Below are positions 1-64,000 of a stretch of DNA of 64,000 nt, in pieces (positions within the stretch are counted from its first letter, which is position 1; each line of letters opens with the position of its first letter). Made by a program: the position numbers and the translations under genes. A model generated the notes under the pieces. That model saw only the letters and a list, made by a program, of their open reading frames with translations, was not told the DNA's origin and did no database searches. Origin of the DNA: Lepidodermella squamata. Taxonomy: Eukaryota > Animalia > Gastrotricha. The DNA lies in the NCBI GenBank assembly GCA_047495785.1, contig JBLDXI010000020.1:1488001-1552000 (forward strand), read 5' to 3'.

Positions 1-27
1 AGCTTGTCGGCGCGCCACAAACCTTTG

Positions 28-140
28 GGCTGGGATGCCGCAAATGATTTCAAATGGGGCCATTCCGCTAACGTTTGGTGAGGTGAAGTGTTGTACGCTC
101 GGGCTGCCAGTCGAAGCTCCTTGTCCCTATCTCGACCATT
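28..140 (-). mobile_element. Degenerate LTR-retrotransposon (Ty3/Gypsy-like) integrase C-terminal fragment
   Basis: Minus strand reads NGRDRDKELRLAARAYNTSPHQT, then after a frameshift GMAPFEIICG. This resembles the W..L..A..AYNTS.H..TG.TPFE...G integrase motif. Confidence 0.55.
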
Positions 141-339
141 TCTCAGAGGTAAGACCATGCCATGAAGGAAGAGGATAGGTCGAAACACTGGACAGATTTC
201 TTGTCAAAACAATGTACTCGTTATACTGGTGATCGTAAGGACCAGCATTTGGATACGGGAAATGATTGTTAACTTGTTCTCTAACCCATTCTGGTAGTAG
301 TATGGGTCCAGTGTCAAAGGTTTTCCTTGGTAGATTTAT

Positions 340-490
340 GTGTGAAACGGTGTACCCTCCACCGCTGGCCATCACCCAACATTTGTAACTGAATCTGATA
401 GGCTTTCCTTTAATGAACATTTTCAAAGAGTTGGCATCAAAATAAACAATCATGCATTCTTCGATCGAAATTTCCGTTGTGAAATAACCA
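340..490 (-). mobile_element. Degenerate piggyBac-type (DDE_Tnp_1_7/PGBD) transposase fragment
   Basis: ISIEECMIVYFDANSLKMFIKGKPIRFSYKCWVMASGGGY matches the piggyBac SIDESMxxYxG...KQFIxGKPIRFGYKxW motif. The first catalytic D appears as E, and similarity is lost on both sides. Confidence 0.75.
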
Positions 491-824
491 AACTGTTTGG
501 AATTTCAATTTGGTTCCTAATTGTGGGTTGCATCTCATTTGACATAAACTGAGTAGATTCAAGGCCCAGAAATTGACGAATTCAAGTTGGCTTTTTCTAG
601 ACTGGGTATCCCACTCATGAATCTTTACTTCAAGCTTTCGATTCCTAATAAATCGAAACATTTCAACACGCCGAGTACACCCCGCATGATTCACCTTATA
701 TTATGATGAATACTTTATCAAAATAGCCGAGTTGTTTCCAAATTGTTCTGACGTCCTAAATCATCTTAGTTTTTTATTCATTTTCACGTCTTATTTGATT
801 CATTTTGAACTTCGTGCTTCCTAG

Positions 825-1380
825 GAGCTGAATCGGTTGCTACCATATTCGATTGATCTCACTTTCGTCGGCTGCAATTTATCGTCAAGACTTCATGGCA
901 AAAGTTTCCAGTTCGAAATTAACGATAGAAGATTGACATTGAAAATTCACAAGGGATTATATCAAGACTTTCTCGATCATAGCAACAAACCTTCTATTGC
1001 GATAGGTAGCTTGATTCTCTAATTTTCATCAATCGAACGTCTCTGTATTTCAGCTCTGAATGCTGGAATAGGGGTTTGTCCTGAATGGCTGCCAGCTTTG
1101 AGGAAGCTTAAGGTATTTACTCGTAATTTTGACTTCGATTTTCTTTAAATTTCTTTCATTTCAGGCGATCGATTGTCCCTTTTTCGCAACCGATTTTTGC
1201 AAGGAAGCAGTTGATTTTTCTGGTGGATATTTACGCCACCACAAATTGGGACATGTCAAATGCGTAGAGGAGAATCCATTTCAGTCTCCGATCAGGGCCA
1301 TTTTTTGCGATGACGCCACCGACTATCAGCCCGAGGCACGCAGTAACAAATGTGTTTACTCAATTGAATGGCAATCTTAG
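825..1380 (+). CDS. 3' exons of an MSS51/ZMYND15-like protein (5' exons not found in window)
   Basis: Exons 825-1005, 1054-1112 and 1165-1380 join in frame through 48- and 52-nt GT-AG introns: ELNRLLP...GLYQDF...PSIAIALNAGIGVCPEWLPALRKLKAIDCPFFATDF...EENPFQS. The NAG...W...NPF.S pattern is typical of the MSS51 C-terminal domain. AATAAA lies near 1406. Confidence 0.65.
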
Positions 1381-2289
1381 TTTTTTTCTGTTCACAAAAT
1401 TTGATAATAAAAATGAAAGGCGTTGGGTGATTACTATACCAGAAAAATCAGGCTGATTGATTCTAAGTGGCCGTTGCCACGTGCCTTGTCTGGGCAGCTT
1501 GCGCCGCGCACGTGACCGACATGAGAAAGCCGCAGAACAAACGTGACAATTAGCGCCGTTATCGTACGATTGGCGGTTCTTTTGAACAGCCGATAAAGTA
1601 ACTTATGGGGCGAGAGATATGGCATGCGAGTGGATGACACCGTCTGGCGGTCGTGTGTCTTATCATTAGCGCGTTGAATTGCGTTATTTTATTGGGCCAT
1701 GTAATGCATCAAGTGGTGATATATCCATGTTGCGCGCGCATGAAGTGCGCGAGACCGAAACTTTTATTAACGAGTGAAATTTAGTGTGAAAAAGTGAGTG
1801 TGTTATTTATTGCAACACGAGTTGAAACGAATCCACATGCGCGCTCGGTCAGCAGAAAGTTCAGCTGAGGGTCGCTGCGTTTAATACATATACGAGCCGC
1901 GCGTATCAGGATCCATCACGTTTACACGAGCGCGCTTAAATAGGCGATTCGATCCGCCAACTTTCTTCTCGTTTCTTCTTCTCCGTCTTGCTCTTCTGCT
2001 CGCAATGTCACAGCAGTTTGCACTTGGCTTTACGTACATCACTGGACTGACCTGTCGGTCCGAGTGCAGACGTACATACAGAGTGATACAATATTATATT
2101 AATAATATCGACCAGCAGTAGCAGCGACAAACGGCGACATGATAATAATAGTAAGCGAGTGAAACGAACGAAACGCCGTCTGTGTTTTATTATCATTACG
2201 TATCAAGCATTGCGTTATATATTACTACACTTCTTTTCGGCGGCCGGCCAAAACGCGGGACAATTGTCGCTGCTGCACGTCCGCACATC

Positions 2290-2392
2290 GCAGCAGCAGC
2301 AGCAACAGCAACACAGCGCCAACAATTGCGGCGAAGAAGATGATGATGATGATGACCTTGGCTATGGAAATATACTGCTGCTGCTGCTGTGT
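2290..2392. repeat. Short trinucleotide microsatellites (CAG/CAA, GAT, CTG) in non-coding DNA
   Basis: gcagcagcagcagcaacagcaa, gatgatgatgatgatga and ctgctgctgctgctg are visible directly. Confidence 0.8.
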
Positions 2393-5300
2393 CTAGCTCG
2401 CCTTACGCCTATGTATTATAGAACATATTCAGCCATTCATTCATTCAATATGTATTTGTTGAGCGAGCGACGTCTGTCGCCGTTGTTTGGTGGAGCTTGC
2501 GCGACAACGAGAACAACGCACCGAGTGACCGCCGCAGCGGCTCGCACCCAATGCCCCACCCTCGTATAGGTAGGCTGTACAAAAATAACACGCCTAGACT
2601 TCTTTACGAGTGTACACTTTCACGTCATCATGCGGCCCTAACAAGCTGCCTGGGCGCGGCTCGTATAGAGTAGGTGCCTATCGGCAATGGATGATGAGGA
2701 TGATGATGATTCGCGCGCTGATGACCGGCCGACCTTGCGAGTGCGATAACACGCACTCGATTGAACTGCCACTGCCCCCCATTGACCGATAGACGAGCTC
2801 GCATACATATATAAAAGCAACGTTAGCTTCATTTGATTCATTTATTGCATAACGCCGTTGCAAGGCCAGTACTGCAGAGCTGAATGAAACGGAAGGGAAC
2901 AACTAACGAACGGATCAACAAAATATATTGCTATTACGCCGCGGCCGTTCTCGGGTTTCCGCGCTGGCAGCTGCTCGCCAGCCAGCCAGCCGGTTGCGTA
3001 ACGAAAAACTTTCGCGCGAAACTTCGCCAACGCAAACAAACAATAACACGAAAACTTATCTCGGACGGCCGGAATGAGTTTATCAGTTTTCCGTAGAAAA
3101 ATGACTCGAACGCGACGAAAAAACTCCACGCAATTTCCCGCGCTGATAAGAATTCAAGAATGGCTGAAGACTACTACAACAGAATTCCGCAGACAGAAAA
3201 AAACTGTCAGTTGCACTTTGCCGCCATTTACACAACCATTATCCGGATGACTAGGCAACACAAGCTGCTGTCGGCACACGTGCCATTTGTTGTGGAAGAA
3301 AAATGAACAAAAAAATCGCTAACGCATTGCGCAGCTGGTCGAGGCGGTTTTGAGGCTGGAAAAAAAACGCGCACGAGCGATGCGGACACGTCGCCAATTA
3401 ATAGTCCGCTGTTGTATATTGCCTCGCCATTTGCGCGCGCACATTTAACCGACCATTTTTTGTTGGCACGGGTTAATACCCATGCCACAACACAGGAATT
3501 TGTGCACTCGAGCCGACGATAAAAATCTGCATGCAGGCAAACCAGAAAAAAATTGATGTTCCAACATGCCGACAGGCAATAAACCAGAAAACAAACCGGG
3601 AATCACACAATGATGCAAGTGTTTATTTCATGAAATAGCCAAATTAGGTAAATTAATTGATAACTGTAATATAGTTGAAATTTATATTCATGTATAATAA
3701 TAATTATTTTCAATATAATCGTAGATATATCATCATTATCATCATCTCTGCTGACGCTACTCCAGTAAGGTAGTTAGGATGCCTTTTTGGTAGAAAAGAA
3801 AATAAAACGTAGAGCGCAACACTGAAGAGAAGAACATTTGGTCGACTCGAATACCAGTCAGAAGAAAAAAATCGCCTGAATCTGAGCAATTACCAAAAAA
3901 ATGAATCAAGTGCTCCTAAGAGAACCTTAATCAGTTGACATGCTTTGTGCTTGATTATTCCGTTATAAAAAAGCCAGCATCAAAACGTTACGAGGTAAAA
4001 TCGAAGTCGATACAAGGCGATGTAGAAAAATTCGTGAGCTCGAAGGCCGCGGAATCCGGCAGGAGACTAGACAACGCAATTCATGAGACGGCAGAGCGAT
4101 GAGAGAAGCCGCCGAGCACTTCGCACCACCACGGACATTTCCACATCTCAATTCCAGAAACAAACCAGGTCAGCAGGTTTACAGTAGTATTAGTAGTAGT
4201 AGTAGAATAAAAGAATGCGCTCTTTTTGTTCACAAAACGATTGTTGCAAGAAGATTATGAGAAGTATAGTTGACTTCCTGATAGAAATTCTCTGTGAATA
4301 TAGGCATCTGATATCTAAACTAAAATTTGCTCTGATAGTTAGTCATTTCATCTGATGTTAACAAAATACAGACGCACGCGTTACACTGATGTGTTGTTTG
4401 GTTGAAAAAAATCATGAAACTAAGAATATAGATATATTTATATGTAACAGCGAGAATAATATTAGTAATCATCATATCGATAAGCTATCAAAAATCACTT
4501 TCATCATAATCATCATCGATTGTATTTTCGGCGTCCACAACAGTATAATAGCGATTTTTTAAACAATAATATTGCATCTCAATATTTTTTCCTTCGCCAA
4601 GATATATGTACACGTTTGTTCAGTTTTCTTTCCTTGCAATTAGAACAATTTTTCTCATTAAAACCGGAAGAATGATAATGAAATGTGATTAAGAGATAAA
4701 AAATCGTAGCTTTTTTTAACCGTAGTTTGTTACAACTACGCGTGAGCAAATCAGTTTTGAAGAGCCTAAAATTTGACCAAAAGCTCAACATCGATTCGAA
4801 CGAGAGTCGGAGAAGTTTTTATAGTGAATTTCTATTTAAAATGGGATTCTATTCCGATTCAATATGTACAACACTGGGAACGCTGAAACCACGACAAAGA
4901 GAAATAGGGGACAAGTTAGTTTTTGTTAGGTAGAGAAACGTTTCATAATAATTAATAATTCGATTTTAAAACGCCGTTTTCATATCAGTTTGTTTTAGAG
5001 GCGCTTTTTCAATAGATATTTCTGTTTCAATAATAATAATAATAAGAATAATAGATTTTCCTCTGAACCATCATCATATCTAAATATATTTTGTTGATGC
5101 AAATATATGTTGAAAAATTCGAAGAATTTGGTGCATAAACTTGGAGCGTGTTGAAATTTAACATCATCATTTTCTGTAATAATAATATAGATTTAGTCAT
5201 CTTCAATTTCGTCTTCAAGGCGCGTTTGATAGATATTATAAGATAAAATAACAAACGAAGAAACAAGAACTCTATTTGGTAGCATCTCCTTTTTACGCAG

Positions 5301-6243
5301 GCAAATCTTTTCATCATCACGCTGGAGAATGATCAGGTTCCCCATTCAACACTTATAGATAAAATGCTGTTAACTTTGCAATATAGATATAGGTAAAATA
5401 GTGATTAATATAGCTCTTATAACATTCATCGTATAATATAACACTTTCTTGTGAAAAAAACAACAAAAACTGCATCATCGTGTGAAGAACTTATCGAAAT
5501 ATAGAAGAAATTATCCAACTATGTTGTTGTTATTAAATGAAATAATGTACATTTTTCTTCTCCTCGAATATATAATGGCATTCTTCCTCGCATCATCATC
5601 AAATGCCAGGTATTTTATCTAAAATAGCATGTCGATTGGCGTAAATATATCATATAATTCATCATTTTAACAATTGAGATAGCCTTACGTTATATTACAC
5701 AAACACACAGACGGTTTTGTATCATCGATAAGATCTACCACATGCGTTTGTTTGGTCGTCACAAGAAAGTCGAACTATATTAATTTGTACCATCAAAATA
5801 GTAGCCTTGCATCTGAATCAAGATCGTAACATAGCGAGATTTCAACGATCTGATCTCTATGATCGAAATAGGAGGTAGGCAAGGTGCTTGAATAGATTTG
5901 ATGGGTTCTGAAACATAGTCGCCCGCACATAGATATTATTCATCAGTTTTCAGGCAATAATGACAAAATTTTTCAAAGAAAACAAGACGTAAAATTGAAA
6001 CTATATTATAAATGATATATGTACATCCACTCAGCCCGATAGCGATCAGGCGGTGAATCCAACAAGGAAAAAGAAGTTATACTAAATAATATTTTCATTA
6101 AAACTGTAAGGAACGTGATTCCATAAAAAGTAAGACATCTCGGCGTCAATAATAAGACAAGTCACCACAGGCTGCTGTAATGAAATCGAGACTGAAGATT
6201 GAGCAAGGCTTTTGTCACAGTTAATGAATTGCGCTGCAAGACT

Positions 6244-8012
6244 TCAGACAGCCAATTGTTGGTGATGGACGTTGTTGAAGCCATTGCCAATGCCTGGTGG
6301 CAGGTGATGACAGCGAGGGCATCTGACTTCGCCAGGCTCGGTAGTGGTGTGGCAATCCCGACAAACGGCGATCGAATGGTTGCAGTTGAGCACAAGTGGA
6401 ACAAGCGGGTCCATCACAGGATCAAAATCGCTCGACATGCAAATAGCGCATGGAGCCGGCGGTGATCGTTTCAGAATGGCCGAAATTGGAACTGTAGGAG
6501 GGCCTGAAAAAAATAAGTTAAATTCAAGAAAGAGAACACGGCGCTAGCAACAAACCATTGAACTTCTGAGGAATCGCACCATTGGGCTTCTGGGGTGTTG
6601 CTTCGAGAGCATTCTCCAACATACCGGCAACGGTGGCTGGGATAGGCGAAAATCCAGCGTTGGCGAACATCATGCTCGAAGTAGTGGTACCACACTCTGA
6701 GCCAGTTGTCGCCGTACCATTGGCAAGATGGAATGGATCTGAAACAAATCGTCGAGCGCCCAGATGGCTGCTAGAACCATCAGCCGCAATATCCGCCTGA
6801 TAACGCAAACCGCCAGGCGCCGCTCCCAAGCTGTTACTGCGATGTGGGTAGAATGCATTTTCACCTGACAGTAGTCCTTGACCACCAATCGGACCAAGGC
6901 CGCTCGAGTTGCCCCACATGGAAGATGAGGATGAATAAGTCCCAGACTGAAGACCATCATCATACGAGTTGCCGCCAGTGCCATTAACTCGAGGCGAGTT
7001 CTGCTGATAGTTGCCAAAACCACTGCCACTGTTGCCAAAGCCAGCTTCCCCAAGGACACCTTTGGAATAATTGCCCCCATGGTAACTACCGTTGCTGCTG
7101 CTGTAGTGACCACTTGAGCCGTAGTCATCATTGTGGTGGTGAAGGCAGTTGAGAAGGGATTCTGAAAGATGGCTGTCTCCGCCCATTCCCTTCGCCAAAG
7201 AGCCAGTGGATGATGACAGGAGGGACGCAGTATCGGAGCCAGAACCACCACTAATGATTTGTACGTCAGAATCTGCAAGACCGTTTCCAGTGCGAGATTT
7301 GATGTGAGTTTCGATTTTCTCACGCGCCTTCTCGACGTTGTCGCGGGTACCAGTGATCTCAAAGATAGGCTCTTTATCCCGGGAGGGAGTCACAATGTAT
7401 GTATGAGTGGTTTGCTGAATATTCTTGATGGTCGCACCCTTCGGGCCAACTACCAAGCCAACGACGCGATAGGGCACACGTACTTGGATTGTGACATGAT
7501 CAGTGGAAGTCATGCCGTTGTGTGTGGGTGCGCTACCAGTGATCAAACCTGCATTAGCATTCGCCCGGCGCGAGGCTCGAATCTGAGTGAAATGATCAGC
7601 GGCAGCTAGGATTTCCCTCTTCGCCGCTGTAACGTCTTCCTTGCGACCGGTGACGATGAAAACTGGTTCTTCGCCTCGCACAGGCGTCTTAATGTATGTA
7701 TTGGTCTTCGCGCGCAATGCTTTGATCTTGCAACCTATACACAGAGTGTTTAAAGGTAACACAGGCATGCAGAAATGAAAACAAACCTTGTCTGCCAACA
7801 ATTTCAGCGACATGCTCCGAGCTTGGAACTCGAACACATTCAGTGGTATTCTGGCTCTTCTTCTTCGCCAAGTCCAAATCTACAGCGGCAACGTTGTCAT
7901 CCATGCCAAGCCGTTGAATATCGATGGCCAATTGATAAGCGTGCATGTCCTCGGGTATGTATCCCAAAGAATTGGCATCGGATATATCGTTCGAATAATA
8001 CGATGCAGGCAT
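6244..8012 (-). CDS. MEX3: MEX3 RNA-binding E3 ligase (two KH domains plus C-terminal RING)
   Basis: Exons 8012-7787, 7734-6556 and 6503-6244, with two 52-nt introns. KH1 is [36 protein letters not shown] and KH2 is [20 protein letters not shown]. The last exon gives a C3HC4 RING: CAIC...CNH...CRDC...CPRCH. Confidence 0.95.
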
Positions 8013-9843
8013 GTTAAATGTCAGATATCTTGGGAATTTCGTATAAAATGTTCACGTTCTAGAAAATACCAAAAGACGCTGTGTAACCAATTGATAGGAA
8101 ACAAACACAACAACAGCTAACAGTGAAAACTACCAATTTTCGCGGGTTTAAAGTCTATTAAACTATATCTGGTAATGGACATTAAAGAATCTCGATATCT
8201 CGAAAATTCGGTTACCTATCACTCGCTAAGCGAAAGAAGCACTGCATAACACTTCAATGAATAACGTCGACTCTGTAATAACCGCCATGCCGAAATTGGC
8301 GCGAACATTTCAATTTCGGCCGCACAAACCAAAATTATATTTTTATAAATTCATTGTTAATTAAAATACTGGTATTGTTTTTAAATATTGAATTGCAAAA
8401 TTGTTTTAAGCAGCCGCAGTAAAATTTTGCCGCTCGGAAAAAGTCGCCAGCTTGCTCCTTTTCCCTTCTGTTTCCAAGCTCATGCTCATCGTTGCTCTTG
8501 TCCCAAATCTCATTTCGATACTGCACACGAGTTCGCGACTAATAACATCCTCTAAATCAATTGAATATCGTTTTATTGTTATTCAATGACCATTTTTCAT
8601 TTTTGTGAGATGAAAGGTTAAACGTCAGCTTAGAAACGAAACTGGCTTGGTTCCTGCCGGAATATGCCACGTAGATATCTATCATATAGCTGTTAATTGT
8701 GAGCCGTCGCCGGGAAAAAATTCGAGCTTCTATTTTTCTGCAATATTTTTAACATGTTCTATTGATGTAGAAATGGTTTCAGTTCTTTCAAGTTGCTTCA
8801 TGAATTCTTCGAAGTTGAACAGAGTTGTAATATAGGTAGTTTTCACTTTGAGTAAACGTGTGTTGAATTGCAGTGTGAGAAACTAGCACGATGCGCTACG
8901 GTGTATTGTTGGCTTTACCAGACACGACGGCGATGATCAAGAGGTGGATGAGTTCGCCCTAAATGCTAATCGGTTCAGCATGCAGTGGGCTCTATGGAAT
9001 CTCCATCTTCGAGGGCCCCAACAATTGTTGGTTGCTACAATTCAATGGCTCGATATACCTCCCTGAGGGCCGGACCTAGTCGGACCACTGTCGCAGGATT
9101 TCGTACCTAATTGAAAAACTTCTCTGCCGCTTTCGTGGAAATTACATTTAACTTGAACCAAATAATTCGAGCGGAGCCAGCAAATTTTGAGATTTTTCCA
9201 CTTAAAATAGTCCCAAATCATCCTCTTAAACATGACCAAAATATTAATTTCCTTTTGCCCTTTGCGTTAAATTTTGGTTAACATGCATGAAAATATACTC
9301 ATTTAACTCATATCCCGACTATCACAATTCGTTAAGTGCATTATTTGATTGATCATTTGATATTTGAAATGTGCATTCCACTGCCGAGATTTGCAAGCTT
9401 CGGTCAGTGAATTTTTTCAAAAGTTTGGTCCAAAAGCTTCAGCAAAGGCCGCACAACATATCATTATGGGGGTTTCACAAATCCAAAGGGTCCCCCTGTG
9501 GAATTTTCCAACAACAGATAATGTGGAGACCTGAGGAGTTTTCTCTGAGGACCAGAAAATCGCGGGCCCCAAGGCATTTGCCTTGTTTGCCTATAGTAAA
9601 ATCCGGCACTGGTCACTGGTAACAGGCAAAAAAGTATTTACGCATCACATTCTTGCTTTGCTAAAGCGTAACAATTTATTGGCGATAACCAGTTTTTTGG
9701 AGTACAAACGGTTGATGAAATTGAGCGCTATAAGTTTATTTCCGACGTTTCGGTTATTGGCTTATTTATTCGGTTATTTATTGGCGGAGGCAGAATTATT
9801 CATTTTCACCGACTACTCACGAAATTTATAACTGAACTAATTA

Positions 9844-10155
9844 CCGTCAACTGGGGTGACTTTGGCGTACCAAAAATCAAAGATGGTAAGGTAAATACCC
9901 CGCGAGTGGGGTACTGTTGGATAGCCTAGAGGAAATGCAGTCTGAAAATGGCATACGATTTATCAGACGGCTTCAGTTGGGCAGTCACCAAAGTTTTAAT
10001 AAAAATATCAACTTTTCGAAATTTTCCCATAACTTCACCTGCTATTATATGGCCTTAGATGGGTTGCATTGATGTGCATTGTACACATCCAGGCTGACCA
10101 TTGATTTTTGGTACGTCAAAGTCACCCCACTGCCCAAAGTCACCCCAGTTGACGG
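9844..10155. mobile_element. Non-autonomous pogo/Tc1-mariner-like MITE with TA target duplication
   Basis: TA|CCGTCAACTGGGGTGACTTTGG at the left end and CCAAAGTCACCCCAGTTGACGG|TA at the right end. A subterminal CGTACCAAAAATCAA is also mirrored. Confidence 0.85.
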
Positions 10156-10282
10156 TATAGGTTGCAGTTTTGAAGTACACATCACCTCCACTTTTGTCTT
10201 TCGTTGACGTACGTCTCCTGTAAATTACTCCCTTGTAAAAGATAGAACTAACACTTTCCAAGCCGAAGATTTATATTATGAT

Positions 10283-11218
10283 TTATTTCAAATTAATTCG
10301 GTAGGCCTTGAAATGATGATTCAGACCATCGATGAGATGCAGGTGAAATAAACTCTGAATAGCACCGGCAAGATAGTTCGGCTTTACAAAATAAACCGAT
10401 CTTGCTCTCGAATGGACAAGCGCCATGGCACACATAGCACAAGGCTCGCAATCCAAGAACACATCCAAATTGTTGCACAAATATTGGACATCATTCGAAT
10501 TTGTTTCTCGATTAGCTAAACAAATTTTTGCCCATTTAGCGATCAGCCTCAGAACAACATGAGCATGCGGCTTCATCACGCACTGTGACTTGCAAGTCGC
10601 CTCGCACAGAATATCCTGGTCTCTAAATATAACAGCTGAAGTGCAGCAACAAGACGAGCCGTGGCATACTTTATCGGCTTCAGTGTTTATGAGGGTGTTG
10701 AAGAACGACTCATCGTCAGCTAAAATCAAAGATTCATGTAGACTGGCTTCAACGTCCGGATCTTCTCGAAAGCCTCCCAAAGACCAAATTTTCAAATAAT
10801 CGTCGTATTGCTGTCGAGTGAGCGGCCGCTGTGTCGGCAGAGCGACGAGAGAAAAACGGCAGAAACCTTCTGCCATCATCTTGTGACCCAGCGAAAGCAT
10901 TTTTAACCGATAGCGTTCATCCACCCCGTCATTTTCGAGTAGCGGGGAGCCATTGAAACTCGCGTTTGGCTTCTCAGCCTCCAACTTGTTTGCATCGCAA
11001 ATAAGGATGTCAAAGTTGCCAGTCACGATGTTCTTCCGGACTCTCTTGTAAAACTTCATGGTTTCCATGGGCCATTCAGCTGTCACACTGAGAACTAATT
11101 TAGAAACAAGTTTCCCTTGCTCAGATTTGACATGGCCAACCAAAACAAAAGCGAAGTCAGTAATAACTGGCGAATATCTTCGGTGTATTACTGGGCTTAT
11201 TGATTTAACCTTACTCAT
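10283..11218 (-). CDS. ADAT3: tRNA adenosine-34 deaminase non-catalytic subunit (Tad3), intronless
   Basis: YLCNNLDVFLDCEPCAMCAMALVHSRARSVYF and LNHHF motifs. The zinc-site His is followed by V rather than the catalytic E. Confidence 0.92.
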   Translation of the reverse strand: MSKVKSISPVIHRRYSPVITDFAFVLVGHVKSEQGKLVSKLVLSVTAEWPMETMKFYKRVRKNIVTGNFDILICDANKLEAEKPNASFNGSPLLENDGVDERYRLKMLSLGHKMMAEGFCRFSLVALPTQRPLTRQQYDDYLKIWSLGGFREDPDVEASLHESLILADDESFFNTLINTEADKVCHGSSCCCTSAVIFRDQDILCEATCKSQCVMKPHAHVVLRLIAKWAKICLANRETNSNDVQYLCNNLDVFLDCEPCAMCAMALVHSRARSVYFVKPNYLAGAIQSLFHLHLIDGLNHHFKAYRINLK

Positions 11219-11350
11219 TAAAACGCTTGTTCTACTTGAGAATGATAAACATTAAAAAGACGATGGATTGAATTCAATTGTCATTTTATTCGTGGGTACA
11301 AAAATTGGCTTGGCCTAATAATAACAAATTAGTAGTTGGAAGAGACGTGT

Positions 11351-14213
<2,863 letters not shown>

Positions 14214-15788
14214 TTTCCGCAATCGATATCATGCAATAAATAAACTTCTGCGAGAAACAGGGATAAAAAAGTTTAACCTATGTTTAAAAAAGCACTACAG
14301 CGATCATGTCAATCTCAAATGTCAATGGCTGATTAAAATATTAGCAGCTTGAATACTAGAAATTGCTGAACAGGTGCTTAAAGCTGAAAACAGAACAACT
14401 GCACAGTTGAAATATGGCCTTGATAACATTGCTTTGTTGCACCCGAACCGCGAAATCTGTCGGTGCCCAGAAGAGAGTTTTCACCTAGCGCCTTATAGGC
14501 ATGTGATAATCACAATCAAAAGTAGAGAAGCCTCCGATTATCATTCGCTTTTCATTCGCTTTACTCCTTGACGCAATCGAAGCAGGCCAACACGTGAATC
14601 CGGACCTTTTTGACCTTGCTTTTCTGCCCGCCAAAACGCGCGCACCTCCGTTGCCTAAAAACTATAATGACCACTAATAATTTAAATAATATTTAATATG
14701 TTTAGATATAGTGTTTCAAATTGTAGTTGAAGTTTTTATAAGCCGCGAAAAATTCAAATACCAAAATCCATCGGCAGCACACACCCAGCACTGCGCTATT
14801 TTGCGGAGGGGTCTGGACAGAGGCATGTTCAGGCTCGCCCGTTTTACGACCTGCTGGTTGGGTTTCGCTGATCAGAAGGAAAGACCTATACCACCAAAGC
14901 TATTCTTGCAGCTGGCAAATTCTTCACGGTAGCGATAATATCACAGTCCAAGGTTGAAGTTTGAAGTTGAGACACTTTTTGCACAGTACCATTTCGGTGG
15001 CCTGGTAGATTCTGCGCGTTGAAGCTCTTGACCTACTGACCACTAGCTGATCGGAAGAAGAAAGTGTGAAAGCAAGACCTTGTCAGATGACCCAAGAAAA
15101 TTTGCTGGTGGACGCGCAATCTACATCGCCAGTCGTAGCGAGCAGTGAACATGTTGTCTACACGTTGGCATAAAATTCAATTTCCGTTTAATTTTCATTA
15201 AAAGCTTGAATCAGTGCGGCAAAATACATTGTATTCTTAACTTTGTCTAAAGGCGTTCGTCAAGCTGCTTTCGTCTTCGACTAGGAAACAACTTTTCAAT
15301 CATAGTATCACAATAGGGCCACAATAAGTGTACTTTTCTAATTTTTCCTCCATTGATTTGTGCCACAAGGCTTGTGTAAAACGCCGCCACCCCGGTGCAC
15401 GGGTTCTAATGCTCAATCTGAAACCAAAGTATATCGTCAGGAGACTGGTGATTGGGCTTATAACTACATCCATACTATCCACGAGAAATGGCCAATCTGT
15501 CTTGAGAAGTTGTCTCAATACATGCTTGAAGGCATTTGGCTAACGTGAAGAAGATTCATTATCAAGCCCAGAATTCATTTATCTATAGTTTGTACCACCG
15601 CTTTCTCGAAAAGCCCATTAGGGCAACCAATTGAGATGCACGATAAGAAAAGAGCCCGTAATTACTGTGAGCTATTTATGTCTATTCTTATGCAACTCAC
15701 CTATTTATTCGTCGGCATTAAAGATTTGTCCGCCGCCGTACTAAGAATTAACAATTTACTATTATTTTTTCCAGGATCATATTTTATT

Positions 15789-17252
15789 ATGGATAAAGAA
15801 GTAGACAAGCTGAGAGCTACTGGTACGGCTTATTTCAATAGCTTCGAATACGATAAAGCGTCCGAATGTTACACGAAAGCCATCGAGCTGGATTCGCAGA
15901 ACCCGGTCTTATATGCCAATCGGGCAGCAGCGTACTTGGCTATTGGGGCGCGTCCAGACCTCGCCCTTGCAGATGCGGAGAAAGGCTTGGCACTGGATCC
16001 TACCAGCATGAAACTGGTGTATAGAAAGGCTCTGGCTCTGTTCAAGTTACGCCGCTTCGAAGAATGTTTGGTATTTCTGAAGGAGCAAAAAGTTCATCTT
16101 ACAGTACCAGAAGTTGCAGAAGTTCTGAAAAAAACCATAATTGCTTGCGACGAAATTAATCGAGGGCGCTACAATTACGAGCAACTTTACTTGGAAGCGG
16201 AAGCCAATCCGATATTAGAGCACGCTGATTTTTCTCGTTCTGACTTATTTGAGTTGAAGGTTGAAGGTGATCGTAAGCGAGGAATGTTTGCTAAGGAGTT
16301 CATTCCTAAAGGAACGTTGCTTGGCGGATATAAGGCTTTTAGCTACCGCGTTCAGCCACCTCCAGCTTCTTTGACAAACTCGCCGCTTATTCAGCAGGTG
16401 TTGCTTAAACTGATAATATCGCCGTCGTCAGGTCACGATTTTTTCAAGTTGTACGCTGGAGAAGATCTTGGATGGCTCGATGAGTATGATGAAGATTACA
16501 ATAAATTAGATGCAAAGCGCATTCAAAAAGTTGTTGAAATGAACGCGATTCAAGTGAAGAGAAAGCGCGATGTCATGGATGAAGCAATTTGGGTCACGCC
16601 TATGCTTATCAACCATACTTGTGTAGACGCGAATTGTTTCACTCAAATAATTGGCGATTTCATGTTTGTCAGGACCATCAAGGATGTACAAAAAGGCGAA
16701 CAGCTTTTGAAAGCTGATTTTCTAGCCAGTGACTCGTATGAGCAACGTTCGAAGCTTTTAAAAATGGCCGGTCGCACTTGCTCATGTCGTCTTTGTAAGA
16801 TGGAGAATTCGCAGAGTCAGACTACTAGAACGGCTATTTTGCAAATTATGGACAAGATGATTCGCATTGAGAATGATGGATTACCCGTCGGAAGCAAAAT
16901 CAAACGGCTGGAGAAACTGCTGGATGATTCGAAAGCGCTGAGGATCGACCAGTCTTTGCAACTGGTTGCTTGTGAAGTTTCCAAGCGCCTGATTCAATTC
17001 TATTTGAAGCAGGAAAAATTCCATGAGACGATTTCACTCAGCGAGGAAATGGCGGATCTAACTGAGAAATTGGGCCTTCTACACGAAACCCACGAGTTCG
17101 TTTTCGGTCTCAGCTGTGCCTACTCAGTTTTGGAAGATGACGACAAGTTTAACAAATGGGACAGCAAAGGTAAACAGTTGGCTGCATTGATGCTTGGTGA
17201 CGAGAAATGCCAGCCGCAATACTTGGAGGCTCGCATTGAAACTTGTTCTTGA
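15789..17252 (+). CDS. Intronless TPR plus SET-domain protein
   Basis: Three N-terminal TPRs (GTAYFNSFEYDKASECYTKAI; YANRAAAYL; YRKALAL), SET motifs RGMFAKEFIPKGTLL, INHTC and KGEQL, post-SET CSCRLC. The likely ATG at 15789 follows a TTTTTTCCAG acceptor at about 15774. Confidence 0.85.
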   Translation: MDKEVDKLRATGTAYFNSFEYDKASECYTKAIELDSQNPVLYANRAAAYLAIGARPDLALADAEKGLALDPTSMKLVYRKALALFKLRRFEECLVFLKEQKVHLTVPEVAEVLKKTIIACDEINRGRYNYEQLYLEAEANPILEHADFSRSDLFELKVEGDRKRGMFAKEFIPKGTLLGGYKAFSYRVQPPPASLTNSPLIQQVLLKLIISPSSGHDFFKLYAGEDLGWLDEYDEDYNKLDAKRIQKVVEMNAIQVKRKRDVMDEAIWVTPMLINHTCVDANCFTQIIGDFMFVRTIKDVQKGEQLLKADFLASDSYEQRSKLLKMAGRTCSCRLCKMENSQSQTTRTAILQIMDKMIRIENDGLPVGSKIKRLEKLLDDSKALRIDQSLQLVACEVSKRLIQFYLKQEKFHETISLSEEMADLTEKLGLLHETHEFVFGLSCAYSVLEDDDKFNKWDSKGKQLAALMLGDEKCQPQYLEARIETCS

Positions 17253-17361
17253 GAAAACTTTAGTGAAATCATAGCAAATTCATTGTGCAATTTTTGGCTC
17301 AATAAAATTTAATGCTGAGTTAATCATCTTGTTTTTGTTAAAAGTTAGGATTGTTTAACTC

Positions 17362-18536
17362 ATGAAAATCGTAGCCGAGACTCCGGGAAAAGTTATAATA
17401 TCCGGTGAGCATGCTGTAGTTTACGGGCGATTGGGGCTGTCGACTAGCATTGGATTGAAAACTCTAGTAACACTAACGTCACCACGAACTTGTTCAGATG
17501 TAGCTCTAATTTCTTTGCATGTAGCTGCGTTCAATCTTGAACTTCAACTCACTGCAAACCAATGGCAAGATATGCTGACGCTTCCCCTTTGCCGAGACCT
17601 TGAACACGTAACTAGCGACTTCGAGTTGGTAACCAAGTTCTCGGAAAGCGTCATTCCGAGTGGCCTGGATGCTCCTGGCCAGATTGCCTTGAAGTTATTC
17701 ATCTATTTATTGCTGGCTGTTGTCAAATGCGATTCAAATGGCTTGCAAGAACGTGGTGGCTTTCATATTGTCGTTGATGGCGATCTGCCACTGAGTATGG
17801 GCTTAGGTTCCAGTGCCTCCTTCTCAGCCGGTTTGGCAGCAGTGCTGCAAGCCTTTATGAGAGGGGACGAAACCAAAGTGGATGAAGAATTTCTCACCGG
17901 GGTGAACAAGCTTGCCTTCCTAACGGAACAGTTTGCTCATGGCAAGGCTTCTGGTCTCGACAATTTCACTGTAGTAAACGGCGGACTGGTTGAAGCTAAG
18001 CAGGGCGTATTTTCGAAATGCCAACTTTCGCCTACTTTGAACCTGGAAAACTACTTGGTCATGATTATCGACAGTGGTGTTCCTAAATCAACGAAAACGG
18101 CTGTTTCTAATGTTAGAAGTTTCGTTGATGAATTTCCGGATGTCGCTCATCATCTCCTCGACTCTATCGAGAGTGTTTCTATTCAAGTCAAGGTGAAAAT
18201 TTGTTGAAAAATTTGATGTATTTTGCAACGATTTCATTCTAGAATGCTATATCGAGTTCGCGAGGTGACCAGCTACAAAAGCTGTTGGGTGTAAACCATT
18301 GCCTGTTGAAAGCACTAGGCGTTTCCCACATTAAGCTGGATGAAATTGTTTCAATTTGCGAACAATTTGGCATTGGAGCGAAGCTGACTGGCGGCGGTGG
18401 CGGCGGCATGGTTTTAGCTCTTCTAGATCGCACTGACAAGTTGTTACAGCTGGAGCAGAGCCTGTCTGGGAAAGGCTTTAAAGTCTATAAAACCAACATG
18501 ACCAGCGATGGATTGCAATTATTTATAAAGAAATAA
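17362..18536 (+). CDS. MVK: Mevalonate kinase
   Basis: PGKVIISGEHAVVYG, LPLSMGLGSSA, HGKASGLDN and KLTGGGGGG (GHMP motifs). Exons 17362-18192 and 18243-18536. Confidence 0.95.
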
Positions 18537-20423
18537 ATCAATTTTTATTAATTTTGTTACTTGCGTTGGAATTATGTTTTTCTGAGATTAATGCATGGCA
18601 CCAGGCGCAATTATAGCAGATGAGCGTTTGTACGGGCTGGAGACGAATTTTTCCCATCACCAGGGGCTGTAAGATTCCATTTAAAGCCATATGTTATTCT
18701 AAAATAATCAAATGGATTGGAAAATGTTGAACATTTTCTATTGATTGTGATGCCGAACAACAGCGTGCGAATACAGGACAACCGGCAATGTACGCAATTC
18801 AACAAGATTCTTGAAGATTAGGTAGCTGCCCATGCGTTGTAGGTAGATCCATTCGCATCCCATATATATGTGCGCAGTTACATTATATCATTATCTTGAT
18901 ATTACGCTTTTTATAAACTAAAAAGAAATATTTTCGTTTCGCCCCGCCGTACAATCTTGTATTTTCTCGGGTTTTTTTGGCCTTCCCACCTCGCCTAATG
19001 CCTGAGGCTTGTTGAGACTGGTTATTAGGTATATAATGAAAATATAAAAAACAGGGGAAAAGATAATAATCGAACGCGCGTACTCACCGATTCACGATGT
19101 ATCAGATGTCTTGTTTGTATTTTTAGGCGATTGGTGGTTGCCAGCGCAAGTTGGAAAACGCGGGATCGTTTCCGAAAAACCGATCGCATTAGCGCCTAAA
19201 AAACCGATTAAATACGCCGCTGTATATCATGCGAACAGTGCGAACGAGCGCACTTCATAAAGCTTGATACCATTGGTTATTCTTGTTGTCTGCGCGCCTT
19301 TTTGCGGCTGTTTGCATTTCCGGTGAAATAATAATAATGATTTATCTGTTCGGCATATAATATGGCACTGAAACGATCTTATTTACGCCTCGCATTTTCT
19401 TACTTGATATCACATTTGCTAGCTGGAAGAGGCTTTCACTGGATGTGTTCGGCCATTCTAACATATTTTACTACTATTCTCGGTATTAGTTCGAGGGAAT
19501 TAAGTTCAGAAACCGATCCTTTAATTGCATTGCCACCACAATCTATGGATAACCTTTGACCGATGCACTGCGCGGCGCCGTTTTTCCTCATTTCTTGCGC
19601 TAACAAAAGTATGAAAGGGTGTAGATTTTCCGCGGCTTTCTCATGCGGTCACAAAATAATCATACCGAACGGCAGCTACATCTTACGGTACAATAACATA
19701 CCAGATGCACCATGTCTCTCGTCGCCCATCAATAATGCCAATAATCTCTTCCATAGCGTTTTAAAACTTTCCCACCCGCGCCGTTCACTGAAGCGTGCCG
19801 GCGGATATTTGTGGCGCGCAATCTAACCAAGTAGATATCTCATTAATCGCCTTTTACGCTGGAAAATAGCGGAATGAAAATATATCAATATAAGCTTGAA
19901 AATATAGGTATTGCATGTTATTTATTGTTACCCGCATCAGGTCTTGTATATACAACAACTCCTAGATTACAGCTACTGTTATTCTTTCACCCAGGTCTGC
20001 GAGAATATACGATTTCGGCTTCCTGAATTCACTGACCAACCAGAAAAAAGTTTTACAACAAAAACAGACCTTACCGCTGCTCTTTAATGAGGCCTATAAT
20101 GAAGCGGATAAAATAGCCTCAAGGCAGCCCGCATCCTTTAGTCATAGCTGTCAGTTTCTTGTTTATATTTTTCTTCATATCGTAAATATGTAATTTTTAC
20201 TATATAGGCTCTATCTCTGCATATACATTTTAAAGTAAACTCGCTCATCAAAAACTCCAGCCGTAGCATGAGACTATATAAACTAATATTGTTTTTCTTC
20301 ATTGTATGCAACGACTTGATCATCAATTTTTGAATAGAGCTGATTTAATTTTTATGCTGAATTTTATTGCTGCTCTGAGCATACTACAAATGTAAAAAAG
20401 CAATACAAACAGGAAAATTTGCC

Positions 20424-22258
20424 ATGATTCTTACATATTGTATGTTTATCTATAATTATTTGGTTAGTACTTCGCAGATGAAAATTTTTGTAATATGTAG
20501 GTTTAAAGGATCCGAAGGAAAAAGATCACACAAAAGATGTGAACAGCACTGTCGCTAGCAACAACATTTTACAGGCTAAAATCAAGGCTGATTCTGCTGC
20601 CACTACTCCTGATCCTCGAAAAAATTCATCACTTGTACTTGACGGCAGTCAGTCAGGTCGAACGGACATGAGCGATCGAACTTGGAGCGATGATCAGACT
20701 GATCAGTCAACGGTGAATGGAGTGGCCAACAACCACTCTACAGTCACAACGACGTCGACATCGGCAGCGCAACGGCGCTCAAAATCTGTTATGAATGGGC
20801 GAAACAAGGCTTCGAAATTACGCGCTGTCTCAGTTTTATCGATTTGTGGTCTTTCAAAAAACGGCCCAAGCACTGGCTCTAGTAACATGTTGAACAGTTG
20901 TGCAGGTGGGGATCATCATTTAGCCAAGTCTTACGAGCAGAAACGGCCCGTATCAGCAGCGAAATCGACTCAAACGCTCACGACAATGTTGAACTATCCC
21001 GATGACCCTACGATAAGTAGCGAGGATTTAGTTCAATTGGAAGAGGAATCGCAAACAGATACGAGTCAAACTGACAATGTAAGTAATCCAACAACACGCC
21101 TGCGAGGAAAAGAGCGTATGGCACTGTATCGCAAGCTGGAACTTGTCGGCGAAGGGTCATACGCCAAGGTCTTCAAAGGTTACAGCCTGTTAATCAAGCA
21201 GATTGTAGCGCTCAAAGAATTTAGCTTGGAGGGAGATGAAGGCGTGCCATTTACCGCCATTCGTGAAGCTTCACTTCTGCGCAAGCTCCGCCACGCTAAC
21301 ATTGTCACCCTGCACGACATTGTGCTCACGCCACGCAAGCTTTTGTTCGTTTTCGAATACGTGCTTTCCGACCTTCATCGCTACCTGCAACTATGTCCCA
21401 ATGGTATTTGCGTTGATAATACCCGGGTGTTTTTCTATCAACTATTACGTGGATTGGCCTACTGCCACGCTCAACGAATCCTGCATAGGTAATTTTTTTT
21501 AATTTCATAATATCAATATAATCTCTCGGTTTTCAGAGATTTGAAACCTCAAAATCTGCTGATTTCCCCCGATGGCGAGTTGAAAATTTGCGACTTCGGT
21601 TTGGCTCGAGCGAAATCGATTCCCGTAAAAACCCTGTCGTCTGAAGTTGTAACGCTTTGGTACCGGTCACCAGATGTTTTGATGGGCTCAACTGACTACG
21701 ACTCTTCGCTGGACACTTGGGCAGCTGGCTGCATTTTAGTTGAGATGTTGACAGGTTGGCCTCTATTTCCAGGCCGACAAACCGCCGAAGACCAGGTACG
21801 CACCTCATTAGCGACGAACTTTTCATCATTTACAATTCATACAGGTGGACCTGATATTTCGAGCTTTCGGTACTCCTACGCCGACATCCTGGCCGGGGTT
21901 ATTTAAATTGCCGTTGGCAAACAACGCTGTATCAAAATCTGTTTACCTGGCGCCGCGATCATTTGTCGAGGCAGTTCCGCGGTTGCGCAAGGCTGCCAGC
22001 ATTGATCCAACCGCAATTGAACTGGCTCAATCATTTTTACGAATGTTACCCAAGTTGCGATTGACCGCTGCCGCTGCCCTTTCCCATCCATTTTTTGCTA
22101 GCTTTCCTTCGTCGGTTTTCGCACTGCCCCCCGAAATGTCAGTTTTTGAGTCGCCACATGTTCATTTGATACCTGACTTCGCTCTCAAGCAGCACCGGTT
22201 GAGGGCGTCCTTTGCTGATTCTTACAGCCATGTGGAGCGACAATATAATCAAAAATGA
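20424..22258 (+). CDS. CDK14: PFTAIRE-type cyclin-dependent kinase (CDK14/15 family)
   Basis: [38 protein letters not shown] and EVVTLWYR. Exons are 20424-20439 (tentative), 20501-21488, 21537-21795 and 21845-22258. Confidence 0.9.
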
Positions 22259-22923
22259 AGGCTAAAAAACTTGACTGCCGATTGCCAATCTTCCATCGGT
22301 GAATAACTACTCATGATGAATGGAACGATATGATTTTTGAAATTTCACAGCTAGCATTCAGTAGCGAATTTGAAATTTCGATACTGATACTTTAGATCAA
22401 GTTTTTCGAAATAAATAATGGAATAATTGGACTACCAAATGCTTCGTGAGATGCTTAGGTATATACCTCGAGCTTTTGCTTGCGATATCATCTACGACCG
22501 CTCCAACATTACCTGGACCAGTGATTCGCTTTCATCGCATCGGCATTCAAATATATTCAAAGTGCCTCGGTCTCTTCGTGAAAGTGCGTGAAAGTGCCTT
22601 GCTTATGTTTTCCCTTTGAATGTATGGCCGTGAATTCACCGTTATGTTTCATCGTCAAGCCTGTTGTTATATAATTTAAATCTGGGGGATTTCAGCTATG
22701 AAAATGCATCGGCCAGCCAGCATTTAGAGTCAATAATTCGAAATAGAACCCCAGTCAACCACCGTATGTTCAAGCATGTAGAATAGCATTCTCGCGCTAT
22801 TTATCTGGCGGTTTTATTGCAGTTATATCATGTAATTAAAAACTTTGTTTCATTTCGAATCTTAACATCATTTCAAATTTCGAAGATGAGCACTGGAGTA
22901 AATCAAATAACATTGGATTGTTT

Positions 22924-24658
22924 TCAATCATCAAACGAGTTCATGCTGTCAGCATCATCAAAATCATCTTCTTCGTCTCCCCATTCATCCGCATCGCCAA
23001 CATCATCGTCTACGTCGTCCAAATCGGCGAAGAACCCAATCTGCTCTATGGGGACATGCCGGTGACGAATGCAATCACGGCTCTTAAGCGGCCATTCCTC
23101 TTCAGTGATATTTTGCAAAGCACCCGGCTCCGCATGAGCCACAACGGGCATTCTCGAAATGTCACCCCAGTTGCACATCAATAGAACACCGCCCGTCTTC
23201 AGCATATTGACAAACGAAGCATCAGCTTCGACATGGCTGCCTGTATTAACAATTTAAAATTTCGAAATTATTATTTCGATTAAACTTGAATTACCTGGAG
23301 TGATGACAGTAATTGGACTGTATAAAGTAGACGAGTTCGGTTTAGCATTGCGAGCTGAAACAATGTTTTGAATAGACTCGTTGTTAATTTCAGGGCAATC
23401 AGCAACATTGAGCAGGCGTAAGCGAGGGCACATCACCGCGATAAAGCGAAGCAGATCGCCAGACACCTTGCACAGCCCTCGCAAACTCAGCTTTTCGATC
23501 ATGAGATTCCCGTTCAAAAACGTCTTGATGTCATCATCGCCCAAATCGCAATTATCTCTTAAATCGATGCTTTTAATCTTGTTAAGGTAGACTAGATCGT
23601 TCTCTTTTAGACCGCATCGTCTGAGAGAAATTTCAACCAGGCGGCAATCGGACGATGCAAGAAATGACAACGTGGCACCGGCGGGTCCCCCAGAAAGATC
23701 CTTGCTAGCAGGATTAACAATCAATGACTCCAACGAGGAGGCAAATTTCCAAACCGAAGCGTCCAAGCCAACAGGTAATTCAGGCAAGACCAACTGGCGA
23801 AGATTGGGCATAGCGAACTTCGGGAATGTCGACAGATGAGCGACAGTGATTGTTGGAAAAGTTTGACAAAATATCCGCTCCAAACGATCAACATCCGTCG
23901 GCTTCGCTTTTATTTTTATGAACCGGAGATGCGGAGATTTCAACGGGAACAGCTTATCACAGGTTTCAGACAACTTATCAGCAGATTCAGTGACGAGATT
24001 AGGCGGAAATTCCAGATCCAGAGTTGAGAAATCAAAGGTTAGATGCGTCAGTTGTCTGCAGCTTCGAACCAACACTTGTAGAGCTGTGACAAAGAAAATT
24101 AACAGGTATAAAATATAGTTGAAAATATCTTACTGGTCAGACTCATATTTCCGCCATCGGCGACTAAATGCAGTCGACGAATGTTGGAGTTTCGGCGAAA
24201 CAGTTCACGGAAACAAGAATTATTAGCCCGATAGCACTTGATAGATAGCTCCTCGAGTGATCTCAAGCGTTTTGCGAGTAACTTGACCGTGTTGGGCGCT
24301 ATCTTCACTTTATCCGAGTTCAAATTCAAGCAACGAAGCGACGACCATCGGTTGACGTCGTTGAAAATGCGACTTAGTAAGAAATGATCGATATAGCAAT
24401 ATCTCGATGCGAAGGTACTTTGCGAATCGCTAACAACTAACGGCGGCATTGATAGATCAAGGGTCAACATATTGGCAATGGTAATCTGAAAGATAGTAAG
24501 ATACGTGGAAAAATTAGAATGCCTTTATGAAAAATTTCTACCTCAACAATTCTGTACATCTGCCGGCTAACGGATTTCAATTTAAACAAAGTTGGCAGGT
24601 CAATGAACTGGAAAACTCGTGACCACAGTTCAGCAGGAATCCTTTCGATCTTAAACAT
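22924..24658 (-). CDS. F-box/leucine-rich-repeat protein with acidic C-terminal tail (multi-exon)
   Basis: N-terminal F-box IERIPAELWSRVFQFIDLPTLFKLKSVSRQMY and cysteine-type LRRs (LSLRGLCKVS, LNVADCPEINNESI), split by ~55-nt introns. Confidence 0.85.
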
Positions 24659-24683
24659 CGAATAATAAAATATTTCTCACTGC

Positions 24684-25288
24684 TTAACGCATTACCAAGC
24701 CGTGCTTCGAATCTTCCGCTTCCATAGGTTCCACCTTAAAATAAAATAGTCATTAGGTCCGGTTCGTATAACTAGAGTTTAAATCTAACTTTACAGCTGC
24801 ACTCAACTTCCTCCATTTTTTCAGCAGGAGCGATAGCTTTCGTCCAATCGACGATTCCGCCCTCTTGGGTAGCAGTTGAACTGACAGGTTGTATCTTCTT
24901 ATCTTTCTTATCTTTTTTGTCCTTGCTATTATGCTTTTTCGACTTCGCAAAGGACGCTTTGACTGTTCGAACGGCGTTACTATCTTGAAGCAGAACACTG
25001 CCATCTTCTGCGGCTTTCACGAACTTTTCGGCCGACTCTTCTTTTAAAAACTCAATATATCCGTAGCCGGCATTCAGCGCCCCATTGCGACCTTTCCCAG
25101 GTTTTCTTTCGACTAGAAACACGTGTTTTATAGTGCCATGTTCTTTGGCAACTTTTGCCAAATCGTTTTCAGCACACTGTAAACACAACAATTATAAACA
25201 TTATTCTGATCTGTTCAAACTTGAAGCTTCATACTGTAAACGGGCAGTTCCAAACAAAAACTCTGGTCTTCTTCTTCATTTGATTCAT
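24684..25288 (-). CDS. Small single-RRM RNA-binding protein with Lys-rich tail
   Basis: MNQMKKKTRVFVWNCPFT (RNP2-like) splices to CAENDL...AGYGYIEF (RNP1). The last intron is 24735-24789, followed by VEPMEAEDSKHGLVMR*. Confidence 0.75.
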
Positions 25289-25325
25289 CAATTTCCTAAA
25301 ATTGCAATCAAACAGGTAAAAACAA

Positions 25326-25452
25326 GAATGTAGTTATCCTAAACGACTTTACTGGGAACAACATCGAATAGTACAAATGTAGTTGTGATATTGCTATGTA
25401 CATACTGCATCACACTAAAAATGCGGAAGGCTGGTTTAGTGTGGCGATGTGG
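25326..25452 (-). ncRNA. Candidate box H/ACA snoRNA in the ZMYM-RRM spacer
   Basis: Hairpin 1 has a 9-bp stem CACACUAAA/UUUAGUGUG, followed by H box AUAGCA (25397-25392). Hairpin 2 is closed by UAUC/GAUA with ACA three nt from the putative end. Length is about 127 nt. Confidence 0.35.
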
Positions 25453-25962
25453 GAGTAAGCTCTTTCCAAAAGTCAGGTCAACTGAAAACGATCAATCTTA
25501 TACAGTATCAATCAAATGATGTTCGCATCAACAAGTAGCAAGCATATTATTCAGAAACTATGGCGCATCGTGGCGTTCGAAATAAAAAGCAACATGTCTA
25601 CCTTGCATCCAGCGAGAGAAAACGATAGGTGGCGTAGATACATTCTTTGCTTGAGACAAGTCATGTAAAATTATAGTTAATAATTATCATTACTCGAGTT
25701 GTTATGAGAAAAATAGTCCATAACAGGTTTCCAATAAGAAAAATTGGAATTCGCTTCCAGACAAAGAAAAATCAATTAGTTCTAGCCATCGCTCATTAAC
25801 AGCGATTGTAAAACTGGAAAAAATCGGCTCATGTTTCGCACAGTTCTTTAAACATGAGACGCGAGACCATTGCATCGAATCGATATTTTTAAATAAAAAA
25901 GTGGTCTCTTTGATATAAAGTTCCAGTAGAGCCCTAAATTTACACTAGAAATCAGAACTAAA

Positions 25963-28900
25963 TCAAACACGGCCGGGTGTGAGGTGCTCGACGGTAAGGA
26001 TCCCGGCGAGAAACAGAGCCTCCTGAATTTCACGGACCATGCGAATCCGAGACAGTAGCGCGTCGAGGGTTTCCAAGTTGACAGCCTTGCTGGAGTACCA
26101 CAGCGGCGAATCAGCGACGCAGTTCGGCTCCGGGACTAGGTAGTAGGCGTCAGCCCTGCTTCGTACTGCCTCGGGACACTTGGTCAGGTAGAATTCGTAG
26201 ATTTTCAGCGGGCAGCGGAAAGTATCCGCGGTGTTTTCAACCTGCTCGAGCGCCAATTGACGATAGCCGTAACTCGCTAAAATAAAGATCGATTAAATAT
26301 AATGCTCCAATCTGATAAGATATGCTTACGATTTTTCTCCGCCGGATTCGTGTAACGAAGATACTTGAGCTTGCTACCAGTTTCAGTCTTGCGCCACTGC
26401 TGTGTTATGTGGGTGAAGGACAGTTTTGCGTGTTGCTCCGGAGTTGTCAGCAGGAAGTATTTCGTATTCAAATACAGCAGAGTATTGAGCAAACAGTAAG
26501 GGGAATGTGCGCCGAGTTGTTTCGACTCCCAAAGATGCTCCTCTTCGATACGACAGACGAGCTCGTTGGCGGGCGACAACTGCGGCTGGTACTTCGCCGT
26601 CACTTCATTCAGTGACTGCTGAAAATCGAGGAACTGTCGATCGAAGAAAATGTTCTCCGGCCGATCGTTTTCAGTCAGATAGATTTGAATGCCGAGGCAG
26701 AGGTAGTAAATGGAATCAGGATCGTACTCCTCGCCACCAGCTCGCCTGGCTTCGTGAGCAAACATAGCCAACGCCTGGTTCAGCTCCTCGTTCGAACACG
26801 CCAGGACATTTTGATTAAACAAACGCAGCTTCTTGCCACCCCTTTGCTGTTGCATTTGTTGTTGAATCGCGTTATTTTTACGATTAACCCAGTTGTTCCA
26901 GGCAGTGACACCGTACATGAATTTGAGCGTGAATTTGTCTTCGGGAATCACCTTCGTCTGAAGTTGGACGATTTGCTGCTGTTGTTGTTGTTGTTGTTGT
27001 TGTTGTTGAACAATCTGTTGCTGCTGCTGGCGAGGCAACTGAACAATTTGCTGTTGTTGCTGCTGCATTTGTTGAGGAGCCAGTTGGATTTCCATCGGGG
27101 CTTCACCGGTAGGCAACCCAACTGCTTGCATATCACTCTGTTGAAGCCAGATAACTTGAGCTTGGCCGTCCTGGCCAGCCTGACCAGTTGCAACAGCTTG
27201 TCCAGTCGTAAGGCGAAGTCTTTTGGAAGCAGTGACGTAATCGCCTTCACCGGTCGTCAAAATCGTAGCAGCCTCTTGACCATCAGGGCCGGTGTGCAAT
27301 TCAATAGCGCTACCTTCAGGTAAGTCGTTAGCCGCCATTTGAATAGCGAGAAGCATGTCCTCATTGATTTGAATCGCCTCAGCGCGACCAGATTGTTCCA
27401 CTTCCTGGATTTGATGAGTTTGTTCGACCTGCTGGACTTGAGCGTCTGTTTGCATCTGACCAGGTAGACCGTGAATTGCCACAACTGGCATCATCTGTTG
27501 ATAAGGCTCCTCGGTTTGAACAGCGGCTGTCGGCGCTTCGACGTACTGTTCAGGGCCGAGTTGCGATTCTGAGAAGACGATCGACTCGCGAATCGCACGA
27601 GCCATTTCTAGAATGTCCAGCTCAAATTTATCTGACTTGAGACACTCGTTGACCAAGGCTACGCGATTGGCAATGCGATCAGCGGTATGCAACGGGACTG
27701 GAATGAAAATAGGAACCGGGACCGGAATGGGCAACGGGCAAGGAAATGGAGTTGGAGTTGAGCTTAGCGCCAAAGGTGTTGGCACATATATTGGAACAGG
27801 AATGGGTACGACGTAGTTCTTCCTCGACCACTCTTCTTCAGTTTGTGATTCGGATTCGACCATCATCGGCCGGCAGCTTATCGCTTTCGACTGCGTGGCA
27901 GGTCTGGTCATAATCGATCGATTGCAGCGACTCACTCCGATGCCGAGGGCGGAACTGTCGGTTTCTTCGGCGAGTTGAACTTGAACTTCGCTGAACATTT
28001 GCGAATCGTTGCCATTCATGCCATCACCATCTGGAGCTTTGGATAATTGACGAGTTCGCGGGCGGTAGCTCTGCCTTTTCTTCTCCTCGACACCACCGCT
28101 GGCCAACTTCATTTGGAAGCTCGAGACACAGACGTATGAACAGAAGTTTTTCGTCTCTGTTCCGATTGTCAACTGATAAGCAGCACGAGAAAGACGTGCG
28201 CACTGCTCGCATTTAACACTTTCTCTCAAATGTAGGCATTGAATTGAACAGAGATGTCGAACTACGCCGTCCTTGTCCATCTGTTCAACCATCGACAAGT
28301 TCGGACACTCTTCTCTGCACCATTCACACCGGATCATGCGACTGACGGCGGATTTGTATCCAATCAAACATGGCGTCGAACAGAAATAATGATTGCGGCC
28401 GTTGAAGAAGAACGAGAGCGTCATTTTCTTTGCGACTAGGCCACACTGACCACAGCATTTGATTTTGATGTGATTTTCGTTGGTAAAGTCATAAAAGCAA
28501 TCTTCTCCACAAAACCGCTGCTTTTGTTGATCGAAATCGTACTCAACTTTTGGAGGACACACTTTTCTACAGACTGCGCACGCTAGCAAGCCTTTCGACA
28601 TTCGAGTGCGGTATGAAGATTCAGATTCCACATGGACATGCCTGCGATTGGATTCAGCATTGTAGCTGTTGTAGCATTCAGTGCTGCAGAACATTTTCAC
28701 GTCAGTTCGACCGCTGCTTAGAGATTGGACCTTGAGCTGGTCAGATAACGGCTCCGTAATGATAACTTCTCGCGCACAGTAGACACAGACGTTGTTATGT
28801 AGCCTGTAATCATCCATGCAGCTAAGGGAGCAGAACTGTCTCAGCAATGCTTGATAAACCAGTGAGTATCTGCCTCTGATAGTCTGTTCAACTTCTTTTC

Positions 28901-29609
28901 CACAATACCCACAGTCATTTCCTGAAACATCCAAGTTATTGAGTTATTCAAGAAATTCATGGTAAACGGAACAAACCCATATTAGAGGCCTGGTACGTCT
29001 CCAAGCACTTCTCAGAACAGAACATCAAAGACTGCCAGCAGAGCTTTGTTGTGAATTCTGTTTTCTGACAATGTGCACATTTTTCATTTGAAGAAGCAAC
29101 AGGAATTTCAGTGGAGGTTTGCTCGGCCTTCAGAAACTGTACGGGGTTTTGCCGAAATTCAGAAAAACACTCATCAGAGCAAAGGTATGAAGTTTTTCCG
29201 CTCTTTCGCTCGACATTGTATTTTGACTTTGCAACCGTTTTACAAACAACGCATGGGTTCACTTTCGATTTTTCATCCTGGGCACCATCGATTTCGGGAG
29301 CGTGCTTAGGCGTCCCATCATTAGCTACGAAGTCTGCACATCAAATAAACAACAGGTTGACGCAACAAGTAATCAATTATTTGCCTACCCTTCCCAGAAG
29401 AATCGTGTTCATGGTGATGAGGTGGAATTTGGGATCCTGAAGGGTCGACCTGGATTCAGTAAAATAGAATGATCTAATATATTTGCGTTCGGAAGCATTC
29501 TTACGTAAGAATCGTATGGTATTCCATCACCGGCTTCTGGTCGATGTTCAAAATCTTCATCTGCCTCAGTAGACAACAAATACGTCGGTGGCACTGGGTC
29601 AACTTCCAT
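25963..29609 (-). CDS. ZMYM4: ZMYM2/3/4 (woc-like) MYM-type zinc finger protein with DUF3504 domain
   Basis: Repeated CxxC...FCS(xx)C fingers, proline-rich VPIPVPIYVPTP, and C-terminal YDPDSIYYLCLGIQ...LWESKQLGAHSP..LLNTL...RCPLKIYEFYLTKCP. The paralog number cannot be resolved. Confidence 0.9.
26975..27072 (-). repeat. CAA/CAG polyglutamine tract in ZMYM
   Basis: Encodes QQMQQQQQQIVQLPRQQQQQIVQQQQQQQQQQQQIVQL. Confidence 0.9.
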
Positions 29610-29713
29610 TTAGAAAATCATAGATCTACTAAACACAAATTCACATGATCAGCCGTTCGCATGATGTACCTGCCCCCTACTGTTGACTTTCACTATTAGG
29701 GGAAGATGCAAGG

Positions 29714-29964
29714 CAGTGGCGGCGATACGGCTATGCCGAGGGCGCATGCATACCCTAGCATTCAGAATTTAGGCGCAAAAATGGACATCAGTGGCGCCCT
29801 AAACATAAATTATACCACGATTTCATGCGACGGCACCCTGCGCTCTGATCCTGGCATAGCCTGCATATTCAGCTGTCAACCTGAGTCGTCTAAATAGCAT
29901 TGCCGAGGAGGCAGTTCATGCAACCTCCGCAATAATTTTCCTATGGCATATCGCCGCCATACTG
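29714..29964. mobile_element. Possible hAT-like MITE
   Basis: Imperfect terminal inverted repeats CAGTGGCGGCGATA ... TATCGCCGCCAtaCTG. No clear 8-bp TSD. Confidence 0.4.
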
Positions 29965-30646
29965 AAGCTGGATCGCTGGAAAAACGTTAAGAGGAACAGA
30001 AGTCTGAAAATTGATGAGAATTCATAGAACTTTGCGAAATAAGTCAGTTCTTGGTAGAATATTTTTCACGTAGGCTTTTGGTTATTTCAAATCTAAAAGA
30101 TAACGGGTTGCTGCTTGAGAAAAGAGTAACTAAATCGACGGAACATGTCACTTCCCACGTCAAGTTCAGCCAAGCCGAAAGCCGAGATGAGCCAAAGTCG
30201 GAGAAAAATAAAAAATTCAAAAAAGCATAATCGATAATATTTGACGTTAAATAAATTAAAATTTCAATAACTTGAAGTTTTCTTATAGAAAAAAGAATTT
30301 TAATTGAAACTCAAACTTTTAATTTTTTAGCCGCAGTCGAATCCGACCTCATCAGAAGTTGCTTGTTTTGGCTGTGAGATGTGATGGAAATGGAACGGGC
30401 TACGGGATGGTGACTCACCATGTGTGGTTTAAAGTTGACCTTTGGCAGAGATGAATGTTTCTTCGAGTATCTTCGTGTCTTTCATGTCAAACGATTAGCA
30501 ATAGCTCCAGCGTAAAACTTTCTTATTGAGCGAATTTCTAACCTACTAACTACATTCCTCGATGATGTCGATTTGTTGCATGGGGTCACTTTGTTATACT
30601 TAGTTCCACCTTATCGATTGCATATTGCATTAGAAATTGAAAGTTG

Positions 30647-33153
30647 ATGAATCGAATTGCAAATGTCACTCGAGCCAAGTCGTTTCGTGCATGGGCCTTG
30701 CATGGTAGGCTGACAGCTTGTACCGTAAGTAGCAGTAGGCTCTTGCAATCGGCACGGCGTACGCTCTCGTCGTCCTCGAATCGCGACCGACTCAGCTCCT
30801 TGATTCGTCCTATCGAAATCAAGCCAGTGAAAAATCCCGATGAGATAAATGTCGGTGAGGAGCTCTCTGGTTCATTGGCAAAGGAAGACGTTTTGCGAAT
30901 CTTGAATCAATTTCTTCGACGCTCCGAAGTTAAAGAGCTTGCTACTGACGCAGGTCTAGACAGTCGCTTATTTCATCAAGCCTACATCAGCTTTCGAAGG
31001 TTCTGCTTAGAGTCTGACAAGCTTCCTGTTGACTTGCACGTTGTTTTCTCCGATGTCATTCAAGGTGGTGGTCATGTAGATGATATCTTTCCGTTTTTTC
31101 TTCGTCACGCCAAGCAAATATTTCCTCACTTGGACTGCATGGATGATCTGAGGAAAATCAGTGACTTGCGATCGCCTGCTAATTGGTACCCTGAAGCGCG
31201 GGCTCTTCAGCGTAGAATTGTCTTTCACTCTGGTCCTACCAATAGCGGAAAGACATATCATGCATTGGATAGATTCTGGAAGGCTAAATCTGGGATATAC
31301 TGTGGCCCTCTCCGATTGCTCGCTACTGAAATCTATCATAAGACCAAGGACAAGGCCGTACCTTGTGATTTGATCACCGGCGAGGAACGTCTGTTTGCTG
31401 TTTCGTCAAAAGAACCTGCAAATCATTCAGCATGTACCGTTGAAATGTGTTCGGTGACTACCCCTTGCGAAGTTGCTATCTTGGATGAAATTCAAATGAT
31501 CCGAGATCCTCAGCGTGGATGGGCTTGGACTAGAGCTTTGTTAGGCTTATGTGCGGAAGAGCTCCATTTGTGCGGCGAGGATGCCGCCGTGGATCTTGTG
31601 AAAGAATTTGCATCCATGACAGGGGATATTTTCGAGCTTCGAACATATAAGCGCCTGACACCTCTTGTATTTCTCGATCGAGCTCTGGAAACTTTCGACA
31701 ACATCAAAGTCGGTGATTGTGTTGTCTGTTTCTCGAAAAATGATATTTACTATGCCAGTCGAGAGCTTGAAAAACGTGGCAAGGAGGTATCGGTGATTTA
31801 TGGTGCTCTACCTCCTGGTACTAAGCTGGCTGAGGCAAGACGCTTCAATGATCCTAACGACAGCTGCAAAGTTATGATAGCGACTGATGCGGTCGGAATG
31901 GGCATCAATCTCTGTATCAATCGCATAATATTTTTCTCATTGATGAAACCGACGCTCAACACAAAAGGCGAGAAGGAAATGGACCTAATTTCAACTTCCC
32001 AAGCTCTTCAAATAGCTGGCCGAGCTGGGCGCTTTGGCACACCTTTTGATTGTGGATATGTCACTACTTTGAGAAAAGTAAGCTTATTGGGTTAGCTAAT
32101 TATTGCTTATCATTCTAACAATTTTTGTAGGAGGATTTACCTCTACTTCACGAAATCGTCAACAGACCTGTCGAACCTATTTCTCAAGCTGGGTTACATC
32201 CGACTGCAGAGCAAATAGAACTATTTGCCTATCACTTGCCGAAAGCATCACTTGCAAATCTGATTGATATATTTGTGACACTCTCACAGCTTGACTCAGA
32301 CCGATATTTCATGTGTAACGTCGATGATTTCAAGTTTCTCGCCGATATGATCGAACATGTGCCACTACCTCTCCGAGTTCGCTACGTTTTCTGCTGCGCC
32401 CCAATATCCAAAAAACACCCTTTCGTCTGCACCATGTTTTTGAAATTCGCGAGACAGTTCAGCCGAGGCTTGCCATTGACGCTCGATTGGTTGTGCCATC
32501 AAATTGGCTGGCCTTTGGAGCAACCAAAAACCGTTGTTGATTTGGTACATTTAGAGGGCGTGTTCGACGTGCTCGATTTGTATCTTTGGTTGTCGTATCG
32601 CTTTCCAGACATGTTCCCGGACATCGAGCATGTCCGAGACATGCAAAAAGAGCTCGATGAAGTTATTCAATCGGGTGTTCGAAGTATTGTCAAACTGCTG
32701 AGAGCAACTGAAACCCAAACCAGCTCAGGGTTGCCAACCTTGGCCGCGAATGACGACGAGGAGGATATAACAAAGCAAACAAGACAACATAAGGCCGCAG
32801 CGGCGAGGAGACTTTTCCGAGAGGAATCGCCGAATGACATACCGCCATCTCCCGCTTCTGAAACTGCTAGCATAATAGAGGCAAATGCGCCTCGAATGTT
32901 GAGCGTGAAAGAAGAATTTTTGAGAAGCAAGCAGCTACAGGCCGGAGAAAAGTTTTCTGCCCCGAATCCTCCTGCACCGGAGAAACCAGTCAAGGTTCAA
33001 GTAGGCGCCGGCCGATTGACAAACCAATTGATCAAAAAAGGTGTATTATCCGAAGAGCTGTTGAAAAAACTTCAAGACGAATGGCTAGAGTCTGTGAAAT
33101 CTGGTAAAACCGGCAGATCGAGCGGCGGCAGCAAAAGTAAACGCACGAAATAG
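30647..33153 (+). CDS. SUPV3L1: Mitochondrial ATP-dependent RNA helicase SUV3
   Basis: [55 protein letters not shown] and QIAGRAGR. Intron 32078-32130. Confidence 0.96.
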
Positions 33154-33332
33154 CCTTTCTGTGCACCTACATAGTCCTTTCGTGGAGAATCTAAAGGCTT
33201 TCGATTTTTTATTTTTAGCCCATTTTTAGAGATTTCAAATCTATATAAACGAAAGAGTCATTTGTTGAAAAAGATGGTTATTTGCTGTTAAACTGATGCT
33301 TTTCCTCATCTGTTTAGATTGTTATTGAAGAA

Positions 33333-34790
33333 ATGAATTTTGAAATAATTGCTCTGGAGGGATGTGCCGTTCGGAAGCGTATTCAGTGGAATTATCGAAA
33401 TGGCATTACCTGGCCTGATGTTCGTGCAAAATTGGCCTTCATGGTTCAACCGTTCAAAATCCAATCAGTCAAATACCGCGACTGTGATGGTGACATGATT
33501 ACGATTTTGTCGGATGAAGATTTCTGTGAGGCTGTAAAATATGCAACAGCTAACCGTTCTCAGTTGAACATTTTTCTGGATGTCGAGAAATCGACTGAGC
33601 CGATAGTTGAGCCGGAACCACAGCTGATCCCTCTATCACCGTCTACATCGGAAATGTCAGTTGGAACGTCCTTTTCCAACATGTCTGACGCTATTGATGT
33701 CTCCAGCTTGAAAAAGGAAATTGTCGATAGCGTTCTGGCCGAACTCCGGAAAGATGCCCCCAAAAAGCTGCAGAAAAAGGCAAAGCAAAGCCCAATGAAA
33801 ACGAGCTGTTGCGCTTGCAACAAGACTATTACCGCAGATCATCCCTACTTCAAATGTGGCAATTGCAAAAGTTTTTTCCTCTGCGACGAGTGCGAGCAGA
33901 AAAACGAATTTCACACTGAAAATGGTCACATTTTCTTGAAATTGCGCGGCCCCATTAAGGCGGAGTTTTCGAAAAAAGTACTTCTGAAGAATTTGGTTTT
34001 GCAATCGCGTAAAGTTTCACCGTCAAAGTCTGCGTCATCAAACGCTTCTGAGTCGGCTGATCTGATCGGATTCGAAGATGTCGCTATGTCGCGCTCGAGC
34101 AGCATTGGCGTCAACACCAACATCGAAATGGTCTCTACGTCGACTTTGACTGCGAATGACGATGAAGTTGTTCAGCGCGAACGTTCGCATTCGGAAAGCA
34201 CCTACGCTTCAGTCTCCGAGAACGATCACGAAGCTTCGGCCGTCTCTCACATTGGAAGCGTCGATGAAGACGATTTTCTGGTAGTTCCACTCCCGCCTTG
34301 CTTCGACTTGCAGCGCCCTATGGTCGCCGTGCCTTCAGTTGCCGAGCCTTACGAAGTCGTCGCTGAGAAACGTGACAGCGTTAATCAATGCGAATCGCCC
34401 GCTTGTGACACGAAGTCCACTCAAGCCACCGAGCCTAAGAAACAGTCACTTGAAGCCGCGGTTCAAAACGATCTCGATCGCCTGGTTGAATCTATGGCCG
34501 TTTCATTCCCAGTTCTCGATCAGCCTCGCCCGAGTGCAGAGGTCCCGTCGCCTGGACCTAGCCCTTACGTTTCAACCCCGTCATCTCTGGTCGTTCAGGC
34601 CGCTTCCGTCTGGGACTCTACCCCCGCCAGTATCAGCCTGGCGCCTCGCTCGCCCATGGAACAGCTAATCGAAATGGGATTTGGCGATCGGCGCTTGAAC
34701 CAGCGACTTCTCGATCACTACAACGGCAATGTCGAACTGGTTGTCAATCACCTGGTCAACACAACCCCTGAAGGATTCGATTATTGCTAA
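33333..34790 (+). CDS. Selective autophagy receptor, NBR1/p62 family (PB1-ZZ-LIR-UBA), intronless
   Basis: PB1 acidic motif KYRDCDGDMITILSDEDF, ZZ finger (CCAC...KCGNC...LCDEC...H..GH), LIR DDFLVVPLPPCFD, and UBA QLIEMGFGDRRLNQRLL...VV..L. Confidence 0.88.
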   Translation: MNFEIIALEGCAVRKRIQWNYRNGITWPDVRAKLAFMVQPFKIQSVKYRDCDGDMITILSDEDFCEAVKYATANRSQLNIFLDVEKSTEPIVEPEPQLIPLSPSTSEMSVGTSFSNMSDAIDVSSLKKEIVDSVLAELRKDAPKKLQKKAKQSPMKTSCCACNKTITADHPYFKCGNCKSFFLCDECEQKNEFHTENGHIFLKLRGPIKAEFSKKVLLKNLVLQSRKVSPSKSASSNASESADLIGFEDVAMSRSSSIGVNTNIEMVSTSTLTANDDEVVQRERSHSESTYASVSENDHEASAVSHIGSVDEDDFLVVPLPPCFDLQRPMVAVPSVAEPYEVVAEKRDSVNQCESPACDTKSTQATEPKKQSLEAAVQNDLDRLVESMAVSFPVLDQPRPSAEVPSPGPSPYVSTPSSLVVQAASVWDSTPASISLAPRSPMEQLIEMGFGDRRLNQRLLDHYNGNVELVVNHLVNTTPEGFDYC

Positions 34791-35196
34791 GCGACAGCTA
34801 ACTTTTCCCTTTGACTTGAATAATCAATGTTTCATATTTTCAAGATGATTTTTTTCTCGCGCTCTATCCAAGGTTCTTTTATTTTTCTATAGATTAGGAG
34901 CATGAAACATCAGCTAGGTCATTCATTTGACTTATCATCGGCGAATTTCTATTCGGTGTTTGTTAAGCTTTTGTACGAAACCAGGACGGCTTTTTTCGAG
35001 TCCTTATACATACGCTACACATAACCTAAGATGATCGATAATTACGGATATTGGCTAATAATTTTGTGAAATATTCCTGGTGGTGCGAGTATCACATGTT
35101 TTATTGCCGTGATGTTTTGTTAAGTTGCTAGTAAATTGATTAAATAATGTTCGTATTTTTCGAATTTTAGATATTTATTTCTATAATTGAGACAAA

Positions 35197-35541
35197 ATGT
35201 CTATGATCGAAATCACTTGTAATGATCGGTTGGGCAAGAAGGTTCGCATCAAGTGCAAGTAAGTTGAAATTTTCAAATCGATCCAATTCTTCACACTAAT
35301 TATTTTCATTTAAATTTGCAGCAGTGACGATACGATTGGCGACTTGAAAAAACTGATTGCAGCTCAAACTGGAACACGATACGAAAAGATCGTGCTGAAG
35401 AAATGGTATACCATCTACAAAGACCACATAACACTGGAAGATTGTACGCAAGTTTTGCCCGAAATCTTGTTCTGATTTTAAAACCTTTTCTTCACAGATG
35501 AAGTCCACGACGGCTTCAATTTCGAGTTATACTACCAGTGA
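35197..35541 (+). CDS. UBL5: Ubiquitin-like protein 5 / Hub1 (missed by the ORF track)
   Basis: Exons 35197-35258, 35322-35443 and 35498-35541 give (MS)[73 protein letters not shown]. Confidence 0.97.
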
Positions 35542-35739
35542 TTTTCATCCCTCGAATGCCCTGAGTTTCTGACGTTGCTTTGACTTGCGGCAATTGTTTT
35601 TCATTTACCACGTTATCTGCGTCTTAATCGTGGCTTTTATTAAAAATGACTGAAAAAATAAAACTATTCGTTTGTTTATAGAATGAATTCATGTGTGATT
35701 TGTTAGTATTTTGATGTTTTCTGCTGTTTGATCAAAGCG

Positions 35740-38581
35740 ATGGCTGAACCGAGAAATGCTGTCGACACGATGGAGTACAGCAACGACCAACTGGTCGAAG
35801 TTTCAGACGACGATGATGACGACGACGTCGGAATTCAGAGCGAATCTGTGTCCCGGGCTCAAATTAACACGACCATGGACGTCAGCAATAGCTTACCGGT
35901 TGCAGAGCGGTCAACAAATGATTCAAGCAGACCTCAATCTGCACGGCTTCAAATGTCGTTGGATGACGTTTTCGCCTTCCTACGAGCTAACAATATGTTG
36001 AGTGCCGAAGCAGCTCTGCGTCAGGAGGCTCAAAACTTGCGGACCGAAAACGGTGAAAAATCTAACGATGGATTCGGCGATCTGGGCGCTGATGTTAAAA
36101 CCGAAAATCAGATGTCGCTAGCCGACGTTGCCTCATCGTCATCCCTACCCGAGCTGTATAGACGATTAGTTCTCTTCGTTGATAAAACCGATTCAATTTA
36201 CACTGCCGAACTTTCGGCGGTTCTACCCGCGGCTTTCATGCACGTTTACATTCAGATTGTTAAGCAAATGCGAAAACAGGCGGTGGAAAAGGTTTATGAT
36301 ACGTATTCACCCCTCGTCCCGCAGTCTCTGCTATCGACAGCTGTTGCCGTGAAACGAGATCTCGCGATCCTTCGTCGGATAAGAAAGTTCGAAGATGTCA
36401 AGCTTCACCCAATATTTTCGAGCCTAGTTTCCAGCAAATACATTGTTGGCCTTAGTAGGTCGAGTTACGACGCTATGAAATCGTTGCTACTCGGACCTGG
36501 CATGGTCGATTTGCTGCGTTTACTAGCTGAGAATCTGTATTTCGACAATGAAGATCGAAAGCCGCGAACGGCGGAAGAGGTCCTGCAAAATTACGGCGCT
36601 CTTCTCGGCGAAGCTCGGTCGTCTTTGAATAAAACCAAGATGTTCATCGGTTTGCCGAAGGAACTAACCGCCGATTCGGTCGAAGAAGAAGCGGCTACTA
36701 CAGCGGCAGCCGCTGCGGCTGCAACAACAGCTGAGCCGGAGAAGCCAGAAAAAGGTGGTAAAGATGGCGAAAAGGCAGAAGGGTCGTCGAAGCGGAGTAA
36801 AAAGCGGAAAATCGCCGCGGCTGCCGCTGCGAACGCGAAAAAGGCTGACCCCCTTGGTGTGAGGAAGCTCAAGTTAGACCAAAATGCGCCTGAATACAAA
36901 CGCATTCCGTTGGCTCCGATATCGATCAGCGATAAATTGGAGCGAATTGCTGCTCAAAAGGAGTATAAGAAAGCGGTGAGAATCTCCGCTAACGCCCTGC
37001 CATCAATATGCTTCTATACCATTCTGAACAGTGACCTGACGTAAGTTTGAGCAAATTTTTCATGGAAATGTTCTTCAATGACGATAAATAGGGTCAGCTC
37101 AATTTCAATAAGCAACGATTCATCGTTTCTTGCGTGTGGTTTCACAACTGGTTGTATCAAAGTGTGGACATTGCAGAATCAGCGCCCTCTAAAACTCGTA
37201 AAACACCACCGCGAACTCGCGAAATTACCGACGGAACAAATCGACATGGAAATGTCCGATATGGAATCCGGCTCCGGTGGCACCACTGGCGATTTGATGC
37301 TAGCAGACGAGCTGATGGACCCTCATAGTGCGAGCGAGTCGAAACAGCTAACCGGGCACCATGGCGCCGTTCTTAGTCTCGATTTCAGTCCCAGCCGTCA
37401 TTGGCTGTTGACGGGAGGCCAAGATGGAGAAGTTCGGCTGTGGTCCCTACTACTCTGGCAATGCGTCACAGTTTTTCGAGGTCACACCATGCCTGTCACA
37501 TCGGTTTGCTTTTCGCCCCCGCCAGCTTTATACTTCGCATCAGGCGGATTCGATCGCACTGTTCGAATCTGGTCGACTGAATGGCCCCAAGCTGTTCGAA
37601 TTTGCACAGGTATGCTACAATGTGTCTGATATGTAACGCAAGCTAAGAAAATAGTGGGAAAATTGATTAAAAAAGTCCATGAGGTTTCCAATATCCTGAG
37701 AAATCGATTTAATCAGTTGAAATACCGAAAATTACCAAACCATCGGATTTATTCTGGTTATGTTCAGTGAAATCGTGAATGGGGATGCTCTCAGTAACTT
37801 AGATTCGGGGCAAAAACCGGAATTTTCATCTAAAAGTGAAAGTTCCCTAAATAGTTACCCACTGCATTTCAACCAGTTTCGAGTAATTAATTCCAAATTT
37901 TCTATGAAATAGGACATCAGGAAGACGTCACCTGTGTTGCCTTCCATCCTAATTGCAATTACGTGGCTTCTGGATCGTGCGATAGAACTGTTCGAATTTG
38001 GGATCTGTTGGACGGATCTTGCTGTCGAATGTTCACATCCCATAAGGTTGGTCCCTCATCTAACTTGAAAATTTTCGTTAAAAAAATGGAAAATTCAGGA
38101 TGTCGTGCAATGTGTCCAATTCTCACCGTGTGGCCAACTGCTGGCTAGCGGGGACCAATCAGGTGTCGTTTGTCTCTTTAAGCTATTAGCTACCTCAGCA
38201 GCTCTGTGTGCCACTCTTTCGATCGCCCCGCCAACCCCGACAGCTACCGTTCTAAACGCAGATGCCTCAATTTACAGTCTGGCATTCAGCCGAGATTCAA
38301 ATGCGTTAGCCGTCGGATCGGGCGGATGCTTCGTCGCTGTTTACATGATAGAACGCTTCCCTACTCAGCAGCAACAATCAGGTTCGACGGAGCCTGGTAA
38401 ACAACAGCAACAGCAGCAGCAACAAAGCGCTGCTTTAGCTGCCTCCCTCTCGTCAACAATCGCGTGTGCTCCAATCCGATTGGAGCCACTAACAACCGCT
38501 CGGACTAAATTAACCCCGGTTCATCTCGTTCATTTTACTCGACGTAATTTGCTACTAGCTGCTGGACCAATCGATCGCTGA
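35740..38581 (+). CDS. TAF5: TFIID subunit 5 (LisH, NTD2, WD40 repeats)
   Basis: LisH VFAFLRANNMLSAEAALRQE, RIPLAP, LPSICFYT, WD40 repeats (YFASGGFDRTVRIW; VAFHPNCNYVASGSCDRTVRIWD) and C-terminal TPVHLVHFTRRNLLLAAG. Exons 35740-37040, 37092-37609, 37913-38046 and 38099-38581. Confidence 0.92.
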
Positions 38582-38753
38582 GAGAGTGATGTCGAATTGC
38601 TCTGGTGTTGTGACACTTTTCACTTTGAATTTGCGTATTATACTAAAAATTTACCAGCGAAATCTCTTATTGATGCTGTCGTGATTCGATAAACAAGAAC
38701 GGCTCATTTTACGTGAATTTATTTTATTAGGTGATATATTTTATTGTTTGAAA

Positions 38754-39450
38754 ATGAGCGAAAGCGAAACGCCAGTTGAAGAAGTTGCGCAGAAGGAAAA
38801 TGTTGAGGCCCCAGCTGCCCCTGTCGACGACAGGTTTTTACCGCCATGCCCCGGCCCTGACCCGAACGTAACCTACCCGATCAACGTAGTTTACTGTGGT
38901 AGGTTATCAGAATAAAATGCATAAATTTCAATGACTTTCTTGTTTTGTTTTTTAAGGTGAATGCTCAATGCCTGTGGAGGTTTGCAATTACTCGCCTGAC
39001 CCTGCTAAATGCCGTGCTTGGCTCGAGAAGGAGTTGCCGACCTTGGCTGCTGAGATGAAACTGGCCGAAGACGCTGCTGGTGGTGCGAAATCGGGTGCTC
39101 AAAAGCGAGGTGGTAAGGGCGTAGCCCGCCCACCTGGATCGGGCGAGGACGGCAAGCCTGCTCCTACCCTCGAAGTCGCTCACTGCCCGCGAGGCAAGAA
39201 ATTCGACACCGTAGTCATAGGTTTTCCGTCTTTCGGTATTGCTGTAAAGGACGTATCGCGTCAATTTGCGTCGAAGTTCTCGTGCGGTGTCTCCGTTCAA
39301 CCGGTTCCTTTGTCTCTGGGCAGACACGCCGGTCAGGACATGTTGCTGATTCAAGCCGATGTCCTCGGAAAAATCAAGGCATTTATCTCCGAAACTTGGC
39401 CCAATATCCCGAAAACCGCGATTCAAGACATCGGTGTCGTCAAGCGATGA
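38754..39450 (+). CDS. DENR: Density-regulated protein (translation re-initiation factor, SUI1 domain)
   Basis: YPINVVYCG|ECSMPVEVC...KCRAWLEK, QKRGGKG, PRGKK and FASKFSCG. Intron 38899-38956. Confidence 0.93.
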
Positions 39451-40041
39451 ATCTTTCGTCTTCGAGACCTGCTTGTCACGGAAATTATAGCTTTCAAATT
39501 ATACATCTTTGATGATAAAATAATGCGTTGTCATTCGAGGAGAAAATAAAATCTTTGGTAGCCGTCTCATTGAAAATGTTTTTTTTCATCGAAAAGCGTT
39601 TTGGTTTTATTGGCGAAGATAGTTGAATTGACAACGCGCTGAATTTAAGCAGGTAACTAAATTTTCATGTTTGATCGCAACGGTCAAAGCCAGACGAGTC
39701 TCGAGTAGAAATAAGGTTCGAACGGGAAAATGTTAGTTAACACATGAAACATAAAACATGAAACGGACCAGTCTGTAAAGAATGGATCATGATATTGAGA
39801 TGATATTGATATTGAGCAAATTATTATCAGTAATGTTGTTCATATTCGGCCGCTCATGGTCTCTCTCTTCGGGAATAAATGTAAAAATTTTCTCACACAT
39901 ATCCGATTCTAATTACGTTTTTCGGTGACAAATTCAACAGATGAATGAACATTTTTTGCTCATAACAAAATCTACATGGCAAACTGAGTGAAATCATACT
40001 TCCCCTGGTTGGAAAAAGCATTTCCAGGTGACATGGATTCA

Positions 40042-40425
40042 GGGGAACCTTTCAGAAAGGTCATAAAGATTAAGATTCAATTAATGTAAGGCTGACATGA
40101 AACTAAAATCGTCATCGTTTTTCACACAGGATTTATTCAACTAATGTTACCATTACAACTGAATCTTTAACTCTTTCATAAGGAAGATATCTGACTGCAT
40201 GTTCAAAGCTCGGAAAATTTTTCTAATCTAGAAAAATCTAGGGCGATTGAGATTTTCAGTGAAATCAGAACTATGCGCCAATGTGCCTAGTTTGGCACAA
40301 GATTGTCGATTTTCCGACTAGTTTCTTCATTTGCCTGAAAGATCAAAAATCCGATTTTTTGCTCGATTGAAAAAAGATTCGGCCTTGAAAACGTTGAGCT
40401 TCCCGACCTTTCTGAAAGGTTCCCC
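40042..40425. mobile_element. MITE-like element with perfect 21-bp terminal inverted repeats
   Basis: GGGGAACCTTTCAGAAAGGTC (40042-40062) and GACCTTTCTGAAAGGTTCCCC (40405-40425), with a non-coding interior. Confidence 0.7.
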
Positions 40426-40885
40426 ATACTTCTTCATCCCAGTTGCGAGCTTTTTAGCGACGCTAAAACGATAGTTCAAAGAGCGGCAAATCACGAAGCA
40501 GAAATGCCTACTGTAGTGCCTTAGGCATCTAAGCGCACTTTTCTTGCTTGCAGATCGAAGCTAGATCGATACGCGCGTTTAATTCTCCGTAGAGCAGAAG
40601 CTCTAAACAGTAGCCTGTCTAGTTTCTGTCTAGGAAGACGAAAATGTACTCAATTTTGCCCCATCAGTTCTGCCAACTACACATGTTTGAACTCAGCTAT
40701 GATCACATGATGCCAGCTGAAATAGCGCTTCGCTTTATCACGCGGAACAGGTGTTCAAGGTTTCCAGCTTAAGCGAGGGATAATATATTCCCCTAATATA
40801 TATCAGACGACGCATTGTCAAGGATCGCGACTTATATTCAAATTTTAATCGCAAGCAATTGATAATTTTCGTTTTCTTCTTGACA

Positions 40886-41183
40886 ATGGCTATTGGTAAG
40901 ATCATCATTTTCCTGGCAACTTACGGTTGCTATGATGGACTGCGCCCATGGATATGTCACATATCAACTGGTCGACGGCGCATGCAGGGACCCTGTCGGC
41001 TCGGCGTTTGTCCCGATGCTTACGAATGCATGTAACGAATTTTGCTGGTCAAAAAAATCCTGTGTCGCTTTCAGCTACAAGCCAAGCGCCACGCTTCCTG
41101 GAAAACTGTGGTGTGTAGCTTACCAAAACTGCAGCTACAAGTACCCGAAAATAGCGGGCGTAACGTTCTACAGGAAGCTTTAG
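40886..41183 (+). pseudogene. Small secreted cysteine-rich PAN/apple-like peptide with a one-base frameshift in the signal peptide
   Basis: ATG at 40886 gives MAIGKIIIFLA. A +1 shift near 40919 continues LTVAMMDCAHG|YVTY...C...C...C..KKSCVAFSY...C...C...FYRK. A TATA-like element lies at about 40795. Confidence 0.55.
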
Positions 41184-41886
41184 AGCCGCTACAAAATCCC
41201 AGACGGCACTCCACAGTATGGTGAGGGGAACCCAACTGTCTAAACTCCTAATAGCAATTATATCGCTTAATGCTTCAATAATATATTATATACTGCTGGC
41301 TAGGCGCTATACCCTTGGGAAACCATTTGACCACTTTACATGGGCGTGATTAATAAAAAAGTGTGTGCTTGTTGTGAAATTCTTTCGTTCAACGACCTCG
41401 CGGTATGAAATTGAGGCTCAGCCAAGCTTCAGCTTTGGGTGAAGTAGTTAAGGTTATGGCAAGATCGCGACGATTTGATATTAACGCATAATGCCATGAA
41501 CAGTTACTTGTATGCGAATCGGTAGGGTGGAGGTTTCTGCTGTTGAAGTTTTGTTCCTGCCATGGCTCAGTTTAGGCCCCGCGATTTTCGAAAAATCCAA
41601 AGGGGGACCCTTATGCCCCAAGGGGTTAAATATTCGGAGCTGTCCGGAACTACCCCAGTATTTGCCGAAATCAGTTGTTCAGAAATCAGAATTTCCAGCC
41701 GAATCAGTTACTCGTGAGTTACCTGAGCAGGAAAAGGTATATTTTTACTGGATAATGCAGTTTTTCAAGGCGCGTGTTTTGGTGAGATCACGTAATCAAC
41801 TTAATCAACTTAATTATTTTCTTGGGTAACAAATTAGGAAAAAGTTAAATAAATGGCTAAAATCACACATAATTATTTTCCCCAGG

Positions 41887-42305
41887 CCAACTGGTGAAAA
41901 ATAATTTAATCCGCAGCAAATTCCTACTCTTTTCCGCAGCAAATTTGTTTATTTTCTTCGTAGCATCTCCAATTTTTCTCCAAATATTAGGAATCGTACT
42001 TGTTCAAAGAGATGAGGATTAGGGCTGTCGAACAAGCCCTAAATCGTTCAAGATGACCAATTTGGGATATGATGGAAATTCGGAAGACATCTTACGTTTG
42101 TTTCACAAATCGCACTATTGGTTAAACTTCAAGAGGGATCGCTCGGCAAAATTAGAACAAAACGATAGCCCTCGAATCACGCTATCAACTGGCATCGAGA
42201 ATAACTTCTCATCAATCGTAGCCTGGTGTCCATGATTGAATAAAAAAAATTGCTGCGGAAAAGAGCATGAATTTGCTGCGGAAAGAAGTACCGTCCCAAC
42301 TGGTG
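41887..42305. repeat. Foldback/MITE-like element: ~36-bp imperfect inverted repeats with flanking 10-bp direct repeats
   Basis: TCCGCAGCAAATTCCTACTCTTTTCCGCAGCAAAT at 41910 is mirrored at 42248-42282. CCAACTGGTG occurs at both 41887 and 42296. Confidence 0.55.
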
Positions 42306-42409
42306 CTTTCGAATTAGGCATACTTAAGGCAAAACAGCTAAAAAGTACCTTGCTTGCTATAGACAATCATCCGCTAAAAAACTGATAAAATAGCTTGCAT
42401 TCTTTCTTT

Positions 42410-43127
42410 TTATTGGAGCATGCCAGTATTATCAAGAATATCAGCTTTCTTGCGTTCAGCAATGTATGCGATAAAAGTATTCCAAGGTATGGCTACAAGG
42501 TTGACGAAAATTATCTGGTAGTTCATCGGAACAAATGCAAAATTGATCATTTGCACAGCGGGCCAAATAGTCCAGTTGAGGAACAACACACGTTTGTAAT
42601 CGCGCGATAGGGTGTCTTTTACTTCTGCCCAGCTATCACCGGCTGTCAGTCGCAGAACTGTCAGGCCCTAATAAATAAATAAAATTCAGTTGAAGTTAAT
42701 TTTTTGCAAAAGCCTTACCGAAGCAACGAAAGGCGGCGTGAAGACAAGCTGGTCAAGAAGAACTTTTTTCAGAGCAAAGTATCTGCTGCCCGGCCTTGCC
42801 ATTTTGTTCAAAACGATATACCATGTTCTGACGAGCGGGGCGCCGAAAAACGCGCCGACGCAAAAGTAGCGGAAACTTTCGGTCGCGCGAAATTTTTCAC
42901 GACGCAGAACGCAAACTTGACAAATGGCGTCACCAATTACACCCAAGACACCTACAAAAATAGAAAAATAGCAACAGTAAGAAAAAAAACTCGGCGCACA
43001 TAATTGATAGACGCTTTTTGATGAATTTGAATGTAGGTTATATTTCGTAATTACCGGCGCTGATGCACTGAGTTACCATTGGACGCCTCTGCATAGCAGA
43101 AGCGTAAGCCTTGACCAAACTCCTCAT
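42410..43127 (-). CDS. Mpv17/PMP22 family membrane protein, paralog B
   Basis: Exons 43127-43055, 42951-42719 and 42667-42410. Motifs PMVTQ, GDAICQ, KVLLDQLVFTP and WPAVQMINFAFVP...WNTF. Confidence 0.9.
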
Positions 43128-43412
43128 AATAACGCGCTACAACAACGGAAAATGTGACAACAATTGTAATAAATTGTAATAACTCATCAATATATTATCA
43201 ATTTCTTAAACTAAAAGCATGCTATGCTAGAATTAAAATTTTCGCATCGACAACAAAAAGCACTTTTTAAGCACTGCAAGCAGTGTAATACAATCGAAAG
43301 AGATGTTGCGCAACAAACCCTAGAACGATGCCGATTAGATCAATTATAAACCAACACAATGAACGAAAGCTAATAACTATTATGCGGTAGTCGAATGACT
43401 AGGCCGAGGGTA

Positions 43413-43496
43413 CCGTCAACTGGGGTGACTTTACCCAGTGGGGTGACTTCGCCGTACCAAAAATCAAAGATGGTAAGGTAAATACCCCGCGAGTGG
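43413..43496. mobile_element. Truncated left end of the same pogo-like MITE family as 9844-10155
   Basis: TA|CCGTCAACTGGGGTGACTT...CGTACCAAAAATCAAAGATGGTAAGGTAAATACCCCGCGAGTGG is shared with 9844-9908. Confidence 0.85.
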
Positions 43497-44162
43497 TACC
43501 TTGGCAATAACAAAAAATGATGGCAGGTGCACCAAATTTAAATATTACTGTTGATCTCATGACTTAACTTTGTGTGCAGTAGGTAACTAACCTTGAAGTT
43601 ATAATTAACTTGGTCTTTTACATCTGTTACGCTGAAAACATCATTTCTCGAAAATCTTATTCTTTTAACATCGATCGGTAGCATTGTTTAGCAGATTTTA
43701 CGACCAGAGGCTTTGAGAATCAATATCTTGTAACTCTGGGATCTTAAGAAACGCCGGATTTTGCAATGAATTCTCCTCTATTATGGCCTTCTATTGCCTC
43801 TTCAAATGACTGGATAGAGCCGAAATCGCTGGATGGGTCTCGTATTAATGAAAATTCCAAAATTCACGGTGATAAGGTCAGGGCGCAATGCTACGGCAGC
43901 CTGCAACTGCGTCCATATAATACTTCGTATACGTCTCACTTGTTTCTGTGATAGTCAACCAATTATATTTGTCCGTTTATTTCAGTGACCTCATCGTCAT
44001 TGATATTAATAGGAAACAAAAATAGAAGATTGCGTGAATTGCTCTGGGGAGCATTTGCAAATTTTAATGATAAAATTGAAAATCAATTTCTACAAAATCG
44101 CTATTTTTCATTGCAATAAATTGTGTGCACAATAATTCTATATCATAACGGATTTGATCGTT

Positions 44163-44811
44163 TTATTCCGCTGAGTGGCTGGTAGATTTCTGCTCTGCCA
44201 CATAAGCTACATATGTGTTCCACGCTAGAGCGACTGAATTGACCACGATGACTTGGTAGTTAATTGGTACAAAATAAAAATTGATGAGCTGCACAGCAGG
44301 CCAGACTTTCCAGCCGGTGAATAGCAATTTCAGGTAATCTCGCTTCAAAGATTCCGCAACTGTTTGTAAATTATTTCCATCGAGTACTCTGAAATAAAAA
44401 ACATCATTGGTCAACACCTTCTTTTTGAAAGTGTATAAATTACCTGAGTATCGATAAAATGGACGCGGAGAACACGGGAGAAAACACTAATTGATCGTAC
44501 AACATTTTTTTCACTGCGAAATACTTCCGACTGGATGGGACCAATTTATCAAGCTTTATATACCAGGTCCGAAGAACAGGCGCAACAAACAAGGATCCAA
44601 CGCAAAAGTAACGCAGGCATTCTTTTTTATCAAAATTTTCTTTTTTCAGGATGACAACCTGGGCTATCGTATCTCCGAGAGCCATCAGACACCCTGGCAG
44701 AAAAACACACATAAAACACAAAATACCATGCACAATAAAAATTTTACCCGATGTGCCGCACTGAGTGAGCAGAGGATATTTATTCATTAAGTTGCGGTAC
44801 AGTCGAAACAT
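44163..44811 (-). CDS. MPV17: Mpv17/PMP22 family membrane protein, paralog A
   Basis: Exons 44811-44748, 44693-44444 and 44388-44163. Motifs YPLLTQ, GDTIAQ, KMLYDQLVFSP and WPAVQLINFYFVP...VALAWNTY. Confidence 0.88.
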
Positions 44812-46578
44812 ATTTTCAACGTTTTTGTCAACACTAAATTTCAACACAATGAAACCATGATTAACGACATTGGATAATGTTAGATGTGCTTCCATGAGAT
44901 ACTTCATTAGTAGGGCTTAAGTGGAAAACATGAATAAGATGTGCTACGGTAATACATCGAATTATAGTTTATGAAACAACAAGGAAATTCAGGTTCGTGG
45001 GACGAGAATTGTGTAAAACATTGACGGAATTAGATCCGTAATTCTTGGCCTATGAACTTTCTATGAATGTTTCAAGACTAAACAGAACCTATACTTGAGA
45101 ACATCGCATCAATATATTATGGCACGCTCTTAATACACATCGATAAGTGAAGTTTTTCATAACTTCCGCTCCTATTTTTTTGTTAGGCTTTAACCGTTCA
45201 AATACAATGCTATCTAAATCGATGACAATCGATGAGGCTACACTTTTGAAATGACTAAACTTAATGCGAGACCTTATACCTAATGCGAGAAAATAGCGCC
45301 AAGCTTCGCTTATGCGCACTTGAAAATCGCTAAAATCATGTTCAAGCACCCGAAAATCATTACAATCAAGCTTACATGAAAGCAACGGACACCAGAAGAA
45401 CCCTTGACATAGGACATGCCGCACATCCATGGGCATTTTTTCAACTAATTTAATACCTTTGGAGGTTTCATTTTCATTTCGACTTTATTGTCAAACGGTG
45501 CGCTTAATTTTATTTTATCAAGACTGAGCAGTTATCTGCAATCAGATACCAACCATATAATGCATCATTTACAGCACAAGTAGCAACCTGAAGGGTTCCA
45601 GCAGTTTTTTCCCGCACACTCATATCCAAGACTTCATTGCCTTAATTAGGCAGAATCCTGCTCGATAGTCTAACCCACAACTCGTTGGCTGACCAATTTT
45701 AAAATTTTCTAATTTTATGAGCTCATGATTATTATAGCGATCGATAAAAGAAGTGATAGCTGACCTCCGACCTCACACAGGCAGAGCAGGCTGATAACTG
45801 CTAAGGTAAGAAACAGTCTGCCCTTTCTGTGGAGAACCTTTTGCGGGCAAACTCCGGTCTAGGTGTCTCATGCCTTACCTTGTACATGCCTTACCCTACA
45901 CCCAGGTAAAAAACGCCTCGAAAGAAGAAAAAATTATATGCTTTTTTGCCCGCCAAAACAAGTCACGTGCTGTTTTGACCCATGCTAAACTTTGTATTCA
46001 AGAAACTATTTTTAATTTATATGCCGGTTATTTTCATTATTTTCATTTTTATTTGTCGCAGGTTTTTTTTGAGGTCTTCTTCGCCCATCAGATCCGGGGC
46101 GTAAAACCCCATGGCAAGAACATGAATCACCCATCTCAAGTTTTAGGTCTCACCTATGCCATCTGGTTTGATCTGATCTCTGTGTAGGTGTGGGATGCGT
46201 TCTTAAAGGTTACTCTTGAATTTTCGTAGGACACAAAAACTTGAAATCCTCCGAAAATTCGCAGAAAATTGCTAAAACCTGCTAATGCGAAGATGAAGGA
46301 TGAAGTTTAAGGCGGAAACTTTGGAAGCAGAAAGCAGGATAAATATCGGCATTCATGAACTATGTATTGTTGATCTTAAGAGAAAAATAGGAAAGCCCTA
46401 AATCCTAAATATTAGGATGAGTTGGCGACCCACGCAACCGCGACGCTTTCTAACATATGTCTCTCATCAGGGATCGCTTATCCTGAATTGGGTGTAAGGC
46501 GTTGTGCAAGTTTTCTTACTATGAACTATGAAGTACCATCAATTTTCCATTTATTTATATAGCATATAATAATAAAAT

Positions 46579-49500
46579 ATGGCTGCTTCAAGAGAGAAGA
46601 CTCATGCTCTACATTTCTTGGACACAGACGATTCTGCCACGTTTGGCGCTGACACTCAGCCCGGAGGATACGATTTCCATGACTTCACGGTCACGTCACA
46701 GACACAGTCACAGTCACAGGTTGGGACCCAAATGTCGAGCGTACGTTTCTTTATGCTGCTTCTTTTATTTCTTTATTTACCCGTGAGGTTTTTAGAAAAT
46801 TGATCATGCTGAAAATGCCGTCGACAAAATCACTAAGGCCACCAATCAATTGCATTTTGATGACGAGGCAGAAGACTTGAACAATGAATTCAAAGAGCTG
46901 CCGAAACACGCATGCGCGTACGTTTAACTAGTTGTATTGTATACTTGCATGATTTATATTCCTGATGTTCTCAGGTATTGCGGAATTCACGATCCTGCAG
47001 CTGTTGCATATTGTCCGTCTGCGAAAAGATGGTTTTGCAATGGGCGTGGAAACACTTCGGGCAGCCATATTATTCACCATTTAGTTCGAGCGAAAGCGAA
47101 GGAGGTAACTCTGCACAAAGAAGGACCTATGGGAGAAACAACACTCGAGTGCTACAACTGCGGTTGTCGCAACGTATTTGTCCTTGGATTTGTACCTGCG
47201 AAGGCCGAGTCTGTCGTTGTGCTTCTATGTCGTACGCCTTGCGCTCAACAAGCAACTGTGAAAGATATTGAATGGGACTCTGCTCTCTGGCAGCCTCTTA
47301 TTCAAGATCGAGAGTTCGTTCCTTGGCTGGTAAAAGTTCCATCTGCTGCTGATCAGTCCCGAGCTCGGCAGATCACAGCTCAACAGATCGCAAAGCTTGA
47401 AGAGCTTTGGAATTATAAACCCGAAGCTCAGGTTGAAGATCTTGAAAAACCAGGCGTGGATGAAGATGTCCAACAAGTTCTGTTGCGCTACCAAGATGGC
47501 TATCAATACCAATCAATTTTTGCTGCATTGGTTCACCTTGAAGCTGAATATGATCGTCAAGTTAAAGAAGCCCTGACGCAAGACAACGTGCAAGTTCGCT
47601 GGGATATCGGCCTCAACAAAAAACGCACCGCTTACTTTAAACTGACGAAATTCAGTGATGAAATGAAGCTGATGCAGGGCGATGAGCTTCGTTTACGCGA
47701 GCCTAAGCGTAAATGGTTTGGCATCGGTAATGTTATCAAGGTCGCAGACAACAAGACCGATGAGGTTGCTATCGAACTGAAAAGCAACGTTGGGGTTCCG
47801 ATCGACTGCAATAACTTGAGCGTTGATTTTGTTTGGAAAAGCACGACTTTTGACCGAATGACCAATGCTTTGAAAACGTTCGCCATGGACGAAAATTGCG
47901 TGTCCACTTACGTCTACCACAAATTGCTAGGTCACGAGGTTGATGACTACTCCCTCCGAACCCAACCGCCTAAACGCTTTTCAGCACCTAACTTGCCAGA
48001 ATTGAATCATTCCCAAGTTTATGCCGTGAAAACAGTTTTGCAGAGACCTTTGTCGCTCATTCAGGGTCCTCCAGGTACGGGCAAAACAGTCACTGCTGCT
48101 ACGATTGTTTACCAGCTTGTCAAGTCGACGAATGGACAGGTGCTCGTTTGTGCTCCGTCAAATATTGCTGTCGATCAGCTGACTGAAAAGATTCACCGCA
48201 CTGGCTTGAAAGTCGTTCGCCTATGCGCGAAAAGCAGAGAAGCTATCGACTCGCCTGTCTCGTTCTTAGCCCTGCATAATCAGTTGCGTAACTTGACCGC
48301 TAACTCAGAACTGCAAAAGTTGATCCAGCTTAAAGAGGAAGCTGGCGAGTTGTCAGCCTCTGACGAACAGGCATTCATCTCTTTGAAGCGTATTGCGGAG
48401 CGAGAACTTCTGGCAAATGCTGATGTTATCTGCTGCACATGCGTTGGAGCTGGGGACCCACGTTTGGGTAGTAACAAGCTGAAAATTCGCTCTGTTCTGA
48501 TCGACGAGTGCACCCAAGCAACTGAACCTGAGTGTATGATTCCAATCGTTAGTGGCGCGAAACAACTTATATTGGTCGGTGATCATTGTCAGCTTGGCCC
48601 TGTCGTCATGTGTAAAAAGGCTGCGAAAGCTGGTCTCTGCCAGTCGCTTTTCGAGCGCTTAGTCGTATTGGGTATTCGACCTATTCGTCTCCAAGTGCAA
48701 TACCGTATGCATCCAGCGCTGTCACAATTCCCATCCAACATCTTTTACGAGGGTACTCTTCAAAACGGAGTTACTGCGGGCGATCGAATTAAGCCTGGAT
48801 TGGACTTCCCTTGGCCTAATATGGATAAGCCCATGTTTTTCTACGCCGTTATGGGCACGGAGGAAATCGCAGGTTCTGGAACTTCGTATTTGAACCGAAC
48901 CGAAGCGGCAACTGTTGAAAAATTGACGACTCATCTGCTGAAGGGGGGCATAAAACCCGATCAGATCGGTGTTATCACCCCATATGAAGGCCAAAGAGCT
49001 TTCATTGTTCAATATATGCAACACAGTGGCTCGCTCAACGCCCGGCTGTACCAGGAAATTGAGGTCGCAAGCGTCGACGCTTTTCAAGGTCGTGAGAAGG
49101 ATTACATCATCATGACGTGCGTTCGTAGCAATGAGCACCACCAAATCGGGTTTTTGTCCGACCCTCGACGTCTCAACGTTGCTATCACCCGAGCTCGTTA
49201 CGGCCTTGTTATCGTGGGAAATCCGAAAGTTTTGTCAAAGCAGCCGCTCTGGAACCATCTGCTGACCTTTTACAAGGAGAACCGATTGCTGGTCGAAGGC
49301 CCCCTCACTAGTTTGAAAGAAAGCCAGGTCCAGTTTGCGAAGTTGCAGAAATTGGTTAACCCGATCAACCCTGGTGCGAAATTCATGTCGACGACCACTT
49401 ACGATGCCAGGCAGTACTACGCTACGGTTCAATCGCAACACGGCCCACCTGGGGCGTCTCAGAACAACGGCCCGATGTCGCAGAACTTCGGCTCTGGTTA

Positions 49501-50129
49501 CAACGGACCAATCAGCCAGGGCTACGGAAACACGCCCCAATACAGCGGTGCTGGTATGGCAGCCCCGCCTCCTTACCCTGGCGCTGGGTCTGCCGCTCGT
49601 CTTCACGACCCAATGACCTTCATTGATCCGATGATGGCCAACTACAACTTCCAGTTGCCCCTGGGACTGTTTTACCCGATGGTTCCACCTCAAAACTCCG
49701 GTGAGAGTTTGTACTTTCTAGTGAGTTTGTTGATTATTCATGTTTTATTAAGGTGGTATGCGCCCTGGGCCTCCTGGCCAGACTGCTCCCTATGGCAACT
49801 TCTCCAATGGCCCGATGCGACGAATGCCGATGGCCCCAGCTCCATCCCGTGGAAATCCGATGAAAGCACCCCAAGGTCGACAGGGTGGCCCGCTGAGCCA
49901 AGAGCCGATCAGCCAAACCAACTACGCCTCGTTGTCGGGCCCATCTGGCATTGACTCGCAGCCGAACCAGCGCAACCACACGGACCAGACGATGTCCCAG
50001 AGCGGCCCTGGTTTTTCGCAGGACGTTGTCTACGGCAGTGCGGCGTCTGGAAACCGCGGCGACATGATGCTGTCGCAGGACTCGCGCGCTGCGCTATCGC
50101 AAGGCGGCGGCTATTTGAGCCAGTACTGA
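46579..50129 (+). CDS. UPF1: Nonsense-mediated decay helicase UPF1 (SMG-2)
   Basis: CH domain ([23 protein letters not shown]), [24 protein letters not shown] and an SQ-rich tail ending LSQY. Exons 46579-46740, 46796-46917, 46975-49700 and 49753-50129. Confidence 0.98.
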
Positions 50130-50983
50130 AACGAGCATTGCTCAGGTCTGATTCTGCGACCAGGAAGTTGCCGAGGAAGTGTTCTTCGGCTGTTAATGCG
50201 CGACTGTCGCAGTGAGGCGAGGGCAGTCTTGTTCTACGAAGGCTGTTTCCTTTGCTGCAAAAAGCTACTCTATTTATATTGCCAACGCGAGAGAATGAGT
50301 GAAAAGGGATGCGTTATATGGAAAATCTTTACCGATGTCTTAAAGCAATGGCGCACTTCGCTTGCTGCCATTTAATTTTATTCAACAACGACGCTTACGT
50401 GGCGGCGTTTAGGACAAAGTAATATTCCAGCTGTGCCATCGATTCAACGTCGGTAAATAACTAAATAATGATAATATTATTATAAAAAAAGAAACGGGAC
50501 TTGTGTGCGTGAAGCAGTGGTCATTGAATCTAATGACCAGCTTGAAATCCGGCGGTAAAGTTGTTGATTTTCAATCCCGTGATAGCTACGATGTTGTAAT
50601 ATTTAGTTTTGAAATTATAAATAACAGATTCATTGTGATCGTAGATACTTATATGACCAGCTGTTTAGCTTGCATTCTCGCGATATGTTGTTATAACTCT
50701 GTGATCGGATGCTTGAAATCGATAGTTATATATCTTTATTTCAGCAGGCAAAACGATCACGGGGTAAAGCTGCAAGTTTGTTTCATCCACCTCTTCAGCT
50801 CTCTGTATCTGTGCTGATTTGATGGTGTAGCCTAAAACGCTTAGTAATTCTGCTTAGCAATTATATCAAATATGCGAAATTAACTTCTGCCGTACAAATT
50901 CAAATTTCAACGTACAATTGCGTTGAAAATGAAAATAAATTGGTTCTATCTAATTTTCTGATTTCTCTTTCTTAGTTTTTAAC

Positions 50984-52583
50984 ATGAATTTCGGAGGCGG
51001 TCCACCCAGTTATCACCTATCGTCTAGACGATCAACAGTTGTGACGGCGACTGATGGCATTAAGGTGGCTGTCTCTGAAGCCTACCGTTTCCAGAGCGTG
51101 AAAATCCCTGACTATTGCCGGTTCGCGTCAAATACGTTGAGCTTGTCGGCTAACGACTATAATTTCACAATCGAGCATTCGGTACTCAGCAAATATGAAG
51201 CTGAGGAGAGGGCGGCTAAAGCAGCTGCTGAACGCGCAGCCTCTGCGCAAACTGCCAAAGATTCACCTGCTCCCAAGAGAGATTCGGCACCGGCGTTTCC
51301 AATACTGATCCCAGATGGCGGCCTTCTAAGGCCTCAAGCGGCGGATTCCACGCCTCGTAGCACCCCTCAGGACAACAGCTCTGGCGCGCTCGGCTCGTCT
51401 CGCGGCCGGGCTAATAATGAATGGGCCGATTTCGAGAGATCTCACGACTTGTTCGATGACCTCGAATTGAAGTCAATAGATGATCGGCATGAACTCGCTC
51501 GGGTACTCGTGAGTAGCAACAGCGAACCCCAACCACCATACCCACCCGGTCCAGGCGGGGCGAATGCCCCTATTTCCATGTCTAGTCTTGTTGAAGAACA
51601 CAAAAAACTATCACTCAGTGACAATAATTTATCGCGAGGCTTGGCGAACTCGTCTAGTTCGAGTAGAATTTCACCGGTGCCACCGCAACCTGCTCCGACA
51701 TATGCATCAGCTTCCGATCTATCGCAAATGAATCGAGCTTCTTCCTCGCACAACAACGGCATGCCTAGGCAAAGCCCACCGCCCATTCCGTTATCAGCCT
51801 CGCAACAAACTGCTGTAGCCCACACGGCTGCGATGGGCTTCGATCGGCATTTGTGTGCGAGAATGGCGGCTGACCTAGAGACAGACCAAGAGGAGATTAT
51901 TGCAAATGCGGTCCTGGCTCATTCCAGTCTCGTGGCATCCGGCTACCAGGCGCAACATGTCGAACGGGCTTTGGTGCTAGTCGGCGCTGATGAGAGAAAA
52001 GTAAGCCGACTCCTCAAAAGTTTTCATCCTTCCCATGGTTCTTCTTGAATTTATGTAAATTGGTAACTTAATTTTCGAAAAATTCCTTACAAAATGAATT
52101 AAAATTGCTACAATTGCAATATGTTAGGGAGGATCAATCTCGCGCCTTAAACGAAATTTTAAGTTTTTTTTTTACAAACATTCACTCGATTTCGTTCATG
52201 CGAAAGAATTCCTTTGGAAGGTCTTTCAATGTATTCAACTTGGAACCTGTATTAAGGCGGAAGCCATTTCATTAGATCTCAATAATGAAAATTGGAAGAA
52301 TAAGGGTATAGCTTTGGTAATTATTTGGGGAGTTTTCTAAATTGTACTCCGTGAAAGATTTGCTCCGTGAATTTCATGAAATTGTTTTATTTAGGCTCGA
52401 AACGTGATGGAAGCGTGCTCATACCTCGTTCAATTCGGCTTCACTCGAGAGCAGATATACGCTGCCATAGCCAAAATGGCGGGAGATAAAAAGCTGTCGG
52501 CTTCCTCGCCTGCTGCTGCTAACTTCACAAACACGGACGAATTACGCGACAAACTGTTAGATGTGCTCACTGCGAACGGCTGA
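50984..52583 (+). CDS. UBAP1: UBAP1-like ESCRT-I subunit (UMA domain plus C-terminal UBA repeats)
   Basis: UMA-like GIKVAVSEAYR...YNFTIEHSVL, FERSHDLFDDLELKSIDDRHELARVL, and C-terminal MGF/SGY/FGF UBA-like units. Exons 50984-52000 and 52395-52583. Confidence 0.8.
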
Positions 52584-53277
52584 TTTGCAAAGCTGAGTTT
52601 ACGATGATTCCACTCTCTCTGTTATAAAATACTGCAAAATCACGCGCTACATTTTTTGTATCAGTTCGAAGGCAATCTACCTATCTGTTTGTCACTCGGT
52701 GTTTTCCGGTCTGGTTTTTGTTGTTGTTCTGTCTCGTGCGTCTGAAATTCTTCTTTAGTCGGGGGCCGAATTCAGGCCGTCCTTTCCTCTTTCAGCGTCT
52801 AGCTCGTTCGCTTTTGTGGTCTACGGATGCGCTGGATTGAATATTTATTTTTTATTACTACAATTACCATCGCGACAGCCACTGAATCCTTCCCTTCTCG
52901 GCGGTTCTAACAACTATCTGTTTATTATTGAGGCGGAAGATTGATAAGCCAGGAAATCATAATTCACGAAATTGATGTTTTCAAAAAGTGCTTGCATTTT
53001 TATTTGTGTACTATGTGGCGCAGAATCGAGATGCTTTTTACTGATCGGACAACAAGAAAAATATTATGATCAACTAAATATATAAATGACAAAATTTGGC
53101 CAACATAATTCGTAATATTCAGGGAAATATTATGGATTTATATATATTCAGTATTTTGTTGCACGAAATTCCGCTAAAATGTCTAGAAACGATTGATGAC
53201 GATAAAAATAATAAAAATACATGGCTTATAATTGCTGCGGTTTTTTTCAAAATTTGAGGTATTGTTGCATTCGATTT

Positions 53278-55686
53278 TCAGCGGCCCATCACTGAGACGC
53301 CATCGTCCATGCCCTCCGGATTGGGTGGAGGCTTCTCGAGGCCGAAAGCGGCAGTCATGACAGTTGTAGCCTCGGCACTGCGGAGCCAGTAGGTCTTCAT
53401 CTCGCCCTTTCCTTTGACGGGCACTTTCCCGCGATATTCCAGGTTGAACCCGCCGTACTTGCGCAACATATTACACGTCCTTTCACTGCAGTGGACGTGA
53501 AGAGCTGAACAAAACATCTTAAAAATAAGCGATTTATTAGCAAAAATATAACATACGTTTCGAAGTAGATTCCATGCGAGAAGCTGTGTTGACAGTGTCG
53601 CCGAATAGACAGTAGCGCGGCATTACAAGGCCCACGACTCCGGCGAAAACAGGTCCCGAATTGAGGCCAACACGAATGCGAACGAAGCCATCGCCCATCG
53701 GAATTTGCTTTGCGGTCTCAATCATGTCCAGCGCCATCAGGGCGACAGCGGCAGCGTGGTCAGTTCGCCGCTTCGGCACACCGCCAACAACCATGTAAGT
53801 ATCGCTAACTGTCTCAACCTTGTAGCAACCATAAAGCTCGATACGCTCGTCGAGGGAGCGGTACAGGTTGTTGAGCAGTGTCACAATTTTCGACGGCTCA
53901 GATGTTGACACAAAATCCTAGAGAACTACATGAAGTCGAATTCAAAATTAAGGTGGAATGGCTTACATGGAATCCGTAAACGTCGTTGAAATAAACAGTC
54001 GCTTCCTCGAAGAATTCAGGGGCGATAGTGCCGCCTTCTTTTAACATCCTAGCTACGGCCATGGGTAACATTTGGTATAGTAAGCTGTCCGCCTCTTCGG
54101 TTTTCCCCTTTCAAAAGAGTTAATGAAGGCTTTCGATTACAACTGATAGAAATTCTTACCCTGAGTTGGTCGGTGCGGTCGCGAATTTCCAAGAACACTT
54201 GGTTGATTCTGAAGATCGCATAAGCGACCAGAGCGCAAGCAATGGTAGTCAGGATTGTTATCACAATATCTGAAATATTCGAATAAAGCGATTCGGCGCA
54301 ATTTTGCCGATAAAACTTACCGACAACAATCAGTTGCTGCTGATCAGTTGAAGTTCGAGAAAACGATGCCAAGTCGTCCGCGAAGACCTCCGTTATTGGC
54401 GCTACCTTTGCCTCCCATTCGTAGAAGCTCTTATTGACAGCATCAAAGTTTTTAGGCCTGGTTGAAATTCCAAGATAAAAAATTTACAAGCGAAAATAAG
54501 ATATTTACAGGAGGCCAACGGCAGCATCGAAAACTTTCTGCTGTGATCGGCAAATTTGACAATCGCGATTTGAGACTGGTTCGATGGGTTTTGTCGTATC
54601 GGCGTACTTTAGCGCCATTTCGAGATAGTTTCGCGACAAAACTGGGCCCCGCTCAGACATCCTGGTAGCTTCCAGGACCACGCGGGTAGCTCCAACTATG
54701 AAATTTCGAATTTTGGGGTAAAGTTTGGAAACGGGACTTTATAACTTACGGACGTCGGTTCGATCCCGGTAGACGCCTGCAGTGACAATTGTTCGAACCT
54801 TGTCCACTTCAAAGCGAGATAGCGACAGAAACAGAAAGGACGCTGCCTCGGCCCAAAACGGGCCGACATTCAAATCGCGAAGTGAGAACGAAACAGAATT
54901 GAGAAACTGCTGCAGGATTCCAGTGTAATAGGCCATCTCAGCAGATGCTGTAAAAGAATTCGTTTATAAAAACCTTGGCTGGGACAATGGAACTAGAAAC
55001 TTGCTTGCATTAACGCTTTTTTTCACGTTGCTTCGGTGTCCATCGACCTCTACCGTATAAAGTCGACTATTCTTGGTGTAGTCGGCGAACTCCGGACTGT
55101 CCTGGATAGGCCACATCGGCAGCAGATTCACAACCTGATAAGAAGCTTCCGAGACTGACTGCCAGGCTTGCTCGAGTTGGGCTGCTACTTGGTCAGTAGT
55201 GGCAAGTAAGAATTGGATAACGGCATATCGCTCCTTCGAAACAATGCCCGTCAATGTTTGCGTTGTTTTAATTCGTTTGATTTCATCCTATTTAATTACC
55301 AATAGCTTATTTGTAAAATATTCAAGGAGTTACAACTTACTGACACATCTTCCATAACTTCTCTGGCAACACGACCACTTTCAGCCATCATGCCAAGCTG
55401 AATGTAGACAATGAACATGGCAACAGCAACGATAAAGGCGAGGTAGAGAATCTAAAAAATATTGCGAATGTGCAACATGTCCCAATCAAATAAATCTTTT
55501 TACCTGAGTGACTCGACCACGTTTAAGGTACAGATCAGGAGCGAAAAAGAACTGAACGATATGCTTGGCTGAGTTAACCGGAACCGCGAATTCAGATGCG
55601 TAAACTGACTTGGCGAAGCTGTAACTCATTTGCGAGCCTGAACGCAGGCTCATCGTCCAAGTCCTTCCGTCATCAACGGTCGCCAT
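53278..55686 (-). CDS. Two-TM guanylyl cyclase with NIT-like extracellular domain and no kinase-homology domain, paralog A
   Basis: TM1 [22 protein letters not shown], ectodomain, TM2 [26 protein letters not shown] coiled-coil region, cyclase YFNDVYGF...[11 protein letters not shown]...[18 protein letters not shown]. Confidence 0.9.
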
Positions 55687-56279
55687 TTTCAAGGCGCTCG
55701 GTCACAAAAAAAATATATAGCGTCTCAAACGCACTTCTTCACTTCAGGTATACGTATGCTCTTAAAAAGGCTGAATGCCGAAATGAAGAAATGACACAAT
55801 TAAGGTGTTTTCCAAACGGCGGCTGCCTGGCCGGTTGACTCATCCATAGCGCACCAAGGCAATTGTAAAATAATTAATTTTCCCCGGAGGATTATTCATG
55901 CTGTATACGCACGGCGAACTCGTACCGTCATAACAGCGGTGATCGGCTTATTAGAGAGGGGAACAAGGCATCGACGGACTGCGTCGAAAAAACCTGTCTT
56001 CAATATGTCGACTTGAGTAGCAATCATCCTAATCGTTCAGCCTATAGTTATGATTTCTCTGCTAATGTGTCTTGCGTGAAAGGAATATATAAGTATAATT
56101 CGAAAGCAAAACAGCACAGACTAAAACATTTATTTTGTAAGAAATCGAACAAAAAGTGAAGACAGTTTTTAATCGTAAATGAGGCTATATTAAGAGAATG
56201 CGAATCACAAAATCATTGAATAACAAAAAAATAATTTCACAGTGCGCGGTTATTCAATCTTCGAAATTTGAAATTGTGT

Positions 56280-58795
56280 TTATTCCTGGGTATCGGTGTT
56301 GAAGATTCGGGACTCATTCATCGCTCGCTTTTTTACGCCGAACAACGCAGTCGTTAGAGTTGTCGGCTCGGCACCTCGCAACCAATAAGTTTTCATATCG
56401 CCCTTTCCTTTCACTGGAACTGTGCCACGAAATTCGCAGTGAAAACCGCCGTGATGTGATAAAATGTTGTACGTCTTCTCTGAAATTTGAATGTGAAGAG
56501 CTTTCGAGGTGGATTCCATACGTGAGGCTGTGTTGACTGTATCACCGAAAAGGCAGTAGCGCGGCATGATCAGGCCAACAACCCCGGCAAAAACGGGCCC
56601 TGAATGAATCCCGACGCGAATTCGAACCTGAGAAGAGCCCATCCGAACAGTTTTTGCCGTCTCCATGAGGTCGAGCGCCATCAAAGCAATAGCAGCTGCA
56701 TGATCAGATCTTCGATTGGGAACGCCACTAACCACCATGTAGCTAAAGAAAAATCGATTAAGCCCATGATTTTAAAGTAAAAAAATTCAAAATTACGTAT
56801 CGCTGACAGTCTCGACTTTATAACAGCCGTAGAGTTCAATTCGCCGATCCAACAAGGAGTAAAGGGAATTCAGCAAAGTCACGATTTTCGACGGCTCCGA
56901 ATGAGCCACAAATTCCTGCAAAACTTCTTGCTCAAGTTCGCAACAGAAAATCATTCAAAATAAAACCTGAAAGCCGGTTACATCGTTGAAGTAGACAGTT
57001 GCCTCGTCGAAAAATTCTGGCATGATTTTAGCCCCCTCTTTCAGCTTTTTGGCAACAGCGATCGGCAGCATTTGATACAGCAAAGCATCAGACTCCTCGG
57101 TTCGATCCGCCAATCGCTCCGTATGAACTCTCAATTCAAGGAATCCTTTCATGATTTGCTAATACATTTATCCTTGAGGGATGAGGATTTTATGTAATTA
57201 AACGCAAAAATACCCATAAAATCACTCCGGTTGCTGTGCAGGCGATTGTCGAGATGACTGTTATCACCACATCTATTGAAAACGTGAATTATTCGAATAA
57301 AGTATATAATGTAGTCATTCGCTACCCTTACCAAGGTTGATTAAGCCAGCCACGGTAGTACGTTCGTATGCGACCCCATTGAGGACATCAGTCATCTGAA
57401 CTTGTGCTACAAATGCCTTGGCGTCCCATTCGTAAAAGCTTTTGTTGGCAGCGTCCGGTTGTGAATTTCTTATTTCAGAAATTTTGAAATAACTTGAAAT
57501 CATGATTTTTACTTTACTTACATTAGAAGTTGGGCTCTGAGAGCTTTGTTTTGAGCATTACACAATTGGCATTCCCTGCTCGAGGCGTCTTCTATCGGCA
57601 TAATCGCACTGGAAAAATCGAGAGCCCATTGCAGGGATTTCGTAGCCAATGTAGTTGAACGGGTCATCAGCTTATCGGCATCAAAATAAACTCGTTCGGC
57701 ACCAGCTTATTATTGGAAAAATTGCCTTAATTTGAATGGAATCAAAGTCATATGCCGAACCTATTTGAGGGCCTTGAACGACGTTGCAGTTGGTGCAGTT
57801 GGTTCTGTTAGAGTTGTCTACGTTCAAAGTTCCAACTGGAGCAAGGGTACGCACTCGGTCTACTTCGTTACGAGCCCCGGACAGGAAAAGATAGGCTACT
57901 AGCAATCTCCAATATTCTCCAACATTGATCGCACGGTAATTGGCAGTTATGGCGACAAAAAACTCATCTACCACCCCCGAGTAGTAGTTGAATTCCGGTA
58001 TCGCTTTTATATCAAATGGTTTGAAATTTGATATAAACATAAATTTTAAGGACCTACTTGAGTTAAGGTTGCGTTTAACGTTAGCGCGGTGCGTTTCAAG
58101 CTCGATCGTGAACAATTTTCCACTGGTGACGTATTCCTGTGACTCGCCTGTGCTTCCATCGATCGGCCAATCGGTTATTGCGCTGATCTATTGTCGCAAA
58201 AAAATTAGCAGAAATAACAAATTTTTGCAGCCGACCTGCTGAAACGTCGTATCGTATATGCTTTGCCACATGGTTTCCCATCTTGAGGCTGCAGCATCGG
58301 TTGTCGCTGACATGAACTGAACGACGGCGTAGCGTTGTCTAGCGATGGCGCCGATAAGCCCCTCTATTTGGCTTATGTCTTGCATTTTATTCTGTTAAGA
58401 ATTCGAAAAGTTTTTCGGCTCTAATCTGAAAACGTCAATTTCTTACCAAAGACCGATCTGCTAAATCGTTCGTCTTTATCTCAGACTGAGCCATCATGCC
58501 TAGTTGTATCAGAACGATCAACAGTGCTGTTAGGCAGACGCATGTCAAAAATATGATCTGCCAAAATGTAAATAAATCGGCTGTTGAAATGGCTAAAACG
58601 TTTACTTCAAGCTACCTGTGTTGCCCTGCCGCGCTTCAGGTACAAATCAGCGGCGAAAATGAATCTGAAGAATTTACCGGCCGAATTCGGCACGATTCCG
58701 CCTTCTGAAGACCAAACTGAAATGTCATCCCACAAACTGGTGGTATGGCTTCGACCGTCCATCGACGTGAAGCGAGACCCTAGAGACGAAGCCAT
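56280..58795 (-). CDS. Two-TM guanylyl cyclase with NIT-like extracellular domain, paralog B
   Basis: Same architecture as paralog A and a shared [10 protein letters not shown] juxtamembrane motif. [15 protein letters not shown] and [18 protein letters not shown] are present. Confidence 0.9.
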
Positions 58796-59060
58796 TTTTC
58801 CACTGAATTTCCTTTTGTGAAAATAAGCAAAACTGCAGAGCGCACCTGCAAGTTATTTGCATCTCTCGTCTAATTGCGATTTTAATATTCGAAATAATCT
58901 CTCATTAACACTCATTATCACCGGAAAATCCCCAATAGCCGAAAAGCCTGCTTAATCAGTGTATCAGTTAATTTATTCTCTTGCACTTGATACAACACAC
59001 ATTATAAAAGGAGCAATTTCCAATATAAAAACACAGTATAGAATGCAAGGTGCGTTTGAC

Positions 59061-59851
59061 TTAGACGTATAAAGAGCCATCTGCAGGACCGAGATAGCCG
59101 ATGGCTATTAATATCGCATCAACAACTGTCCAAACACCAAGACCACCAAAGCTGAACAATTTGCCAAGTCCTTCTTTCCACCAGCCAAGGTAGAAGCGAT
59201 CGGCTCCGAAGCCACCAAGAAAGACACTGTTGAAAATTGAACAATTTAGCAATAGATAAGATAATATTGTTTAACCAACCTTAATAAGAAAGCTGTGAGC
59301 CAAGAGTAGCCGGAGCACCAATTACACCGCACTTTCTTGCGAAAAACGCGGGGGCCTGAAGGAATAAGTTTAATCCATTACCAATTACCCAAGTTTGATC
59401 AAATAGGCTTACCCATGCAATTTTGATTAGATGGGACAGTGCATGATGTCTCTATCAACGAACCAGACCGGCAATAAACTGGGGCAACGCATAGGTGTTG
59501 AGAAGACGGCACTTGGTAACAGAATTGGCAAGTCATCGATCGAGTGAAATTGGCCTTTTCAAGCTGAGAGTTTGGCCCTTTGCATTCGATCAGCGATCGG
59601 CAAGAAACAGAGACGTCGCTGTCGCCATAATTACACTCGGCGGAGAAGCAGAAGACGCAATATGGGGGTAAGGAAGAACAAGTTGTCCCTCGATACTGCT
59701 CACATGATGCCGTCAAATTTCGATTGCTGCCATATTCAAAGCCTGAAGTACAGAAATATATGAAAATACATCTGAGAACTAATGCATTCAACATACTAGA
59801 AGAGGCGCTCGAGTAGGTGATACAAACGGCAAACAGCAGAAGTATCAGCAT
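59061..59851 (-). CDS. TM2D3: TM2 domain-containing protein 3 (almondex-like)
   Basis: Signal peptide, Cys-rich ectodomain (CQFCYQ) and [31 protein letters not shown]...[11 protein letters not shown]. Confidence 0.9.
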
Positions 59852-59934
59852 TTATTGGATTTTGGAATATAAGTGAATTCATTCAAAATAAAAAAATCTA
59901 CCTAAGTCAAAAAACGGCGTAAGCTAGAATTCAA

Positions 59935-60364
59935 TCAATCTCTCCATTGATGGCTGCAATTCACGTTACAGCATTTATAAAAAGTAGTCATAGGCTCATC
60001 GGCAGATCTGGTTTGAATTTGCATGAAATATGCTCTTCCTTGGCCACATTTAGGACATTGAACTGAAAATAGTCCTAAATTAATACAAATATTCTTTCTT
60101 TGAAAATAAATACCCTCTGTGCTATCGACGTTATCCCAAGAACCAGTTCCACCCAAAATGTCGCCCACGTCTTTCTTCTTGACAAAGGTTCTTTTAACTA
60201 TCTGTAAAAGGGAAAAGCTATATGATGTGATGTCATGCATGTATTAAGCAATAAACCTGTTCAGTTATGTTGTTGACATATGGGCATGTGCTGCATGCAA
60301 AACGGAGGCATTCGGGCCCTTCCCCGATAACTAAAGAGTTTCCGCAAACTGGGCAAAATATCAT
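59935..60364 (-). CDS. POLR3K: RNA polymerase III subunit RPC10/C11
   Basis: MIFCPVCGNSL...FACSTCPY...SWDNVDST...CPKC..RAYFMQIQTRSADEPMTTFYKC, across three exons. Confidence 0.96.
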
Positions 60365-60579
60365 TTTTAGTCAAGGATCTATCAACAATCAAAGAACTTC
60401 TATTATCACATGGCTCATGATCGTTATAAATCTTTGAAAGGATTATAACATGCGATGATATTCTAAATCGACATAATCGGGTTCATAATTTGTAACATAT
60501 ATCACAGATCACAGCTGCCGATAGCCGACAAACCTACGGGGTCGCTACTGAGCCACCCAATCACTGTCCATGTACAGTG

Positions 60580-61411
60580 CCGGGTCGGAGCTCTGGGGTC
60601 TCTTTGCGCCTTCACGGGTCGCCAAACTCGACGGTGTGGGCTATAAATACTACAAGAGAGCTCGTAACATCCCTTTTACCGCCTCGAACCTGTCAACAGA
60701 GTTCACGTTAGGGATCATCCCGACAAGTCTGCCAAACTAAAAGCGGCCAAATTCGTCTGTGAATCAACCAAATGTGAAAACCAGCTAGTGCAGGATGCTT
60801 TTTCGTTTTATTGGCATTCTCGACCTAAACTACGCGTAATAAATCCGACCTTGGCAGCAAAAAACTTCTTCATTTCCTACAACATAGAACCTGACTTCTG
60901 GCTTCTTCGAGACTCGACCATATTTGCTTAAGTAGAACAACACGTACATGACTGCTTTATAACTGATTTATCTATTAAATTTCATTCTAGGTACGATAAT
61001 ATATATCCATTAGCGACTCCATCCGAGTTTGGTATTGCGCTTCGAGGCTCTACCCTGTGATCTCAGATCAACAGCTCTGCAACTTCTTACAAATAGTATT
61101 TTTCTCAAACTAGACACTTTATCTTCAATGTCAAAGACACAGTATGTATATTTTGTAAGGATACGGTCATTGTTCGCCTCATGGCAAACCACCTATCTTA
61201 TTTTTGCACAGGGGTCACTAGTCATGACCCTGTCAGAATTTTTAGTAACAATCAGAGCACTATAAAGAATACCCTTATTTTCTTTGAACGCCTAGCCTTA
61301 CATGTATCTAGAGCCACAACTATTGTCCAAGGATTGGCAAATTGCCTTCGGTACTAGGGCTTTTCTCTGCCCAATGATTGAATCTGCCCAATGATTATGA
61401 GGGCAGGCAGG
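60580..61411 (+). mobile_element. 5'-truncated, decayed non-LTR retrotransposon (LINE) with a 16-bp target-site duplication
   Basis: TSD CTGTCCATGTACAGTG at 60564-60579 and 61412-61427. Post-RT motif GSELWG...KLD.V..KYYKR..IP..ASN....LG, CCHC knuckle CIFC-x11-H-x4-C (61145-61207), and a 3' duplicated TCTGCCCAATGATT with a hairpin. Confidence 0.8.
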
Positions 61412-62114
61412 CTGTCCATGTACAGTGAAAATCACTATGCATAATGCATAGCCTAGAACCTCGAGCGATCACAGCGGATAAGATAATGACGAAAATTGGT
61501 AAAAATTCGACACAACGCACAGCCGAAACTCCTTGAGAAGCTCCACCTCAGTGCTATCAACAATATTGTGGATGCTCATGCCCGCCATGGTTTTAAATTC
61601 TGGACGGCGAACTTACCTGTTGCAAAATTCTTCCGAAAACATTCCCGAAAAACAAAAAAAGCAAAAAACGCGGGCATTTTCCTTTTGAAAAAAAGAATTA
61701 TTAGAAAATCGTATTTGAGTGATTTATTTGTATACTCTAAGTTATTCATTTTGTTTTGACTAAATATATCTTTAATAAAGTTGAAAAATTAATGTGGACT
61801 GGCGTGCATCGTAATGATTTGCTGAATTGGATTGAGTTGAGATGCAATTGAATGGTCTTGGTTTTTTTCACCGAGAGCTACGCAACGTTCATTATTGATT
61901 CATCTATCAATATCGACTCTTCGAAGTTCATGTGGTATATGCAATACTTAATGGAGATCGTTCCTACGCGTTATTTCTTTTGCTTCGAATGTCAATACTG
62001 ATTTGTTCGTTTTTCTTGCTGGTTCCCTTTCCTATTCATCTAAATAGACGTCGACTATTAGAGCTCATTCATGCGGTATTTTTTACTTTAGGCAACTGTT
62101 GAGAAGTTGAAGCC

Positions 62115-63409
62115 ATGCCGCCGAAAGCAACTGGCAAGAAGACCAAGAGTCCACCAATTCTCAGCCAAGAATTTCTCATCAAGAATCATGGCGACATTGC
62201 TTCCTGCTCTGTCATAATTCTATTGATTGCCTTGATGTTCCAAGCGACTCAACCATTCGCTGCCAAATTCATCTCGCTACATCACAATGTCACTATTGAA
62301 GGTTAGCAATTTGCCCTCTAGCCACCGGACTGAATGAAAATTCCAAACTTTTTATTCAGGAATGGAGCATGTTCATTTTTATACAACTGGCCCGATCGAT
62401 TTACTGGCAGTCGTCTTCTACATGTTGCTGGCTATCGTAATGCATGCATTTGTGCAGGAGTTCATCCTTGATGTAAGGCTATTTTCTGTTGTTATAATAT
62501 TTTAGCATCATGAATGTTCATTAACAGAAACTCAATCGGAAGATGCATCTTTCGAAAATCAAGCACAGCAAGTTCAATGAATCTGGACAACTCTTGACAT
62601 TCTATTTGCTATCGATTGCCTGGGCTTTCGCCATCATGCATGAAGTGAGTTTTTGATGCCTTAGAATTTGTATAACTGAATTTCTTTTGGATTATCAGGA
62701 TGACTACTTTGGAAATTTCCACAAGCTTTGGGCGGCATACCCTCACAATGCGCTGAGCTGGCGTACAAAGATGTTCATGATTACGCAGATGAGCTACTGG
62801 CTCCATTGGTATCCTGAACTCTACCTCCAGAAAGTCAAGAAGGAGGAGGTTCCTGATCGTCTGACTTACATTTCCCTTTACTTGGCAGCTGTTGTAGGAG
62901 CGTATTTCTTGAGCTTCTCTCCTCTGGCTGTTGTTTTCTTGTTTGTTCATTACATCGGTGAGGCTATCTTCCAAGCCACCCGCCTGGTTTATTTCGCCGA
63001 GCGAAATTACCTGGCTCGCTATGGATTCATGGTTTGGAACGTCGTTTTCCCTCTTGTCCGCTTATCTATTGCCGGTTTATCAATTTTCATCTTCTTTTAT
63101 CGCTTGGAGGCGACCGTTCTTCCGAAAGTCGATTTGGCGACTGGAAACTTCAACACGCGTAGTGTCCGCTTGGTTTGCTTGGCATTCCTCGAACTTGTTC
63201 AGATGTGGCTCTTGTATCGCTTCGTTACCTTCTTCCTGCGCCACCGTCGCGAGCGATCAAGCCGCAGCCGCTCGGCCAAGAACAAGACGGTTAAGGCTGC
63301 TCAAGCCGCCGTTGCTGACAAAGGCAGCGAGCCGGAATCATCTGGTGAAATGAGCTCCCCTGTTGCGGCCAACGGTGACGCCGGCGTTTCGACTCGCCGT
63401 CGCAAGTAA
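62115..63409 (+). CDS. TRAM1: Translocating chain-associated membrane protein (TLC domain)
   Basis: [41 protein letters not shown] and [18 protein letters not shown]. Exons 62115-62301, 62360-62472, 62528-62644 and 62699-63409. Confidence 0.95.
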
Positions 63410-64000
63410 TTCAGTTGCGGATCGATGAGTTTGTTGAAGGTTTCGAGATATGTGCATGTTGTTAAAGTAACTGGATGATAGAAAATCTTTGAATTATTAT
63501 ATTGCGCCGTGCAAATGCTATATCATCTGCAATATTATATAATAAACTATGAATATCTGCATGTGTTCACGACATAAGTTAAGCACCTACCTATTTTGCC
63601 AATCTAATATTCTCAGTCATTACCGCGTTAGTAAGACCAGCTATTACTTCCAGTTTCACGCGTAAACCGCGCGCGAAAATGCGGAATAAATCTTTGTCCT
63701 CAGACTGGTTATTTATTGTCAGAGCGTTTCAACAGATCTGAACAGGTTGTGTGGGTATACGTATTTCCCTCATCCGTCTTACCGAGTCAACAACGTTTGC
63801 CCAATAACATGTTGTCCAGCTTTCATGACTCAGTCATTTTAGCTTCTTCTCTAGCATTATCAATACAAGCACAATGTGTTTTGGTTGTGGCTTGAGTTCG
63901 TTTGACGAGATATCAGTGATTATCTTGATGTTAAACTGCATTCCATGTATTTATTCTGTAGCACTTTGAAAACTACGGTGATGGTCAAGTAATTATTGAA

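Follow-up and report, generated by a model that had tools for sequence, protein, structure and literature searches.

Two adjacent genes in the 64,000-nucleotide window (the whole stretch of DNA that was analysed), referred to here as A and B, probably encode divergent members of the animal NIT-guanylyl-cyclase (NIT-GC) family, two-pass membrane receptors, as judged from domain layout, profile alignment and conserved motifs. NIT-GCs are a published family present in most animal phyla (PMC7400543; bioRxiv 10.1101/2023.08.02.551600), with the animal proteins treated by Moroz et al. 2020 (PMC7400543) and NIT-GC1 and NIT-GC2 of Platynereis by Jokura et al. (bioRxiv 10.1101/2023.08.02.551600). The novelty implied by the initial annotation was overstated because exactly such an architecture has already been published for most animal phyla; with NIT-GCs known from many invertebrates, the pair adds a divergent member to this family and opens no new category of receptor.

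Gene models, transcription and domain architecture

The interval first annotated, 53278-58795, was exact, with 58795 being the first base of the B start codon (ATG) and 53278 the last base of the A stop codon, and the two genes share the same orientation (Table 1). The introns of both genes in our hand-built models are 48-70 nt long with GT/GC-AG borders. Both A and B were transcribed in one RNA sample, for which the evidence consisted of spliced RNA contigs (run X2). Junctions 1, 2, 4, 7, 8, and 9 of A were identified as joints in these contigs and junctions 3, 5, and 6 as loose ends, so that 9/9 A introns were supported, and one B junction was confirmed, junction 3 (58236/58187), as a joint. 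At the GC-AG intron 3 of A, the loose ends at 55005 and 55098 connect ...GTTAATGCAA with CATCTGCTGAG. The start of B exon 6 is backed by a coding YFDADK stretch in its orthologue from a related species (Lb), and the placement of B intron 5 (57760-57691) is putative.

Table 1. Positions of genes A and B and of their features in the window (TM, transmembrane segment)
Feature	Position	Strand	Description	Basis
Gene A	53278..55686	-	645 aa, 10 exons	Hand model and RNA junctions
Gene A exons 1-5	55686-55504, 55451-55341, 55287-55005, 54947-54750, 54695-54509	-		Hand model
Gene A exons 6-10	54457-54321, 54269-54160, 54107-53967, 53917-53557, 53504-53278	-		Hand model
A juxtamembrane motif, before TM1	55513-55551	-	Aligns with ADPVTSRGK of NIT-GCs	
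A TM1	55386..55451	-	aa 62-83	Hydropathy peak
A ectodomain	54322..55385 (with introns)	-	aa 84-366	Local HMM, hhalign, NIT-GC and NasR alignments
A helix-1 KER motif	55210-55245	-	Arg118	
A WP	55105-55116	-		
A GC-AG intron 3	54948..55004	-	Donor gcaagt, acceptor ttttacag	Sequence and RNA
A HR..NVK and NAT sequon	54946-55038	-		
A YY	54904-54936	-		
A helix-5 EVDKVRT	54790-54858	-	Arg244	
A RDCQIC	54550-54570	-		
A NKSFYEW	54406-54435	-		
A TM2	54211..54321	-	aa 367-386, interrupted by intron 6	Hydropathy
A signalling-helix linker	54063..54210	-	aa 387-418 (32 aa), ends LLYQMLP	Pfam HNOBA tail, RNA-joined exons
A cyclase domain	53380..54062	-	aa 419-612	Pfam PF00211, orthologue alignment
Gene B	56280..58795	-	652 aa, 11 exons	Hand model
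Gene B exons 1-6	58795-58616, 58557-58447, 58391-58236, 58187-58058, 58003-57761, 57690-57522	-		Hand model
Gene B exons 7-11	57468-57332, 57272-57214, 57158-56967, 56915-56797, 56742-56280	-		Hand model
B juxtamembrane motif, before TM1	58625-58663	-		Alignment to NIT-GCs
B TM1	58492..58557	-	aa 61-82	Hydropathy
B ectodomain	57333..58491 (with introns)	-	aa 83-375	Local HMM, hhalign, NIT-GC and NasR alignments
B helix-1 RQR motif	58314-58349	-	Arg117	
B WP	58161-58172	-		
B HR..NVK and NST sequon	58002-58091	-		
B YY	57960-57992	-		
B helix-5 EVDRVRT	57846-57914	-	Arg244	
B N-glycosylation-rich loop	57762-57824	-		
B RECQLC	57560-57580	-		
B NKSFYEW	57417-57446	-		
B TM2	57214..57332	-	aa 376-395, interrupted by intron 7	Hydropathy
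B linker	57063-57158	-	With cyclase, spans 56376..57158	
B cyclase domain	56376-57062	-	Complete GC catalytic set	Pfam PF00211, E 1.8e-44

Each protein runs from a short cytoplasmic N-terminus through TM1, an ectodomain, TM2, and a signalling helix to a class III cyclase. Hydropathy identified 2 TM segments in each protein and none further, with the segment between them (283 aa in A and 293 aa in B) carrying N-glycosylation sequons. Guanylate_cyc (PF00211) was detected by Pfam on the cyclase exons of A and B (E 1e-40 to 2e-44), and the only other Pfam match on the exons was a short HNOBA-type linker covering the last 20 HNOBA positions. Neither PF01094 (ANF-receptor) nor PF07714 was found on any A or B exon, and an H-NOX domain was likewise not found by Pfam across all exons. 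Because the gap between TM2 and the cyclase is about 30 residues and its exons are directly joined in RNA, there is no room for a concealed kinase-homology or H-NOX exon. A profile built from NIT-GCs and window exons matched the linker helices of sGC beta-1 and NPR1. The original description of kinase-less, two-TM guanylyl cyclases with GTP-specific residues is thus borne out by Pfam, hydropathy, and the KVET and RYCLFG motifs, and its statement that they are neither receptor-type nor soluble GCs agrees with the 2 TMs, the short linker, and the failure to find ANF-receptor, kinase-homology, or H-NOX domains. Soluble GCs, lacking any TM, have an N-terminal H-NOX domain, a full HNOBA domain, and complementary alpha and beta halves of the catalytic site, whereas A and B each have the complete catalytic set in a single chain.

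The specificity Glu (KVET) and Cys (RYCLFG), the 2 metal Asp, the Asn, and the Arg were invariant in the alignment of A, B, and their orthologues. In A, a metal Asp falls within FNDVYGF and an Arg within VRIRVG, the Glu and second Asp share one 10-residue motif, and the Cys, Asn, and Arg are located in one 18-residue motif. The best solved relative of the B cyclase was that of NPR1/GC-A (E 1e-38), with identical catalytic motifs. On these residues, A and B each encode a catalytically intact cyclase domain, for which activity is predicted. The GTP-specificity motifs and the pre-cyclase signalling helix are also common to A, B, and NPR1/GC-A (PDB 9bcv and others). NPR1, by contrast, crosses the membrane once and combines an ANF-receptor ectodomain with a kinase-homology domain, and A and B share none of these features.

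In the cyclase-domain tree, the window clade (100/100, stem 0.84) was joined weakly to two soluble GCs (88/83) and the pair was not grouped with NIT-GCs, although a clade of NIT-GCs and window proteins, which costs 8.2 lnL, was not rejected (AU p 0.26). The cyclase domain was as similar to NIT-GCs as to receptor GCs with a kinase-homology domain (up to 65% for the latter). This equal similarity and the weakly supported tree would suit a conventional receptor GC of the ANF-receptor/kinase-homology type in which both domains were lost secondarily, but the architecture makes such an origin extremely unlikely: the sensor sits between two TM segments, traces of the domains supposedly lost were not found, and the ectodomain matches those of NIT-GCs.

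Relationship of the ectodomain to NIT domains

A divergent NIT-like ectodomain had been proposed for both proteins, and the local HMM, hhalign, the NasR alignment, and an ESM-atlas lead agree on it for about the first two thirds, which by these comparisons is homologous to animal NIT-GC ectodomains. Using hhalign, A and B aligned with nine NIT-GC ectodomains at 95.7% (E 1e-8, 163 columns), or 95.9% with the orthologues included (E 5e-9, 175 columns), and column-shuffled controls reached 1.5% at most. The window proteins were collinear with NIT-GCs from TM1 to LLYQMLP (99.2%, E 2e-18), with the sequon, WP, HR, and YY positions lining up in the alignment. NIT-GC representatives included P0173, P0187 (gastropod Babylonia), P0163 (starfish Patiria), P0184, P0241, and P0266, and the comparison NIT-GCs carry Pfam NIT (PF08376) at E 1.9e-25 to 3.6e-4.

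The NIT fold itself would reach A and B by a transitive link, from the window to the NIT-GC profile and from there to bacterial NasR (Klebsiella oxytoca, PDB 4AKK). The profile of NIT-GCs and window exons matched 4AKK (E 4.4e-4), the AF2 model of P0173 (pLDDT 87) had 4AKK as its sole significant fold match (E 6e-6, TM 0.66), and NIT was the top family for A exon 3 in the ESM atlas. The KER/RQR motif of the window aligns on LQCER of NasR, and VR(T) aligns on QERA, which is the E175/R176 pocket helix (PMC7496416). All motifs quoted in the initial annotation were found (KVET, RYCLFG, the KERYAV/RQRYAV helix, YYTG/YYSG, and EVDKVRT/EVDRVRT), and alignment to Pfam-positive NIT-GCs and NasR upholds both their NIT order and the retention of the arginines. 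Both predicted nitrate-pocket Arg are present in A and B and invariant in A, B, and the orthologues La and Lb, with several Pfam-positive NIT-GCs being without the helix-5 Arg. Length and all-helical nature would likewise fit the double four-helix bundle of the NasR NIT domain. That domain, however, lies in the cytoplasm and is linked to an ANTAR RNA-binding output, and A and B have lost its pocket Glu: all four proteins (A, B, La, and Lb) have Val in place of the NIT-consensus helix-5 Glu, and B has Gln in place of the helix-1 Glu.

Animal NIT-GCs resemble A and B in having TM1, a NIT-type (in A and B, NIT-like) ectodomain, TM2, a short HNOBA-like linker ending in LLYQMLP, and a GC-type cyclase with no kinase-homology domain, as well as a basic juxtamembrane motif ahead of TM1, common ectodomain motifs (ER helix, WP, HR, N-x-S/T sequon, YS/YY, and W..VAY), and tandem, lineage-specific expansions. 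Unlike in NIT-GCs, the ectodomain exons are singly too diverged for Pfam NIT, with no match to any one of them even at E 10, and the cyclase lies on a long branch with VSDTYM instead of IGDAYM. The membrane-proximal third (~90 aa), which contains the clade-specific R[DE]CQ[IL]C and NKSFY[ED]W, had no detectable similarity to NIT-GCs. The NIT-GCs include a functionally assayed member, whereas A and B are known here from sequence and transcripts. Pairwise searches with the ectodomain found nothing, and 2/3 queries of the ESM atlas returned nothing. These blanks, together with the unmatched last third, are compatible with an unrelated or convergent helical-bundle sensor resembling NIT through composition and chance motifs, a reading we disfavour as very unlikely given profile scores far above the shuffled controls, collinearity from the juxtamembrane motif to the linker, and the coinciding positions of the N-glycosylation sequon, WP, HR, and YY.

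The extra Cys-containing insert reported for B (NRTNCTNCN) exists in the hand model, beside the intron at 57760-57691, but its Cys are absent from the orthologue. Since the orthologue has NETNVTLNGNET at this position, the region is taken as an N-glycosylation-rich loop without conserved Cys.

Divergence of the pair and subunit arrangement

Identity between A and B is 50% over the full length, with the ectodomain at about 34% and the cyclase at 77%. The same tandem pair, in the order B then A, was identified in a related species (L004, orthologues La and Lb), and synonymous sites were saturated between the window pair and these orthologues. Values of dN between orthologues were 0.32-0.43 for the ectodomain versus 0.07-0.11 for the cyclase, the ectodomain evolving 3-4 times faster. 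A His-to-Asn change in RVGxHSG was common to A-type proteins.

Adjacency and common orientation, the B-then-A order kept in the second species despite saturated synonymous divergence, transcription in the same RNA sample, and the His-to-Asn change of A-type proteins would all be consistent with function solely as an A/B heterodimer, an arrangement already floated as a possibility. Complementary loss of catalytic residues marks obligate heterodimeric cyclases, however, and none was identified, with each subunit having both metal Asp, Glu, Cys, Asn, and Arg; nothing therefore forces A and B to pair, and subfunctionalised paralogues would equally predict tandem retention, leaving obligate heterodimers unlikely. 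Homodimers would suffice, because all catalytic residues are present on each chain. There is also a slim chance that A and B are catalytically complete partner subunits for half-site or dead paralogues in a large lineage-specific NIT-derived radiation of receptor cyclases in a spiralian meiofaunal animal, in which case the divergent partner would set ligand specificity, with A or B supplying catalysis; we know of no description of such co-receptor logic for guanylyl cyclase receptors.

Predicted ligand, mechanism and significance

For dimerisation, signalling direction, and ligand, we infer the following scheme. The cytoplasmic N-terminus with its conserved basic juxtamembrane motif would lead into TM1, the glycosylated, all-helical, NIT-derived ectodomain would lie outside the cell, and TM2 would run on into the ~30-residue signalling helix driving the class III cyclase. 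Like other receptor GCs, each protein would act as a dimer with active sites formed by two cyclase domains. A pocket is predicted in the ectodomain between the helix of Arg118 (A) or Arg117 (B) and that of Arg244, and its occupancy would alter cGMP synthesis by displacing TM2 and the signalling helix. Given the two retained arginines, the most likely ligand class is predicted to be a small anion, be it nitrate, nitrite, or a species derived from NO.

It is possible, although we hold it only tentatively, that A and B are NIT-GCs by descent whose ectodomain no longer senses nitrogen oxides, the NIT scaffold serving other chemosensory ligands in a lineage-specific, fast-diversifying set of receptor cyclases, as with C. 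elegans receptor GCs for ions and odours. The C. elegans gcy receptor GCs are chemoreceptors with lineage-specific expansion, fast-evolving ectodomains, and often tandem arrays; unlike A and B, they combine an ANF-receptor ectodomain with a kinase-homology domain and have a single TM. The nematode-like host proposed in the initial annotation is also not supported: no nematode was among the best 120 UPF1 relatives, and the UPF1 tree sets the host within spiralians beside a flatworm (single gene, with a possible long-branch effect). A change of ligand would accord with the faster ectodomain, its low identity between paralogues, the lost helix-5 Glu, and an unrecognisable last third with its own conserved CxxC and NKSFYxW motifs. 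Against it stand the invariance of both pocket Arg in all four proteins, the helix-5 Arg being lost in several Pfam-positive NIT-GCs, and the response of the sole tested animal NIT-GC, Platynereis NIT-GC1, which showed NO-dependent activity on heterologous expression and answers an NO donor via its NIT domain (bioRxiv 10.1101/2023.08.02.551600).

As probable NIT-GCs, A and B illustrate the extent to which the sensor can diverge with two presumed pocket Arg and a competent cyclase kept constant. To our knowledge, NIT-GCs alone among animal proteins are candidates for sensing nitrate/nitrite directly or NO without haem, and functional data so far exist for Platynereis NIT-GC1 only. A and B are useful as intact reference copies in the host genome, and with the orthologous pair they make up a set of four sequences well suited to asking which positions are important.

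Gene models and domain architecture

We built manual models of 2 adjacent genes, A and B, using splice signals together with translations in three frames; intron lengths are 48-70 nt. The limits proposed in the initial annotation were exact, with the start codon of B and the stop codon of A at the 2 ends, and its observation of a tandem pair of kinase-less cyclases was confirmed by the gene models, RNA, Pfam, and hydropathy. No further copies were found in the window by tblastn with both proteins as queries. Evidence of splicing came from 1 public run (X2), presumed to be RNA, whose contigs were 95-100% identical to the window. For gene A, spliced contigs showed CT..AC joints exactly where the model predicts them at 6 of 9 junctions, and the other 3 were seen as loose contig ends with the letters resuming in the next exon. 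Contig ends also showed intron 3 of A to be a GC-AG intron (donor gcaagt), with the protein reading ...SVNATSAEMAYY... across the junction; a GT-only model mis-splices it and alters 4 residues. At least 1 junction of B (58236/58187) was supported among the X2 joints listed. The sole uncertain junction was intron 5 of B, and the modeled start of exon 6 was backed by a coding YFDADK stretch in Lb, the B ortholog on metagenome contig L004.

Positions of the genes, introns, and motifs described (window coordinates, except for L004)
Feature	Position	Strand	Description
Gene A	55686-53278	minus	10 exons, 645 aa
Gene B	58795-56280	minus	11 exons, 652 aa
Intron 3 of A	55004-54948	minus	GC-AG
Intron 5 of B	57760-57691		uncertain junction
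R[DE]CQ[IL]C in A	54550-54570	minus	CxxC
R[DE]CQ[IL]C in B	57560-57580	minus	CxxC
A-type Asn	53650-53683	minus	within RVG(I/L)H(S/T)GP
Exons upstream of B	59061-59252 and 59935-60364	minus	TM2-domain-like protein and small TFIIS-type zinc-ribbon RNA polymerase subunit; read from ORF translations only
Open frame, 885 aa	26277-28934	minus	MYM-type zinc finger, QRICH1, and DUF3504 domains (Pfam); architecture either animal-type or transposon-derived
UPF1	46937-49954	plus	single 1005-aa open frame
Tandem pair on L004	1581-6523	plus	same B-then-A order as in the window

Many "opposite strands" joints (e.g., 54901/55063 and 55133/55248) were also present in X2 contigs over 53200-58900; these look like fold-back artifacts of contig assembly with no biology. 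DNA contigs from run X1 were identical to the window over gene A and, over 56520-58700 (gene B with introns), differed at many positions (17 letters in 1.1 kb, plus small indels), which suggests a divergent haplotype or strain there.

Both proteins begin with ~60 cytoplasmic residues closing with F[FI]FA[PA]DLYLKRGR, followed by the first of 2 hydropathy-predicted transmembrane segments (TM1), an ectodomain of 283 aa (A) or 293 aa (B) with N-x-S/T sequons, TM2, a 32-residue helix ending in LLYQMLP, and the cyclase, in identical order. The cyclase exons matched PF00211 (E 1e-40 to 2e-44), the linker exon matched just the last 20 positions of HNOBA, and otherwise no further domain was detected by Pfam. 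The TM2, linker, and cyclase exons are directly joined in RNA, which excludes a kinase-homology or H-NOX module beyond mere non-detection. This layout, with 2 transmembrane segments around the sensor and a C-terminal cyclase, is shared with published animal guanylyl cyclases (GCs) carrying a NIT (PF08376) ectodomain, the NIT-GCs (Moroz et al., PMC7400543).

The closest solved structure to the B cyclase was NPR1/GC-A (E 1e-38), with identical catalytic motifs. Both metal aspartates, the KVET Glu, the VRIRVG Arg, the RYCLFG Cys, and the catalytic Asn and Arg were invariant in A, B, and their L004 orthologs La and Lb. With the full catalytic set in every chain, A and B are each predicted to be capable of assembling into active, GTP-specific homodimers, and the previously suggested heterodimer is unsupported. 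In A, as in La, Asn replaces the His of RVG(I/L)H(S/T)GP seen in B-type and other GCs.

Similarity of the ectodomains to NIT domains

Among 1.84 billion representatives searched with the B cyclase exon, no close ortholog was found, and the best single-domain matches were 55-65% identical. These were a mix of kinase-homology receptor GCs and proteins with both NIT and a cyclase by Pfam, namely, P0173 (1.9e-25), P0187 from the gastropod Babylonia (3.8e-15), P0184, P0266, P0163 from the starfish Patiria, and P0241. A yardstick HMM built from 5 NIT-GC ectodomains, with the window sequence left out, scored 38.6 bits on the B ectodomain (E 4e-8) and 22.4 bits on that of A (E 0.004; both for a nominal million targets), with 13 bits as the top score of 2000 shuffled ectodomains. 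Profile-profile comparison (hhalign) with 9 NIT-GC ectodomains gave a probability of 95.7% for A and B (E 1e-8, 163 columns) and 95.9% for A, B, La, and Lb (E 5e-9, 175 columns), the maximum among 30 column-shuffled controls being 1.5%; from TM1 through LLYQMLP, A and B were collinear with NIT-GCs (99.2%, E 2e-18). Unaided, MAFFT placed the window exons on conserved NIT-GC positions, namely, the LQxER helix, WP, HR, an N-x-S/T sequon, (Y/F)Y(S/T), and W..VAY followed by the KE..G.ERALG helix. These profile matches and the architecture support the NIT-GC assignment made in the initial annotation.

NIT was the top family for A exon 3 in the ESM atlas (45 of 60 matches, score 0.90), which we treat as a lead only, and B exon 5 and A exon 5 gave no usable match there. 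Pfam found no NIT on single ectodomain exons even at E 10, phmmer found no PDB match to A exon 3 and nothing significant in pairwise comparison of the ectodomains with 150 cyclase relatives, and when a NIT-GC ectodomain or a mixed alignment served as the query, word-based protein searches returned only near relatives of that query. When aligned alone by hhalign, the last ~90 membrane-proximal ectodomain residues had no detectable similarity to NIT-GCs; they bear the clade-specific motifs R[DE]CQ[IL]C and NKSFY[ED]W. The former is invariant in all 4 sequences, has no NIT-GC counterpart, and could be a disulfide or metal site.

A profile of NIT-GC ectodomains and window exons matched the bacterial NIT-domain protein NasR (PDB 4AKK; E 4.4e-4), its only long non-linker match. 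No intron-free stretch spans the ectodomain in the window or L004; fold prediction was run on the Pfam-positive homolog P0173, and A and B were placed on NasR by alignment. The AlphaFold2 model of the P0173 ectodomain (pLDDT 87, pTM 0.81) had NasR as its sole significant fold match (E 6e-6, TM 0.66). In the HMMER alignment, KERYAV/RQRYAV of A/B lay over NasR LQCERGAS and EVD(K/R)VRT over AGQERALG, the NasR helix whose E175 and R176 belong to the predicted nitrate pocket (PMC7496416). Both pocket-aligned arginines (A, Arg118 and Arg244; B, Arg117 and Arg244) were invariant in the 4 sequences; all 4 have Val at the position of the helix-5 Glu, and B has Gln in place of the helix-1 Glu.

Orthologous pair and host affinity

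The L004 contig, an ENA metagenome sequence of a related species reached through the fragment match P0234, comes from a sample that also holds a UPF1 89% identical to that of the window. Lb was 72% identical to B and La 63% to A. Synonymous sites were saturated (pS ~0.8), so no dN/dS ratio is given; dN was 0.32-0.43 in the ectodomain versus 0.07-0.11 in the cyclase. These values point to an old duplication with both copies under purifying selection and to a sensor that evolves 3-4 times faster than the enzyme does. Intron counts differed (4 in Lb versus 10 in B, 8 in La versus 9 in A), indicating quick intron turnover between the 2 species. The genes flanking the L004 pair (CAP and RabGAP-TBC) are unlike the window's neighbors. 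At the position of NRTNCTNCN in B, previously described as a Cys-containing insert, Lb has NETNVTLNGNET; the cysteines are unconserved, and the region is predicted to be a glycosylation-rich loop with no conserved cysteine motif.

The nearest orthologs of the window UPF1 (73-75%) were those of molluscs, brachiopods, lampreys, and cnidarians, with no nematode among the best 120 matches. In a UPF1 tree that recovered the expected phyla, the host fell within the spiralian group (SH-aLRT 91), apart from ecdysozoans and beside the flatworm Macrostomum; the join to Macrostomum was flagged as a possible long-branch artifact. The nematode SL1 sequence was absent from the window, which also contained zero Rfam families. 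This single-gene evidence points to a small-intron spiralian, and the "nematode-like" host of the initial annotation found no support. The 89% identical UPF1 relative occurs in ENA metagenomes ERZ23486787, ERZ23486764, and ERZ27333047.

Family placement and predicted signaling

In the cyclase-domain tree, A, B, La, and Lb grouped together with 100/100 support; their stem was long (0.84) and attached weakly (88/83) to 2 soluble GCs, probably a long-branch effect. Forcing the clade together with NIT-GCs cost 8.2 log-likelihood units, and the AU test did not reject the constraint (p 0.26). Quick and careful trees were uninformative on this placement, and, taken by itself, the cyclase domain neither recovers nor excludes a position among ordinary receptor GCs; NIT-GC membership rests on the ectodomain and architecture. 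Judged from sequence, the pair is a divergent new member of the known NIT-GC family.

In Platynereis NIT-GC1, an NO donor raised cGMP only with the NIT domain present (Jokura et al., bioRxiv 10.1101/2023.08.02.551600). A small N-oxyanion or NO-derived species is a plausible putative ligand of A and B; a shift of the ligand away from N-oxides to others is a serious rival because the sensor evolves rapidly. Most likely, A and B would work as dimeric receptor cyclases of the NIT type: the ligand may bind between the 2 arginine-bearing helices, and its binding would be relayed through TM2 and the signaling helix to cGMP synthesis.
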